A DNA stretch of 64,000 bases from Candidatus Latescibacterota bacterium (GTDB taxonomy: Bacteria > Latescibacterota > Latescibacteria > Latescibacterales > Latescibacteraceae), in NCBI GenBank assembly GCA_042572165.1, contig JBHPFF010000001.1, positions 10,770-74,769 of the forward strand, in the 5' to 3' direction. The stretch's first letter is position 1. Every line of letters starts with the position of its first letter. Both the position numbers and the translations under genes were made by a program. The notes under the pieces are model-generated. The model did no database searches. It saw nothing but the letters and a program-made list of their open reading frames with translations, and had not been told where the DNA came from. Below, in pieces: positions 1-64,000 of this stretch.

Positions 1-120
1 TGATGTCGTTTGATAAATCGGAACAGCCCGTGATCCAGTTGAAGGATCGGGCTCCTGTCCGGCATGAAGAGATCTTGTAGCTAATCCTCTGTATTCTGTA
101 CCCATTGAAATATCTCCTTT

Positions 121-570
121 TTAGATACTATATTCAATTAATCCTCGATTCATCAGCTTACGCTGTCGTTCTGTAAGATCTTCCAGTGTAATCGAATTGA
201 GCACATTTTCTATCGTCTCTTTAATTTCTTTCCATACATAAAATGTTGCACAATCCACCATTCTTTTACACTCGTAGTTACCAGTACATGAAACCACATC
301 GAAAGGCCCCTCCAGTGACCGTACAATATCACCGAGGGTTATCTCGGAAGGAGCTTTCGCCAGTTCATATCCTCCCTTGGCTCCCCGCGTGCTTATTAGG
401 ATTCCAGATGTCCGAAGTGTATTAAGTATCTGCTCAAGGTATCGCTCAGATATCTCCTGACTTTCAGAAATCTCGCGGACCATGACAGGTCCTGAACCAT
501 ATTTGAGTGACAGTTCAAGAGCCGCTCTGGCTCCATACCTTCCTTTTGTTGAAATTTTCATTTTGACCAC
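121..570 (-). CDS. Rrf2-family transcriptional regulator (IscR/NsrR-like)
   Basis: N-terminal ISTKGRYGARAALELS helix-turn-helix, typical of Rrf2 proteins. A C-x5-C-x5-C motif (SCTGNYECKRMVDC) matches the Fe-S ligand spacing of IscR/NsrR. 149 aa. Confidence 0.85.
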   Translation of the reverse strand: MVKMKISTKGRYGARAALELSLKYGSGPVMVREISESQEISERYLEQILNTLRTSGILISTRGAKGGYELAKAPSEITLGDIVRSLEGPFDVVSCTGNYECKRMVDCATFYVWKEIKETIENVLNSITLEDLTERQRKLMNRGLIEYSI

Positions 571-1403
571 CTGTTTTATCAGTTGATGATACTGTTTTAC
601 GGAGAGGTGTTCATTTTTCAGATAAACCTTTTATTAATTTTCAACTCTTTTTTATAGCAGAGAGAATAAAATTTATTTTATATATTACTAATTCTATCGG
701 AATTATAATTTATATGTTTTCTTTTTCATTGTCAAGCATTTTTAAGGATAGTATTTAAGAAAATTGCATACTTATGTTTTGAAAACAGTGACAAGTATGA
801 CTTGAAACATAAATAATTTTACTGTAAATTTACATAAACAAGACCATAGCTCTATAGGGAATTGGAGTTAAATTCTCTTTAACTCAGAAGTATTTTGACT
901 TTTGATTATTGGGAATGTCATCGTACTATTATAATAATTATTTCATTCTACTAAATAGTCAGTTCTATAAAATATTTGTAAATTTACTTTCCTAATTCCA
1001 GATTGCTATATCAATCTTTTCTCTTATGTTGAATATAATCAAGTGAGTGGTTTAGACACTACATGTCTGTTCCTCTATAAGTTCTTGGTAATAAAAGAAA
1101 ATAATGAAAATAGTAAGAATTTTTAATCCTACTAAAAAATATATCGATGGGGAATTTTTTAATTGACATACAGGAAATCTGAACATAGGCACTCTGAGGC
1201 CTGCAAATCTTAAAACCACATTTTCTTAATTTCAGACTATTCTGTAGTTTTTTTAAAATAAAAGTTTTACAAAGACGAACTTGAAAATTTCTAACGATTA
1301 GCCCATCCCATATTTCACTGCGGCGAAAAAACTGAGAAATATTCTGCTGAATATTTAACTTGAAGTTACTTCAAAAAGAGATTATATTTTATATATATCA
1401 GTT

Positions 1404-1892
1404 TTGTTTAATATGCTCATACTCTTAATGAATCAAAAAATGAAAACAGCTTTTCCACAAGTTCATAAAATAACAGCATGGATAGCCCTGTTTGCCGGGC
1501 TTCTGACATGCACAGGTCAAGCGGGAGAGTTTGTGATTTGCCTTGGCGAGGACGGCCACATTGCGATTGAGGCTGTTGTTAACAGGCAGTGTGAATGCAA
1601 CAGAGAGGTAAATATCCCTGAAAGACTTTACGTTTCGCTTCAAGATGAGGTTGTGTCTTCCCACCATCATGAATGTGATCATTTTGATATCCCTATTTTC
1701 ATGAATGATACTGGTGAGTTTATTACTCAGGTTAAATATATTGTAACTCATAACCAGATCACTTCTCTTTTTGACAGCACTTTCATAAACACTTATTTTG
1801 ATGAAATAATTCAAGAAGTACTTATTATTGAGCCGCCTCCAGACATAAATCCGGTGCTCGTATCTATCCTCACAGTTATTTCCTTATCCTGA
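1404..1892 (+). CDS. hypothetical exported protein with Cys/His motifs (CECN, HHHECDH)
   Basis: ORF with a hydrophobic N-terminal segment (AWIALFAGLLTC) after an internal Met near 1440. Contains His/Cys clusters. Sits upstream of a metal efflux operon. No recognisable family. Confidence 0.4.
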   Translation: MFNMLILLMNQKMKTAFPQVHKITAWIALFAGLLTCTGQAGEFVICLGEDGHIAIEAVVNRQCECNREVNIPERLYVSLQDEVVSSHHHECDHFDIPIFMNDTGEFITQVKYIVTHNQITSLFDSTFINTYFDEIIQEVLIIEPPPDINPVLVSILTVISLS

Positions 1893-2127
1893 ATCTTTCC
1901 TAGCTTTCTGCTTCTGAGGTTTAACGCCAAAAAATGCAGTACAATAAATCATTTTGTCCTGAACATGTTTCCTTGTGCTGTTAAACAAAATGCGAAAATA
2001 TTAATTTCTTTTACCTGTGCTTACATGATTCTCAAACAATAAAATGTAAATCTTTCCGAAGAAGTTTACGTTACTATGAGTCGATGGTCTTGTTTTACCA
2101 TGGCTTTTTACATTGCGGAGATAATAT

Positions 2128-3387
2128 ATGATGCGAAATAGATTGATTTGTTTAGTGTTATTAATTTTGCTTGTTTCCTTACCTGCGCAAGGTATTACTC
2201 AGAAAATCACACTAAAGCAGGCAATAGAAGAGACAATTGCTCATAATCCGGAGATTTTAAAAGCTGGCGAGGAACTCAAGGCTGTCAATGCCGGATTCTG
2301 GAAAACTGTCTCACCTGAAAATCCCGGATTTTTTACCGAATATGAGGAGATACCGACAGGGCGACATTCCCTTTCAGGTTATAGTGAGAGAAAAATCGGT
2401 TTAGCACAGGAATTTGATTTTCCGCTGGCTTATTACTACCGCGGGCAGTGGTATAATCAAGAGATACAACAGGCAGATGCGGAATACCGCCTGCTTCGTA
2501 ACGAAGTGATTGTAGAGGTCAAGAAACGTTTTCTCAGGGTTCAGCTTTTAGAAAAAAAGAAACAGTTGTATGAAAACAGCGCTCTTTTAACTCGCCGTCT
2601 CTTTCAACAAGCACAAATCAGAGTTGAGTCAGGTGAGTCTGCACCGTATGATACTCTGAGAGTAAAAATAGATTTAGCAGAAGCAGAAAATAACATTCTT
2701 GCTGTTACAAAGGAATATGAAACCGCTCTTTTTAGCCTGAAGCTTCTTATGGGAAGAGGAAAATCCGATACGATCCATCTTGCGGGAGAACTTACCTTTT
2801 CTCCAATATCGTTACACGGGGATTCCCTAAAACAAATGGCAATGGTTCACCATCCTGTTCTGAAGAAAGCAGCTTCATCGGTCAATCAAAAAAACATTGA
2901 AAAAAAGCTGTCGTATCTAAAATTTATGCCAAATTTCGAGTTGAGCTATTTCAGGCAGGATTTTAGAGATGTAACTTCACCCAAAGCATGGGGTGGAGAA
3001 ATCGGTTTTTCAATTCCTTTATGGTCGTTTCTTATGGGAAGAGGAGCTACTAGGGCTGCATCTCATGAGATAGAAGCCGCCCGGTGGCAAATCGAAGTAG
3101 AGAAGAGAAAAGTGCTGCTTGAAGTTGAGGGTGCTTTTTCAGTCCTCTTTGTTGCCGAGAGACATGTAAATAATTTTCATCAAAATATTTTGCGTGAGGT
3201 TGAAGAACTCGTACGTATTGCATCACGCAGTTACGAAGAGGGAGAGATGGGATACCTGGAGGTAACCGAGGCTTATAGAACCAGAAACAGGACAATGGTC
3301 AGATATTACGATAGGTTATTTGAATATTGTGTCGCTCAAGCCGACCTGGAAAAAGCGGTAGGAGTTCCACTTTTAGGTGATAAATAA
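2128..3387 (+). CDS. outer membrane efflux protein (TolC/CzcC-type outer membrane factor)
   Basis: Signal peptide, then LKQAIEETIAHNPEI, the typical opening of outer membrane factor proteins. About 420 aa with repeated coiled-coil-like halves. First gene of the adaptor-pump operon. Confidence 0.8.
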   Translation: MMRNRLICLVLLILLVSLPAQGITQKITLKQAIEETIAHNPEILKAGEELKAVNAGFWKTVSPENPGFFTEYEEIPTGRHSLSGYSERKIGLAQEFDFPLAYYYRGQWYNQEIQQADAEYRLLRNEVIVEVKKRFLRVQLLEKKKQLYENSALLTRRLFQQAQIRVESGESAPYDTLRVKIDLAEAENNILAVTKEYETALFSLKLLMGRGKSDTIHLAGELTFSPISLHGDSLKQMAMVHHPVLKKAASSVNQKNIEKKLSYLKFMPNFELSYFRQDFRDVTSPKAWGGEIGFSIPLWSFLMGRGATRAASHEIEAARWQIEVEKRKVLLEVEGAFSVLFVAERHVNNFHQNILREVEELVRIASRSYEEGEMGYLEVTEAYRTRNRTMVRYYDRLFEYCVAQADLEKAVGVPLLGDK

Positions 3388-3481
3388 GATACCGGCAGTC
3401 TACAACCAGCTAGAAGCGTTGAAGAGTAAAATTGTAAAACATCGGCGGAAGCTTAATGCCGTATTTCGGAGGTATAATCAC

Positions 3482-4885
3482 ATGAAACGTCTAAAACTGT
3501 TAATCGTTCTGATCCTTTATGTCCTTTGGGGAACCTGCATCAACGGATGTAGCGACAATCACGAATCTGATATACATGATCATGAGCATTCCGAAAATGT
3601 TCAACCAAGCACGGAACATAATGAGGAAGCAGGGGAATACGAAGACCATGACCATGAAGATGATGACAACAGTGACCATGAACAAGACCATGAAGATGAA
3701 CATGAACACATTGAGCAGGAAGATAATGATCATAATCACGATTCTGATAGTGAAGGATACGAGGAGACTGATCATGAGCACGAAGAAGGTGACGCAAACA
3801 ATCATCAGGAAGAAGAGTCGGTTAGTAGTGGTGATGAGTGGGAGGAATTGATAGGTCTTGAAACAGCCGAAGCTCTTTTGATGCCTCTCGAACTGACAAT
3901 TTCTGTTCCGGGCCAGATAGTTCCGAATCAAAACCAGATTGCCGTTGTCAGCCCTTTTGTCGAGTCAAGTATCAATGAAGTATTTGTTAATATTGGTGAT
4001 AAAGTTGAATCAAATGAAATGCTGCTATGCCTTATCAGTCCTGAGATCGGGATGTTACGTGCCGAATACGGTAAGGCAAAAGCTGAACTGGATATTAGAA
4101 GTCAGAACTTTAAAAGACAGTTAGAATTGTTCGAGGGGAAAATTATTTCACGTAAATCGTATCAAGAAGCTGAACTTGAACAGAAAAATTCAGAGATTCA
4201 TTATAATTATGTAGTACAAAAGCTTCTTGCAGTAGGTGTCCAAAATAATGAAATAGAAAATCCGCCAACCGGCCAATGTGATGATGTCGGCTCTACCATT
4301 CATATTTGTGCGCCAATATCAGGTATTGTTACCTCCAGAAATGCAAGTATTGGTCAGAAAGTGGATTCATCCAAACAACTGTTCGAAATTATGAATCTTG
4401 ATAATGTATGGTTAGAAGCGGATATTTTTGAAAAAGATTTAACAAAAATACAGGTGGGACAAACGGTTAAAGTTAAAGTGTCTGCTTACCCACAAAGTAT
4501 TTTCACCGGTAAAATATTCTATATTGCAAACACCCTGAACAGTGATACAAAAACCATAAATATTTTAGTTGAAATCGATAATAAACAGGAAAAACTTAAA
4601 CCCGGTATGTTTGCTGAAACCAATATTGTAGTCGGGGAAAAACCGAGTACCCTGGTGGTTCCAAAAGAAGCGGTTCTGGAAGATGAAAATTTGAAAATAG
4701 TGTTTGTCAGGGAAGAAGAAGAATATCACCGTCATGTTGTCACAACCGGAACTGAGTCTGTTGAAATGGTTGAGATTTTATACGGTTTGGCGCCGGGTGC
4801 TATTGTAGTAACGAAAGGTAATTATCAGTTGAAATCAAAATTAATAATGAGCGAACTTGATCCCCATGCAGGTCATAGCCATTAA
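3482..4885 (+). CDS. RND efflux periplasmic adaptor lipoprotein (CzcB/CusB/ZneB-like) with His/Asp/Glu-rich N-terminal tract
   Basis: Probable true start is MKRLKLL at 3482; the listed ORF start at 3377 overlaps the upstream gene. Lipobox-like LWGTCINGCS. About 110 aa of H/D/E-rich low complexity (DHEHSEN...DHDHEDDD...HEDEHEH). C-terminal HlyD-like beta-barrel/lipoyl region (LEADIFEKDLTKIQVGQTVKV). Confidence 0.85.
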   Translation: MKRLKLLIVLILYVLWGTCINGCSDNHESDIHDHEHSENVQPSTEHNEEAGEYEDHDHEDDDNSDHEQDHEDEHEHIEQEDNDHNHDSDSEGYEETDHEHEEGDANNHQEEESVSSGDEWEELIGLETAEALLMPLELTISVPGQIVPNQNQIAVVSPFVESSINEVFVNIGDKVESNEMLLCLISPEIGMLRAEYGKAKAELDIRSQNFKRQLELFEGKIISRKSYQEAELEQKNSEIHYNYVVQKLLAVGVQNNEIENPPTGQCDDVGSTIHICAPISGIVTSRNASIGQKVDSSKQLFEIMNLDNVWLEADIFEKDLTKIQVGQTVKVKVSAYPQSIFTGKIFYIANTLNSDTKTINILVEIDNKQEKLKPGMFAETNIVVGEKPSTLVVPKEAVLEDENLKIVFVREEEEYHRHVVTTGTESVEMVEILYGLAPGAIVVTKGNYQLKSKLIMSELDPHAGHSH

Positions 4886-4899
4886 TCGGGAGTAAGTCA

Positions 4900-7800
4900 A
4901 TGATAAATAGATTAATAGAATACTCTTTAAAGAACCGCGCAATAGTTATTTTAGCAGTTCTCATTTTATCGGGGATTAGTTACAAGTATTTCAGAGAACT
5001 CCCGGTAGATGTGTATCCAGACCTGAATGCTCCGATAGTGAATGTTATGACCGAAAATCATGGCATGGCACCAGATGATATCGAAACGTTAATTACGTTC
5101 CCCCTTGAAAGTTCATTCAATTCACTGCCCCATGTAAAAAGGGTCAGATCGAATTCAGCACTGGGATTGTCGAAAATCAGCATAGAATTCGAGTACGGAA
5201 CAAATATTTATTTTGCACGCCAGCTTGTATCGGAAAAACTTCAGTTGGTTGCTCCTTTATTGCCGGAGGATACTGAGGCTCCTTTTATTGGCCCCATATC
5301 CTCGATGTTCGCTGATGCAATTGAGTTTACGATTAGTGGAGATGACCTTTTTTCTATACGCGACTTTGCGGAATGGAATTTAAAGCCACGGCTTCAGACG
5401 GTTCCGGGTGTGTCCACTGTGATCAATTTCGGTGGATATTTGAAACAATATCATATTCTTCTCGATCCCAATAGAATGCTGAAATACGGTATTCATGTCC
5501 AGGATGTCATAGATGCCTTGGGAGAAAATAATATTAACTCATCAGGAGGTTATCTGTTAAAAGGACCGGTGGAGAATATAATCAGGGGGATGGGGAGAAT
5601 TAAATCCATCGATGATATAAATAATATAATCCTGAAACATAATAAGAGTGTGCCGATTTATATAAGCAATGTAGCCGATGTCGAAGTCGGCGCTTTTCAA
5701 CGGAGAGGTACATCGGGTGTCAGTGGGGAAGAGGTTGTGGTTGTGACTGTCCAGAACCAGTACAATTCAAATGTACTGAAAACAATAAAGGGAGTTGAAG
5801 AAGTATTAGCCAATCTAAAAGGAGCAGTTACCGACGATTTAAAGATTGAAACATTTTATACGCAACTGGACATGATAATGAAGTCAGTCAACAATATTTC
5901 AGGTGCGATAATTCTCGGAGCGATCCTGGTCATATTGGTTCTCTATGTTTTCCTTAATAATATCGGGAGTACTCTGGTGGTTTCGCTGGCAATCCCGCTT
6001 TGCGGGCTCATTGCCATGATATTTTTTAAGATATTCAATCTGACATTAAACATCATGACATTGAGTGGTATTGCTATCGGCTTGGGAATGATAGTTGACA
6101 GTTCTATTATTATGGCGGAGAATATTTACCGGCATGTGCAGGAGGGTGATAGATTACACGAAGCACTCATACGGGGAGCACAGGAAGTGGGCAATCCGAT
6201 CTTTTATGCCACACTCATTCTTCTTGCTGTTTTTGCTCCGATTTTTACCTTACAGGGAATAGAAGGAAAGATGTTCATTCCCCTGACTTTCGCAGTATCA
6301 GCAACGGTATTCGGATCGTTGTTGATTTCTCTTATTATTACGCCGGTCCTGGCATCAATTATATATAAGAAAAACAACAGGAAGTCTAATAAAAACCGGG
6401 TTTTACTGGCAATCAAAAAGATGTATAACCCCGTTTTAATTTTTGCTTTAGCACATCCGGTACGATTAATAATCACATGCTTGGTATTAATCGCACTGGG
6501 TATACTGGTATCATTTAGGGTCGGTACGGAGTTTATGCCGGAAATGGACGAATCTTCATTGCTCATGGACGTTCTTTTACCTCCCGAGGCCTCGCTGGAA
6601 GAATCGAGCAGAATAGCATCGCTCTTATCTCTCAGAGTTTCAGAGATTCCTGAAGTTATAAAAGTAGTAAGGAGCACAGGAAGAGCAAGGGGAGCTGAGC
6701 ACGCTGCGCCTGTTAATCTCACTCATTCAAACTGCATACTGGTCCCCAAGGAAGAAAGGCGGACATCAATTGAGGAAATCAAAGAAAAAATCAGGCGCAA
6801 GGTCTCGGGCGTTCCGGGAGTAAGTGTAATACTTAACGCTCCTCTCCAGCACAGGATAAACCACGTTGTCACGGGAACAAGATCGGCGATTGCGGTTAAA
6901 ATATTCGGAGAGAATTTGAACTCCCTTACAGAACTTGCTGAAACAATCCAAACTATAATGGGCACTGTACAAGGCGTTACCGACCTACAGATGGAACAAG
7001 TTGCAGGTGTCCCGCAGCTTCAGATACATTTTAACCGCAGGAAGCTGGCACGATACGGTTTAAATGTGAAAGATGTTTCGGATGTAATTGAAGTCGCGTT
7101 AAACGGAAAAGTAGCGACGGAACTGATTGAGACACAGAAACGCTATGAGGTTTTCGTCAGATTCAAAGAAGAATTTCGCAATAACAGAAAGACGATAGAA
7201 AATATTTTAATCGAAACCCCATCGGGATACAGAATTCCCCTAAGTGAAATTGCCGATTTTGTAGATGACAGAAATCCTGCCATTATCAGACGTGAAGACG
7301 CAATCAGACGTGCCATGATTCAATGTAATGTGACCGGAAAAGACATGGGCAGCGTTGTCGATGATATCAAAAACAGGATTTCTCAATTAACCCTGCCTGA
7401 AGGATATTTTATTACGTTCGGAGGCACCTATGAGAACCAGATTAGAGCTATGAAACAACTTACCGTTGTTGTCATTTTGACAATTATCATTGTATTCTGC
7501 CTTCTTGTAATAAGTTTTCGCTCTTTTAAAAATGCACTTTTGATAATCATCTGCATTCCGCTTGCATTGGTGGGAGGAATTTTGATCCTTTATATCACCG
7601 GAAATACTATTTCCGTACCATCGATCGTTGGTTTTATCGTATTGATCGGAATTTCTGTCCAGGATGGTATAGTCCTCGTAAGCCACATAAACAGGTACAG
7701 GAAAGAAGGGGCGCCTCTAAGAGATGCGATAATAAAGGGAGGAAATACCAAGATCCGTCCGGTTCTCATGACTACTTTTACCACAATGCTGGGGTTGTTA

Positions 7801-7941
7801 CCATTAGCTATGCGCAATGTTACGGGCTCAGAAATTCAAAAACCACTGGCATTTGTCATAATGTTTGGACTGTTATTTTCAACGATTATCACGCTTATTG
7901 TGATACCGACGTTATATCTGGCATTAGAAAAAGAGGAATAG
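4900..7941 (+). CDS. heavy-metal efflux RND transporter, CzcA/CusA family
   Basis: 1013 aa with 12-TM RND topology. N-terminus (LIEYSLKNRAIVILAVLILSGISY...DVYPDLNAPIVNVMTE) is typical of the HME-RND family. Confidence 0.9.
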   Translation: MINRLIEYSLKNRAIVILAVLILSGISYKYFRELPVDVYPDLNAPIVNVMTENHGMAPDDIETLITFPLESSFNSLPHVKRVRSNSALGLSKISIEFEYGTNIYFARQLVSEKLQLVAPLLPEDTEAPFIGPISSMFADAIEFTISGDDLFSIRDFAEWNLKPRLQTVPGVSTVINFGGYLKQYHILLDPNRMLKYGIHVQDVIDALGENNINSSGGYLLKGPVENIIRGMGRIKSIDDINNIILKHNKSVPIYISNVADVEVGAFQRRGTSGVSGEEVVVVTVQNQYNSNVLKTIKGVEEVLANLKGAVTDDLKIETFYTQLDMIMKSVNNISGAIILGAILVILVLYVFLNNIGSTLVVSLAIPLCGLIAMIFFKIFNLTLNIMTLSGIAIGLGMIVDSSIIMAENIYRHVQEGDRLHEALIRGAQEVGNPIFYATLILLAVFAPIFTLQGIEGKMFIPLTFAVSATVFGSLLISLIITPVLASIIYKKNNRKSNKNRVLLAIKKMYNPVLIFALAHPVRLIITCLVLIALGILVSFRVGTEFMPEMDESSLLMDVLLPPEASLEESSRIASLLSLRVSEIPEVIKVVRSTGRARGAEHAAPVNLTHSNCILVPKEERRTSIEEIKEKIRRKVSGVPGVSVILNAPLQHRINHVVTGTRSAIAVKIFGENLNSLTELAETIQTIMGTVQGVTDLQMEQVAGVPQLQIHFNRRKLARYGLNVKDVSDVIEVALNGKVATELIETQKRYEVFVRFKEEFRNNRKTIENILIETPSGYRIPLSEIADFVDDRNPAIIRREDAIRRAMIQCNVTGKDMGSVVDDIKNRISQLTLPEGYFITFGGTYENQIRAMKQLTVVVILTIIIVFCLLVISFRSFKNALLIIICIPLALVGGILILYITGNTISVPSIVGFIVLIGISVQDGIVLVSHINRYRKEGAPLRDAIIKGGNTKIRPVLMTTFTTMLGLLPLAMRNVTGSEIQKPLAFVIMFGLLFSTIITLIVIPTLYLALEKEE

Positions 7942-7970
7942 TGGAGGGAAAATATAAAGTGACAACCACC

Positions 7971-8621
7971 ATGAAAAAAATAATAGTCTTACTTGCCTTC
8001 ATTCTATCATTGAGCAATGTTGTGACTGCTCAAGTATGCGGTCCTTCTTGCCCCGTTTGCTCGGGTAGTACTGATGGTTCCCTGCTTGCACCTCGATCTT
8101 TTCTTTTTACAACCATGAGCATTCCTGGCGGAGAGGAAGAAAATGGTGTTTTTAACTTACGATACGGGGCTTTTTCGAGGTTTGATGTGGGGACCGGATA
8201 TACCGCTAAAAGCAATAAAATTATCTGGAATGCAAGGTTTCAGGCAGTTTTAGAAGAGTCATGGAAACCTGGAATTATACTTGGCACCGGAAGCGTCAGA
8301 ACCGGAAAAAGTGACCAGTCGCTATACCTTCATATTACTAAATCATGGGAATTCTCGGAAAGTTTCGCTTTGCGAATTACTGCAGGTGTCGCAAGCCTTG
8401 TTCCGGAATATGAAAAAATATATGGATTAGGTAGTATAACAACGTCAATCGCTGAAAAATTTAGTCCTTTCGTGAGTTACGACGGAATAAACTTTCACGA
8501 AGGTTTAGCGTGGATACCACTGGAATGGCTCACTGTTTCTGCTTTACTGATTGAAAGTAAAGATCCTGCACTGGCAATAGGTATAAAACATAGTTTTACA
8601 AGTAATTTGACCATTGACTAA
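7971..8621 (+). CDS. hypothetical secreted protein with CGPSCPVC motif
   Basis: Start overlaps or abuts the czcA stop. Signal peptide MKKIIVLLAFILSLSNVVTA, followed immediately by C-x3-C-x2-C. No family recognised; presumably operonic with the efflux genes. Confidence 0.45.
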   Translation: MKKIIVLLAFILSLSNVVTAQVCGPSCPVCSGSTDGSLLAPRSFLFTTMSIPGGEEENGVFNLRYGAFSRFDVGTGYTAKSNKIIWNARFQAVLEESWKPGIILGTGSVRTGKSDQSLYLHITKSWEFSESFALRITAGVASLVPEYEKIYGLGSITTSIAEKFSPFVSYDGINFHEGLAWIPLEWLTVSALLIESKDPALAIGIKHSFTSNLTID

Positions 8622-8677
8622 AATCGCATAAAACATTTTAGTAGTATGAAGCAGGATAATTCTGCCGGAGGCAATGA

Positions 8678-9796
8678 ATGAAAAAAATATACATTGATTA
8701 CAACGCCAGTACCCCGATTGCACCAGAGGTGGTGGATGCCATGCGGTCATTCTTGACCGACCACTATGGCAATCCCTCAAGCAACCACTGGGCTGGAATA
8801 CCCGCGAAAGAAGCGGTGGAACAAGCTCGTTGTAAAGTGGCAGATTTACTGGGCTGCTTACCAGAGGAAATCATCTTCACAAGTGGAGGTACCGAGTCCA
8901 ACAATCATGCAATCAAGGGAGTTTTTTTCAATAATCAGAGCAAAGGCAACCATATAATCACAACCGCAATAGAACATCCGGCTGTCATTCAACCCTGCCG
9001 TTTCCTGGAGAGGTTGGGTGCTGAAGTAACCTATTTGCCTGTTGATGAAACAGGAATGATTGATTCTGGTGATGTACGAAAGGCTATCACTTCCCATACA
9101 ATACTGGTTAGTATAATGCATGCGAATAATGAGGTGGGGACGATTCAGCCCATTGAAGATATTTCACATATCACCCGCGAGCGAGAAATATTGTTTCACA
9201 CAGATGCCGCTCAATCAGTTGGAAAGATTCCTACCAGGGTTTCGGATCTGGGCGTAGACCTGTTGTCATTAGCTGGACACAAAGTATATGCTCCGAAAGG
9301 TGTCGGTGCTCTCTATATCAGGCAAGGAGTCCAGCTTGAACCATTCATCCATGGGGCGGGACACGAATCCGGTCATCGTGCCGGGACAGAGAATGTAATT
9401 CTCAATGTGGGACTCGGTACAGCGTGTGGATTAGCCCAATCATGGATAGGAATGATGCAAGTCAAAGAGCTTCAAGACCTCTTCTGGGATAAATTGGTTG
9501 AAGAGTTTGGAGACAGAGTCGTCCTCAACGGCCATCCCAGGGAACGGCTACCGAATACGCTCAACGTTTCATTTGTAGGTATGTCCGGAGCCGATATCCT
9601 GTCAAAACTAGAGGGAGTGGCTGCATCTACTGGTTCAGCATGTCATGAAGATTCTGTAGAGCTTTCGCCTGTTCTTAAGGCAATGGATATACAGGAGGAA
9701 TTGGGGATGGGAGCTATCCGTTTCAGTCTGGGAAGATCCACAACAAAAAGTGAAATTGAATATGTGATAGATCAATTAAAGCTTGTGATTGGGTAA
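8678..9796 (+). CDS. cysteine desulfurase (NifS/IscS-like, class V aminotransferase)
   Basis: N-terminus YIDYNASTPIAPEV...GNPSS.HWAG. PLP-lysine region SLAGHKVYAPKGVGALYIR. C-terminal SACHEDSVELSPVLKAM (active-site Cys). 372 aa. Confidence 0.9.
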   Translation: MKKIYIDYNASTPIAPEVVDAMRSFLTDHYGNPSSNHWAGIPAKEAVEQARCKVADLLGCLPEEIIFTSGGTESNNHAIKGVFFNNQSKGNHIITTAIEHPAVIQPCRFLERLGAEVTYLPVDETGMIDSGDVRKAITSHTILVSIMHANNEVGTIQPIEDISHITREREILFHTDAAQSVGKIPTRVSDLGVDLLSLAGHKVYAPKGVGALYIRQGVQLEPFIHGAGHESGHRAGTENVILNVGLGTACGLAQSWIGMMQVKELQDLFWDKLVEEFGDRVVLNGHPRERLPNTLNVSFVGMSGADILSKLEGVAASTGSACHEDSVELSPVLKAMDIQEELGMGAIRFSLGRSTTKSEIEYVIDQLKLVIG

Positions 9797-10140
9797 TTAC
9801 GCTGTTAAAGGAAATTTGGAATTGGTTTTATTAAAATGGTAAAATTGATAAAGTATATCACGTTATCTTAATATATCTCAGTTTGTGTCAGCAATGGTGG
9901 GAAATAGATGAAAAGGTGTGAAATGTGAACATTGAACAATTTTTTGTAATTGCAGAGACCATGCTGTTTTAGTTGATTTTTAATAAGTTACAAAAGTTAA
10001 ATAAAGCATTGCGCACATGACTGGCAGTCAGGAGGTCACAGATTTGTATTATTATTAAATCAATCAATTAACTAAATTGTATATTGACAAGATAATAGTC
10101 CGGAATTTACGTGCCAGTAATGAAAAAATTGAAAGAAAAA

Positions 10141-10177
10141 ACCATCGAAATTTAATCAGAACTCGATGGTTTTTTTA
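10141..10177. terminator. intrinsic-terminator-like hairpin flanked by an A-run and a T-run (could act bidirectionally)
   Basis: aaaaaACCATCGAaatttaatcagaacTCGATGGTttttttt: a perfect 8-bp stem followed by T7 on the plus strand, with A6 on the other side. Confidence 0.5.
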
Positions 10178-10255
10178 TAGGTAAAATCTTTGATTTACTG
10201 ACTGTTTACTGACTGTATTAGCTATTCGTAAGTTATTGTTTATATTGATTTGATA

Positions 10256-10290
10256 TGGTGGAGGCGGCGGGAATCGAACCCGCGTCTTTT
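10256..10290 (-). other. orphan tRNA 3'-end fragment (T-arm + acceptor 3' strand + CCA); no 5' half present
   Basis: The minus strand reads GACGCGGGTTCGATTCCCGCCGCCTCCACCA. This gives T-stem GCGGG/CCCGC, loop TTCGATT, acceptor CGCCTCC, discriminator A and CCA. The upstream sequence is AT-rich and cannot form D or anticodon arms. Confidence 0.6.
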
Positions 10291-10439
10291 TTTCATTTTA
10301 CTAATTTCTATACCAATTTGCTTTTTTTGACTCTTTGATTTTCTTCAAAATTGAATTATTTTTCTTTTTATAATATTTCGACTTCTTTTAACGTAATTTC
10401 AAATGCCAAATGATGTTTCCTATAACCAGCTTATTTCAC

Positions 10440-10940
10440 TTTGTGGATCGTCAATCAAGTGTCAGTCACAGAGATAAATCGTTACCTCCATATAAAAGCC
10501 CAACAAAAGCGAAGAGTGGACCTGTTTTCCCTCTTGCAAGTCTCATGCAGGTACGCTCATTCAATTGTCCTCCCCTCAATACTATCTCCTGCTCAATCTC
10601 TGTTGTTAAGACTTCCTTGCCCTTTGAAACAAAAGGGCTAATATAGCGGTCACACCATCTACATTCAGAAGCACATCGGTGGCATCGCATAAGAGCAGAT
10701 CACCAATAAGGACTGCATTCAATCTTACAGAGAGTCGGTTGCCCACGTCAGATCAAGCCGTTGTCGATTACATCGTCATGGCAGAGGTTTGCGGTATGAA
10801 CCAATTCAGTTGCTATACACGCACTCACCAATTTCTCGATATTCGCATATACCATATAACATTCTGCCAATCGAGTAGCCAGAAAGGTGCACAACATTTT
10901 ACCTGGTATAAGAAGATCCCGGATTAATTTCACATCCATA
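10440..10940 (-). pseudogene. polyprenyl synthetase pseudogene (paralog of 17511..18392; frameshifted and 3'-truncated)
   Basis: Two out-of-frame minus-strand ORFs, 10748..10939 and 10466..10690. The first reads PGKMLCTFLATRLAE...ELVHTANLCHDDVIDNG. The second reads EIEQEIVLRGGQLNERTCMRLARGKTGPLFAFVGL. Together they align with residues ~40-190 of the intact synthase at 17511..18392. The second DDxxD half is missing. Confidence 0.8.
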
Positions 10941-11023
10941 ATGAAGATATAACTTTATCGGTTCTCGCTAAAAGAAAATATCTTACCAGTGGGATGAATT
11001 CATCTGATGTTATTTTTTTGTCA

Positions 11024-11644
11024 TTATAATGCAACAGCCAGATTATTTTTAACATAAACATCCTCATAAATAGCAAGCACTTTTCTTACAGCAAAACACA
11101 CACAATCGCAGGATATGGTTGCACCGGAGACTTTACGGATGTCTCTTTTAATCCCTTTTCCACTCTTTACGCTGATATGATCTGAACTTCCCTTACCGAA
11201 AAATTGTTTAAGGAAATTATTACGCGCTATCGGCTTTCCGCGTTTTTCCTTTAACTCCGTAACGGCTAAGTTGTTAACTTTTCCTGTGGTTGTGTCAATT
11301 GCAATAATAAATATAACAGGGCCCCATTTACCGGGTTGTTCCTCCATTAGTGCCATGCGTACTGGCTTACCATCTTTAATTCCAACCAAAAAGTCATACG
11401 TGGTGACATCAGCAACAGCTTCTGATTCAGAGCCTTTTTGGAAGTGAACAAGGTGACCGCCCATTCTTTCTTTAATAACGGCAATTTCAGCATCGGTCAA
11501 TGTGTGATTTATTGTTTTTATCTCATCGACGTCAGGGAACATCTCTTTAAGAGCCTGCTCTTTCGTTAAGAGCGTAATAGCAAAGACGTTCGAGCAAAAA
11601 AGCAAGCCCATTATTGCTAAAATTAATAGTTTTGTTTTTTTCAT
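11024..11644 (-). CDS. secreted FMN-binding domain protein (FMN_bind, RnfG/NqrC/PplA-like flavinylation motif)
   Basis: Probable start MKKTKLLILAIMGLLFCSNVFA (signal peptide). The ORF as listed extends to 11719 and overlaps apbE. Motif KVSGATIS is a flavinylation site of the (S/T)GAT type. Confidence 0.75.
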   Translation of the reverse strand: MKKTKLLILAIMGLLFCSNVFAITLLTKEQALKEMFPDVDEIKTINHTLTDAEIAVIKERMGGHLVHFQKGSESEAVADVTTYDFLVGIKDGKPVRMALMEEQPGKWGPVIFIIAIDTTTGKVNNLAVTELKEKRGKPIARNNFLKQFFGKGSSDHISVKSGKGIKRDIRKVSGATISCDCVCFAVRKVLAIYEDVYVKNNLAVAL

Positions 11645-11663
11645 TTTACAGTTTCTCCTTTTT

Positions 11664-12659
11664 TTAATTATTATTGTTGTCAACGTGCATTCCTTTAGAA
11701 TAAACTCTTTCCTCGTCATCGGTTATCAGAAAAACTTCAATAGAGTGAAGTTTTTTTAGAATTTCGAGGGTTTTTTCTTTGCCAAGGACAAAAAAAGCGG
11801 TTGCCCAGGCATCTGCCAATACCGGATCAGGCGAAATAACAGTAACGCTTGCAAGGCCCTCAGCAGGAAATCCTGTTTCGGGATTGAGAATATGATGATA
11901 TTTTTTCCCATCCTCCTCGAAAACTCTCTCATAATCTCCAGAAGTAACTACGGCCATATCCGTAAGTTCTAGAGAACCTATTACTCCTTCACCTCGTGGA
12001 TTCCTAATGCCGATTACCCATGGTTTATTATTATACGCCCCAAGTGCATAAATGTCACCACCGCCATCTATCAACGCTGAAGTAATTCCGGATTGTTCAA
12101 GTACCCGTTTGGCCTCGTTGAGTGCGTAGCCTTTAGCAATAGATCCCAAATCAATTTTTGTAGTTGCTTTCTTTTTTTTAAGTTCTCCTTTCTCTATAAA
12201 AATATTTTCATAACCAATAGATTTTAAAGTATTATCTAAATCTTCTTTGTTTGGTACCTTTGGGGATTCGTCGAAAAAGCCCCAAAGTGTGATTAAAGGG
12301 AAAACGGTTATATCAAAATTCCCATCGCTCTTTATGCTGACGTCAAGAGCCTTTTGAACAAGTTCGACAATTTCACAGTCGGTACTAGGACTATCATCGG
12401 CATTAAACTTATGAACAGGGCTTTCGGGATTCAAAGCATTGAACTTTATATCAATTTCCTCAATCCTCTCAAAAGCCTTTTCAATGCCTTTTAGAACATC
12501 AATGTCTCCTGGTACCTGAATTGTGAAGAAGGTATCCATCAAAAAACGAGTCTGAGACTGAATATTATCAGGATCTTCTTTTAAAAATATCCATAAGATT
12601 AAAACAAGTACGATAATGCCGACAGTAAAACTAACAGCCCAAAATCTCTTTCTTAACAT
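11664..12659 (-). CDS. apbE: FAD:protein FMN transferase ApbE
   Basis: N-terminal TM anchor. Motifs FLMDTFFTIQV, SALIDGGGDIYALG and SGDYERVFEEDGKKYHHILNP are typical of the ApbE family. 331 aa. Confidence 0.85.
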   Translation of the reverse strand: MLRKRFWAVSFTVGIIVLVLILWIFLKEDPDNIQSQTRFLMDTFFTIQVPGDIDVLKGIEKAFERIEEIDIKFNALNPESPVHKFNADDSPSTDCEIVELVQKALDVSIKSDGNFDITVFPLITLWGFFDESPKVPNKEDLDNTLKSIGYENIFIEKGELKKKKATTKIDLGSIAKGYALNEAKRVLEQSGITSALIDGGGDIYALGAYNNKPWVIGIRNPRGEGVIGSLELTDMAVVTSGDYERVFEEDGKKYHHILNPETGFPAEGLASVTVISPDPVLADAWATAFFVLGKEKTLEILKKLHSIEVFLITDDEERVYSKGMHVDNNNN

Positions 12660-12687
12660 CTTTTAAATCTAAAAAAACATGGTGGCA

Positions 12688-13791
12688 TTAGAATGTCGAC
12701 CTCCAGCCGGCTGTTAAACGGTTGAATTTCAATGTCTCGTCACCAGAAGCTCCCCATTGTCGCCAATCAGCGATGTCATACTGTATCTGTATCATAGAAC
12801 CTGATGCAATATTGATTATAAGTCCCGGAGAAATAGTAACATATTCCTCTTCACCCGGGTTGGTTGTGATAAAACCATTGAAATTATGCAATGCATAATC
12901 GTAATGAAGCATTGCTTTTCCCCACCAGGAAAAGTCCCAGAGGAGCTTTGCATAATATCCGAAAGGTGTAGCATCTTCAAGTGTACTTGCGGCAATACTA
13001 TTTTCCCAGTTACCACCTGCAACCTCGGCACGAGCGGCGAAATTACCCCATACATACCCAGCACCAGCTGAATATCGGGTCATATTATATTTCCCGTCAT
13101 CGTCCCATTTCCCTCTCGCTAAAGATCCCTGGAACCTGAAAGCGCCGATCTCCGGTTCGACATGAATCATTGCAGTAGGTGAATTATTATTATCGTTGTA
13201 CAGATTTTTTTGTCCGCCTTTTCCGCCATTCAAAAGATAAATATAGGTTGGTAATGAGAGGAATGGGAGTTCAAGCGGTTTGTAAAGCTCGATACCGGTT
13301 TCATGCATAGCTCCAAGAAAATTATTTATGGAGAATTTGCCACCGTTTGTCTCTTCCTCCCAGAAAAGCTCGGCTCCGTAATCCCATGTAAACTGTGGCT
13401 TGAGAATACCAATAGACATTTCAATATCATAGGGCATCATCACCGTAAAAACAGCTCTTCTGAATTCATCGAACTTAGGGCTGATATTAGAGCCTTTTGT
13501 GTTTCCCAGGTCTGTCCCAAATCGGGGTGTTGCACCTGTTTTGGCATTGAACATAGGTTGAAGCTCAACTGATATTCTATCTGAAATCTCAGATGATATA
13601 TAGATAATTGTCTCTGTGAAAGCCATGCCGGCAGACTCATGACCTTTAATTCCGTTCATCTTTCCATCTTTATAATCAAACAAGGTCAGTTTGACGTGGG
13701 CACCTGTCGTTAATCCCTGTGCCGAAACCTGAGTGACTATCAAAATGAGAAACATGCAGAAAGTCATAAACAACAATAATTTTCTTAACAT
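12688..13791 (-). CDS. hypothetical outer-membrane beta-barrel (porin-like) protein
   Basis: Signal peptide ending VSAQG. Alternating amphipathic segments. C-terminal ...AGWRSTF, the aromatic terminal residue expected of OM barrels. No named family. Confidence 0.5.
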   Translation of the reverse strand: MLRKLLLFMTFCMFLILIVTQVSAQGLTTGAHVKLTLFDYKDGKMNGIKGHESAGMAFTETIIYISSEISDRISVELQPMFNAKTGATPRFGTDLGNTKGSNISPKFDEFRRAVFTVMMPYDIEMSIGILKPQFTWDYGAELFWEEETNGGKFSINNFLGAMHETGIELYKPLELPFLSLPTYIYLLNGGKGGQKNLYNDNNNSPTAMIHVEPEIGAFRFQGSLARGKWDDDGKYNMTRYSAGAGYVWGNFAARAEVAGGNWENSIAASTLEDATPFGYYAKLLWDFSWWGKAMLHYDYALHNFNGFITTNPGEEEYVTISPGLIINIASGSMIQIQYDIADWRQWGASGDETLKFNRLTAGWRSTF

Positions 13792-13890
13792 AGCAAATAA
13801 CTCCTTTTGTTTTTATCTTCTACCTGCATTGAAACTCTGCTGTGTTTTAAGACATTCCTGTTTTTAGAGACCTGTCTGTATCAATAGTTA

Positions 13891-14361
13891 CTAGGCCTTT
13901 CTCAGCCAGATATCATATAAATTGAGAAGCTGGATAATCAATAGCGTTATTGCAAGAGTGGAGCCTGCTATAACCAATACTGTTGCAAAAGCAGTTGATA
14001 CATACGGGATTAAATACATCAAACCGATATCTATAGGAATAAGAACGAAAGGAAAAACACCTAAGAAGCATTTGAGTTTATCACTAACACCGGTAAACAT
14101 AAGAACGGTTAGTGGTATTGCAAAACAAAAAATCCCGTAAAATGGCAAATAGATATGTGCATGCTCGGTCACTTCCATATATTCCATATAACCATATGAT
14201 TCCGCAATCAACGAAGGATTGAACTCAGTGCTTATATAGATTTGTATTGCAAAGACTATATAAACCAGACCGACAAAGCATAAAAGAGCTGTTATAAAAA
14301 GTTTTTTACATAAAGGTAATTCCGAAAGCTTAAAATCTTGCATTTTACTTCTCCTTAACAT
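13891..14361 (-). CDS. hypothetical integral membrane protein (~4 TM helices)
   Basis: Hydrophobic 156-aa ORF in operon position between the barrel protein and the small CxxCH protein. No recognisable motifs. Confidence 0.45.
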   Translation of the reverse strand: MLRRSKMQDFKLSELPLCKKLFITALLCFVGLVYIVFAIQIYISTEFNPSLIAESYGYMEYMEVTEHAHIYLPFYGIFCFAIPLTVLMFTGVSDKLKCFLGVFPFVLIPIDIGLMYLIPYVSTAFATVLVIAGSTLAITLLIIQLLNLYDIWLRKA

Positions 14362-14454
14362 GTGAAAATGAGGGGTTTATGTTTCTCTTTGCCCAATAAG
14401 CATCATTTTTGTAATGGGCCTATCTTTTAATCATTCGTAAACAGATCACTCGTG

Positions 14455-14871
14455 CTAATGACAGAGCATACAGGAATAATCGCCGTTTATATCGTACCCA
14501 TGAAAATCACTGTTAGTACCTATATTGACATCTGCATTGGTAACGCTAATATCTTTTGACCCATATCCCTTGTCTCCCGGAGTAACCGTATATGAGCCTG
14601 CACCGACATCACTAAAAACATAGGTTCCTGTTGCATCTGTAAGTGCGGACGCCTGGCTTTTACCAGTCAATTGAACAGTAAGACCTACTATGGGATTTCC
14701 TGAGCCATCAGTGAATTTACCGGTTATATTGTATGTTCCGCTGGCATCAACTCCTTTGTCATAATCATCATTTGCACTGAAAATACAGCTAACAACCGAT
14801 AAGATTAACAAAATGTGTAAAAGAACAAGAAATATTTTCAATTTGAACCCCCTTTCAAAAAAATGGTTCAT
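14455..14871 (-). CDS. small secreted (possibly lipo-)protein with Ig-like/CarbopepD_reg-like domain and C-terminal CxxCH
   Basis: Signal peptide with LSVVSC. GSGNPIVGLTVQLTGKSQASALTDATGTYVFSDVGAGSYTV resembles carboxypeptidase-regulatory-like beta-sandwich domains. The protein ends ...NGDYSCMLCH-stop (verified on DNA: tgt atg ctc tgt cat tag). Confidence 0.55.
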   Translation of the reverse strand: MNHFFERGFKLKIFLVLLHILLILSVVSCIFSANDDYDKGVDASGTYNITGKFTDGSGNPIVGLTVQLTGKSQASALTDATGTYVFSDVGAGSYTVTPGDKGYGSKDISVTNADVNIGTNSDFHGYDINGDYSCMLCH

Positions 14872-15044
14872 CTGTCCTGGTTCATCGTGAAATGGGATTT
14901 ACAGCTTCATAAATTAGTCACTAATAACGGGGATTTTCAATCCCTCTTGACATAAGATATTACTGTGGCTGTAAAAGCCAAGCCCTTAGGGTGCTTCGCA
15001 GCCTTGAAAGGTCGAGCTTGTTAATAGTTTTCTGGTCTCCTTTC

Positions 15045-15385
15045 TTTTAGCTTTTATTTCTTCACGAGCCTTTCCTGCTCGCGGTCAAGTCTCCGCTTTT
15101 GCCCATGAAGACGACCCCGCGTCTTTTGTTTCAGGCCATTCATGCCTTCTTGGCGATAGTTCCTTCACCACCGCACAACTGATGTACGGGATACCTCAAG
15201 AATCAATGCAACTTCAACTTGTTTCATGACCCGCCGTAGCATCCGTAAACAGCGACATCTGAGTTCGTATTGCGCTTCGCTACTTATCTTTCTTGCATCT
15301 CGTTTTTCCATACAATAAAGATAACAATTTTATCCTAATTATGCGATATATTTATTCGCCGGCTTAATAGTATCCAGCCGCCTAT
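15045..15385 (-). mobile_element. IS630-family element remnant (degraded 5' end, in-frame stop in transposase start)
   Basis: About 80-85% identical to 22232..22430. Shared strings include cctttcctgctcgcggtcaagtctccgcttttgc, tttcaggccattcatgccttct and cgccggcttaatagtat. The reading frame equivalent to MRWW... hits TGA after 3 codons. Confidence 0.55.
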
Positions 15386-15562
15386 ATGTATACTCCCCAT
15401 AAAACATATTTACTTCTGGATGTTGAGAATAAATTTCTTTTTATTATGTAAGAGTAAACTATTATTATTCCAAATTCACTCTCCATCTATATATCACTTC
15501 GAAAAAGAGAGACAGTTACATATCGTGGATAAGTCGGCATTATCGTCAGTTTTCAAAGCGAA

Positions 15563-15952
15563 TTAAGAGAGTATTTTTGATATCTTATTACTTAACAAAT
15601 CGAGATCCACAGGTTTCTCAAGGAAATCCTCAACTGGAAGCCAATATTCACTGCTATCGCTTGAACTGAATCCGAGTGGAAATTTCTCGTTTACAGCAGT
15701 CAGCAGCAAAATGGGAATATCTTTGAGTTTTTCGCAGGAATGTTTTATCCGACGGGCAAATTGAAATCCAGCTGAATTGTTTTCCGGAAACATAACATCC
15801 AGTATGATAAGATCAGGTCGTCGTTTATTCATGCTCTTTTCTGCGCTCTTTATGTCTAGTTCAATTTTTACTTCGTGACCGGTATCGCGTAATACAGTTG
15901 CTGCTGCAGTTGCGAAATCTTCATCATCATCAATAATCATGAGATAAGACAT
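15563..15952 (-). CDS. stand-alone response regulator receiver (CheY-like)
   Basis: MSYLMIIDDDEDF...PDLIILDVMFPE...: phospho-acceptor Asp context. 129 aa with no output domain. Confidence 0.8.
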   Translation of the reverse strand: MSYLMIIDDDEDFATAAATVLRDTGHEVKIELDIKSAEKSMNKRRPDLIILDVMFPENNSAGFQFARRIKHSCEKLKDIPILLLTAVNEKFPLGFSSSDSSEYWLPVEDFLEKPVDLDLLSNKISKILS

Positions 15953-17429
15953 TTTGCTTCTCCTTATTTTTATTCACATGTTTTATTGAAGATGGAAACA
16001 CTAATTCAAATTTTGTTCCTTCTTTAGGTATACTGGTAATTCGCACATTAATATGATGTACCTGAGCCACATTTTTAACTATGGCTAGCCCCAATCCCGT
16101 CGAATTTTTATTGTGACGTACGGCTTCGTCAGTCTTGTAATACTCATCAAATATTTTTGGGAGTTTATCGCCGGGGATGCCTATACCCCTGTCCTTGATA
16201 GTAATTACAGGACCTGTTTCTGTTGATGGTCTACAATATACACGCACTCGCCCCTTTTCATACGAATAGATGACTGCGTTGGAAATTAAATTTACTAAAA
16301 GCATCTTCATATGATCTTCAACAGCCACTACATATGCCTGTTCTAATTCCTTATCAAAAACGATCTTTCGTTTTTCCGCTAAGGGGAGAACTTGAACCAT
16401 ACACCATCTGATTATTTCAGCCAGATCAAGTTTTTTCCAGCAAAGCGTATCCTTCTTCACTGAATGTAAATTAACAAGCTGTAACATTTCTTGTATTTCC
16501 TGTCCAAGTTTTTTGCTTCTGTTGGAAATTCTTTCCAGAACTTTAAGAGCCTTGTCAGGAAAGACTCCGCAATATCCTTTAAGGAGTAATTGTATATTGG
16601 CGTCAATCGCAGCAAACGGGGATTTTAATTCGTGCGTAATGCGAAGAAGATGTCTTGTTTTTTCTCTCTGGATCTCTAAAAGACGTTTATTGGTTTTAAC
16701 CAGTTCAAATTCTCTCTCAAGAACCATTTTCGATAGATATGACGCAAGATACCAAACTATGAACCAAATTCCTAACGAAGACATAACATTAATAATGGTT
16801 ATAGTTACATTATTTTCAATTTGAATCCGCAAGCTTCTGTCGATATACATGCCAGCTGAGGGAATTATTCCGTATTTTTCAACACATACACATGCCACAT
16901 AGAGAATACCTGCTAAAATAGTTACAATAAGGCTTTGTTTGCTTGAGAAAAAAATACAGGCTAAAACAATATGGAAAAGATATGTAAACGGTATAAATGT
17001 CTCCAAACTTCCTGAATAATGGATAACACCGGTTAGGATTATCAGATCAATGATTACTTGAGCCCATATATTATTCATGATACTGTCGTAAGTTTCGGCT
17101 CTTTTCATCTGCATAATATGCTTCAGATATGCAATATTTATGATAATTAACATCCCTGCAGTAACAATAGCCCACGAAGTTTGAGGGTGAAGTCCAAAGA
17201 ATTGAATACTGTCGGGGAAAAATCCGAGTATTCCAAATATGGTTAATAGTCCAATCACAATCCAGCGCAAATGGCAAAACCACAACGCATATTTCATCAA
17301 TATGGGTAAAGGGAGTTGTGTAAATACTCTTTTTTGAGTATCTTTTTGAGACAAGTTCACTTCAGGTATTACCGATAATTCATAAACATTCATTTTTGTT
17401 TCAGCCTTTAATAACATTGAACATTCCAT
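15930..17429 (-). CDS. sensor histidine kinase with multi-TM N-terminal sensor region
   Basis: About 7 hydrophobic helices. H-box RITHELKSPFAAIDANIQLL. HATPase_c motifs (DRGIGIP, GLGLAIVKNV). Confidence 0.85.
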   Translation of the reverse strand: MECSMLLKAETKMNVYELSVIPEVNLSQKDTQKRVFTQLPLPILMKYALWFCHLRWIVIGLLTIFGILGFFPDSIQFFGLHPQTSWAIVTAGMLIIINIAYLKHIMQMKRAETYDSIMNNIWAQVIIDLIILTGVIHYSGSLETFIPFTYLFHIVLACIFFSSKQSLIVTILAGILYVACVCVEKYGIIPSAGMYIDRSLRIQIENNVTITIINVMSSLGIWFIVWYLASYLSKMVLEREFELVKTNKRLLEIQREKTRHLLRITHELKSPFAAIDANIQLLLKGYCGVFPDKALKVLERISNRSKKLGQEIQEMLQLVNLHSVKKDTLCWKKLDLAEIIRWCMVQVLPLAEKRKIVFDKELEQAYVVAVEDHMKMLLVNLISNAVIYSYEKGRVRVYCRPSTETGPVITIKDRGIGIPGDKLPKIFDEYYKTDEAVRHNKNSTGLGLAIVKNVAQVHHINVRITSIPKEGTKFELVFPSSIKHVNKNKEKQNVLSHDY

Positions 17430-17510
17430 ATATTTAGAGTATAGTATTCGATAATCCTATTATGGATGTTCTTTATCATTAAAAAATTTTCTGTTTCTCG
17501 TCGGTAAAAT

Positions 17511-18392
17511 TTAACATAATACTTTTATTTCTAAGTTATTACGGTCGAAAGACCATTGGAGATCACTTTTAATAAACTCTTTAAGGCCTTTACGGTTCCG
17601 GGGCCATTCGTTGAGACAATCAAGAGCAGAAATGCATAGCTCCACTATTTTTTTATTAATTCTTTGTGGTGTCTCCATAGACTGTGGAAGTGTGAATTTC
17701 CCGCGCCGCAGGTCACTTCCAAGGGTTTTACCGTAACGTTGTTCATCACCGATAATATCGATAAGATCATCGGCGAGTTGATATGCAGTGCCGATAAGGT
17801 ATCCTGACTCCTCAAGGGCTGCTGAGAGAGCGCTATTGTCACCCCCGCAGACTAATCCAACAAAAGCGAAAAGCGGTCCGGTTTTCCCACGACTAAGCCT
17901 CATGCAGGTGGTTTCATCCAATTGTCTTCTTCGCAAAACCAACTCTTGCTCGATCTCTGCCTGGCAGACCTCTCTGACTTTTGTTATGAAAATTTCTGTA
18001 TAACGACCCTTCTGAGTTTTCTGAATCATATCCATCGCCTCGCACAAAAGCAGGTCGCCTGTCAGAACAGCCTGCGAAGGGTTTGTGGCTTTCCAAAACG
18101 TTTGGACTCCCCTTCTTATCTGGCCATTGTCAATAACATCGTCATGCAACAAGCTTGCAGTATGAACCAGTTCGACCGCTGCACATGCCCTCACCAGCGT
18201 TTCACTGTTGACAGATATCTTATCATACGATGCCAGTCGATCAGCCAGACGTGTGCGCAGCATTTTACCTGGCATAAGAGATTCTCGAGTAATTTCACAA
18301 CCAAAAGAGTAAATTACTTTTTCGGTCCGTGTCAAAAGAAAATCTCTAACCAGTGAAACGAATTCATTTAATGATGTTATTTTAGCTGTCAT
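17511..18392 (-). CDS. polyprenyl diphosphate synthase (trans-isoprenyl diphosphate synthase)
   Basis: First DDxxD motif LLHDDVIDNGQIRRG and second motif YQLADDLIDIIGD. Also GKMLRTRL and the RGKTGPLF region. 293 aa. Confidence 0.85.
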   Translation of the reverse strand: MTAKITSLNEFVSLVRDFLLTRTEKVIYSFGCEITRESLMPGKMLRTRLADRLASYDKISVNSETLVRACAAVELVHTASLLHDDVIDNGQIRRGVQTFWKATNPSQAVLTGDLLLCEAMDMIQKTQKGRYTEIFITKVREVCQAEIEQELVLRRRQLDETTCMRLSRGKTGPLFAFVGLVCGGDNSALSAALEESGYLIGTAYQLADDLIDIIGDEQRYGKTLGSDLRRGKFTLPQSMETPQRINKKIVELCISALDCLNEWPRNRKGLKEFIKSDLQWSFDRNNLEIKVLC

Positions 18393-18419
18393 TTTTCTGT
18401 TAAATTAAGTTTCATGTTG

Positions 18420-18890
18420 ACAAACACGTTATCATAAAGAGCAAACACTTTTTTCACTGCAAAACAAGCACAATCGGAAGATATAGTTGCCCCGCTGATG
18501 GCGCGGATATCTTTACTAATTCCTTCCCCACTTTTTACGCTGATAGGATCTGAACTCACTTTGCCAAAAAACTGTTTTAAAAAAATTCTGATGTGCTATC
18601 GGACGACCTAGTTTCTCTTTATAAGACATTACAGCTAAATTAATAAAGTTTCCCTGTATTTGCATCTATATGCTATGATAAATTCAACCGGTCCCCATTT
18701 CCCCGGGTGTTCCTCGATAATTGCCATTCGGACTACCATGTTGTTTTTCATGCCAATGTAAAAATCATATGCAGTCGTTTCGGCGACATTTTCAGATTGT
18801 GATCCTTTCTGGTAATGAACAAGGGAACCGCCCAATCTTTCTTTAATGTTTGCGATTTCCTAATCCGTCAAAATATGATTTGTGTTTTTC
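18420..18890 (-). pseudogene. FMN-binding protein pseudogene (paralog of 11024..11644; premature stop, N-terminus replaced by IS fragment)
   Basis: Nucleotide and protein homology to the intact copy (MGGSLVHYQKGSQSENVAETTAYDFYIGMKN...EEHPGKWGPVEFII). An in-frame TAG replaces the Ala codon in ...ILTD*EIANIKERLGG. The signal-peptide region is absent. Confidence 0.75.
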
Positions 18891-19323
18891 ACTTCTTATC
18901 TGTTGTCGCACAATCGATAGTTTCGAGATACGCTCGTCCCATGTTTTTTCCGTCTGTTTCAAAAGCGGCGGCAACCAGAGACTTGTCCTCAACACCGCGA
19001 CCACGCTTGCCCGGGCGACGACCTCCGACAAAGGTTTCGTCAACCTCCACCTCGCTGGTAAGAGGGAACATCTGTGATGAGGCCCTAATTGACCGGATTT
19101 TATGTAACAGGAGCCATGCCGTCTGGTAGGATCGTATGTCGAATTTACGTTTCAATTCCATAGCGAACATATCTTTCTTCGATGTAGCAACCAGATAGAC
19201 CGACCAGGAAAGCGTCAAAAGTGGATGACGCAGGCGATGAAAAACTGTTCCGGCAGTAACAGACGTTTGATGTCGGCACGCCGTGCATTGAAAACGGCGT
19301 TGTTTTTCAATGAAATATGCCAT
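18889..19323 (-). pseudogene. IS1595-family (ISXO2-like) transposase, N-terminal 144-aa fragment only
   Basis: Zn-ribbon FQCTACRHQTSVTAGTVFHRLRHPL. Helix region YQTAWLLLHKIRS. The start of the DDE domain, EVEVDETFVGGRRPGKRGRG, typical of IS1595 transposases. The ORF then stops and abuts the FMN-bind pseudogene. Confidence 0.65.
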
Positions 19324-19528
19324 TGATTATTGCATTTCGGATATCAAAATCCGTCAGGCCAACGCTTTTCAACAAGATACTGAAAACATTCAACTTCTGA
19401 CGGAAAACGATTGAGAAATTCATATAAATTCATATAAGGAAAGAACCGGTTTCAACCGGATAAAATTATATTAAACTAAGTGTTATAAAATATTATACGC
19501 TCTTTTTTGCTCTTCATTAAAACTGTTT

Positions 19529-20809
19529 TTAGTTTATTTTTTCATCGATAAAAAGTTCTTTAATAGACTCAACAAGCCGGTCTCGCACTTCTCCCGATTC
19601 GGAAGTTCTCATTGTGATAGTAGGATTGTGAAGGATTTTTCTCACAATACGGCGGGTTACAAGATTAATAGCCTCATAGGTTTCAGCACTCACTCTATTG
19701 TTGATTATTTTGAGTTCTTCCAGACGAATATTTTCGCATTTTTTGCGAAGATTATTGATTACTGGAATAACCTCGCGCTCCTCAAGCCATGTGCAGTAAT
19801 CATCAATCTTTTCCCCGATAATTTCTTTTGCCTTCACGGCCTCGGTTTTTCTTCGATCACGGTTTCCCACTGTCACATCCTCGAGATTATCAATGTTAAA
19901 TAAATGAGTGTTTTTTATTTCAGCCACATCAGGTTCAATATTCCTCGGAACACCAAGATCGATAAGGACAAGTGGATTCCCATTACGATGTTTGATATTC
20001 TTAATCAGAAGATTTTTTGTAATTAACGGAAGCCTTGAAGCAGCGGAGGTGATAATTATATCCACGTTGTCGAATATTTCAGCCATACTCTCAAATGGTA
20101 TGATTTTCCCTGACAATTCTTCAGCCAATTCATTTGCGCGTTCGGATGTTCTGTTTGTTATGTAGAGTTCTTTAATACCGTTATCAACCAGTTGTTTTGC
20201 ACATATTTTCCCGATTTTGCCGGCTCCGACCAGAAGAACTTTCCGTTTTTCGAGCCCGCCAAAAATCTTTTTCCCTAACAAAACTGCTGCTGAACTGACA
20301 GAAACGATACCTTCGCTGATTGAAGTTTTGTTTCTTATCAGCTTTCCAACCTGAAATGCCTGATGGAAAAGCCGGTTAAGAACCGAACCTGTGCATCCGG
20401 TTTCACAGGCTTTAGCATATGAATATTTTATCTGTCCGAATATTTGCGTTTCACCCAGTATCATTGACTCAAGACCGCTTGTTACATTAAAGAGATGTTC
20501 TATAACCTTATTCCCTGTATAGAAGAAAAAGTGCCTGAGAAAAGCTTCCTCCATACCCGATACCTCGAGGATGTAGCGATTTATTTCCTCACGTACTTCA
20601 TCAGGCGGTTTGCAGATAAATGCATAAATTTCCGTACGGTTGCAGGTCGAAACAACCACGCATTCGCGTATACCGTTTAAATTATGGATCTCTTTCAGTG
20701 CCGCAGAGATACTTTCTTTGTTGAACGAAAACCTTTCGCGAATTTCAACCGGTGCGGTTTTATATGAAATCCCTATAAGGATAAAGTTTTCTTTGCGCAA
20801 TCTAACCAT
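19529..20809 (-). CDS. hemA: glutamyl-tRNA reductase
   Basis: N-terminus ILIGISYKTAPVEIRERFSF, active-site region VVSTCNRTEIY and NADPH-binding VLLVGAGKIGKICAKQL. 426 aa. Confidence 0.9.
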   Translation of the reverse strand: MVRLRKENFILIGISYKTAPVEIRERFSFNKESISAALKEIHNLNGIRECVVVSTCNRTEIYAFICKPPDEVREEINRYILEVSGMEEAFLRHFFFYTGNKVIEHLFNVTSGLESMILGETQIFGQIKYSYAKACETGCTGSVLNRLFHQAFQVGKLIRNKTSISEGIVSVSSAAVLLGKKIFGGLEKRKVLLVGAGKIGKICAKQLVDNGIKELYITNRTSERANELAEELSGKIIPFESMAEIFDNVDIIITSAASRLPLITKNLLIKNIKHRNGNPLVLIDLGVPRNIEPDVAEIKNTHLFNIDNLEDVTVGNRDRRKTEAVKAKEIIGEKIDDYCTWLEEREVIPVINNLRKKCENIRLEELKIINNRVSAETYEAINLVTRRIVRKILHNPTITMRTSESGEVRDRLVESIKELFIDEKIN

Positions 20810-20978
20810 ATTTCAAATTTCCTGTAATATCTGACACTTGGTCATTTTTTTAGCGGGTGAGGAACCGAAAGATTATATACGGCTCCTCAACCCGTATAAA
20901 ACAAACATCAACAAAATTATGTGTACCTGTTTGCTTACCTTAGAGATACACATCCCTTTTTAAAAGGGTAGTCAAGAG

Positions 20979-22004
20979 TTATTTAAGCGATTCAATGGAG
21001 TTCGTCAGCAACGCTTTCACATATTTAGGATTGTGAACTCCATCGCTCCTGTCCTCCAAACACATCTGGTAATTCATCCTTGCACCAGCAACGTCTGAAG
21101 AATAGGTTCCGGTGACAGCACTGCCGCCTTCTTCTGTCATTATACCTGCTGTAATGAGTAGTGCCGCAAGTTCTGAAAGCAACTCCTCGACTTCCGTTTG
21201 AGCATCATTTAAATCAAACGACTCGAGATCAGCATGACACGACACGCAGCCTGCTACATTAGGTTCAATTGTACCATGATAATCATACCCCGTCTTCATG
21301 GTATGTCCGCCGGCCTGAACACCGTACGGTGTCGCCATGTGGCAGGTCGGGCAGCCATCGGTTATCATGGTCGTATGCGCTGAATTCGTATACGACTCAG
21401 GGCCGCTGACTTCGTAAGCGCCGAAACCGGCCAGAATATTACCCTGCGGGCCGTGATGTGCCCCGAAGCGTGATGAAGTTACTTCATAATCACCACCGCC
21501 TACCGCAAGCGTGTAACCATAATCTCTCGCCTGATGACAGGTAGCACAAAGACTGCCCTTGCCAAAGTCTACGGTTGTTGAAGCACCCATCATACTGCTT
21601 ACCATGTCAATAGAACCAGTAACAACCACGTCATAATCTGTCTCGTCATAATTAGTATGGATGTTATGGCAGGTACGGCAATTGGGTTGCGTAGGATTCA
21701 CGATACCTGTAACTTCTTTACCGGCAACGTGCTGCCTGAATCCTTCACTTGTATGACATAGAGCACAACTCGCTGATCCACCTCGTTCAGAATTGCCAGC
21801 TGTTGCATGAGTCGATGCCTGATATTGGCTCTGTCTGGCAAGAAGTTCAGTAGAAACGCTGTGACAGGTTCCACATAAGCCCGTTCCATCGGCGCCATCT
21901 TCTCCTGTCGGTCCTTGCTCTCCTTCACATCCGAGAAACAATGAAACGACACAAACCAGGAAAACCCAGGCGAACACAATTGAGATAGCTTTTGTTTTTT
22001 TCAT
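20979..22004 (-). CDS. hexaheme c-type cytochrome lipoprotein
   Basis: Signal peptide with lipobox LFLGC. Six CxxCH motifs (CGTCH, CALCH, CRTCH, CATCH, CPTCH, CVSCH). 341 aa. Confidence 0.85.
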   Translation of the reverse strand: MKKTKAISIVFAWVFLVCVVSLFLGCEGEQGPTGEDGADGTGLCGTCHSVSTELLARQSQYQASTHATAGNSERGGSASCALCHTSEGFRQHVAGKEVTGIVNPTQPNCRTCHNIHTNYDETDYDVVVTGSIDMVSSMMGASTTVDFGKGSLCATCHQARDYGYTLAVGGGDYEVTSSRFGAHHGPQGNILAGFGAYEVSGPESYTNSAHTTMITDGCPTCHMATPYGVQAGGHTMKTGYDYHGTIEPNVAGCVSCHADLESFDLNDAQTEVEELLSELAALLITAGIMTEEGGSAVTGTYSSDVAGARMNYQMCLEDRSDGVHNPKYVKALLTNSIESLK

Positions 22005-22110
22005 TAGCTTCCCCTTTCGTTAAAAGATTAATAAAATTGAGACAGTTTTTGTTTTTTTCAATAGTTTCCCCTTACATTTAAAGATTGAACTAAATTTTTT
22101 ATGAACGTTT

Positions 22111-22430
22111 TTATGCAGGAAAATTGTGTGCCATTGTTCTAATAGGAAGTTTCACATCGTAATGCTGCACAATCGCTTCCTGAACGGCTTTCCGTGTCCT
22201 CAGTGCAAACGGTAGTTTCAAATGATCGGGCGTTTTATCCACGAGCATATGCTGAATACTCCTTTCCTGCTCGCGGTCAAGTCTCCGCTTTTGCACATGA
22301 CGACGACCCCGCTTCTTTACTTTCAGGCCATTCATGCCTTCTCGACGATAGCTTATCCACCAACGCACTACTGATGTGCGGGATACCTAAATTATGCTAC
22401 ATATTTACTCGCCGGCTTAATAGTATTTCT
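22111..22430 (-). mobile_element. IS630-family element 5' fragment (transposase N-terminal HTH ~85 codons, rest deleted)
   Basis: The ORF 22111..22368 contains ...DKTPDHLKLPFALRTRKAVQEAI, the conserved N-terminal motif of IS630 transposases. Its flanks match the copy at 15045..15385, including cgccggcttaatagtat. Confidence 0.6.
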
Positions 22431-22516
22431 TTATGGACAAGATATAACTTTGGGTGAAAAATATTCAGCCAAAATACATATCTAACACTTTAGTATTTAT
22501 TAAGTAATGAGTCACA

Positions 22517-22533
22517 TTGTGAAAATATTCACA
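22517..22533. promoter_or_regulatory. Rex operator-like palindrome TTGTGAAAATATTCACA
   Basis: Matches the Rex consensus TTGTGAA-N4-TTCACAA at 16 of 18 positions. Lies between the GlcD-like gene and the IS630 fragment, upstream (minus-strand sense) of the cytochrome/hemA genes. Confidence 0.5.
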
Positions 22534-22948
22534 TGCAAAGATATATAAATACTTACTGGTTTCGACTATTTTCGGAAAAATATATGTTGTGTGGTCACTC
22601 AAGTCAAGACATTATTTACTTTTTTTCATTCAAATAATGCGTCCCCGATAAAACATTATTAATTATTAGTATGTCGATTATATATGTGATATTATGCTTC
22701 AAAACTTATATTATGGAAAAAGAAGGACCCCCACTTTAATTTCCCCCTAACAGGGGGGATACCGAAGGCAGGGGGATTCAAAAAGTACTCATTGTGATAA
22801 AAAAATGCAACTTGTTTAATTGCCGGAATAATAGTTCTCATCCGGAAATTGCCAATTTTGAGGCATGAAAGATACGAAATCCATTTTGCGAAAGTGGTGC
22901 AGATAAAGACCATGTTCGCTTTCTGATTCAAAGTCTACCTAAGTCGTT

Positions 22949-24406
22949 TTACACATCAAAAATCTTACCCGGATTCAGGATGTTATTGGGGTCAACAGCA
23001 CGTTTGATCTTTCGCATAAACTCAAGCTCAGCTTCTGTTGAAAATATTGGCATAAACTTTTTGCGTTTATGGCCAATACCGTGCTCACCAGAAATTGTCC
23101 CGCCAAGATTTTTTGCGGCTATATACAAATCTTTTTGTACACGAGGAAGTTTTCTATTCCAATCCCCATCAGTATTTTTTGGATTTTTTACAATATTTGT
23201 ATGTAAATTGCCATCCCCAGCATGACCATGGATCACAATCTGCATGTTATGTTTTTTTGATATTTTTTCGATTTCAGATATAAGGTCGGGGATTTGCGCT
23301 ATAGGGACAACAATATCTTCGATACTTTCATAGCGGTTGTAATTTCTCCTGGCCTCCCCAAGATTGCGTCGAATTCTCCATAATCTCTCCTGAGTTGTGT
23401 AATTATCGGCAACATACACTTCCTGAGCTCCATTATCCATACATAAGTTTCCAATAGTATCATATTCTTTTTCGACCACCTGTTCATCGCTCCCATCAAC
23501 TTCAATAAGCAACATGGCACCAGAGTTTTCGTAAGGTATATTTTCGTTAAGATACTTGCACGCGTAATGTATACTTATATAATCCATAAACTCAATAGTG
23601 GTAGGAATAATGCCGCACTGTGTCATGATTTTTGGGACGATCTCAATGGCACTCTTAACATCAGGAAAAAGAACAAATAAATCAACCTTTGCTTTTGGAA
23701 GTGGAAGAAGCTTGATAATTACTTTGGTTATGATTCCAAGAGTCCCTTCGGAACCAACCAGGAATGATCTCAGGTTGTAGCCGGTAACATCTTTTACCCT
23801 CTTCCCACCTACCTCGACTATTTCTCCGGTTGGCGTAACAAATTCCAAACCAATTATGTACCGTTCGGTTACCCCATATTTTACTGCTTTACCTCCACCT
23901 GCGTTTTCAGCAACATTACCACCGATAAAACAGGTTTCAACACTCATAGGATAACCGGCAAAGTAAAGTCCCCTATTTTTTACTTTTTCATTTAATTCAT
24001 TTGTTACAACGCCGGGTTCTACAACTGCCATCATATTCTGCTCATCTATCTCAATAATCTTATTCATTCTTTCAACAGATAACACAACACCACCAAATAT
24101 GGGAACTGCTCCTCCGGAAAGACCACTGCCCGCTCCCCGAGGTGTTACAGGAAATAACTTATCATTTGCAAGTTTAACAATTTCAGCGATTTCTCCGACA
24201 GTTTTCGGTTTAATAACTACTTCTGGCATGTGTGCATATTTTTCTTCGGGTATTTCATCATGGGAATACGGTTCCTTCTTTTCTTTGTCGGTAATGACAA
24301 ATTGATCCCCAACGATATCTCTAAGCCTTTTAAGAACAACCTGATCTATCTTATTATATTGGATTTTTACCATTTTATTATCCTTTTTTTCTTTTATCAA
24401 TATCAT
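22949..24406 (-). CDS. FAD-linked oxidase (GlcD / D-lactate dehydrogenase family)
   Basis: FAD-binding PCMH-type motifs (VTPRGAGSGLSGGAVP). C-terminal FAD-oxidase_C region (EHGIGHKRKKFM). Probable start MVKIQYN near 24373. Confidence 0.85.
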   Translation of the reverse strand: MILIKEKKDNKMVKIQYNKIDQVVLKRLRDIVGDQFVITDKEKKEPYSHDEIPEEKYAHMPEVVIKPKTVGEIAEIVKLANDKLFPVTPRGAGSGLSGGAVPIFGGVVLSVERMNKIIEIDEQNMMAVVEPGVVTNELNEKVKNRGLYFAGYPMSVETCFIGGNVAENAGGGKAVKYGVTERYIIGLEFVTPTGEIVEVGGKRVKDVTGYNLRSFLVGSEGTLGIITKVIIKLLPLPKAKVDLFVLFPDVKSAIEIVPKIMTQCGIIPTTIEFMDYISIHYACKYLNENIPYENSGAMLLIEVDGSDEQVVEKEYDTIGNLCMDNGAQEVYVADNYTTQERLWRIRRNLGEARRNYNRYESIEDIVVPIAQIPDLISEIEKISKKHNMQIVIHGHAGDGNLHTNIVKNPKNTDGDWNRKLPRVQKDLYIAAKNLGGTISGEHGIGHKRKKFMPIFSTEAELEFMRKIKRAVDPNNILNPGKIFDV

Positions 24407-25076
24407 TGATTCGCTTCGATATTACATCAAAATAATTGTCTATTTTTCAAATGAATGCAACCTTTTTCTGATATCAGCCAATTATGGGTAATGTTTTGCA
24501 TGTTTAGATTACACTGGTTACTAATTTTTCTTACAATCAAATCATCTGCTGAGAGTTTCCAGAGCAATACGGTCACTGCGATAAGTCAGAGTAACGACAC
24601 GGACGTCCTCGCCATGGATATGGGTTTTGATCGGGCTCTCATATGTGATGTCAAACGACTACATAAAACTTTACGAATAAATATACGCTATTACTTACAG
24701 CTCAACCATAACTTATATGAGTGTAAAAAAGGTGGATGGTCAGCTAATTATTTTTCTTGACAATGAGGTATTCTTCTATTTATAATTATCGGATTATAAT
24801 TATCGGAAATGTTTTAAGAGATATCCGGAAGATTTTGAGGAAAGTTTTAGCTCGATTAATTAATAAACTTTGTTTTTTCGTGCAAAGAAACTAAGTCAAA
24901 AATAAAATAAATAATTATTTATCAATTAATTACAAGAAGAATATTTAATGGTTGTGTTTGTATCAAGATTATTCAAAAAATTCTTTATTTGCATGAATCT
25001 GCCAAATCTTCGGATATCTGCTTTCTATTCAAAATTTGTGAATTCAGGTTAGATAATAAGTTTTTTTATTTAATAG

Positions 25077-25092
25077 TGTGATAAATTTCACA
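25077..25092. promoter_or_regulatory. Rex operator-like palindrome TGTGATAAATTTCACA immediately upstream of rex
   Basis: TGTGA-N6-TCACA spacing identical to Rex boxes, about 25 nt upstream of the rex start. A partial half-site TTTGTGAATTCA lies at about 25032-25046. Confidence 0.55.
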
Positions 25093-25114
25093 GGTAGAGA
25101 ATTTGATAAGGAAT

Positions 25115-25786
25115 ATGAAAAAGATTGCGGAAGCAACTATTGTTAGGTTATCAATTTACAACCGCACTCTTCATAAGCTGGAAAGAGAAGGAGTGGAAAT
25201 TATTTCCTCATTTGAAATGGGGGATAAAATTGGGTTTAGTGCAGCTCAGATACGAAAGGATTTGTCCTTTTTTGGTGATTTTGGTGAGACAGGAAAAGGT
25301 TATTATGTGAGGGATTTAATAAATGCTATTTCACGAATCTTAGGAGTTGATAGGAAGTGGGATGTGGTATTAGTAGGTGCAGGTAATTTGGGGGCGGCTT
25401 TGTTTTATTATCCAGAATTTGGAGACCGGGGATTTAATATTGTAGTTGTTTTTGATAATGATCTTCGCAAGATTGGAAAGAGATTGGAGAATATTGTTAT
25501 ACAGGATATATCTGAATTACCTAAAACAGTTAAGGAACTTAACATAAGAATTGGGATTATTACTGTACCCGCACAAGTTTCTCAAGGGATTGCTAATTTG
25601 CTTACCTCTTCCGGGGTAAGGGCAATCTTAAACTTTGCTCCGTCCGTGATTACTGTTCCCGAAGGTATGGAACTACGCAATGTCGGCCCTTGCACGAAAT
25701 TAGAAAGTCTCACTTACTTCTTAACCAATGATGCAAAGGTGAGGACTGATGTTTTTATGAAAACAGAGAATAGCAGCGGATATTGA
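25115..25786 (+). CDS. rex: redox-sensing transcriptional repressor Rex
   Basis: N-terminal winged helix (RLSIYNRTLHKLEREG...SSFEMGDKIGFSAAQIRKDLSFFG). Rossmann fold VVLVGAGNLGAAL. 224 aa. Only 11 bp separate it from the rnfC-like gene. Confidence 0.9.
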   Translation: MKKIAEATIVRLSIYNRTLHKLEREGVEIISSFEMGDKIGFSAAQIRKDLSFFGDFGETGKGYYVRDLINAISRILGVDRKWDVVLVGAGNLGAALFYYPEFGDRGFNIVVVFDNDLRKIGKRLENIVIQDISELPKTVKELNIRIGIITVPAQVSQGIANLLTSSGVRAILNFAPSVITVPEGMELRNVGPCTKLESLTYFLTNDAKVRTDVFMKTENSSGY

Positions 25787-25797
25787 GGATATAGTAT

Positions 25798-27192
25798 ATG
25801 GGAATTTTTACTAAAACGAAATTTCAGGGCGGATATAAATTCAAAAACTTTGAAGGCGCAGCCAAACCGGTTTTGCATGAAATGCCCGTGCCTGAAAAAA
25901 TTGATATCCCCCTTTCAGATATTTTTTCGGATACTTTTGTACTTGCAGTCAGAGAGGGCGATACACTGCGTGCCGGGGATAGAATCATCAAATCGAACAA
26001 CGATTCAAAAGTTTCGCTTATTTCTCCTGTCAACGGTACTGTTTCAAAAGTCAACTCAGATAGAATTATTATTGCATCCGATGGGTCTTCAAATATTAAC
26101 CCTTTAAATGGCCATAAAGAAAACCCCTGGCATTTGGACCGTTCTGAAGTTTTCGATATTTTCTGTGAAACAGGATGCTCATTATTGTGCAGCAACCAAT
26201 TTACTTCAGTAAGCGACTGCGATAAAATCAAATATATTATTATTAATGCGGTTCATAACTCTCCCTTGAACCAGTCATGGATGCCTGATATAATCGGAAA
26301 CAGCGTTATTTTTTCACATGGTCTGAGAACCGTGAACGCATTATTCCCCGAGGCAGAAACAGTTATTGCGATAAACAACAGGAACAGAAAGTACTTTGAT
26401 GCTCCCGAAATAAAAGAGCATGCAAAAATCAAAATCATGTCGGACCGTTATCCCCAGGAACATCCCGAACTTCTTTCGAGGGATACGGTGAATAGAGGGC
26501 TCGTTTCCACGGATGGTGAAAGTGATGATTCAATCCTTATAATGCACTTTTCCGATGTTGTTCACATTGCCGAAGTCATGACACAGGGACGCCCCTTAGT
26601 TGACAGGATTCTTATGATCGCCGGTCCCGGAGTTTCCGAACCCGGGTGGTACCGCGTTCGAATTGGAACGACCCTTGAAGAAATAAAAAAGCAGCTTTTA
26701 AAAAGCGATATTAATAGCCCCTGGAGAATAATAAGGGGGAATCCGCTTTTAGGCGAAGGATTACAATCGCTTGATACATCAATTCTGCCTTCCGACAGTG
26801 AAATATCAGTAATCCGCGAACATGCGACCAGGGAATTATTCAGTTTCATGCGGCCAGGATTCGCTGCTGACAGCTATACAAAATTCACTGTTGCGGAACT
26901 TATTCCTCTGTTTACCAAGAAGCTTGAAACAAATCTTCATGGCGGTGTTCGCCCTTGCGTACAGTGCAATTACTGCGATCAAGTCTGTCCGGTAGATATA
27001 TATCCTTTTCTGATATGGAAGCATGTAAAGGTGAATGAGATTGAGGAGAGTTTCCGGTTCAGGCCTTATAAATGTATTGAATGTGGGTTGTGCGATTATG
27101 TATGTCCATCAAAGATTGATATTTTACAATCAGTTATAAATGCCAAAGATGAGTATCGGAAGCTGAGGAGTGCTGATGAACTTTCTGATTGA
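25798..27192 (+). CDS. rnfC: RnfC-like subunit (C-terminal 2x[4Fe-4S]; canonical NADH/FMN-binding glycine motifs not recognisable)
   Basis: RnfC N-terminal barrel-sandwich region (VREGDTLRAGDRIIKSN...VNGTVSKV). C-terminal CVQCNYCDQVCP and CIECGLCDYVCP. No GGAGFP-type motif can be found in the middle domain. Confidence 0.7.
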   Translation: MGIFTKTKFQGGYKFKNFEGAAKPVLHEMPVPEKIDIPLSDIFSDTFVLAVREGDTLRAGDRIIKSNNDSKVSLISPVNGTVSKVNSDRIIIASDGSSNINPLNGHKENPWHLDRSEVFDIFCETGCSLLCSNQFTSVSDCDKIKYIIINAVHNSPLNQSWMPDIIGNSVIFSHGLRTVNALFPEAETVIAINNRNRKYFDAPEIKEHAKIKIMSDRYPQEHPELLSRDTVNRGLVSTDGESDDSILIMHFSDVVHIAEVMTQGRPLVDRILMIAGPGVSEPGWYRVRIGTTLEEIKKQLLKSDINSPWRIIRGNPLLGEGLQSLDTSILPSDSEISVIREHATRELFSFMRPGFAADSYTKFTVAELIPLFTKKLETNLHGGVRPCVQCNYCDQVCPVDIYPFLIWKHVKVNEIEESFRFRPYKCIECGLCDYVCPSKIDILQSVINAKDEYRKLRSADELSD

Positions 27193-28258
27193 TCGTTTCA
27201 GGGAAATAATCGAATACTATGACGAGAAGTTTGAACACACAAAGTTCAGACCCGCAATGGATACCGTGTCAACATTCTTTTTCTCCCTCAAAACGGTTAC
27301 ACCGCTTTCAGGTCCTCATATCAGGGATAGTTCAGATCTTAAACGTTACATGTTACCTGTAATGTTTGCTGCCGCACCGACAGTGTTGGCATCCATTTAC
27401 TTTTTCGGATGGCGATCTCTTGCTGTCCTGATTTTGAGTTATGTTGTCGGGATTTTCATTGAACTTGGCTTTGCGATACACAATAATGATGAAGTAACTG
27501 AAGGTATGTTTGTCACCTGCATGCTCTACCCCATGATACTACCACCGACAATACCGTTCTGGATGGCTGCTGTCGGCATAGCGGTGGGCATTATCATTGG
27601 TAAAGAAGTATTTGGAGGAACAGGTAAAAACATATTTAATCCGGCAATTGTCGGGAGAGTATTCCTCGCGGTCACATTTCCCGTTGAAATGGCATCGAAA
27701 TGGGTTACGCCGTACAACGGACTTATGGGAGGACTCGTACACTGGGGGAAATCCGGAGATGCGGTGACTGCTGCATCACCTCTTATCGATTTCAAAGGCG
27801 GTGAGACGGCAGCCAGATTATTTGACATGTTTATTGGAAATACGAGCGGTTCACTGGGAGAAACCTCAGCAATTCTCATTATTCTTGGCGGTATATTTCT
27901 TATTTTTACACGGGTCAGTAACTGGCGACTTCCGCTTTCAACCATACTGTCCGCTATAATATTAGCAGCAATTATGAATGCTGCAAATCCCGAAGAATTT
28001 GCTTCGCCACTCTATCATCTGGCCGGTGGAGGCCTTCTTTTCGGAGCGTTTTTCATGGTCACCGATCCTGTCACAAGCCCGTTCACTAATATCGGAAAAT
28101 GGATTTACGGGATATTGATTGGCATCATAATCATTGTTATTAGGAATATGTCGGGTTATCCAGAAGGTACGATGTTTGCCATATTGCTTATGAATATATT
28201 TTCACCTATAATCGATGATGCCGTTTTGGCGTTTAAATTCAGAAAGGCAGGTGAATGA
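27170..28258 (+). CDS. rnfD: Rnf complex subunit D (NqrB family)
   Basis: Polytopic membrane protein. FNPAIVGRVFL. C-terminal FMVTDPVTSPFT, the FMN-attachment Thr region conserved in RnfD/NqrB. Confidence 0.85.
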   Translation: MLMNFLIDRFREIIEYYDEKFEHTKFRPAMDTVSTFFFSLKTVTPLSGPHIRDSSDLKRYMLPVMFAAAPTVLASIYFFGWRSLAVLILSYVVGIFIELGFAIHNNDEVTEGMFVTCMLYPMILPPTIPFWMAAVGIAVGIIIGKEVFGGTGKNIFNPAIVGRVFLAVTFPVEMASKWVTPYNGLMGGLVHWGKSGDAVTAASPLIDFKGGETAARLFDMFIGNTSGSLGETSAILIILGGIFLIFTRVSNWRLPLSTILSAIILAAIMNAANPEEFASPLYHLAGGGLLFGAFFMVTDPVTSPFTNIGKWIYGILIGIIIIVIRNMSGYPEGTMFAILLMNIFSPIIDDAVLAFKFRKAGE

Positions 28259-28833
28259 TGAACAGCCGCGCATGGATGATAGGATTGCTGATTATCATGG
28301 CTATCGTGTGCTCATCATCGCTTGCACTGGTGAATAACATTACTTCCCCGATTATAGAAAAAAATAATGAAATCAAGTATATGCGGACAGTTTTGGATGT
28401 ATTTGATTTGCCTTATGACAGCGAAAACGACGATTCGATTATAGGTAATTTCGAAAAAAACATCGAGGATATAGAAGAACAGGGATTAGTGATGTTTAAA
28501 GAAATTGAAACAGGCAGCATTGCTGTTTCTGTCGAAGGGGGCGGTTTTCAGGGGAATATTTCCATTGTAGTTGCTCTCGATAGTGATACAATTAAAGGTT
28601 TTAAGGTTGTGGCTCAGGAGGAAACACCAGGGCTTGGCGGACGGATCTCGGAAGAAGGTTTTCAGAATTCGTTTGTCGGCAAGAAGGTTTCCGGAGGTAT
28701 CCGCATGACACGGTCGGGAAATGCGGGGACAGACGAATTTGATGCGATTGCAGGTGCAACCGAAACATCCCGTGCCGTTGAGAAGATTTTGAACAGCGGT
28801 TTCGAAAGGTATTTTGAAGTTGTTAAAAAATAA
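28255..28833 (+). CDS. rnfG: Rnf complex subunit G (NqrC family, FMN-binding)
   Basis: N-terminal TM anchor. FMN_bind motif FDAIAGATETSRAV ((S/T)GAT flavinylation site). 192 aa. Confidence 0.85.
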   Translation: MMNSRAWMIGLLIIMAIVCSSSLALVNNITSPIIEKNNEIKYMRTVLDVFDLPYDSENDDSIIGNFEKNIEDIEEQGLVMFKEIETGSIAVSVEGGGFQGNISIVVALDSDTIKGFKVVAQEETPGLGGRISEEGFQNSFVGKKVSGGIRMTRSGNAGTDEFDAIAGATETSRAVEKILNSGFERYFEVVKK

Positions 28834-28936
28834 ATTGCAGAGTTACAGAGTGGCAGGGTGAAAATAAGAGGGACAGAGCATAAGGTATAAAGTAGAAGTA
28901 AAGACTTGCATTTTGAATTAAAACACGGAATTTAAC

Positions 28937-29545
28937 ATGAGTATATTTCAAACAAGAGAATGGAAAATATTTTACGATGGTTTTTGGACTAACAATGCCA
29001 GTTTCCGTATGATGCTCGGATTGTGTTCCACACTGGCTGTGACCAACAGCGTTCGCAACTCGTTTGCCATGTCGATAGGTGTCGTATTTGTAGCGGTAGC
29101 GACTTCGACCATAGTCAGTATCATAAGAAAAATTATTCCGTCGCGTATCCGTCTGGCGGTTTTTATGATGATAATCTCAACATTTACTATTGTCGTAGAC
29201 CAAGTATTGAAAGCATATTACCCCGATATTTCAGGTTCTCTCGGCCCCTATGTAGGCCTTATCATCACTAACTGCTTGGTAATGGGGCGCGCCGAAGCCT
29301 TTGCTATCTCGAATCCCGTATACCCGTCCATCATCGATGCTTTGGGTGTTTCGGGCGGATATGGATTCTCGCTGCTTCTTTTAGCAGCTATCAGGGAATT
29401 GCTCGGATTCGGTACTATTTTCGGTATCACTTTACTTGGTGACTGGTGGACACCCTGGCTTATCATGGTACTGCCGCCCGGTGCGTTTTTCGTTCTCGGC
29501 CTTTATATCTGGCTTCTCCGGTCTATTTCGAAAGAGGGAGCTTGA
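28937..29545 (+). CDS. rnfE: Rnf complex subunit E (NqrD family)
   Basis: 202-aa polytopic membrane protein with a conserved N-terminus (NNASFRMMLGLCSTLAVTNSV) typical of RnfE/NqrD. Confidence 0.85.
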   Translation: MSIFQTREWKIFYDGFWTNNASFRMMLGLCSTLAVTNSVRNSFAMSIGVVFVAVATSTIVSIIRKIIPSRIRLAVFMMIISTFTIVVDQVLKAYYPDISGSLGPYVGLIITNCLVMGRAEAFAISNPVYPSIIDALGVSGGYGFSLLLLAAIRELLGFGTIFGITLLGDWWTPWLIMVLPPGAFFVLGLYIWLLRSISKEGA

Positions 29546-29548
29546 TCA

Positions 29549-30139
29549 ATGGAATTCGATTTAGTTAACCTGTTTGTCATTTTCTTCGCAAGTATGTTAA
29601 CCCAGAATATAGTGTTGACATACTTTCTCGGAATATGCCCGTTTGTTGCGGTATCGAAAGAAGTCCCGATTGCTTTCGGTATGGGAATGGCAGTCAGCTT
29701 CGTAATGGTCATGACCATAGGATTCAACTGGCCGCTTTATCATCTGATACTTGTTCCGCTCAATGTCGAATATCTGGCGTTCATTGTTTTCATCATGGTC
29801 ATTGCTACATTTGTGCAGATAGTTGAGATTTTTATAGACCGTTACTCACCTGTGCTTTATGTTTCGCTCGGAGTTTTCCTCCCGCTTATCACGGTGAATT
29901 GTGCGATACTGGGACTTTCACTTATATCGGTGCTGCGTGAATATAGTTATCCCCAGAGCATGGTTTTTGCTCTCGGGAGCGGTATCGGTTTTACACTTGC
30001 TATTGTAGCGATGGCTGGCATAAGGCAAAAACTTCAGTTCTCAAGTGTTCCCAAAGGCCTGCAGGGTCCGGGGATAACAATGATTATTGCAGGAATAATG
30101 GCCATGGCGTTTATGGGTTTTGCCGGCATAGTAAAATAG
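29549..30139 (+). CDS. rnfA: Rnf complex subunit A (NqrE family)
   Basis: 196-aa polytopic membrane protein (NIVLTYFLGICPFVAVSKE...). Paralogous fold to the preceding gene. Confidence 0.85.
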   Translation: MEFDLVNLFVIFFASMLTQNIVLTYFLGICPFVAVSKEVPIAFGMGMAVSFVMVMTIGFNWPLYHLILVPLNVEYLAFIVFIMVIATFVQIVEIFIDRYSPVLYVSLGVFLPLITVNCAILGLSLISVLREYSYPQSMVFALGSGIGFTLAIVAMAGIRQKLQFSSVPKGLQGPGITMIIAGIMAMAFMGFAGIVK

Positions 30140-30166
30140 TAAACCTTTATTTCAGGATAGACTGCT

Positions 30167-31129
30167 TTGACATTATTGACACCTATATCAGTTCTTTCGA
30201 TGGTAAGTCTCATTTTAGGGATTCTCCTCGTTTTGGCGGATAAGTTTCTTGCCGACTATGGCGAGTGTAAAATTAACATTTCCGGTGAAGACGAATTCAC
30301 TATCCGTGGCGGAGACGTACTGCTTACATACCTTACCGCACATGGTATTAACGTACCTGCAGCCTGCGCCGGCAAAGCGAGCTGTGGGTACTGCAAGGTT
30401 AAGGTATTGAACGGAGACGGGCAGGTTTTGCCTACGGAGAAAGGATTTTTAACTCGTGATGACATTAAGGAGGGGATACGGCTTGCATGTCAGGTCAAGG
30501 TAAAGAGCGACATGGAGATTTTCATGCCCGACTTTATCGAGACTGTCAAAAACATAGTCGCAAATGAACTGTATGATCCGAGCCTGAATTGGCGGTTTAA
30601 CATTTCAGACCGTGAAACTGCCGATACTGAGAAAAAGAAAGCGAAGAAAAAGAAAGCAAAGATAAAGAGTGAGCCTGAAGGTCTAGACAATATATATGAA
30701 ATAATAAGGAGTAATAATGATTCCCGGGGCTCAATTATGCCGATTTTACAACAAATCAACAATGAATATAATTATTTGCCTGATTATGCTCTAAAATGTG
30801 TTTCTAATGAAATGAACATTCCATTAAGCGAGATTTTTCGTATTGCCACTTTTTATAATGTTTTCAGCCTGACTCCGAGGGGAAAAAATATAATAAAAGT
30901 GTGTTTGGGGACAGCATGTCATGTTAAGGGAGCACCTTTGGTTGTTGATGCGATTGAAAGAGAACTGGGTATCAGTCCGGGGCAGACAACGGAGGATTTG
31001 AATTTTACTCTTGAAACAGTTGCTTGTCTCGGATGCTGTGGTTTGGCTCCTGTAATTACTGTCGGCGAGAATATATATGGCAAAATAACCCAAAGTAAAA
31101 TTCCAAAATTAATTAAAGAATATACTTAA
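30167..31129 (+). CDS. membrane-anchored fusion protein: NqrF-type N-terminal [2Fe-2S] ferredoxin domain + Lys/Glu-rich linker + NuoE/HydC-type thioredoxin-like [2Fe-2S] domain
   Basis: TM helix. INISGEDEFTIRGGDVLLTYLTAHGINVPAACAGKASCGYCKVKV...LACQVKVKSDMEIFMP matches the NqrF ferredoxin domain. Linker KKKAKKKKAKIK. C-terminal VCLGTACHVKGAPLVV...VACLGCCGLAPV is the NuoE 4-Cys 2Fe-2S signature. Occupies the position where rnfB is expected. Confidence 0.75.
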   Translation: MTLLTPISVLSMVSLILGILLVLADKFLADYGECKINISGEDEFTIRGGDVLLTYLTAHGINVPAACAGKASCGYCKVKVLNGDGQVLPTEKGFLTRDDIKEGIRLACQVKVKSDMEIFMPDFIETVKNIVANELYDPSLNWRFNISDRETADTEKKKAKKKKAKIKSEPEGLDNIYEIIRSNNDSRGSIMPILQQINNEYNYLPDYALKCVSNEMNIPLSEIFRIATFYNVFSLTPRGKNIIKVCLGTACHVKGAPLVVDAIERELGISPGQTTEDLNFTLETVACLGCCGLAPVITVGENIYGKITQSKIPKLIKEYT

Positions 31130-31155
31130 TACTTAATTGTAAAATAAGGTTCACC

Positions 31156-31539
31156 ATGCCCAAAATAAAGATTGAGGATCTGGATAAAATAAGTGAAAGA
31201 ATACGTAAAACTACTGTTTTACGTGAGGGTGCTGGAAGAGCAAAGATTACCGTTCACATGGGTACATGCGGGATATCGGCAGGAGCACGTCAAATAATGA
31301 GTACTTTAATTGACGAGATTGACAAAAGAGATATAAAAGATATTATTTTAACCACATCGGGCTGCGCTGGACTATGCAGCAAAGAACCGATGGCAACTGT
31401 AGAGTTGAGTGGAAAGGCTCCGGTCAAATATGTCGATTTAACACCTGAGAAAACAGTTAAAATTTTCACTGAACATGTACTCGGTGGTAAAATTGTAAAC
31501 GAATATGCATTAGCAATAGGAAGTGAAAGAATATCCTAA
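31156..31539 (+). CDS. thioredoxin-like [2Fe-2S] ferredoxin (small hydrogenase/NuoE-fold accessory protein)
   Basis: Cys pattern HMGTCGISAGA...TSGCAGLCSKEP. 127 aa. Typical companion of HydB-type subunits. Confidence 0.7.
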   Translation: MPKIKIEDLDKISERIRKTTVLREGAGRAKITVHMGTCGISAGARQIMSTLIDEIDKRDIKDIILTTSGCAGLCSKEPMATVELSGKAPVKYVDLTPEKTVKIFTEHVLGGKIVNEYALAIGSERIS

Positions 31540-31542
31540 AAA

Positions 31543-33336
31543 ATGGAAAAGCACAGAACACATTTAATGCTATGTGCAGGGACTGCATGTGTATCAAATA
31601 AATCCTTCAGGATCAAAGAGGTTCTGGATGAAGAACTTGAGAAACATGGTCTTCAGGATGAAATTCTGGTTGTATTAACAGGTTGTAACGGATTTTGTGC
31701 AGTCGGGCCGGTCATGACAGTCAAACCCGATGGGATATTCTACCAGAATTTGAAAGAAGAGGATATTCCTCATTTGGTCGAGGAACACTTCTTAAAAGGA
31801 AGACCGGTCAAAAAGCTGATGTATACTATACCGGAAGAAAAAGAAGTCATTCCGATTATGATGGATATCGGCTTTTTTGCTCATCAGAAATTAATTGCTC
31901 TGAAAAACAGAGGGCTGATTGATCCTGAGAAAATCGATGAAAGCATTGCAAGAGACGGTTACAGAGCCATTGCCAAGGTTCTTACATCCAGCACTCCTGA
32001 AGAGGTAATACAGGAAATTAAAGTTTCCGGAATTAGGGGAAGGGGTGGCGCAGGTTTTCCGACTGGATTGAAATGGGAATTTTGCCGAAAATCAGAAGGT
32101 GAAACTAAATATTTAATCTGTAATGCCGATGAGGGTGATCCGGGTGCATTTATGGATCGAAGCATTATAGAATCAGATCCGCATCTGGTTCTGGAGGGAA
32201 TGACCATCGGCGCTTATGCAATGGGAGCCAATGAAGGATATGTCTATATCAGAAATGAATATCCGCTGGCAATGAAAAGACTTGAAATAGCTATTAATCA
32301 AGCGCGTGATTACGGTTTCCTCGGGGATAACATTTTTGATACCGATTTCAGCTTTGATGTCCATATAAAAAAAGGTGCTGGAGCATTTGTCTGCGGAGAG
32401 GAAACCTCTTTAATGTCTGCTATTGAGGGAATTCCTCCCGAACCGAGACAACGACCACCGTTTCCAACTGAATCCGGCCTATACGGAAAACCCACCAATA
32501 TTAATAATGTTGAGACATTGGCTACTATTCCGTCTATCATACTTAGAGGAGCCGAATGGTTCTCATCCATCGGGACGGAAAAGAGCAAAGGTACAAAAGT
32601 ATTCTCGCTGGTAGGAAAGATAAATAATACCGGACTTGTCGAGGTGCCGATGGGTATTACCATGAGAGAAATTATTTATGATATTGGTGACGGTATTCCG
32701 AATGGAAAGAAATTCAAGGCTGTTCAGACCGGCGGTCCGTCAGGCGGTTGTATACCCGCTGAATTGTTAGACATTCAGGTTGATTATGAACGTCTGGCTG
32801 AGGCAGGTTCTATCATGGGATCTGGCGGGATGATTGTTATGGATGAAAATACCTGCATGGTTGATATTGCCAGATATTTTATTAAATTTACTAACGATGA
32901 ATCCTGCGGTAAATGTTCGACATGCCGTGAAGGCTCGATGGCAATTTATACAATTCTCGAAAAAATATGTAGCGGGAAAGGCGAGAAAGAAGATTTAATT
33001 TTTTTAGAGGAACTTTGTCCGGTAATAATAGATGCTTCAATGTGCGGGTTGGGACAGACATTACCGAATCCGGTGCTCACCTCTATTCGATATTTCAGAG
33101 ATGAATACGAAGAACACATACATGATAAAAAATGCCGTGCTGGTGTATGTAAGACATTAATAACATTTAGTATTGACAGTGAAAAATGTACGGGATGTAC
33201 ATTGTGTGCCAGGAACTGTCCCCAGACAGCTATTTCCGGGGAGAGAAAGACACCACACACAATAGATCAGGAAAAATGCATTAAATGCAGTGTCTGCCGT
33301 GATGTATGCAAATTCAAGGCGGTAGTTGTACAGTGA
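31543..33336 (+). CDS. NuoF/HydB-like NADH-dehydrogenase flavo-iron-sulfur subunit (N-terminal Trx-like 2Fe-2S, FMN/NADH site, C-terminal 2x[4Fe-4S])
   Basis: GRGGAGFPTGLKW (NADH/FMN site). ESCGKCSTCREGS (N3 cluster). N-terminal CAGTAC...CNGFCAVGP. C-terminal CTGCTLCARNCP and CIKCSVCRDVCK. 597 aa. Confidence 0.9.
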   Translation: MEKHRTHLMLCAGTACVSNKSFRIKEVLDEELEKHGLQDEILVVLTGCNGFCAVGPVMTVKPDGIFYQNLKEEDIPHLVEEHFLKGRPVKKLMYTIPEEKEVIPIMMDIGFFAHQKLIALKNRGLIDPEKIDESIARDGYRAIAKVLTSSTPEEVIQEIKVSGIRGRGGAGFPTGLKWEFCRKSEGETKYLICNADEGDPGAFMDRSIIESDPHLVLEGMTIGAYAMGANEGYVYIRNEYPLAMKRLEIAINQARDYGFLGDNIFDTDFSFDVHIKKGAGAFVCGEETSLMSAIEGIPPEPRQRPPFPTESGLYGKPTNINNVETLATIPSIILRGAEWFSSIGTEKSKGTKVFSLVGKINNTGLVEVPMGITMREIIYDIGDGIPNGKKFKAVQTGGPSGGCIPAELLDIQVDYERLAEAGSIMGSGGMIVMDENTCMVDIARYFIKFTNDESCGKCSTCREGSMAIYTILEKICSGKGEKEDLIFLEELCPVIIDASMCGLGQTLPNPVLTSIRYFRDEYEEHIHDKKCRAGVCKTLITFSIDSEKCTGCTLCARNCPQTAISGERKTPHTIDQEKCIKCSVCRDVCKFKAVVVQ

Positions 33337-33704
33337 AAATAAAAGATATCCTGGTAGAACTCGAGGCGGAACAGGTATGGGCTACCAACTGTCCCGGCTA
33401 TGAAAACTGTGAAGTAAACGCTTGTCATGCAAGCGATCAGATAAGCGATGTACTCACATTTCACGGCGAAGGCTCACTCCTTTTGACGGGATTGACAAAT
33501 TCTCAGGTAATCAGGACCGCCGAGATTCTCGATTTTGTAGCTATATGCTTTGTCCGGGGCAAAATACCTCAGCCTGATACTATTAAATTGGCAGAAGTAA
33601 AAGGTATAATGATGTTTGCAACTCCTTATTCGATGTACACTGCATGCGGAAGACTCTATGCGAAGGGTATCCCTGCGGGGCGTCCTAAAAAGGGTGATGA
33701 ATAA
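33333..33704 (+). CDS. DRTGG-domain protein
   Basis: Probable GTG start overlapping the NuoF-like stop. Small alpha/beta domain (GEGSLLLTGLTNSQVIRTAEILD) of the kind seen beside [FeFe]-hydrogenase HydABC loci. Paralogous to 34617..34964. Confidence 0.55.
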   Translation: MKIKDILVELEAEQVWATNCPGYENCEVNACHASDQISDVLTFHGEGSLLLTGLTNSQVIRTAEILDFVAICFVRGKIPQPDTIKLAEVKGIMMFATPYSMYTACGRLYAKGIPAGRPKKGDE

Positions 33705-34612
33705 TGAACAGTGAAATTACAAAGATCAACGAACTCATCCTTGAACTCCGTGTCGGCGATGTCATGAAAAAGGATCTTATCACTGTGACTCCATCTTCAC
33801 CGATGAAAAATCTTCGGGAAATTCTGAGGGATAACCATATCTCCGGTACTCCCGTCGTCGAAGGGGAAGACCTTGTTGGAATAATCAGCATCGAAGATTT
33901 CATCAAGTGGTTGAGAAACGGTGAAACGGATGTATCAATTAAAATGCGGATGACCAGAGATGTAGTCACCATCTACGATGATGAAATGCTCATACAAGCG
34001 CTCACTAAATTAAACAAGTACGGATTTGGCAGACTCCCGGTAATATCCCGTGAGACCGGCAAACTCAAAGGTTTGATCACTAAAGGCAACATTCTCGAGG
34101 GACTGCTCATAAAACTTGATATAGATTACCGTCATGTCGAGAAAAAACAGGCTGTTTCAAACAGTTTGTTTGAAAACATTGTTGCCGATAAAAGCGCTTT
34201 GATTCTTGAATATATTGTTAACGATAAGGACATAAGCCGCGCAGGATCGACAGCGGTTGAACTGAAAACCACCCTGAAAAAGTTAGGGATATCTCCGAAA
34301 ATTGCGAGATGTGTGGCGATTGCGACCTATGAGGCCGAGATGAACATTATTTTCTTTGCTAAAAGCGGGAAAATAAAAGCGAACATCGGAGCCGATTCTA
34401 TTTGCATAAGCTTTAATGATCACGGTCCGGGGATACCGGATATCGAAAAGGCGATGAGCCAGGGGTATTCAACCGCTCCTGAATGGGTAAGAGAACTCGG
34501 ATTTGGAGCCGGAATGGGCCTTAATAATATAAAGACATGCTCGGACTATATGAATATCAATTCTACAGTCGGGAAGGGAACACGACTGAATATCAAAATT
34601 AACCTCGAGTAA
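33704..34612 (+). CDS. CBS-pair + GHKL ATPase (anti-sigma/Ser-kinase-like) regulatory protein
   Basis: Two CBS motifs (VGDVMKKDLITVTP...; TRDVVTIYDDEM). C-terminal HATPase_c (DHGPGIPDIEKA...GAGMGLNNI...GKGTRLNI). Confidence 0.7.
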   Translation: MNSEITKINELILELRVGDVMKKDLITVTPSSPMKNLREILRDNHISGTPVVEGEDLVGIISIEDFIKWLRNGETDVSIKMRMTRDVVTIYDDEMLIQALTKLNKYGFGRLPVISRETGKLKGLITKGNILEGLLIKLDIDYRHVEKKQAVSNSLFENIVADKSALILEYIVNDKDISRAGSTAVELKTTLKKLGISPKIARCVAIATYEAEMNIIFFAKSGKIKANIGADSICISFNDHGPGIPDIEKAMSQGYSTAPEWVRELGFGAGMGLNNIKTCSDYMNINSTVGKGTRLNIKINLE

Positions 34613-34616
34613 TATC

Positions 34617-34964
34617 ATGAGTTTGGCCGAAATTGCCCGTAAGCTTCAGTTTGATGTGATGTCAGGTGAGGAATCACTGACATGTGAGATTAGAGGTGGT
34701 TATGCCAGTGACCTTATCAGTGATGTGATAGCAAATGCTCAGGAAGGTGATTTGTGGGTGACACTTCAGACTCATCAGAATACAGTCGCCGTCGCGAGTA
34801 TGAAAGATTTGGCTGGAATCGTTTTTGTCAATGGTCGTCAGCCTGATGAGGATACTCTCGAAAAAGCGAAGGAAGAAAATATTCCGCTAATGGTTAGCGA
34901 TCTACCTTCATTCGAACTGATCGGCCGGCTTTATGAACTTGGTATTCGTGGAGTAAATGCTTGA
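34617..34964 (+). CDS. DRTGG-domain protein (second copy)
   Basis: 115 aa, ASDLISDVIANAQEGDLWVTLQTH...FVNGRQP. Similar to 33333..33704. Confidence 0.55.
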   Translation: MSLAEIARKLQFDVMSGEESLTCEIRGGYASDLISDVIANAQEGDLWVTLQTHQNTVAVASMKDLAGIVFVNGRQPDEDTLEKAKEENIPLMVSDLPSFELIGRLYELGIRGVNA

Positions 34965-35680
34965 GGACATTTTATGCTGATTTACACATACATACCTGCC
35001 TTTCACCCTGTGCTGAAAATGATATGTCACCCCCGGTGGTGGTGGAACAGGCGCACGCGAGCGGACTTGATATAATAGCAGTTTGTGATCATAATTCGGC
35101 TGACAATGTCGGGGCTGTAATCGGCGCTGCCGAAGATTCAGGGCTTTCGGTAATCGGAGGAATGGAGATAACATCGAGCGAGGAGGTTCACATACTGGGG
35201 CTCTTTCGAGATATAGCACTCCTCGGAAAAGCTCAGGAAGTTGTATACGATAACCTTCCCGGTGAAAATAATCCTGATTATTTCGGTGAGCAGTTATTAG
35301 CTGATAAATATGGTAATATAACAGGAAACATCAACAGGCTTCTGATTGGAGCCACTGTTCTTTCGCTTGAAGAAATCGTTTGTATGATCCACGAGTTTGG
35401 GGGAATAGCAATAGCATCTCATATCGACCGGCCGAGTTTCAGTGTTATCAGCCAGCTCGGATTCATTCCCGAGGTGCTTGAGCTGGACGGTGTCGAGATA
35501 CATTCTGGTAAGCTAGAGGGACTACCGGAGAATATGCCGATTGTATTTTCATCGGATGCACACCGTCCGGAGGATATCGGCAACAGGCGCACACGGTTTC
35601 ACATAGAAGTAGGAACACTCGATGAAATCAGACTGGCGCTACGAAATAAGGGATGTCGGGAAATCCATTCAGGACAATGA
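34961..35680 (+). CDS. PHP-domain (polymerase/histidinol-phosphatase-like) phosphoesterase
   Basis: YADLHIHTCLSPCA...IAVCDHNSADN...ASHIDRP: the His/Asp metal-binding motifs of the PHP family. Confidence 0.75.
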   Translation: MRTFYADLHIHTCLSPCAENDMSPPVVVEQAHASGLDIIAVCDHNSADNVGAVIGAAEDSGLSVIGGMEITSSEEVHILGLFRDIALLGKAQEVVYDNLPGENNPDYFGEQLLADKYGNITGNINRLLIGATVLSLEEIVCMIHEFGGIAIASHIDRPSFSVISQLGFIPEVLELDGVEIHSGKLEGLPENMPIVFSSDAHRPEDIGNRRTRFHIEVGTLDEIRLALRNKGCREIHSGQ

Positions 35681-36129
35681 GAGATTTATCGCTTCATATT
35701 ATTGATATTGCAGAAAATTCGATTCGTGCCGGGGCCGATCTGATTGAGATCATACTTGCCGAGGATGAGAAAAACGACAGGCTGACAGTTGAGGTTATCG
35801 ATAACGGGAAAGGGATGAATCCCGAGATTCTTAAAAAGGCATCGGATCCGTTTTACTCCGGCAAAGACGGAAAAAGAATCGGGCTTGGATTGTCAATGCT
35901 TGCTCAGGCGGCACGAGAAGCCGATGGGGAAATGGAAATATCCTCTACTCCGGGGCAGGGGACAAAAGTGAAAGCTGTTTTCCGCAGTAGTCATCCAGAC
36001 TTGAAACCTATTGGAGAAATGGCGGCAACTGTTCAGGCTCTTGTGGTAGGAAATTCAGAAATCGATTTTGTATTTGAATATAGAAGAGGATTGGAGATTA
36101 CCCGTATAGACACACGAGAGATCAAGTGA
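35653..36129 (+). CDS. GHKL-type ATPase domain protein (HATPase_c only)
   Basis: IDNGKGMNPEIL...GLGLSMLAQA...GQGTKVKAVF. Likely true start MRDLSLH at about 35677. Confidence 0.65.
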   Translation: MSGNPFRTMRDLSLHIIDIAENSIRAGADLIEIILAEDEKNDRLTVEVIDNGKGMNPEILKKASDPFYSGKDGKRIGLGLSMLAQAAREADGEMEISSTPGQGTKVKAVFRSSHPDLKPIGEMAATVQALVVGNSEIDFVFEYRRGLEITRIDTREIK

Positions 36130-36229
36130 CAACGAGTAATATGATTATTGTTACAATCAACTCCCAGCAGTTTGAGGTTGAAGACGGAAAAAATCACTCT
36201 AAGCATAAGCTGTTTTATAGGGATTAATT

Positions 36230-36790
36230 ATGGTAAACATAACAATAAATGAAAAAGAATTACAGGTTGAAGAGGGAAAAACCATTCTTGAGGTCGCTCA
36301 GGATGAGGGCATAGAGATTCCCACCTTATGTTACCACAAAGAATTGTCTTCATACGGCGCCTGTAGATTGTGTCTTGTTGAAATAACTGGTGGCGGAAAA
36401 CCGGGACTTGTTGTGTCATGTCTTTCCAAAGTTGCCGATGACCTGATTATAAAGACTAATACTGAAAGAGTGATGAAGTCACGAAAGATTATTATCGAAT
36501 TGCTTCTGGCTCGTTCCCCCAACTCAAAAATAATTCAGAAACTGGCTCAAGAATACGATGTTGGAAAACCGCGATTTCAGCCTGAAAACCAGGAAGAATG
36601 CATTCTTTGTGGACTTTGCATCCGTGTCTGTTCCGAAGTTGTCGGAAGATGTGCAATAAATTTCGCAAAAAGAGGTGTCGAAAGAAAAGTACAGACACCT
36701 TTTGAAGAAATTTCTGAACCATGTATCGGATGCGGTGCCTGTGCTTATCTCTGTCCAACCAATGTAATTAAAATTGAGTCGGCTGATTAG
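36230..36790 (+). CDS. HydA/NuoG N-terminal-like iron-sulfur protein ([2Fe-2S] + His-ligated [4Fe-4S] + [4Fe-4S]); no H-cluster domain
   Basis: TLCYHKELSSYGACRLCLVEI (2Fe-2S). CILCGLCIRVC and CIGCGACAYLCP ferredoxin motifs. The ORF stops at 186 aa. The 370-nt gap downstream encodes no H-cluster motifs in any frame. Confidence 0.8.
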   Translation: MVNITINEKELQVEEGKTILEVAQDEGIEIPTLCYHKELSSYGACRLCLVEITGGGKPGLVVSCLSKVADDLIIKTNTERVMKSRKIIIELLLARSPNSKIIQKLAQEYDVGKPRFQPENQEECILCGLCIRVCSEVVGRCAINFAKRGVERKVQTPFEEISEPCIGCGACAYLCPTNVIKIESAD

Positions 36791-37163
36791 TTTTTAGACC
36801 GCATATCCAGATTGGCATGGCGCAGAGGACAAACCGCAAGTTCTCTTTGAGTTCCGTCTTTGTGATAGTAAGGCGTTGTAACTGTCGGATAGCGTTTTTT
36901 AACCAGGAAAATTATCAGGATTTATACTATATAGAAAAGAGAAAAAATATGGTCCTTATCGGCCTGCACCAATCCATTGAGTACCTGTTTCTGCACCTCT
37001 GTAGTTGGAGGGACGTTTAATAACGAGGGATTGGATCTCTTTGTTATAGAATTGGGAAATGACAGTTGTTATGTGGAGATTCTAACGGATAAAGGCAAGA
37101 AACTTATCGGAGGAGACACCCGATTCAAGAACTATCCTAACCCATTTTTTAATGTAAGGAACT

Positions 37164-38714
37164 ATGAATAACTTTAAGGAAAAAATGCACGGAAAAGAGT
37201 TCATCATCACTTGTGAATTTGTTCCGGGGCGTGGAGGCGCAGGACGAAGTATTGAAGAAACGATAGAATTTGGGAAAAAGGTTGTATCTTCCAATCTACC
37301 AATCCATGCCATCAGTATTACCGATAATCCCGGGGGGAATCCGGCTATTAGTCCCGATGTCCTCGGGAAAGAGCTTCACGCAATGGGTATGGAGGTCCTG
37401 ATTCATTTTGCATGTACCGATTGCAATAGAAATATGATTGAGTCAAGGGCTTATGCCCTGGCCAGAGATGGCATGAATAACCTATTGGTTGTTACTGGTG
37501 ATTATCCTGTGAGTGGTTATAAGGGGATGGCCAAGCCAATCTTTGATCTCGACTCAGTGCAGGCGATCCGCTACCTGAAAGAAATGAATGAAGGCTTGGA
37601 AATTCCCGGTAGAAAGAAAGGGACTTTCGACAAGCTTCCTGAAACGGATTTCTTCGTTGGATGTGTTGTTTCACCATTTAAAAGAACTGAAGCTGAGTTG
37701 ATGACCCAGTATTTCAAATTGGAGAAGAAGGTTCTGGCCGGGGCTAATTTCATTATTCCACAACTTGGGTATGATATAAGTAAATTCGCTGAGGTGTTGA
37801 AATATATGAAGTATAGAAACATAAACTTGCCAATCTTAGGGAATGTTTATGTCCTTAATAAAGCGGTAGCTCGTTTTATGAATAGAGGCAATGTGCCTGG
37901 TTGTGTGGTGACCGATGAACTGTTGGGGAAAATTGAAGAAGAAGCAAAAGCCTCTGATAAGGGTAAGGATGCGCGGCTGGATAGGGCTGCGCAGCTTATG
38001 GCGATATTTAGAGGATTGAAGTTTAATGGAGTCCATATCGGTGGTTTTGGCCTGAGATTCGAGGATTTTGAGCATATTATTAAACGATCTGAAGAAATGA
38101 TGGATGATTGGCGTGAATATATCCATAATTTCCATTATAAGCAAGAAGATGAATACTATTATTTCCCTGATGATCCGGAATTGACCTTTGAGGAAGAAAA
38201 ACTTGTCCCAGTGGAAGTATCGGGAAAAAGGAGAAAGTCTTTGCATTTCGATATGAGCAGAGTTTTCCACCGCGTTGTCTTTACTGAAGGGGTGTTGGGA
38301 TGCAGATTTGCCCGGCTTATCTATAGCGCGCTCGATAAGCGGAAATTAGCAGGGTGGTTGTGCTACTTCTATGAGAGGCAAGTGAAGAGGTTACTTTTCG
38401 ATTGCCAGGAATGTGGAGACTGTGCCCTTTTTGACTTAGCTTTTTTGTGCCCTATGTCAAAATGCGCTAAATTTCAAAGAAATGGCCCTTGTGGCGGCAG
38501 TAGAAATGGTATGTGTGAGGCCGACGATACAAAAAGGTGCGTATGGACATTAGTTTATGATCGGTTCTCTTCCACCGATAATCTGGATTATCTCCGCAAG
38601 GAATATGTTCCTCCCGTAGATTGTTCCTTATCGTTGACTTCTTCCTGGGCGAATTTTTTCTTAGGGAGAGATCATACCAGTAAAAAAATTACAAGTAGTG
38701 AGGGGGGAAAGTAA
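37164..38714 (+). CDS. metF: methylenetetrahydrofolate reductase fused to a MetV-like Cys-rich C-terminal domain (MetF-MetV fusion)
   Basis: N-terminal about 300 aa is a MetF TIM barrel (FIITCEFVPGRG..., LLVVTGDYP, FIIPQLGYD). The C-terminal about 150 aa has CQECGDCALFDLAFLCPMSKCAKFQRNGPCGGSRNGMCE, the Zn/FeS-binding pattern of the MTHFR small subunit MetV. Confidence 0.8.
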   Translation: MNNFKEKMHGKEFIITCEFVPGRGGAGRSIEETIEFGKKVVSSNLPIHAISITDNPGGNPAISPDVLGKELHAMGMEVLIHFACTDCNRNMIESRAYALARDGMNNLLVVTGDYPVSGYKGMAKPIFDLDSVQAIRYLKEMNEGLEIPGRKKGTFDKLPETDFFVGCVVSPFKRTEAELMTQYFKLEKKVLAGANFIIPQLGYDISKFAEVLKYMKYRNINLPILGNVYVLNKAVARFMNRGNVPGCVVTDELLGKIEEEAKASDKGKDARLDRAAQLMAIFRGLKFNGVHIGGFGLRFEDFEHIIKRSEEMMDDWREYIHNFHYKQEDEYYYFPDDPELTFEEEKLVPVEVSGKRRKSLHFDMSRVFHRVVFTEGVLGCRFARLIYSALDKRKLAGWLCYFYERQVKRLLFDCQECGDCALFDLAFLCPMSKCAKFQRNGPCGGSRNGMCEADDTKRCVWTLVYDRFSSTDNLDYLRKEYVPPVDCSLSLTSSWANFFLGRDHTSKKITSSEGGK

Positions 38715-38798
38715 ATGAACAAAATACTTGTCATTGATAATAACTCTATCTTTGTGAACTCAGTAAAACCACATTCGAAGCGAATTCTTACAGGGTAG
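38715..38798 (+). pseudogene. possible remnant of a response-regulator N-terminus (27 codons)
   Basis: An ATG directly follows the metF stop. It encodes MNKILVIDNNSIFVNSVKPHSKRILTG-stop, resembling the start of REC domains. An AT-rich non-coding stretch of about 430 nt follows. Confidence 0.25.
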
Positions 38799-39228
38799 TT
38801 ACTTCATAGAACGGAGCAGAAGGTCTCGAAAACGTAAGGTGAGAAAAACCCTGAAAACTCAGCCGATCTATAAGAACATCTTCAAGAGCCTGATAGCTAA
38901 TCTTCAAATACTGGAGTACAGGATATTTCATAGCGATGATAATGGGAATACTTAGCCTTCCACGCTTCGAATCTTTATACATCCTTATTACATATAGACA
39001 TCTATATAGCCCTTCTATTCCTAAACTTGAGAAGATAAATAGCCAAATAATTTGCTTACAACTTGCAATAATCATCCTTATAGAAAGAAGTGACATAAGA
39101 TAAGCAGGATTAGAATAAGTCCTGAAGTTTATATAGAGCAAGGTTTAAGTCGGTTAGAAATTTATTTCCAATTGATATTAAGGAATGTGAATATGAAGAT
39201 ATAACTAAACCTGGGAAGAATTTAGATA

Positions 39229-40152
39229 ATGAATCTTAATTGGTATACATACCTTTTTTCTTACTATGCAAAGAGTCGCCTCTTTAATATTAAAAGACCT
39301 GTTTTGGCAGGGGTAAAGATCACCAATGCCTGTAATCTTAAATGTAGACATTGCCCATTTTGGAGAATGGAAGAGAAGAGTCTCTCTTTTTCACAAGTAA
39401 AAGAATCTTTTAAGAACCTTTATGATATTGGTATTAGATTATTGATTATTGAAGGTGGCGAGCCATTTTTATGGAAAGATGACGGCTATGATATCAGAAA
39501 TATTGTGAAAGAAGCAAGGGAATTTTTCTTTAGTGTAGGAATAACTACAAATGGAACATTTCCTTTGGAGGTTGATTCTGATATTATCTGGATAAGTATC
39601 GATGGCCTGAAGAAAACTCACGATCTCATTCGGGGTGAGACTTTCGAGAAAATTATAGCTAATATAGAAGCATCTTCACACGAAAAAATTTATGCCCATA
39701 TAACGATTAACTCTCTCAATTGGAAAGAGGTGCCGGATCTGGTGGCATTTCTTTCATCCAAGGTGAAAGGGATAACGATCCAGTTTCATTATCTATATAA
39801 TGGATTAGAGGATAAGCTATTTCTCCCCCATAGTGAACGAAAGAAGATTTTAGATAATCTTATTAATATGAAAAGGAATGGTTTCCCTATCGCCAACTCT
39901 TGCGCTTGTCTACAGGCACTGAAGGATAATCGATGGAAATGCCATTCGTGGATGATTGCCAGCGTTGGATCCGATAGTAAGATTACTCAGGGTTGTTATG
40001 TCAAAAACAGGGGAGAAATTTCCTGCGAAAGATGTGGATTTTCCGCTCATACAGAGATATCTTTGGCTTACAGCGGAGTAATTGAGTCACTCCGAGTTGG
40101 GAATAAAATATTTGACCCGAAGAAAAGGAAGCAAACCTATGCCCAAAGTTGA
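39229..40152 (+). CDS. radical SAM protein with Cys-rich C-terminal (SPASM/twitch-like) region
   Basis: CxxxCxxC motif VKITNACNLKCRHCPFW. GGEPFLW glycine-rich SAM motif. Six C-terminal Cys (CACLQ...CHSWM...CYVKNRGEISCERCGF). Confidence 0.75.
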   Translation: MNLNWYTYLFSYYAKSRLFNIKRPVLAGVKITNACNLKCRHCPFWRMEEKSLSFSQVKESFKNLYDIGIRLLIIEGGEPFLWKDDGYDIRNIVKEAREFFFSVGITTNGTFPLEVDSDIIWISIDGLKKTHDLIRGETFEKIIANIEASSHEKIYAHITINSLNWKEVPDLVAFLSSKVKGITIQFHYLYNGLEDKLFLPHSERKKILDNLINMKRNGFPIANSCACLQALKDNRWKCHSWMIASVGSDSKITQGCYVKNRGEISCERCGFSAHTEISLAYSGVIESLRVGNKIFDPKKRKQTYAQS

Positions 40153-41854
40153 CTTAATTCTCCTTCATGCCCCAAGTGTTTATGACTTTCGAAAAAAGGC
40201 AATTATATATGGCCCAATAAGTGATGTCGTACCCTCAACGCAGATATTCGAAATGTACCCGATTGGTTTCATGACCATACTGGAATATCTCCAGAGGCAT
40301 GGCTATTTAGTGCGGATTATTAATGTTGCTCTCAAGATGTTGCGAAATCCACGATTCGATGCGGAAAAATTGATCAGGTCATTAAATCCTGCAGCATTTG
40401 GTCTGGATTTACACTGGATGGTCCATGCACAGGGCAGCCTGGAATTGGCAAGCATAGTGAAAAAATATCATCCTGAAACTCCTGTCATCTTCGGAGGTCT
40501 TTCCGCCTCATATTATCATGAGGAACTCGTCCTTTATCCACAAGTGGATTACGTTATCCGGGGCGATTCGGCAGAAGAACCCCTTCGTCAGCTCCTCTCG
40601 GCAATCAAAGAGAAAAGGTCTCCCGAAGATGTGCCCAACCTCACCTGGAAAAATAGTAATCAGGTTCGGATAAATGAACTATCCTATGTGCCCTCGGATT
40701 TAAACAGCATCGCTTTCGACTACCGCAAGATTATGCGATCAAGCACTCGACATTTTGACATAGTTGGTCATATGCCTTTCAGGGATTGGCTCGATTATCC
40801 CATTCTAGCTGCTCTTTCCTGCCGGGGATGTGTTCATAACTGTATAATCTGCGGCGGGTCGGCTTCTGCGCATCGACGCATCTGTGGAAGAAGCTCGCCT
40901 GCATACCGGAGTGCCGAGTTAGTAGCTCAAGATATCGTCTTGATTTCACAATATATCAGAGCCCCTATTTTTCTCTTGGGGGATATTCTGCAAGCTGGCC
41001 CTGAATACGCCCGGGATTTATTAAGTAAGTTTAAGGGGAAAAATATCAAAAATCATATAGCCTTTGAGTTTTTCTCTCCTCCTTCAAGGCAATTTCTGGA
41101 GATGGTGGCGGAGACTATCCCTAACTTCAATATGCAGATATCTCCGGAATCACATGATGAAGATATCCGCAGGACTTTTGGGAGGGCCTTTAATAACGAT
41201 TCTCTTGAAAGAAGTATCAAGGATGCCCTTGAATTAGGGTGTAAACGAGTAGACGTGTTTTTTATGATCGGTCTGTCCGGGCAGACTTCCCAATCAGTAA
41301 TGGAAACGATCAGATACTGTGAAGAGTTGCTGGAGAAATATGGTCGAGACGGCAGCGGTAAGATTCATCCTTATATCTCTCCCTTGGCGCCGTTTCTAGA
41401 TCCGGGGAGTAGGGCATTTGAAGACCCTGAAAAATACGGTTACAGATTATTCTACAAAACTTTGGAGGAACATCGGCAGGCTCTTTTACAACCGAGTTGG
41501 AAATATTTACTCAACTACGAGACAGAATGGATGAGTCGTGATGAGTTAGTTGCCTCTACATACGAAGCTGCCCTTGAACTTAATCGGTTAAAGGCTAGAT
41601 ATGGTTTAATAAAACTAAAGGAAGCAGAAAAGATAGAGTTTCGAATCGAAGAGGAAAAAGAGCTTATCTGGCGGATTGATGAGATTGTTTCAATCAAAGA
41701 CAAAAAGCTACAAGAAAAAAAGATAGAAAAACTAAGAAACCAGTTCAATCAACTGAGTAATTCAACTATTTGTAGAAAGGAAGAGTTAAGGTGGCCGGTA
41801 AGATTAGTTAGATTTAACCTAATCAAGGTTATTCGGGAAGCCTTTTTAAATTAA
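40136..41854 (+). CDS. B12-binding domain / radical SAM domain protein
   Basis: Likely start MPKVDLILLH (the ORF as listed begins at 40082 and overlaps the upstream gene). N-terminal Rossmann-like B12-binding region (ILLHAPSVYD...IFGGLSASY). Radical SAM cluster motif CRGCVHNCIICGG. Confidence 0.8.
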   Translation, partial: PMPKVDLILLHAPSVYDFRKKAIIYGPISDVVPSTQIFEMYPIGFMTILEYLQRHGYLVRIINVALKMLRNPRFDAEKLIRSLNPAAFGLDLHWMVHAQGSLELASIVKKYHPETPVIFGGLSASYYHEELVLYPQVDYVIRGDSAEEPLRQLLSAIKEKRSPEDVPNLTWKNSNQVRINELSYVPSDLNSIAFDYRKIMRSSTRHFDIVGHMPFRDWLDYPILAALSCRGCVHNCIICGGSASAHRRICGRSSPAYRSAELVAQDIVLISQYIRAPIFLLGDILQAGPEYARDLLSKFKGKNIKNHIAFEFFSPPSRQFLEMVAETIPNFNMQISPESHDEDIRRTFGRAFNNDSLERSIKDALELGCKRVDVFFMIGLSGQTSQSVMETIRYCEELLEKYGRDGSGKIHPYISPLAPFLDPGSRAFEDPEKYGYRLFYKTLEEHRQALLQPSWKYLLNYETEWMSRDELVASTYEAALELNRLKARYGLIKLKEAEKIEFRIEEEKELIWRIDEIVSIKDKKLQEKKIEKLRNQFNQLSNSTICRKEELRWPVRLVRFNLIKVIREAFLN

Positions 41855-42032
41855 TTTTATTTAAAAAAAGTTGTAGATATCTTTGGTGTACCCCGTCAGA
41901 ATAATGAGACGGTAAAGAAGTGGCTCTGTCAGTATTTTTGTGTAAATGGTTAATTGTTAGTAGTTGTTGTTTACTCCTCACCCCCTCATGAGGGGGTGCA
42001 TTATTGTAATATAATTATATAGGAACTCTCCC

Positions 42033-42622
42033 TTAGAAGCGAATCGAAAATTGATACATTGTCAAGAGCCAGTTTCTAATAGGCATCGTCCATTTCTTCT
42101 TAATATTCTTTAATGCCATATAAAGTAATTTAATTGCAGCTTCATCACTTGGAAAGATGTTTCTGTTTTTTGTCACTTTTCTGATGGAATTATTCATAGA
42201 TTCAATGGCGTTTGTTGTGTAAATAACCTTGCGAATATCCTCGGAATACGAAAAGAACGGGATGATCCTGGACCAGTTATTGCGCCAGGATTTACTGATC
42301 ATGGGGTTGCGGCTATCCCATTTACGCTCAAAATCACTGAGGGCTTCTTCTGCTTGCTTAACGGTTGAAGCACGGTACACGTTTTAAGGTCAGCGGCTAT
42401 TATTTTACGATCCTTATAGGACACGAACTTCAATGAATTCCTGACCATGTGGACGATACAAAGTTGTACATCGGCCTGCGGGAATACGGATTCAATAGCC
42501 TCCAGCAGGCCTTTCAGCCCGTCCACATTGTTCTGACGAGGTACACTAATAATAGCTCCCGGCATAAGAATTGAAGTCTGTTCTATCACCACATATTCCA
42601 GTGAATTCTGCTGGGATCCCAT
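42033..42622 (-). pseudogene. IS256-family transposase pseudogene (N-terminus missing, internal frameshift)
   Basis: Two overlapping frames. 42299..42622 has ...DGLKGLLEAIESVFPQADVQLCIVHMVRNSLKFVSYKDRK. 42033..42380 has ...YTTNAIESMNNSIRKVTKNRNIFPSDEAAIKLLYMALKNIKKKWTMPIRNW. Both are hallmark IS256 (mutator) transposase blocks. Confidence 0.8.
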
Positions 42623-43245
42623 TTGTCTTTCGGTTTTTCTTCGCCAGTCGGATATCCAATAGAGATAACATTCAGCGGATATACTTCGGGGGGGAGTCCC
42701 AGCACCCTTTTGACATATGCAGTTGGGCCTTCATTGAGGTAGATGCCTGTCCATACGGCACCAAGTCCAATGGCCTCCGCAGCCAGGAGGATATTCTCTG
42801 AGGCTGTTGAACAGTCCTGAACCCATACCTCACTCTTAAATCCAATACGTGTATCCCCACATACTGCAATAGCAGCCGCAGCGGAACTTAACATCCGTGT
42901 GTAGCGTGTTGATAAAGAGAGGGAGTCGAGCATAGCGGGATCTGTAATAACTACAAATGCCCATGGTCTCTTATCCCCTGCCGTTGGGGCAGCCATGCCC
43001 GCTTTCAAGAGGATTTCAAGTTGTTCATTGCTTACCGGCTTATTAAGATATTTCCTCACGCTCTTACGGCTGTGGATAACGGTTAGAGTGTCAGGGATTT
43101 TTGACGGGATCTGGGCAAACAACAGTTCAGGAATGAAAGTGAATCCCACTAATACAAGAACAAAAAAAAATAATATTTTTACTGTTTTCATTGACCTGCC
43201 CCCACTCTTTGGATCACTTGTTGTGTTTCTTAATCTAAAAATCAT
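42586..43245 (-). CDS. nitroreductase-family protein with N-terminal signal peptide
   Basis: Likely start MKTVKILFFFVLVLVGFTFIPELLFA at about 43191. Nitroreductase fold motifs (HSRKSVRKYLNKPVS...LLKAGMAAPTAGDKRPWAFVV). The 3' end overlaps the IS256 remnant. Confidence 0.75.
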   Translation of the reverse strand: MIFRLRNTTSDPKSGGRSMKTVKILFFFVLVLVGFTFIPELLFAQIPSKIPDTLTVIHSRKSVRKYLNKPVSNEQLEILLKAGMAAPTAGDKRPWAFVVITDPAMLDSLSLSTRYTRMLSSAAAAIAVCGDTRIGFKSEVWVQDCSTASENILLAAEAIGLGAVWTGIYLNEGPTAYVKRVLGLPPEVYPLNVISIGYPTGEEKPKDKWDPSRIHWNMW

Positions 43246-43549
43246 TTGCTATTGTGAATATTGATGATACAGCTCCAATAGCAGTTGCTTTCGAAATTGA
43301 ATGCTTTTGACTTTCTTCCTTTTGGATATGAACGAGATTTCTGAAATCACGAAAAGTATGAGATAATCTTGTAATAGCTAATTTCAAAAGACCGTTGTCT
43401 TCACAAGCTTTAATATATTCATTAAAATTCTCTTTTTTGGGAGAAACATCTTTAAAAATAAGGTACTGTCTTATAAGTTCTTCGATAACACCTCCAGCTA
43501 GAATTATAGCCGGTTTATAAAAACCATTTTTTGAGAAATAATATGTATG

Positions 43550-44173
43550 TTAAATATCACGAAATATTATTTTTCTAGTATGGTCATCCTTAATAAAATA
43601 TATTTTTCTTCCAAATTTTATCTTACTTGTTTCATATTCCTTCCCGATGTCAGACCAATAGCCTTTTTTCAAAGACGAATTAGTTTTTGGCATACTTTTC
43701 TCCTCTATGGAATACGATATATTATGCTTGGAATTTTGATCTTCAATTGCAATAGAGATTTCATCTAAACCTAAATTACATATCATATTTATACTTGATT
43801 TTAACCTATTAATAGATGCTTCTGATGCAATACCCTTTAATCCCGTTTTTTGAATATGTTCATGTAATATTTGTATCTTACTATTTGTCTGGGAGCAAAT
43901 AAATTTCTTATAATCTGATATAATTTGTTCTTTAACTAAGTCAAGCACAATAGAGTTTTTTAACATACTATCAATCAGAGATTCTATGTATATCTTTGAT
44001 AGTTCTCTTACGTCATCAGCAAGTTTTTCAGAAAATTTATTAAGTGCAGCACCAGAGGTTAACATTCCTCTTTTTTGAAAACTACTTAAGATTTCTTGTC
44101 GTTGTTTTTGATGGTTATCTGATAAAACTGAACTTTTTATTTTAAATAGTTTATACACTCGGTTAAAATCCAT
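43550..44173 (-). CDS. hypothetical protein (low GC); reading frame appears to continue in another frame to ~43250 (possible frameshifted gene)
   Basis: 207-aa Lys/Ile/Ser-rich ORF. Directly downstream, a second stop-free frame of about 95 codons without a start codon (PAIILAGGVIEEL...RLSHTFRDFRNLVHIQKEE...) runs to about 43250. Confidence 0.4.
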   Translation of the reverse strand: MDFNRVYKLFKIKSSVLSDNHQKQRQEILSSFQKRGMLTSGAALNKFSEKLADDVRELSKIYIESLIDSMLKNSIVLDLVKEQIISDYKKFICSQTNSKIQILHEHIQKTGLKGIASEASINRLKSSINMICNLGLDEISIAIEDQNSKHNISYSIEEKSMPKTNSSLKKGYWSDIGKEYETSKIKFGRKIYFIKDDHTRKIIFRDI

Positions 44174-44606
44174 AATAATTCCCCCTATTCATTCATTACA
44201 CCATAATACAATTCACCACTCAATAATATTACTTGATTCTTACCATAAATCAACATATTGTTAAAATAATCCCCATAAACGTTATAATAACAAAGATGGA
44301 TTTCAATAAACTTGAAGCTACTCTATCCTATGGAATGCATCAGATATACCAAGTGACCTATACTTCTGCACATTGAAAGCGAATGGACTCACTGAGACGA
44401 GGAAGATGGAATAGTATTTTAATAGGATTAATATGGATATTAGAAATATTCATTCATTAATGAAATGGACTCCATAGACAATCCTAAAAGTATTTGATAT
44501 GGGGAATATCAGCTAAAATTGATTTTAGAACTTTCAAATAAATGTTTTCAACAATTTTCATCTATTTGTATGTAACTAAAACATCTTATTCCTTGGAGAC
44601 TTTACA

Positions 44607-45902
44607 ATGCTAGAAAAAAGTAACGTTTATGTAATTTGTTTTTTATCTCCGCTTTTCTTATTTGGCCTCTTACTAATGTTTTTATGTTTGAATTCCACAG
44701 ATTTATCCGCCCAGGAAAATAAATTATCTTCAATGCAAGAAAATGCTGTTCGAGTTTTCCTTGATGTAACAAGACGCTACCAGGAGTACATCAAGACAGA
44801 AATTCCGTTCGTCAATTATGTTCGGGACAGAAAGGAAGGACAGGTTCATATAATGCTCACCCAGCAGCGAACCGGCAGCGGGGGCACAGAATATACTTTA
44901 ACGTTCATAGGACAGCAAAACTTTACTGGCGAGGATGACACATTAAAATGTGTATCCCAGCAGATGGACACAGAAGAAATCATTCGTCAGAATATTGTGC
45001 GAACAATTAAAGTTGGTTTGGTTAGATATGTTTCAAAAACTCCACTCCTTGAAAATATTTCAATCAATTACAGGGAAAAGACAAATCCTGCATCTGTCGT
45101 AGACAAGTGGGATTATTGGGTTTTCAATATCAATAGTAACGGCAGGTTTAGCGCAGAGGAATCAAGTAAAGAACTTAGTCTTGGAGGATCATTTTCTGCC
45201 GACCGTGTCACTCCCTATTGGAAAATAGCTCTCGGAATAGATGCAGATTACAATCAAGAAGAATACGAAACAGATGAACGTACAATTTCAAGTTATTTAC
45301 GGTCTCAAGGGTTTGAGGGATTAATTGTGAAAAGCCTCAGTGAACACTGGTCGACCGGTTTTTATGCCTCGGCACTCTCTTCAGTCTATTCAAATACAAA
45401 ATTCTCATACATTATAGCGCCGGCGATTGAATACAACGTGTTTCCATATTCAGAATCAACACGAAAAGAATTCCGTTTTCTTTACAAAGTGGATTATACC
45501 GATATTCAATATGATGAAGAAACTATTTATGACAGAATCCACGAGTATTTATTTGATGAAAGCCTTTCCGCTACCCTTGAGCTTAAGGAAAAATGGGGTA
45601 CAGTAAGTGTTTCATTGGATGGTTCACACTATTTTCACGATTTCAGCAAAAACCGATTACGATTACATTGTGAATCAACCTTTCGTTTTTTTGAAGGGTT
45701 TTCTCTGAATTTACATTTTCAAATGATTAGGATTCACGACCAGCTGTTTTTGCCCAAGGAAGGTGCAACCGAAGAGGAAATCCTTTTGCACCAGAGGCAA
45801 CTTGCCACTCAATACGACTACTTTGCTTCAATAGGTTTTAGATATACATTCGGATCGATATATAACAATGTTATCAATCCCCGCTTCGGTGGTAATGGGT
45901 GA
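44607..45902 (+). CDS. hypothetical exported protein, probable outer-membrane beta-barrel
   Basis: Signal peptide (LFLFGLLLMFLCLNSTDLSAQE). Alternating-polarity strands toward the C-terminus (YDYFASIGFRYTF). No named family. Confidence 0.45.
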   Translation: MLEKSNVYVICFLSPLFLFGLLLMFLCLNSTDLSAQENKLSSMQENAVRVFLDVTRRYQEYIKTEIPFVNYVRDRKEGQVHIMLTQQRTGSGGTEYTLTFIGQQNFTGEDDTLKCVSQQMDTEEIIRQNIVRTIKVGLVRYVSKTPLLENISINYREKTNPASVVDKWDYWVFNINSNGRFSAEESSKELSLGGSFSADRVTPYWKIALGIDADYNQEEYETDERTISSYLRSQGFEGLIVKSLSEHWSTGFYASALSSVYSNTKFSYIIAPAIEYNVFPYSESTRKEFRFLYKVDYTDIQYDEETIYDRIHEYLFDESLSATLELKEKWGTVSVSLDGSHYFHDFSKNRLRLHCESTFRFFEGFSLNLHFQMIRIHDQLFLPKEGATEEEILLHQRQLATQYDYFASIGFRYTFGSIYNNVINPRFGGNG

Positions 45903-46094
45903 CGCGAAGGTGGTTTTCGAGGCGGACCTCAATAGTGAAAGATAAATAGTATAACATTCTCATAGAACTTTAAGATAGATATAATTAACGCATGTTATAA
46001 TCTTCTAATTGTTCTGACGGTGTACACACCAAACTCGCAAAGAACCCTCTCAGGAAGGCTCTTCGCGTGTTGTGCCTGATGTGACAAAACCTGG

Positions 46095-47030
46095 CTAATT
46101 CATAAACCAAAACACCTTGATAGCCTTGTTCGACAGATTGATGTTTGCGTGCGGAGTTCGGTTATCCGAAGGGACTTTGTAGGCGGTACCAAAATTGAAG
46201 GGGCGGAGTTCCTTTCCTAGTAGACTTGAAACACCATCCGTTAGCGAGAACCAGATTTCTTCCACTGTCCCTGAACTTCCGCCATGGCTGTGCGGCTGGC
46301 TCATAGTCATCGGGGTAAACCACACCGGACCGCAACTTATTGTGGCGAGAACACCTCTGCGGAAGAGCGTTTTGTAGTTGTGCGTCCAGTGTACATCGTT
46401 GCTTGAGAAGTTTGCCGAAGCTTCATCAGCCCAGACGACTTCCTTGCTCGGAGTGAAATCATCGGGCAGGTTTTCCGTAATACAGAAGAAGCTCAGGTCA
46501 TCCTCACTTGTGCAATGCATGCTGAAGGCGACATCGGGAGGAACGACGATACCGACGCCCGAATAGATTTCGTAGGTTTTCCCACCAGACTCAATAGTAC
46601 CCATGCCACCCGCGCAATAGAATATCCGCTGTTCCTTCACAGCAGGATCAATCCGTGCTTCTGTAACTCGCTGGCCGACAGGAAGAATAACGAAGGATAG
46701 GAGCTTGATGTTTGTAAGGCATGCGCTTCTACGAACTGGATGAAGCGGATCAGGTCCCACGAGTGGTGTGAGGATGTCGCGCTCGATCATTGCCCGAAAG
46801 AGGCCGCGATTGTTGGACTCTTTGTAGCTGCCCATGAACATGTCGATGTCGGGTTCCGTTTCTGGGTTGTAAGGTCTCCCATCAAGCCGTTCGGGTCCGG
46901 TTTGCTCGTCTCTTGGAACTGTTCCTCCTCTACGCTGACCTCTTGCCGGATTCTGGCCAGGTGCCTGAGCAAAAACCATTGAGGAGTAAATCAACAAGAT
47001 AACAACGCACAATCTGACAATTTTAACCAT
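46095..47030 (-). CDS. secreted cupin-fold (bicupin-like) protein
   Basis: Signal peptide ...MVFAQAPG. Cupin metal-binding motif PHSHGGSSGTVEEIWF. A markedly GC-rich gene relative to the window. Confidence 0.6.
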   Translation of the reverse strand: MVKIVRLCVVILLIYSSMVFAQAPGQNPARGQRRGGTVPRDEQTGPERLDGRPYNPETEPDIDMFMGSYKESNNRGLFRAMIERDILTPLVGPDPLHPVRRSACLTNIKLLSFVILPVGQRVTEARIDPAVKEQRIFYCAGGMGTIESGGKTYEIYSGVGIVVPPDVAFSMHCTSEDDLSFFCITENLPDDFTPSKEVVWADEASANFSSNDVHWTHNYKTLFRRGVLATISCGPVWFTPMTMSQPHSHGGSSGTVEEIWFSLTDGVSSLLGKELRPFNFGTAYKVPSDNRTPHANINLSNKAIKVFWFMN

Positions 47031-47572
47031 GGTGTATCTCTCCTTTACATGGTAGATAAATGTGTAATGAACGGATATTCCCCATATAGAATATTATGAG
47101 GAGTTAAATTCTAAACAATCTTATTGATAAATCAATATTACCTATCTCAAGTTCTTTTTCAAGTATTTTCTGCTTACACTCCATTCCCGTAATAATTCCC
47201 CATATTGATAATTCCTTCTATTCAACTTCACCTTGACTTTTCCTAATATTGTGATAAGTTAAAAGCGGGATGTGCAGAGGTTTTTACGATTAACATTACG
47301 CCCTCAACAAGGGTCTGCTGGCTAACACAAGAAGTGGTCCAAAGAGTGGGAGCAGGTTATTTCAGTAAAATCACATCTCGCAGCTAGCCTCATCAATACT
47401 TTTCTCAATGCAGGAATGAGAGTCTTTCCCTCGTTATTATGGAATACTCTTGACTGGCTCGGCTAAGAATATGAACGAGCATCGCCCTCCGGGTAATTCA
47501 CCCTTCAATGTCTTCAATTGGTTTGGACATCATTAAACATTCTACAGCAGATTTGCGACTAGATTTAACCTC

Positions 47573-48811
47573 TCACCAATGTGTCAATGATCCATCGGGA
47601 CGTGTGTGGATCAGGCTGGTGCTTGGTTCAGTTATTTCACCAATCAGTTTCACCTGAGCCAGATCGAGTGTAACACCTAGGCCAGGACGGTTGTTCGGAA
47701 AAACCTTCGCTTCACGCGAATCATAGCACTCCGGCATGTACTCCGGACCGCCGCGAGCGCCTTCGAATATCACTACCCCCGGGAATGTGGATAGAACATG
47801 TACGAGCGCCGCGGTCGCGATGGGGCCGGTGAAGTGCGGAACGATTCCCACAGCATGTGTTTCACACATTGCCATGATTTTCATCATCTCGGTAATACCG
47901 CCCACATTTGGCAGTGTGGCACGGATGTAATCTATGTCGTGGTTTTCCACGAGATCGTTGAAGTCATAACGCTGGCCCCATTCCTCGCCGGGAGCTAACG
48001 GACAGGTAGTCATTGTACTCAGCTTCGGTATATCCTGATTCCTATGCTCGTCACGCACGGGGTCTTCCACGAACAAGGGATCGAACTCCTCAATCATGCG
48101 ACAGGCACGTAAGGAATCGTTGAAATCAAATCGCTGGTGGAAGTCTATGCACCATTCACCGTTATCACCGACTCCCTCACGCGCGGCTTCGGCTATCTGG
48201 GCGACATAGCGCGCCTGCTCACGCGTGTAATAGGTGCCTCCCGTGGTAGCAGTGTTATCCGTGGTGCTCGTGCGATAGGCACGGAAACCAGCATCCATCA
48301 CCGCGCTGGCATTATCACGTATTCTCTGGCGAAAATCGGTTGCCTTGCTACGGGTGCCGGCTCCGGTGGCGTATCGTTCGCAGTAGTTACGGACCGTGCC
48401 GCCGAGAATCTGATGCACCGGCACATCAAGTGCCTTGCCCTTGATGTCCCAAAGTGCTATGTCAAGCGCTCCCTGTGCGTGAATCTTCTCGCGACCCGGC
48501 GGGTAGAACCACCCTATGTACATCTCTTGCCACAGGTGTTCGATCTTGAAGGGATCCTTGCCTATCAGCGTACCGGCGCATTGTGTCAAGGTGTCTTTCA
48601 ATCCACCGTCAGCGATGCCCGTGATGCCAATATCCGTCTCGACCGTCACGATCATGTTACTCTGATTAAAGGTCTGGTTCAAACGTGGCGGCTCGTAGAT
48701 GCGGATGCGGGTGATTTTTGCCTCCGGGAGCGCAGCCTCGGAGGGCCGTTGGCGCACGATTCCAGCGCTCGATGCGACTGCCAGTGACTTAAGGAACGAT
48801 CGTCTGTTCAT
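47573..48811 (-). CDS. enolase-superfamily enzyme (mandelate racemase / muconate lactonizing enzyme family) with twin-arginine signal
   Basis: MNRRSFLKSLAVASSAG (Tat motif). MR/MLE N-terminal capping domain (ALDIALWDIKGKALDVPVHQILGG). Barrel-domain acidic ligands (IDFHQRFD, FVEDP). GC-rich. Confidence 0.8.
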   Translation of the reverse strand: MNRRSFLKSLAVASSAGIVRQRPSEAALPEAKITRIRIYEPPRLNQTFNQSNMIVTVETDIGITGIADGGLKDTLTQCAGTLIGKDPFKIEHLWQEMYIGWFYPPGREKIHAQGALDIALWDIKGKALDVPVHQILGGTVRNYCERYATGAGTRSKATDFRQRIRDNASAVMDAGFRAYRTSTTDNTATTGGTYYTREQARYVAQIAEAAREGVGDNGEWCIDFHQRFDFNDSLRACRMIEEFDPLFVEDPVRDEHRNQDIPKLSTMTTCPLAPGEEWGQRYDFNDLVENHDIDYIRATLPNVGGITEMMKIMAMCETHAVGIVPHFTGPIATAALVHVLSTFPGVVIFEGARGGPEYMPECYDSREAKVFPNNRPGLGVTLDLAQVKLIGEITEPSTSLIHTRPDGSLTHW

Positions 48812-49845
48812 ACTTGCTTCCTCCTTAACGTTAAAAAATTACGAACTCTTTTCTTTCATTGTCGTGGATGCTCATTCATCGTGAAATATACCAGTACGTA
48901 ACTGAATGAACGAAACGGACAAATCACAGAATCTTCATCAGTAATTTCATTCGATATTACTGTATGTCGTCAGAACATTTTGTACATAGTAGGTGTAGTT
49001 TTCAGGAATAACAACTGTTTTTTCAAGCCTCCTTTCTCGAGGTTATATACTCGTCTCATCTTCAATGTTTCATTTTTGATCATATCTCCCTGCGACAGAC
49101 GCTCACTGTTTCGGTACATCTGGGAACAGTAAAAAAATCAAGAAATCTCATCAAAACACACTATTTCTTACTATTTCTTACTTTTTCTGTACTTTTAGGA
49201 AAAATTTTTCCCCAATAAGGGATTATATATGTAACTAATTATATGTGTTATAGTTACTTTTTTTTATACTTTCATAGCAAATATACTGAACTAAAGGAAC
49301 GTTATCTTTAACCCGCAAATGACTCAAGTAAGAGACTAAAAGTTATTTTAACCAAATCCTAATATATATCAGTCCAATCCCCACTGTGCAAAGCAAAGTC
49401 CCTCCCCATGTAAGCAATAAACCAGAGGCCTTTCAAAATCCCAGCAAGACAAGAGAGGGCATGGATTGATATTATAGAGCCGGCGCCGAGCATAAGCCCA
49501 CCGCTGTCCCCGATGGGTCAATGAGCCGGCTCTTTGAGGGTTGTGTTGGCCTATTCTATGGTGCCAAGGATGCTGTTAAACGCCTTTAAAGCGATTATCT
49601 TTTCATTAATAGGGTTTGGGTGAGGTGCTACTGAATAGAAATAGATAGTATAGCCTATTATTACCATCGTCATAAGTAGGTTTTGAGCAAACAATGGTAG
49701 GTTACGGCAAATGGTTGCGTATAGGGTTGTGGGACCTATAAGTTTTTTTAGTTTTTTTAACTAATTTTCAGCTTCTTTGCCGGGACTAAATATATTATAT
49801 TAAATAATAATGAAAAATATTTAACCTAAGTCCCTGTTTTTATTA

Positions 49846-49920
49846 TGGAGCGGGAGACGGGGATCGAACCCGCGACATCAAGCTTGGGAAGCTTGCGTTC
49901 CACCTCTGAACTACTCCCGC
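49846..49920 (-). tRNA. tRNA-Gly (anticodon CCC), CCA encoded
   Basis: The minus strand reads GCGGGAGTAGTTCAGAGGTGGAACGCAAGCTTCCCAAGCTTGATGTCGCGGGTTCGATCCCCGTCTCCCGCTCCA. This gives a 7-bp acceptor stem, D-arm GTTC/GAAC, anticodon stem CAAGC/GCTTG with loop TTCCCAA, T-arm GCGGG-TTCGATC-CCCGT and discriminator U. Confidence 0.9.
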
Positions 49921-49984
49921 TTATCGGTCATAATATACTTTTAATCCTTAACGTACGTCAAGTTTTTTCATTTCTTCTAAAAAT

Positions 49985-50917
49985 TTATCTCTCCTGCATG
50001 AACCACTGTTCCAGTTCGTCAAGTTTATCCGGAACAGCCGGGGCTTCCGAGGTGTCGATCCACTGGACATCCTGAACTGAACGAAACCAGGTCAACTGCC
50101 GTTTAGCATACCGCCTCGTATTCCGTTTGACATCCTCAAGGCATTTCCCGAAAGAGTCCCTGCTGTCGAGATACGGGAACCATTCCTTGTATCCTACCGT
50201 ATCAAGTGCGGGGACATCACGGGAATATCCTCTGCCCAGGACAGATTTAAGCTCGTCCACCAACCCTCTTGACACCATGTCATCTACTCGGTCATTGATA
50301 CGGGTGTATAATCTTTCACGAGCCATGTTCACTCCGATAGTGAAATAGGTGTAATCTCCTCCGCTGAATTTCTCATTTTCACGTATTTCGGTAAATGTTC
50401 TGCCGGTGGAGTAGAAGATTTCCAGGGCACGTACGACACGGACTGTATCATGTTCATGAAGTTCTGAAGCACGTGCAGGATCGATCGAGGCAAGTTTCCT
50501 GTAAAGAACTGAGGGTCCCTCCCGGGCAAGTTCCTTATTAAGGTTTTCTCTCACGCCGTACTCAGGAGTAATACCACCGGTCAGACCCTCGCGGAAAGCG
50601 GTCAGATAAAAACCTGTTCCCCCGGATATAACCGGCAGTCTTCCCCGGGCAATTATGTCATTCACCACTGTTGATGCCCTGTGCATCCAATCCCCGGCAC
50701 TGAAGTGTTCGTCGGGATCGATTATATCGATAATATGGTGAGGTATCTTTTTACGGTCTTCAGGCGCAGGTTTTGCTGTTCCGATATCAAGGTACCTGTA
50801 TACTTTCCGGGAGTCGGCGCTAACGATCTCGCCATCGAATCTCAGAGCAGTTTCCAGGGCAAGCCTCTTTTTGCCCGATGCCGTGGGACCGGCAATAATG
50901 ACTACTTTGGGCTTCAC
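49985..50917 (-). CDS. miaA: tRNA dimethylallyltransferase
   Basis: P-loop VVIIAGPTASGKKRLALE. DSRKVYRYLDIGTAKP and HHIIDIIDP motifs. 310 aa. The stop overlaps the mutL start. Confidence 0.9.
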   Translation of the reverse strand: MKPKVVIIAGPTASGKKRLALETALRFDGEIVSADSRKVYRYLDIGTAKPAPEDRKKIPHHIIDIIDPDEHFSAGDWMHRASTVVNDIIARGRLPVISGGTGFYLTAFREGLTGGITPEYGVRENLNKELAREGPSVLYRKLASIDPARASELHEHDTVRVVRALEIFYSTGRTFTEIRENEKFSGGDYTYFTIGVNMARERLYTRINDRVDDMVSRGLVDELKSVLGRGYSRDVPALDTVGYKEWFPYLDSRDSFGKCLEDVKRNTRRYAKRQLTWFRSVQDVQWIDTSEAPAVPDKLDELEQWFMQER

Positions 50918-52707
50918 CGTCCGAATCTCCGGTCAAGCTCCTCAATGGTAAGCTTTATAATGATTGGACGTCCGTGGGGGCAGACGAAAGGCGAAGTGGT
51001 AGCGAAAAGACGGTCGACAAGATACTGCATTTCACCGTGAGTCAAGGGTTTGCCTGCCTTGATCGCCGAGCGGCAAGCAATGGCAGCGGCAAGTTTCTCG
51101 ATGTATCCCGAGCTAATCCTGCCGTGCAGGCGCATTTCATCAATATATTTTGTCAGGATTTTACCGTCCTCAAACTCAATATGCCATGAAGGAACGGCAT
51201 CAACGATTACCGACCTCTCGCCAAACTCCCTGATACCGAATCCGATCTGATTGAGGAATTCGATCATGGGTTCGAGAATGTCATAATCCGCAGTGGAAAA
51301 ATCAAGAACCAGCGGAAATAACAGCTGCTGGGCTGAGGCTTTCCTGCCTCGGAAATGTTCCATAATTTCCTCGAACAGTACACGTTCGTGAGCGACATGC
51401 TGGTCAATAATGACAGCACCTTCCTTTACTGTGGTAATGATATAGCGATCCTTGAGCTGCCAGAAGACAGGCCTCTCGTCAGTGGATTCTTCTTTCCCAT
51501 GTTGTGGGGGAAACTCAACCAAAGCGCTTTTAGGCGTCTCGATGGGAAACGCAAAATCGATCTGGGAATTTTGTCCCTGGGAACCTCTGGATTCCCTCTG
51601 CACACGAAGAAGTTCTTCCTGCCATCTGTCCGGTGGCAGGTTATACATGGTAATTGGCCGGGCTGATGAGGAGTACCCGGTCTCAGGTTTTGGTGCTGTG
51701 CCGAGGTCGGGCGCCGCGATCATAGTATGAAATATCTGCGCAATGTTCTCTCTGAGTGCCTGTAAGATCTTGTATTCCCGATGGATACGGACTTCACGTT
51801 TCGTTGGATGCACATTGACATCAACCCGTGATGGATCGATCTCAAAATAAAGCACGAAAGCCGGGTACATCCCCTTTAACAGAGAAGGCCCGTACCCGTC
51901 AAATACTGCTCTCATTATACTTTTTGAACTGATAGGCCTGCCGTTCATGATAATGTACTGGTGGTCAGGGGATCTTCTTGCCGTATCGGGCTTTCCGATA
52001 AATCCACTAACCTCGATACCGTCACCGGAAAAACCGAAAGGAACCATCAGCTTTGTCAGGGTATCGCCGAATATCTGATGAAGCATTTCCTCTCTTTTGA
52101 GGGTGCCTTTAAAGGAAAAAACTGTCTTGCCCCCTGACATGACTGTCAGAAACAAACCGTACGAGCTGACCGCCACTTCATAAAGTATACGTTTTATATA
52201 CTTGAGTTCGGTTTTCTCTGACCGTAGAAATTTCCGCCGTGCCGGCAGGTTAAATAACAGGTTTTTTACCTCTATCACGGTTCCTTCATCGCGTCCGGCT
52301 TCTGTCACATCCCTGAGTGTGCCGCCGTCAATAACCAGCCGTGTACCAAACGTGTCTTCCTTGCGTTTCGTTTCAATAAACGACTGAGAAACCGAGACGA
52401 TCGAAGGTAGCGCCTCACCACGGAAACCGAGAGTCGTGATATTCTCGATATCAGATATTTTCTCTATCTTTGAGGTTGCATGGCGCTCAATTGCGAGAAG
52501 AGCGTCTTCTCGGCTCATCCCGATACCGTCGTCGGATACTCTGATTAATCGTGTGCCACCAGCCTCGATATCAACTGTTATTCTACCGGCACCGGCATCA
52601 ATCGAGTTTTCGACAAGTTCTTTAACCACAGAGGAAGGACGTTCGACAACCTCTCCCGCTGCAATTTTATTTACCACTGCATCAGGTAGTACTTTTATTT
52701 TAGACAA
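50914..52707 (-). CDS. mutL: DNA mismatch repair protein MutL
   Basis: GHKL ATPase N-terminus (LPDAVVNKIAAGEVVERPSSVVKELVENSIDAGA). 597 aa. C-terminal dimerization domain. Confidence 0.9.
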   Translation of the reverse strand: MSKIKVLPDAVVNKIAAGEVVERPSSVVKELVENSIDAGAGRITVDIEAGGTRLIRVSDDGIGMSREDALLAIERHATSKIEKISDIENITTLGFRGEALPSIVSVSQSFIETKRKEDTFGTRLVIDGGTLRDVTEAGRDEGTVIEVKNLLFNLPARRKFLRSEKTELKYIKRILYEVAVSSYGLFLTVMSGGKTVFSFKGTLKREEMLHQIFGDTLTKLMVPFGFSGDGIEVSGFIGKPDTARRSPDHQYIIMNGRPISSKSIMRAVFDGYGPSLLKGMYPAFVLYFEIDPSRVDVNVHPTKREVRIHREYKILQALRENIAQIFHTMIAAPDLGTAPKPETGYSSSARPITMYNLPPDRWQEELLRVQRESRGSQGQNSQIDFAFPIETPKSALVEFPPQHGKEESTDERPVFWQLKDRYIITTVKEGAVIIDQHVAHERVLFEEIMEHFRGRKASAQQLLFPLVLDFSTADYDILEPMIEFLNQIGFGIREFGERSVIVDAVPSWHIEFEDGKILTKYIDEMRLHGRISSGYIEKLAAAIACRSAIKAGKPLTHGEMQYLVDRLFATTSPFVCPHGRPIIIKLTIEELDRRFGR

Positions 52708-52716
52708 AGGATGACC

Positions 52717-55341
52717 TCATTCATAATTCTCTGTGACTTTTCTCTTCAATTGCTCCAGCAGCAAAAGCGCCTTAATCGGTGTGAGGTTGTTAATGTCGAT
52801 TTCGCGGAGTTCTTCCACAACCGGATGTTCGGGCAGTTCAAACAGGGTCATTTGAGGGGTGTGCTCCTTTTTCCCACTGTGGCGTATGGCAATCCGTGGC
52901 TTATTGTCAAACGTGAATTCGTTTGATTCAAGATTGGAAAGAATCTCCTTTGCCCGTGCGATCACCTGCGGCGGAAGTCCCGCAAGTCTCGCAACCTGGA
53001 TTCCAAGGCTCTGATCAGAACCTCCGTCCATGATTTTCCGTAAAAAGATTACTTCATCGTTCCATTCCTTGACCGCCACATTATAGTTTTTTACCCGTGG
53101 AAGCAACTGCTCAATCTCCGTCAGTTCATGGAAGTGTGTCGCAAAGAGCGTTCTGGCAGATGATTGCTTGATCTGATGCAGGAATTCCACAATCGCCCAT
53201 GCAATACTCAAACCATCGAATGTAGATGTTCCTCTTCCAACCTCATCGAACAGGATAAGACTTTTCGGTGTACAGTTGTTGAGAATATTCGCCGTTTCGT
53301 TCATTTCCATGAGGAATGTGGATTCACCTCCGGCAAGATTGTCAGAAGCCCCCACGCGGGTAAAAATCCTGTCAACCACGCCAATACTGGCAGACGAGGC
53401 AGGAACGAACGAACCCGCCTGTGCCAGCAGAACGATAAGTCCCACCTGCCTGAGGTATGTTGACTTACCCGCCATATTCGGGCCGGTTATGATAAGTATC
53501 TGCTCATTGTCTCCAACGATAAAAGTATCATTTGAGACAAACTTTCCGGCGGGAAGAAGACTTTCGACAACCGGATGACGCCCGTCCTTGATATCAATAA
53601 TCATACTTTCATCGATCTCCGGGCGCACGTATCCATTTTCAGTAACCGTCCGCGCAAACGAATGGAGAACATCAATAACTGCGACAGCGGATGAAAACGC
53701 CTGAATTTCTTTCACCCGGCCTGCGACCTTTTTCCTCAGATCCGTAAAAAGCCCCCGCTCAAGATCGGCGATACGCTCGGAGGCTCCGAGAACCCTGGTC
53801 TCGTATTCCTTGAGTTCAGGAGTAATGAACCGCTCGGCGTTTACCAGGGTCTGTTTGCGCATGTAATCGTCAGGGACACGGTCGAGATTGGATTTCGACA
53901 CCTCGATGAAATAACCGAATACGTTATTATACTTTATTTTCAGGTTGGTAATTTTGGTCCTCTGGCGCTCCTTTTCCTGAAGATCGGCAATCCACGTTCT
54001 TCCCGAGCGAGATATTTCACGAACTTCATCCAGCCCGTCATGGTACCCGTCACGGAATATCCCGCCATCGGAGATGGCCATCGGCGGCTCATCGACTATC
54101 GCATCGGTAATGGTTGAAGCTATGTCGCGCAGGTCACCAATCTGTTCCCTGTACCGTGAAAGTATATTTGAAACAAAACTGCTCAGTAGTTCTCTGAGTT
54201 CCCATGAACATTCGAGGGATTCGGCAAGGGAAACTATATCACGAGGGTTTGCATGCTCAAGGCATACACGGCTTATCAGCCGCTCCACATCGCGGATACG
54301 GTCAAGGATGCTTTTTAATTCCTCATTGGTTCCGGGATTATCCACCAGTTCCTGAACTCCGTCGAGCCTTTCATTGATATGCTCAGTGTCAAGGAGAGGG
54401 CTGGTTATCCAGTCTTTCAACAACCTTCCCCCCATGGGAGTAATCGTATTATCGATAACACCAAACAGCGTGCTCCTTGTACACGTGATGTCGTTTATCG
54501 AAGAAACAATCTCAAGATTTTTCAGCGTCCTTGCATCGATAAACATTTTTTCGTCGGGACGGTACCTTTTTATGGCGGTAATGTGGTCTAGCGAGGCTTT
54601 CTGTGTTTCCACCAGGTAGGCTAAGGTGCCACCGGCTGCGGAGATTCCAAGTTGGCTATCTTCAATTCCGAATCCCTTGAGATTGGTTACCTTGAAATGT
54701 TCACGGATCCTGTCTTCCGCAAAATGTTTATCGAATATCCACCCTTCACGATAAGTTATCATTACATTATTAAGGCGTGTTTTGACAACATCCTCAATCT
54801 CCTGCGGCTCGTTTTCGGAAAGCAGTATCTCTGCCGGGTTAATTCGCTCCAGTTCATCCAGCCAGTTCCTGCCCGAGGGGATTTCACCTGCCCGAAACTC
54901 CCCGGTTGAGAGATCCACTATCGCCATCCCGGCATCATCGCCATTGAACGAAAGAGCGGCCATAAAGTTATTGCTCGTAGCATCGAGAACCTCCTCACTC
55001 ATTGCCGTTCCCGGTGTAACGACCTGCACCACCTCACGCTTCACCGGACCGGGGGATTTCCCCGGGAGACTGGTCTGTTCACAGATAGCCACTTTGTATC
55101 CGGCACGGAGAAGCTTTGAAAGATAGCCGTTGACAGCATGATAGGGCATACCTGCCATGGGGACAGGATTTTTTTTGTTCTTTTCACGCGATGTCAGTGT
55201 TAAACCGAGCTCACGGGAGACGGTTTTGGCATCATCATAGAACATTTCGTAAAAATCACCCATCCTGAAAAAGAGTATGGCGTCGTTATACTCTTTCTTG
55301 ATATCGAGATACTGTTTCATTACGGGGGTGAAATCGGACAT
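52717..55341 (-). CDS. mutS: DNA mismatch repair protein MutS
   Basis: Mismatch-binding N-terminus (TPVMKQYLDIKKEYNDAILFFRMGDFYEMFYDDA). Walker A ITGPNMAGKSTYLRQ. 874 aa. Confidence 0.92.
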   Translation of the reverse strand: MSDFTPVMKQYLDIKKEYNDAILFFRMGDFYEMFYDDAKTVSRELGLTLTSREKNKKNPVPMAGMPYHAVNGYLSKLLRAGYKVAICEQTSLPGKSPGPVKREVVQVVTPGTAMSEEVLDATSNNFMAALSFNGDDAGMAIVDLSTGEFRAGEIPSGRNWLDELERINPAEILLSENEPQEIEDVVKTRLNNVMITYREGWIFDKHFAEDRIREHFKVTNLKGFGIEDSQLGISAAGGTLAYLVETQKASLDHITAIKRYRPDEKMFIDARTLKNLEIVSSINDITCTRSTLFGVIDNTITPMGGRLLKDWITSPLLDTEHINERLDGVQELVDNPGTNEELKSILDRIRDVERLISRVCLEHANPRDIVSLAESLECSWELRELLSSFVSNILSRYREQIGDLRDIASTITDAIVDEPPMAISDGGIFRDGYHDGLDEVREISRSGRTWIADLQEKERQRTKITNLKIKYNNVFGYFIEVSKSNLDRVPDDYMRKQTLVNAERFITPELKEYETRVLGASERIADLERGLFTDLRKKVAGRVKEIQAFSSAVAVIDVLHSFARTVTENGYVRPEIDESMIIDIKDGRHPVVESLLPAGKFVSNDTFIVGDNEQILIITGPNMAGKSTYLRQVGLIVLLAQAGSFVPASSASIGVVDRIFTRVGASDNLAGGESTFLMEMNETANILNNCTPKSLILFDEVGRGTSTFDGLSIAWAIVEFLHQIKQSSARTLFATHFHELTEIEQLLPRVKNYNVAVKEWNDEVIFLRKIMDGGSDQSLGIQVARLAGLPPQVIARAKEILSNLESNEFTFDNKPRIAIRHSGKKEHTPQMTLFELPEHPVVEELREIDINNLTPIKALLLLEQLKRKVTENYE

Positions 55342-55348
55342 GGGTAAT

Positions 55349-56500
55349 CTATTCCAGTGCTATGACGATTGCTTTATCACCGCTGACTTTTGTGACCTGT
55401 CTGGCTATATCATCGGCTTCTTCACGGTTTGTGTAGTAACCTACAAGAACTATAAAGTAATGTGTGCTCCTGGCGGTTTTCATTTCGATACGCGCATCAA
55501 AACCCGCATCTTTGAGTTTATTATACAATTTTAACGTATTCATACGGACGGTTAGCGCTGCTGCCTGAACAGAGAACTTCGCTTTCTCCTCAAGAGGTTT
55601 ATCTTCAGCCGATAACTCGACAACCGCTGTCACGTGTTCATTATCCGGTGCATGCCAGTTGGATTCAACGGAATCTGTGGCGGCTATTTCACTGTCAAAC
55701 GCATAACCGCTGTCACGTGCTATAATATTTCCCTTTTCACGAATTGCATGTGCCTGGAAACTATCAGGATAATTTTTCAGCAGCCTTTCAGTAAACCATG
55801 CCGCATTCTCCTCATTCCCCAGTTCACGCTGAGTGGTGGCAATTACCTCTATTGCGCGCGGGGTTACAGCACTGCTTTCATCCTCTTCCTCAAGGACTTT
55901 ACGGGCTGCAGCAAGAGCCTTCTCCCAATCCTTCATTTCCATATAACATTCCATCACACCGGTTGAGGCAAGCGTTCTTTGTAATCCTCCAGAATCCAGT
56001 TCCAGACACATTTCAAATTTTTCCAGAGCATCTTTTGGCGCTCCTGAAACGAGATGAACAACTCCCAGACGGTAAAGAGCCTCACAAGAGCAATTACTTG
56101 TTGGGTAGGTGTTAATCACACGTTCGCAGAGATCCGCAGCGGTTGAAAGATTTCCGCAGGAAAAATTCATCTCCGCCCGTGCAAAAACCGACTCGGCAGC
56201 CAGATTGGAATCCGGTTCGGAAGTGTTGTAATGAACCGATAATATTTCCGCCTCTTTATAAAGCGCAAGAGCCGTATTAAAATCATCTTCAAGCTGGGCA
56301 AGGTAAAAGAACGCACGGGGATTATCGGGATTTGTACGCCTGTACTGACGTAACGATTTCTTTGCCTCTTCGAACTGCCCCTCCTCCATCAGTTTAACAC
56401 AATCCTCCAGCCGGATATCCGGTGGATCGGTATACGAGAACTTCACAAAAATCAAAATAAAAACAAGGATAACCGGGATAACTATGAAAATCCTTTTCAT
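55349..56500 (-). CDS. TPR-repeat protein with C-terminal SPOR (peptidoglycan-binding) domain
   Basis: N-terminal TM anchor and several TPR-like helical repeats. C-terminal FSVQAAALTVRMNTLKLYNKLKDAGFDARIEM...YFIVLVGYYTNREEAD, a SPOR fold pattern. Confidence 0.65.
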   Translation of the reverse strand: MKRIFIVIPVILVFILIFVKFSYTDPPDIRLEDCVKLMEEGQFEEAKKSLRQYRRTNPDNPRAFFYLAQLEDDFNTALALYKEAEILSVHYNTSEPDSNLAAESVFARAEMNFSCGNLSTAADLCERVINTYPTSNCSCEALYRLGVVHLVSGAPKDALEKFEMCLELDSGGLQRTLASTGVMECYMEMKDWEKALAAARKVLEEEDESSAVTPRAIEVIATTQRELGNEENAAWFTERLLKNYPDSFQAHAIREKGNIIARDSGYAFDSEIAATDSVESNWHAPDNEHVTAVVELSAEDKPLEEKAKFSVQAAALTVRMNTLKLYNKLKDAGFDARIEMKTARSTHYFIVLVGYYTNREEADDIARQVTKVSGDKAIVIALE

Positions 56501-57786
56501 TCAGCAATTCCTATCAGTGATGCTCCTGTGGTGGAGTTGATCCTCACAGTGGCGAACGAACCGATATCCAATCCGTTTTTTGCAGCGGTAAAAACAACCG
56601 GTACAGCCGTATCGGTAAACCCGAACCAGCCTTTTCTGTCTTTACTTAAAGCTTTTATCAATACAACGTGAGCGGTGCCTATTAGTTCCCTGTTCTTTTC
56701 ATGGGATATTTCTCTCTGTAGTTCTATTGCTTCTTTCAGGCGCTCGATCCTCATCTGTTCAGAGACACTCCCAGGTAAACCGCATGCCTTTGTGCCAACG
56801 CGTTCCGAATAGCGGTAGAGGAACGCAAAATCGTATCTGACCGATTTCATAACCGATAGAGTTGCCCGAAAATCCTGTTCCGCCTCACCCGGAAAACCGA
56901 AAATCAAGTCAGTAGTAAGACTGATGCTGTCAACGCTTTTTTGTGTTTTCTCTACCAGCGCCAGGTATTCCGAAATGGTATACCCACGGTTCATCGCCTT
57001 GAGTACGGGGTCCGAGCCGGACTGAAGCGGTAGATGAAGATGCGGGCACACATTATCACGACCGGCCATGACAGCGAGAATATCGCCGGTCAGATCCTTC
57101 GGATGTGAGGTCAAAAACCGTATCCACCCGATACCTGTATCTGCAACCCTGTCCAGTAATGCGGCAAAATCCACCTTTCCGTCCCGGTAGGAATTGACAT
57201 TCTGGCCCAGCAGGGTAACCTCACGGCAGCCATTTTGTTTCAGATCTTCGATCTCTGCGATGATACGTTCTGATGGGATGCTTCGTTCCCTGCCTCTTGT
57301 ATAAGGAACGATGCAGTAAGAACAGTAATTGTTGCATCCCCGCATAACCGCTACCCACGCAGAGAACGGAACACTGCGCACAGGCTTAATGTCGCCATAC
57401 GTTTCCTCGAAATAAAGCTCAGTATCGACCACAGGCTCCACCGAAGCCCTGCGGATCATCTCCCCGAGCCTGCGGTATGAATCAGGTCCTGCGACAATTT
57501 TCACCACTTTCGACAGAAGGTCTCCTTTGAGCCTCTGCGCCATACAGCCTATTATACCGAATATAATCTCCGGTCGTTCTTTTTTAAGCTTCGACAATTC
57601 CGCAACACGCCCATGAATGCGCATCTCCGCATTTTCCCGCACACCGCAGGTGTTCAGGAGGATAACATCGGCATCGGAAATGTCAGGCGTGACACTGAAC
57701 CCGTCATTTTCAAGTATCGCTGCCGCAGTCTCCGAATCCAGTTTGTTCATCTGGCAGCCGTATGTTTCGATATATACATTCATCAA
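56497..57786 (-). CDS. miaB: tRNA-2-methylthio-N6-dimethylallyladenosine synthase (radical SAM methylthiotransferase)
   Basis: MTTase N-terminal YIETYGCQMNKLDSE. Radical SAM CNNYCSYCIVP. C-terminal TRAM domain. 429 aa. Confidence 0.9.
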   Translation of the reverse strand: MMNVYIETYGCQMNKLDSETAAAILENDGFSVTPDISDADVILLNTCGVRENAEMRIHGRVAELSKLKKERPEIIFGIIGCMAQRLKGDLLSKVVKIVAGPDSYRRLGEMIRRASVEPVVDTELYFEETYGDIKPVRSVPFSAWVAVMRGCNNYCSYCIVPYTRGRERSIPSERIIAEIEDLKQNGCREVTLLGQNVNSYRDGKVDFAALLDRVADTGIGWIRFLTSHPKDLTGDILAVMAGRDNVCPHLHLPLQSGSDPVLKAMNRGYTISEYLALVEKTQKSVDSISLTTDLIFGFPGEAEQDFRATLSVMKSVRYDFAFLYRYSERVGTKACGLPGSVSEQMRIERLKEAIELQREISHEKNRELIGTAHVVLIKALSKDRKGWFGFTDTAVPVVFTAAKNGLDIGSFATVRINSTTGASLIGIAE

Positions 57787-57924
57787 GTCTGTTGGTGAAT
57801 TCAGAATTCTGATTATCCGCTAACTGTATTGGTTATTTTATAAAAACTCTTATACCGGTAATAATTGTAAAATCTTGTGTGAGTCAACAGTTTTTTTGAC
57901 TTTGCATTCAAAAAAAGGAAAAAA

Positions 57925-57958
57925 AGGAAAAGCGGTCCGGAAACCGAACCGCCTTTTA
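57925..57958 (-). terminator. rho-independent terminator downstream of rpsA
   Basis: The minus strand reads GGCGGTTCGG-TTT-CCGGACCGC, followed by TTTTCCTTTTTTTCCTTTTTTT. Confidence 0.6.
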
Positions 57959-57985
57959 GACCTCTTAAAATAATATTAATCTGGA

Positions 57986-60397
57986 TTATTTGGTTTTTTC
58001 AACCTGTCCGGTTTCGGAATCAACTAGATCAGCATCCTCTGATGATACTACATCTTTATCCTCCGTGACATCTTCCGGGGAGTCGACCTTATCATCAGGA
58101 GTTTCAATTGAAACATCTTCTTCAGTGTCGGTAGTTCCAACCTCTTCTTTCTCTTCCGCCTCCGCTTCGGGAATTAATGCGGAATCACTTTCATCAGGAA
58201 CACCTTCAGCTTCTTCTGAAACGGTTTCAACCGGAACTGTATCCTCCGGAGATTCTTCATCTTTTTCCCCTGCGACATCTTCCGGGGAGTCGATCTTATC
58301 ATCAGGAGTTTCAATTGAAACATCTTCTTCAGTGTCGGTAGTTTCAATCTCTTCTTTCTCTTCCGCCTCCGCTTCGGGAATTAATGCGGAATCACTTTCA
58401 TCAGGAACACCTTCAGCTTCTTCTGAAACGGTTTCAACCGGAACTGTATCCTCCGGAGAGACCTCGGAATCCGAAGGGGCATCCTGAGTTTCCTCAACGG
58501 GCTCAGCTGCCGGTTCGATTTCGCCGGAGGGTTCGGCGGTTTCCTTCACTGCAGTTTCCGTTTCAGAAGCCTCCTTCTCCGAAGGAGTCTCCAGGGCTTC
58601 ACCGACTGTATCACCTATCGTCACTGGTTTGGGCTTGTGTTTGGCCATAAACTCTTCAAGTTCTGCCCTGTCTCTTTCTTCGAAATACTCTCTGACACTG
58701 AGAATGATCTTACGCTGGTCTTTGTCGAATTCTACAACTTTTAAAGGGATTTCATCGTCAATACTGAAAGCATCGACAGGTTTTTTAATGTCCTCACCGA
58801 GCTGGAATGAGGGTACAAATCCCTCAATATCGTTTTCAAGTGCAACAACAACGCCTCGATCGAGGATACGGATAATGATGCCTTTTGTAATCATTCCCAC
58901 AGCAAAGCGCACTTCAAGCGTCTCCCACGGGTCTTCGAAAATCTGCTTATGCCCCAGAGAAATACGCCTGTTTTCCTTGTTAATGTCAAGAATTTCAACT
59001 TCGACTACCTGTCCTCTCTTCATGATCTCGGAAGGATGCTTGATACGCTTTGTCCAACTCATGTCGGAGATATGTACCAGACCGTCGATACCTTCTTCAA
59101 TCTCAACAAAAGCACCGAAATTAGTGAGATTACGGACTTTGCCCTGGACACGACTTCCGATAGGATGTCTCTCATTTATGGTAGCCCAAGGATCCGGTTC
59201 AAGCTGTTTGATGCCGAGCGAGATTTTCTCTCCCGTTTTGTCCACATTCAGCACCTTGCACTCAATTTCATCACCGATACTAAACAATTTGGAAGGATGT
59301 CTTGTAGGCTGAGTCCAACTCATCTCGCTTATGTGGACAAGGCCTTCTATACCGTGCTCAAGTTCCACGAAAATACCGTAATCGGTAATTGAAACAACCT
59401 TGCCGTTGATAACTGAATCCAGTGAATAGCGTTCCTCCACACCTTCCCATGGATAGGGTGTTAGCTGTTTCATCCCAAGGGATATTCTCGTTTTCCCCTC
59501 TTCAAAATTAAGTACCTTAACGTCTATCGTATCACCGATCGAAACGAGTTTGGAAGGATGATTGATGCGGCCCCATGACATATCGGTTATGTGAAGCAGT
59601 CCATCAACACCACCCAGATCTATAAATGCACCGAAATCGGTGATATTCTTAACTATTCCTTGCCTGACCTGATCAATCTCGAGTTCGGCAAGAACTTTTT
59701 CACGCATCTTGGAGCGTTCTTCCTCGAGTACTGCGCGGCGTGATACAACAATATTCCGCCGGGTCTTATTGAGCTTGATTATCTTAAAATTACTTGTCTT
59801 GGATATATACTGGTCGAAATCTCTTACCTGGCGGATATCAATCTGTGAGCCCGGCAGGAAAGCATCGACACCAAGGATGTTGACAACTATACCTCCCTTG
59901 ATGCGTCTCATCATTTGGCCTTCAACTTCCTCATTATTATCATAAATATCTTTGATTCTGTCCCAGACTTTCATGAAGTCTGCTTTTTGTTTGGATAGAA
60001 CCAGCTGTCCTTCCTGGTTTTCGAAATTATCAAGATATACCTCAATAGTATCACCAATATCAATGTCGAGATTTTCACTAAATTCACTGAGGCTGATTAT
60101 TCCTTCACTCTTGAAACCGATATCAACGACGACAGCGCTATCAGTTACCTTCAAAACTGTGCCGGTTATAATGTTCCCCAGTTCGAATGTCTTCATGGTT
60201 TTATCGTACATTTCGAGCATCGAGGAGAATTCATTTTCGCTGTATTCACCTTCTTCTAAAAACCGTAAAGCTTTTTTTGTCAAGTGGTCACGAATGTTCA
60301 CATCGGGAGTGGGATCATTTTCTGTTTTTTGAGGTAATTCTTCCGAATCTGATGATTCGAGGGTTTCGGGTTGTGGGTTTAGGGTTTTTTCGGTCAC
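57986..60397 (-). CDS. rpsA: 30S ribosomal protein S1 with ~240-aa acidic, repeat-containing C-terminal extension
   Basis: Six S1 domains (e.g. GTVLKVTDSAVVVDIGFKSEGIISLSEF, GKVRNLTNFGAFVEIEEGIDGLVHISDMSW). The protein continues beyond about residue 560 with Glu/Asp/Ser/Pro/Thr-rich sequence. Confidence 0.9.
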   Translation of the reverse strand: MTEKTLNPQPETLESSDSEELPQKTENDPTPDVNIRDHLTKKALRFLEEGEYSENEFSSMLEMYDKTMKTFELGNIITGTVLKVTDSAVVVDIGFKSEGIISLSEFSENLDIDIGDTIEVYLDNFENQEGQLVLSKQKADFMKVWDRIKDIYDNNEEVEGQMMRRIKGGIVVNILGVDAFLPGSQIDIRQVRDFDQYISKTSNFKIIKLNKTRRNIVVSRRAVLEEERSKMREKVLAELEIDQVRQGIVKNITDFGAFIDLGGVDGLLHITDMSWGRINHPSKLVSIGDTIDVKVLNFEEGKTRISLGMKQLTPYPWEGVEERYSLDSVINGKVVSITDYGIFVELEHGIEGLVHISEMSWTQPTRHPSKLFSIGDEIECKVLNVDKTGEKISLGIKQLEPDPWATINERHPIGSRVQGKVRNLTNFGAFVEIEEGIDGLVHISDMSWTKRIKHPSEIMKRGQVVEVEILDINKENRRISLGHKQIFEDPWETLEVRFAVGMITKGIIIRILDRGVVVALENDIEGFVPSFQLGEDIKKPVDAFSIDDEIPLKVVEFDKDQRKIILSVREYFEERDRAELEEFMAKHKPKPVTIGDTVGEALETPSEKEASETETAVKETAEPSGEIEPAAEPVEETQDAPSDSEVSPEDTVPVETVSEEAEGVPDESDSALIPEAEAEEKEEIETTDTEEDVSIETPDDKIDSPEDVAGEKDEESPEDTVPVETVSEEAEGVPDESDSALIPEAEAEEKEEVGTTDTEEDVSIETPDDKVDSPEDVTEDKDVVSSEDADLVDSETGQVEKTK
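58050..58465. repeat. in-frame tandem duplication (~216 bp x 2, ~97% identical) inside the rpsA 3' extension
   Basis: Unit gtgacatcttccggggagtcgaccttatcatcaggagtttcaattgaaacatcttcttcagtgtcggtag... recurs from about 58272. It encodes SPEDTVPVETVSEEAEGVPDESDSALIPEAEAEEKEE(I/V)(E/G)TTDTEEDVSIETPDDK(I/V)DSPEDV twice. Confidence 0.85.
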
Positions 60398-60411
60398 GTA
60401 CGAATTCCTCC

Positions 60412-61737
60412 TTAAGAATTATATTTGGCCTTCTCCTTCAAGGCCATTTGCTTTTTATGTAACTTACCAATATCGTACATTATTCTTTTAGATACAAGTA
60501 AATAATGAATTTTCTTTGTTGGGGCTTCAATTTCTTTCGGACTGAAAATAGGAAGAAAATGTATGGTTATTTTTGTGAGGAATGGCTTAGCCCTGAAAGA
60601 TCCTTCGATATAGCACGGCACAACAGGCACATCAGCCATTATAGTGCACATGCCGACTCCTAACTTGGGTTTACCGAGTTCTCCTGTTTTTGTTCTGGTT
60701 CCCTCGGGAAATAGCATAAGTCCTCTTCCTTCTTTGAGCTTTTGAATCATTTCCTTGAGAGCTTGGCGAGAGAATCCTTGACGGTCAATCGCTATTGACT
60801 TGGACACTAATAGAAATATATTAGCTATAGGAACAGGAAAAAGTTCTTTCTTAGCTAAAAATGACATTTCACGGGGAACAATGCTTCCGATAAGGGGAGG
60901 ATCCAAAAATGATGCATGGTTTGATGCTACTATGAAACCACCCTCTTTCGGAATATGCTCAATTCCCTTGACAGAAAGCCTGAAGAGAATCTTTGCATTC
61001 AATAAAACAAAATATTGGCAAATACGGTATATAAATCCTATATTTGAACGTTTTTGATGTTTTTTCTCTGCCTTGCGCACATGCGATACAATTGCCACAA
61101 CCTGTTCATCCAGCGTCATATCGCTCGTATCAAAAACAACTGCATCATGAGCTTTTTTCAACGGTGCAAGTTCACGCTCTATATTAGCACGGTCTCTCTC
61201 TATAATTTCTTGTCTGAGATCTTCAAGCTTAATATCAATTCCTTTCGCAATCAGTTCGTTAAATCGTCTTTTAACTCTGATATCGATTGAAGCATCGAGG
61301 TAAATCTTGAATTCAGCGTGAGGAAAAACAACAGTTCCTATATCTCTTCCTTCCATGACCACACCACCGTTTTGCCCGAACTTACGCTGCAGTTCAGTGG
61401 CGAGGTCACGCACGCATTTCATGGCACTTACCGATGATACTGCTTTTGTCACATCCCTGTCGCGAATTCTCTCGGTTACATCGGTACCATTAAGCATGAT
61501 GCGATGCCCCTGGAGTGTGAAATGTAACGTTATCTTTGATTTCAAAACAACCTTCTCAACGGATTTTTCTTCCGTCGGGTCAACACCGTTATTCAGAACA
61601 TCAAGAGTAAATGCGCGGTACATTGCGCCGGTGTCAACATAAATGTATTTGAGAGTCTCTGCCACCCTCTTGGCGGTTGTTGTTTTTCCTGAACCTACCG
61701 GACCATCTATGGCTATTATCGGCTTTCGCATCGTCAT
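60412..61737 (-). CDS. cmk: bifunctional cytidylate kinase / 1-acyl-sn-glycerol-3-phosphate acyltransferase fusion
   Basis: N-terminal Cmk (IIAIDGPVGSGKTTTAKRVAE...YVDTGAMYRA). C-terminal LPLAT domain with NHASFLD (HX4D) and LFPEGTRT motifs. 441 aa. Confidence 0.85.
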   Translation of the reverse strand: MTMRKPIIAIDGPVGSGKTTTAKRVAETLKYIYVDTGAMYRAFTLDVLNNGVDPTEEKSVEKVVLKSKITLHFTLQGHRIMLNGTDVTERIRDRDVTKAVSSVSAMKCVRDLATELQRKFGQNGGVVMEGRDIGTVVFPHAEFKIYLDASIDIRVKRRFNELIAKGIDIKLEDLRQEIIERDRANIERELAPLKKAHDAVVFDTSDMTLDEQVVAIVSHVRKAEKKHQKRSNIGFIYRICQYFVLLNAKILFRLSVKGIEHIPKEGGFIVASNHASFLDPPLIGSIVPREMSFLAKKELFPVPIANIFLLVSKSIAIDRQGFSRQALKEMIQKLKEGRGLMLFPEGTRTKTGELGKPKLGVGMCTIMADVPVVPCYIEGSFRAKPFLTKITIHFLPIFSPKEIEAPTKKIHYLLVSKRIMYDIGKLHKKQMALKEKAKYNS

Positions 61738-62471
61738 GGACCATCCTCAATGTGGAAAAGAGAAACCGTTTTTTTTAACGTCTCAATCTCTTTATCATAA
61801 AGTGGTCTGTACCCACCCAAAGGCAAATCATCCGCTGTGATGCCGCCAAACGATATACGTTCAAGTACTTTCACCGGATGTCCAAGGCGTGCGAGCATAC
61901 GGCGTACTTGCCGCTTGCGTCCCTCGTGCATGGTAATCTCGATAAGCGACACATCCTCGCCGCTTTCAATTATATTCATTTTTGCCGGCACTGTGGGACC
62001 GTCTTCAAGAATCAAACCCTCATGCACCCTTTGTACGTCTTTTGTGCTTACTCTGCTCTCAACTTCTGCACGATACACTTTCTCTACTCCAAAAGATGGA
62101 TGTGTTAGACGGTATGCCAGATCACCGTCGTCGGTAAATAGGAGAACTCCGTAGGTGTTAGCATCGAGTCTGCCTACAGGGTAAACTCCTTTAGTCTCGG
62201 AACCAAGCAAATCAATAACCGTAGGTCTACCGTGGGTGTCGATCCGTGAAACGATAACTCCCATAGGTTTGTTCAAAATATAATAACGTTTTTCACGATT
62301 TATTACAAGGAGTTCACCATCAATGCTGACTGAATCTCTTGATGGCTCGATGGTTCTTGCGGGATCGGTAACAACTGTGCCGTTAACCCTGACCATTCCC
62401 TCTCGAATGATCTTTTCACCCTTTCTCCTTGATGCATATCCGCTTGCCGAAATGTAGCGATTAAGCCTCAC
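61734..62471 (-). CDS. rluB: rRNA pseudouridine synthase (RluB/RsuA family, N-terminal S4 domain)
   Basis: S4 domain MRLNRYISASGYASRRKGEKIIREGMVRVNG. Catalytic Asp context PVGRLDANTYGVLLFTDDG. Confidence 0.8.
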   Translation of the reverse strand: MRLNRYISASGYASRRKGEKIIREGMVRVNGTVVTDPARTIEPSRDSVSIDGELLVINREKRYYILNKPMGVIVSRIDTHGRPTVIDLLGSETKGVYPVGRLDANTYGVLLFTDDGDLAYRLTHPSFGVEKVYRAEVESRVSTKDVQRVHEGLILEDGPTVPAKMNIIESGEDVSLIEITMHEGRKRQVRRMLARLGHPVKVLERISFGGITADDLPLGGYRPLYDKEIETLKKTVSLFHIEDGP

Positions 62472-62501
62472 GTATTACGGGATGTCTCCTGTGCTGAATT
62501 G

Positions 62502-63125
62502 TTATTCGTTGTTGTGGTCAGAAAGTATATCGAGGGTATCGTCTGTAGATTCTCCCGTTGATGTTTCCAGAGATAGCTGAGCCGGTGGGGTTTCCTGAAT
62601 TTCTGTGCCGTCGAACATTGAGGCGAGTTCATCCGCTCCCGGCAGTTCTTTAATTTCTTTTAAACCGAAATAACGGAGGAATTCCTGGGTAGTGCCATAC
62701 AGCAAAGGCTTTCCAACAGATTCGCCTCTACCCTTTATCTCGATGAGATCACGGTTATGGAGTGTACGGATTGAAGCGTCGGAATCCACACCCCTGATGG
62801 CGTCTATTTCCGTCTTGGATATGAGCTGCTTATAAGCAATGATAGCCAGGGTTTCAAGAGATGCGCGTGACAGTTTCGGTCTCGATTTTATATGGAATAG
62901 TTTTTCAATAAAAGGGCCGTACTGGGCTAACGTTTCAAACTGAAATCCGCCAGCAACCTCAACAATTCTGAACGTCCTTCCCTCTTTCTCATAGCGACAG
63001 TTCAGGCTGTCAATAATATCCAGAAGTTCTGTGGCCGCGAGCCCATCGGTGATCTCGCAGAGCTTTTCCAACTCAACCGGCACATCTGTTGCGAAAAGAA
63101 CTGCTTCAATTATTTTTTCTCTCAT
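62502..63125 (-). CDS. scpB: segregation and condensation protein B
   Basis: IIEAVLFATDVPVELEKL winged-helix N-terminus, typical of ScpB. 207 aa. Confidence 0.85.
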   Translation of the reverse strand: MREKIIEAVLFATDVPVELEKLCEITDGLAATELLDIIDSLNCRYEKEGRTFRIVEVAGGFQFETLAQYGPFIEKLFHIKSRPKLSRASLETLAIIAYKQLISKTEIDAIRGVDSDASIRTLHNRDLIEIKGRGESVGKPLLYGTTQEFLRYFGLKEIKELPGADELASMFDGTEIQETPPAQLSLETSTGESTDDTLDILSDHNNE

Positions 63126-63948
63126 CTTCAGACCTTTTATAAATCATGATTCGTCCAAACTGTTTTGATTGACGCACGTAAATTTTTCTGTTCTTTATCA
63201 ATTCGAGAACAGCAATAAACGTCACAATAATAATAATACGAGACTGACCGCTAACCATTTTGACAAAATCCAGTTTACCGTGCTTATCAATAGCTGCTAA
63301 GATTTCATTCTGTTTCATTTCCGGGGTTATATTGAGAATTTCAACCTTGTGGGCATCCTTTTGCGGTACTGTCCTGAGCACATCACGGACTATAGTAAGC
63401 ATATCGAAAAGCAGATAATCCGGTGCAGTCTCTTTCTCCTTCCTGAATGCCGATACTCTGTGTTTTTCTCCGCCTCTCGGGTAAACACTGCGCCGGGCAT
63501 CTTCCTTTTCAGCCAACTTCTCGGCAACACCTTCCAGCTTCTCAAGTTCCATTAAATGCCTGATAAGCAATTTTCTCGTATCATCCTCATCTAGTTCGTT
63601 ATCATCAGCCTCCGGAGCTAAAAACAGACTACGGGATTTTATCTTCATCAGAATTGAGGCAACAACAATAAAGTCTCCTGCACTTTCAAGATTGATAAGT
63701 TTTATCAATTCAACGTACTCTAAATATTCCCTGGCAATCTCCGAAAGAGAAATTTCGTGAATATCGAGTTCTTTTTTCCTTATGAGATAGAGCAGAAGGT
63801 CGATTGGCCCCTCAAAAATGGAAAGCTTGACACGGTAATCATCATCCGGTTCCAATGAATCCATCTCTTCACCAGGAAACCGGTTGTTTTCTGTTGGATC
63901 GTGTGCAGGTGGAAAATCGGTAAGTGCAGGCATGGTTGAAAACATCAT
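63106..63948 (-). CDS. scpA: segregation and condensation protein A
   Basis: LSIFEGPIDLLLYLIRKKELDIHEISLSEIAREYLEYV: the conserved N-terminal motif of the ScpA kleisin. 280 aa. Confidence 0.85.
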   Translation of the reverse strand: MMFSTMPALTDFPPAHDPTENNRFPGEEMDSLEPDDDYRVKLSIFEGPIDLLLYLIRKKELDIHEISLSEIAREYLEYVELIKLINLESAGDFIVVASILMKIKSRSLFLAPEADDNELDEDDTRKLLIRHLMELEKLEGVAEKLAEKEDARRSVYPRGGEKHRVSAFRKEKETAPDYLLFDMLTIVRDVLRTVPQKDAHKVEILNITPEMKQNEILAAIDKHGKLDFVKMVSGQSRIIIIVTFIAVLELIKNRKIYVRQSKQFGRIMIYKRSEDERKNN

Positions 63949-64000
63949 CCTATTTTGATATAGGTCCGCCAGGTAGCTCGCAATGGGGCTCGTGCGAGAA

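Follow-up and report, generated by a model that had tools for sequence, protein, structure and literature searches.

Why should ribosomal protein S1, the ribosome's mRNA-capturing protein, end in a long acidic tail that contains a near-perfect tandem duplication? An earlier note on a contig of Candidatus Latescibacterota bacterium had described such a protein. We asked whether the tail truly belongs to the S1 gene, whether its duplication is real and recent, how it compares with the S1 tails of related bacteria, and what it may do. The analysis covers a window of 64,000 nucleotides, that is, the whole stretch of DNA under study, and positions are counted from its first letter.

The S1 gene and its acidic extension

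The reading frame is the genuine, syntenic six-domain rpsA of a Latescibacterota bacterium (Table 1). The same amino-acid sequence is entered at NCBI as MFC1691938.1 ('30S ribosomal protein S1 [Candidatus Latescibacterota bacterium]'). It passes the equivalog cut-offs of TIGR00717 (610.2 bits versus 577) and NF004953 (752.9 versus 720) in NCBIfam, and scores 753.4 for NF004952 (cut-off 524). The identification as an S1 protein with six domains, already made in the earlier note, is borne out by six stretches of Pfam PF00575 (E 2.9e-97), six being the number in Gram-negative-type S1, and by six beta-barrel blocks in the AlphaFold2 model, mostly with pLDDT >90. Solved S1 chains align up to residue 576-580 of our query, and the alignment includes homology to domains 1-2 of Escherichia coli S1. 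It is through domains 1-2 that bS1 binds the 30S subunit, and the protein is required for translation initiation. The N-terminus (about 32 residues) is acidic and modeled with low confidence. Domain 6 is followed by a helix and by a conserved linker motif of ~30 aa (…RDRAELEEFMAKHKPKPVTIGDTVGEAL…); the motif DKAEFEEFKEKYKPKPVTIGDAFGDIL is conserved where the tails of Latescibacterota relatives begin.

The neighborhood of the gene is conserved as well. Cmk-rpsA is the classical gene context of rpsA, and here the upstream neighbor is a fused cytidylate kinase and acyltransferase gene. The order ScpB-RluB-Cmk-PlsC-RpsA-MiaB-like-TPR-MutS is found again in relatives L080-L082, and the miaB-like gene lies downstream from rpsA in our window as in relatives. 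An intrinsic-terminator-like hairpin follows the stop codon. The 'AAAAAAAGG' array reported by TRF at 57910-57931 is the T-run of this terminator read on the plus strand.

Table 1. Features of the rpsA locus (positions in the 64,000-nucleotide window; strand in the third column)
Feature	Position	Strand	Description	Source
rpsA CDS	57986..60397	-	803 aa, GTG start, TAA stop at 57986-57988	ORF list
Six S1 (OB-fold) domains	58697..60181	-	residues ~73-567	Pfam PF00575, AlphaFold2, alignment with solved S1 chains
Post-domain-6 helix and conserved linker motif	58583..58696	-	residues ~568-605	helix 568-586 in the AlphaFold2 model
Hypervariable polyanionic tail, predicted disordered	57989..58597	-	residues 601-803	AlphaFold2, charge-hydropathy, comparison
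Repeat unit 1	58256..58462	-	69 codons, residues 646-714, codon register	TRF period 207, codon-by-codon comparison
Repeat unit 2	58049..58255	-	69 codons, residues 715-783	TRF period 207, codon-by-codon comparison
Last 20 codons	57989..58048	-	possibly the decayed remnant of a third copy, or a flanking direct repeat that imperfectly resembles the unit start (TCATCAGAGGAT versus TCTCCGGAGGAT)
Antisense Ser-rich ORF	57990..58487	+	165 aa, TTG start	ORF list
Fused cytidylate kinase and acyltransferase (cmk-plsC)	60412..61737	-	upstream neighbor, 14 nt before the rpsA start	Pfam
Intrinsic-terminator-like hairpin and T-run	57918..57956	-	13-bp stem, 7 G-C pairs, 30 nt past the stop	terminator scan, sequence

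After domain 6 the protein continues, in the same frame, into the long acidic extension that the earlier note had assigned to the S1 gene. Its length had been given as about 240 residues; we obtain ~228 when counting from the end of domain 6 homology, or ~203 from the disorder boundary in the AlphaFold2 model. Residues 576-803 (228 aa) consist of 37% D+E and 6% K+R, with a net charge of -71. The extension had also been described as having no basic residues, but it contains 10-14 lysines depending on where its boundary is set: residues 571-803 hold 13 Lys, 2 Arg, and 1 His, and residues 591-803 hold 10 Lys, with Arg and His absent. A disordered tail, as had been proposed, is what the predictions indicate. 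In the AlphaFold2 model residues 601-803 have pLDDT <50 and form no secondary structure. The tail has a mean hydropathy of 0.379, and the boundary for folding at its net charge of 0.343 per residue is 0.537; these values lie far on the disordered side and thus support disorder of the tail. The solved S1 chains offer no counterpart to the tail, and Pfam gives no family match for the tail itself. A protein search with a tail-only query (200 aa) returned no match and missed even the protein from which the query was taken, an outcome that composition filtering presumably explains. We also considered a salt-in halophile origin of this acidity. It is ruled out, since the proteins of the window overall have 13.2% D+E, 11.4% K+R, and a normal spread of pI, which argues against a general acid proteome.

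Tandem duplication and turnover of the tail

The tail contains a tandem repeat at 58044-58459 with 2.0 copies, 95% matches, and no indels (TRF score 769), by far the strongest in the 64-kb window (the runner-up scores 169). The earlier note had reported two units of 216 bp (72 aa) with ~97% identity. The tandem duplication stands, but its period is 207 bp (69 aa): when the tail is compared with itself, 329 of 605 positions match at offset 207, against 194 of 596 at offset 216. The reported identity averages two values, 197-198/207 (95-96%) over the whole unit and 183/186 (98.4%) over its core. At the protein level the units are identical at 61 of 69 residues. The 10 nucleotide differences fall in eight codons and are non-synonymous in all eight, which suggests weak constraint on sequence, although 0/8 synonymous changes is statistically indistinguishable from neutrality. 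The repeat thus has the form of a coding, in-frame VNTR, being head-to-tail, of a length divisible by three, and of high identity. The last 20 codons of the gene match the unit start at 32 of 60 nt (z ~2.4; other in-frame tail offsets give a mean of 20.6 +/- 4.8), and their best non-self offsets are the two unit starts. This hints at a partial third copy or at flanking microhomology.

To place this tail in context, we compared it with those of close homologs. The earlier note had implied that an acidic S1 tail was singular, and this is not so: tails are net-negative in 118/118 measurable close homologs, with lengths of 42-274 aa and a median of -0.21 charge per residue, and the S1 frame stays open to the tail end in all 118. 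Among related genomes, 75 of 75 complete S1 genes read straight into an acidic tail. A polyanionic S1 tail, hypervariable and prone to repeats, is therefore a trait of the whole clade, of which the window shows a single example. The comparison of S1 length that had been suggested as a check gives 33-274 aa for the tails of GTDB species representatives. Since some close relatives have tails of only 33-42 aa, the greater part of the 228 aa cannot be indispensable.

Tail length also changes over short distances. Between S1 proteins with <5% core divergence it can differ by up to 101 aa. About 24 of 120 homologs, or a fifth, have unrelated tail repeats of their own, with periods of 14-91 aa, and units as short as 11 aa occur at the same position in relatives. 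The 69-aa unit has no homology to the tails of relatives after composition correction (E > 1), and its uncorrected matches reflect composition only. Within clusters of at least 90% identity, tails gain or lose complete units and stay in frame to the C-terminus: a 34-aa unit is found at 4 or at 5 positions, and an 11-aa unit is present as 2 or as 3 copies. Two closely related, syntenic 5.8-Mb contigs carry a 102-bp tail unit x3.4 and x4.4, exactly one unit apart, and the single-cell genome of Ca. Latescibacter anaerobius carries a 123-bp tail unit x2.1. Copy-number polymorphism is observed in these relatives only, the 207-bp unit being known from one allele. Still, unrelated repeats at the same position, with copy numbers that vary within clusters, uphold the proposal that the two units arose recently, by in-frame duplication in a region prone to expansion. 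Given that tail length changes routinely in the clade, the duplication in our window appears real but only mildly unusual. The two 69-aa units are best accounted for by one recent in-frame duplication event, which in itself was probably nearly neutral.

A putative role for the tail and the alternatives

The following model accounts best for the data. The gene encodes a normal six-domain S1, then a short conserved helix and linker, and then a polyanionic tail of ~200 residues, predicted to be disordered. An acidic tail is always present in the clade (Latescibacterota, Zixibacteria, Gemmatimonadota, Krumholzibacteriota, and neighbors), but only bulk properties are kept: strong negative charge, near-absence of Arg and aromatics, and a frame open to the end. 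Length and sequence turn over fast by in-frame tandem duplication and loss, for which slippage during replication or unequal recombination at short direct repeats is the probable cause. Of this anatomical and evolutionary account, the single duplication event included, we are highly confident. The earlier note had suggested that such a tail could modulate interactions with mRNA or the ribosome, or serve as a disordered spacer. As to its function, the tail could behave as an RNA-like polyanion that repels itself and is anchored to domain 6. It would cover or fill, for short times, the basic surfaces with which the S1 OB folds bind RNA, act as a competitor of non-specific RNA, and help free S1 to stay in solution. 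The tail may act as an RNA mimic, an autoinhibitor, or a solubilizing brush. By analogy with the acidic ends of Hfq and SSB, we tentatively propose it as a putative electrostatic RNA mimic and autoinhibitor of S1. The explanation as a whole, anatomy, evolution, and function together, we consider reasonably probable. A simpler idea, that the tail neutralizes a basic core, was rejected: the S1 core also carries a net negative charge (median -29.5), and longer tails are found on more acidic cores (rho -0.31), a correlation of the opposite sign. These values count against the proposed explanation too, as do the lack of a conserved C-terminal tip motif and the short tails of some close relatives. 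Improbable in our view is a stronger version of the model, in which the tail would be a clade-specific regulator of mRNA recruitment in Latescibacterota, Zixibacteria, and Gemmatimonadota, a tethered RNA mimic on the mRNA-capturing arm of the ribosome, with a length tuned in populations by VNTR-like gain and loss of units; rpsA, which encodes an essential ribosomal protein, would then resemble a contingency locus.

The tail could instead be a functionless low-complexity appendage. In that case the exposed C-terminus would be unconstrained, its purine-rich GAx sequence would expand and contract by slippage, and its acidity, as that of sequence which is neither sticky nor RNA-binding, would be tolerated but not used. 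Neutral drift of this kind fits the extreme variation in tail length even between near-identical cores, the copy-number polymorphism within clusters, the existence of relatives with the shortest tails, and the purely non-synonymous differences between units 1 and 2. It also fits a variable part that shows neither sequence conservation nor charge compensation with the core: the last 16 residues of 120 homologs contain no conserved C-terminal tip motif, and only a ~2-fold enrichment of Lys at -2 to -4. What it explains poorly is why an acidic tail of at least 42 aa is retained in every one of the 118 measurable homologs, with the frame open through up to 274 residues, a composition far from the proteome background (37% versus 13% D+E, with Arg and aromatics near absent), and indels of whole units that leave the C-terminal end in frame. 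Together, the universal acidic tails, the open frame, the skewed composition, and the whole-unit indels indicate that the composition of the tail and its full translation, at a minimum, are under selection. We therefore see the functionless appendage as rather unlikely, and retain a tail under selection for its bulk properties.

It could also be argued that the two-copy state is an artefact of assembly or amplification (a mis-resolved repeat or a chimera of strain alleles) and that the true gene has one unit or some other number. The window apparently comes from a metagenome-assembled genome, and the S1 protein forms a singleton cluster with no independent assembly for comparison: no conspecific S1 was found, the nearest core identity being ~82%, and metagenome contigs scanned for a degenerate pattern encoding the unit peptide DSALIPEAEAEE gave 0 matches. 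The tails of relatives are sometimes frameshifted in assemblies (P0174, L007), which agrees with the earlier description of such tails as assembly-error hotspots. The sequence of the repeat, however, speaks against an artefact. The longest exact run common to both units is 111 nt, and the 10 sites at which the copies differ lie on both sides of it, so that the duplication is no trivial assembler loop; reads of 150 nt, or k-mers >111, can order the two units. Moreover, single-copy alleles cannot yield the junction between unit 1 and unit 2 (…GGGGAAAAAGATGAA|GAATCTCCGGAGGAT…), and the same type of repeat, with varying copy number, is present in the megabase-scale contigs of relatives and in a single-cell genome. 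An artefactual copy number is thus quite improbable, and the duplication is most likely real.

Two further readings are hardly credible, one in which a sequencing error or the loss of a stop codon has joined an independent gene or foreign DNA to rpsA, and one in which the Ser-rich ORF on the plus strand is the real gene. A 165-aa antisense ORF does exist and the tail itself lacks a family match, but in Latescibacterota relatives domain 6 runs in frame through the conserved linker motif into the tail, all 75 complete genes of related genomes run straight into an acidic tail, the terminator-like hairpin comes after the stop codon at 57986, and the antisense ORF has no Pfam match, its Ser-richness probably reflecting TCx/TTC opposite GAx codons. 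The earlier note had called this ORF artefactual. It exists as described (165 aa, TTG start, Ser-rich), and we infer from the missing Pfam family and its position opposite a conserved open frame that it is most plausibly a side effect of the acidic-codon repeat and not a gene.

The tail matters in either case. In these phyla it gains and loses complete repeat units, even between strains that are nearly identical. A tail that modulates RNA binding would constitute a natural, tunable form of acidic-tail autoregulation on the ribosome. A tail without such an effect would still call for caution in annotation and assembly. Length outliers and frameshifts of rpsA in these phyla stem mostly from the tail, and the antisense Ser-rich ORF is not to be annotated as a gene.

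Comparison with known systems

A published survey gives ~570 aa for six-domain S1 (PMC6705787). Several poorly known phyla add to it a highly charged tail of 40-270 residues, predicted to be disordered; the words 'tail' and 'acidic' are absent from the published S1 surveys that we searched, and our literature searches found no description of an acidic or repeat-bearing S1 tail. E. coli RpsA (557 aa, PDB 6h4n_y) and the chain 9zcd_A (591 aa) resemble the window S1 in their six S1/OB domains (query residues 54-580, E 1e-133 to 1e-155), and the cmk-rpsA neighborhood is common to the window and E. coli. However, both chains end 31-39 residues past the point from which the window S1 runs for 228 more, and they lack its acidic N-terminal stretch of ~32 residues. 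Much closer is the S1 of Candidatus Latescibacter anaerobius SCGC AAA252-E07 (P0064 / L005), with ~75% core identity, the linker motif, and cmk-plsC upstream. Repeats of 123 bp and 48 bp occur in its acidic tail of 274 aa. They are unrelated to the window unit in sequence and period and represent independent expansions.

As a repeat, a close parallel is the 57-bp VNTR within leuA of Mycobacterium tuberculosis, which is likewise in-frame in a housekeeping gene (PMC2704214). Like the S1-tail repeats, it is head-to-tail, has a unit length divisible by three, and varies in copy number between close strains (shown for S1 in relatives, 102-bp x3.4 versus x4.4). The 207-bp unit of the window is longer, and it sits in a terminal disordered tail and not in a folded enzyme.

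As a protein extension, the tail recalls those of other nucleic-acid-binding proteins. SSB and phage T7 gp2.5 also have acidic C-terminal tails. In Hfq, the acidic C-terminal domain (CTD) is a nucleic-acid mimic by which the protein autoregulates its binding of RNA (Santiago-Frangos et al. 2017, PMC5606850). These tails are short (tens of residues) and have a defined acidic tip, whereas the window S1 tail spans ~200 residues and shows neither a conserved tip of the Hfq CTD/SSB type nor compensation of core charge. Like the tails of Hfq, SSB, and gp2.5, the S1 tail extends an OB/Sm-type nucleic-acid-binding protein at its C-terminus, is acidic and predicted to be disordered, and keeps its acidity while length and sequence vary between lineages.

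The rpsA gene and its acidic tail

The 803-aa ORF contains six S1 domains (Pfam PF00575, E 2.9e-97), as the earlier note had proposed, and its product scores above the NCBI rpsA equivalog cut-offs (TIGR00717, 610 bits versus 577; NF004953, 753 versus 720). It is a 100% match to MFC1691938.1, [quoted passage not shown] at NCBI, which is a singleton within a 15-billion-protein collection. The gene lies 14 nt downstream of a cytidylate kinase-acyltransferase fusion and upstream of a MiaB-like radical-SAM gene, a TPR-SPOR gene and mutS, an order common to relatives. Given the domains, the equivalog scores, the database identity, the synteny and the hairpin after the stop codon, the ORF is a real, syntenic rpsA, and the acidic tail is part of the same gene. 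In most related loci, the cytidylate kinase and the PlsC-type acyltransferase are two adjacent, unfused genes; the fusion is also found in Candidatus Latescibacter anaerobius (L005), in Krumholzibacteriota loci L056-L064, and in a few others. The antisense ORF described in the earlier note is present in the ORF list.

Features of the rpsA region and other observations in the window
Feature	Position	Strand	Details
HlyD-family membrane-fusion protein	3377-4885	+	His/Asp/Glu-rich stretch, residues ~60-150
1013-aa ORF	4900-7941	+	next after HlyD-family gene
57-bp tandem repeat	21978-22086		1.9 copies, 86% identity, A+T-rich
rpsA ORF	57986-60397	-	803 aa, GTG start, TAA stop; 57986-58700 is its 3' end
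Terminator-like hairpin	30 nt past rpsA TAA stop	-	13-bp, G+C-rich, then T-run
Antisense ORF	57990-58487	+	no family match
Tandem repeat (TRF)	58044-58459		period 207 bp
Repeat unit 2	58049-58255	-	codon register
Repeat unit 1	58256-58462	-	codon register
S1 N-terminus	60302-60397	-	residues 1-32, before domain 1
AGGGTTT x4 repeat	60360-60387		7-bp unit, inside coding region of the acidic S1 N-terminus
cmk-plsC fusion	60412-61737	-	one 441-aa ORF, cytidylate kinase + PlsC-type acyltransferase, directly upstream of rpsA
ScpB homologue	62502-63125	-	acidic C-terminal tail

The acidic extension comprises residues 576-803 (228 aa, somewhat shorter than the 240 or so first estimated), with 37% Asp+Glu, 6% Lys+Arg and a net charge of -71. 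Contrary to what had been stated, it does contain basic residues: residues 571-803 include 13 Lys, 2 Arg and 1 His, and residues 591-803 include 10 Lys, with zero Arg and zero His. Proteome-wide acidity was not seen among the window's proteins (13.2% D+E, 11.4% K+R). In an AlphaFold2 model built with a 48-sequence alignment, the six OB barrels are confident (pLDDT >90 for the most part) and a helix spans residues 568-586, while residues 601-803 stay at pLDDT <50 and lack secondary structure. Charge-hydropathy of the variable tail (mean hydropathy 0.379 versus a fold/disorder boundary of 0.537, net charge 0.343 per residue) likewise predicts disorder, the state that the earlier note had suggested. 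Alignments to solved S1 chains (E. coli, 557 aa; 9zcd_A, 591 aa) stop at query residues 576-580, and those chains end 31-39 residues later. The S1 N-terminus is also acidic with low pLDDT.

Elsewhere in the window, the HlyD-family stretch holds 32 D/E within 60 aa and many His; this gene and the next look like a putative metal-efflux adaptor and RND pump pair. The ScpB homologue, too, has a C-terminal tail (~40 aa) that is acidic and rich in Ser/Thr (…ETSTGESTDDTLDILSDHNNE); proteins with short acidic tails may be frequent in this genome.

Acidic S1 tails across the clade

We compared S1 length and tail charge across the 120 best homologues (Latescibacterota, Zixibacteria, Gemmatimonadota and MAGs). 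A net-negative tail is present in all 118 that were measurable, with lengths of 42-274 aa and a median charge of -0.21 per residue; 32 tails reach at least 150 aa and 15 at least 200 aa. Tails in GTDB species representatives agree with this (33-274 aa), and Eisenbacteria S1 carries a tail of a different kind (~41 aa). Latescibacterota tails begin with the conserved motif DKAEFEEFKEKYKPKPVTIGDAFGDIL, beyond which they keep composition only, and proteins with cores <5% divergent can differ by up to 101 aa in tail length. No conserved tip motif was found in the C-termini of the 120 homologues, where Lys is weakly enriched (~2-fold) at positions -2 to -4 (…EKEV, …EKES, …ENKE, …VEKTK). Approximately 24 of the 120 have tail repeats of their own, with periods of 14-91 aa (e.g., 39, 41, 61 and 91 aa), and composition-corrected comparison detected no similarity between these and the window's 69-aa unit. 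The repeats are independent expansions. The acidic S1 tail is thus a clade trait, and the repeat in the window is one case among many.

Clade-wide, acidity and an open frame are kept in the tail and its sequence is not, and tail length changes fast, in whole units. We infer selection on bulk electrostatics and nothing else, the additional 69 aa being probably nearly neutral. As a tethered polyanion, the tail may keep non-specific RNA off the OB-fold surfaces by competition, help S1 to stay soluble, or both; this is by analogy with Hfq, whose acidic C-terminal domain plays such a part toward the Sm core (PMC5606850). The main alternative is that the tail is a tolerated appendage without function. 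The maintained acidity and reading frame speak against it. Several tests gave no support to a specific mechanism: the core is acidic too (median net charge -29.5), a more acidic core goes with a longer tail (rho -0.31), and the C-termini share no tip motif.

The tandem duplication and changes in copy number

The tandem duplication noted earlier is present, although its period is 207 bp (69 aa) and not 216 bp (72 aa), and its identity is not uniformly 97%. TRF reports 2.0 copies with 95% matches and no indels (score 769), the top-scoring tandem repeat of the 64-kb window (runner-up, 169), and the tail matches itself at 329/605 positions at offset 207 versus 194/596 at offset 216. The units differ by 10 nt in 8 codons, 8/8 non-synonymous and concentrated in the final six codons; the core of 186 nt is 98.4% identical, with an exact common run of at most 111 nt. 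The 20 codons past unit 2 bear a weak likeness to the start of the unit (32/60 nt versus 20.6 +/- 4.8 at other in-frame offsets), which would fit an old partial copy or a short direct repeat that seeded the duplication.

Copy-number change is real in the clade. Within clusters of ≥90% identity, a 34-aa unit occurs at 4 or 5 positions (738 versus 772 aa from the same start) and an 11-aa unit occurs two or three times, with the conserved C-terminal end in frame at every copy number. The rpsA tails of two closely related, syntenic contigs of 5.78 and 5.77 Mb (L081, 3334-3675; L082, 3454-3905) are one 102-bp (34-aa) unit apart, x3.4 versus x4.4, which is direct evidence of copy-number polymorphism. 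The Candidatus Latescibacter anaerobius single-cell genome has tail units of 123 bp (x2.1) and 48 bp (x2.3). The tails of P0174, a homologous S1, and of locus L007 switch to a basic or non-acidic reading, frameshift-like, through either assembly error or real mutation; such regions are therefore error-prone, as the earlier note had warned, or mutation-prone. Protein and contig searches found no conspecific sequence for this S1, but an artefactual two-copy state is very improbable: sites at which the copies differ flank their longest identical run, only 111 nt; single-copy alleles cannot yield the junction between units 1 and 2; and like repeats are documented on megabase-scale contigs of relatives.

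Relation to known systems

The original observation is real once its numbers are corrected, and its interpretation was broadly right; the clade-wide pattern is of more interest than this single duplication. Two surveys of S1 architecture (PMC6705787, PMC6566611) put six-domain S1 at ~570 aa, and the words "tail" and "acidic" are absent from their text. No account of S1 tails that are acidic or carry repeats turned up in the literature searched. RNA-binding proteins with acidic autoinhibitory tails are a known class. In-frame VNTRs in housekeeping genes are exemplified by M. tuberculosis leuA (PMC2704214). Since both phenomena are already known, the tail is not a new system; it extends a well-known ribosomal protein by a disordered, hypervariable stretch that is specific to the lineage.
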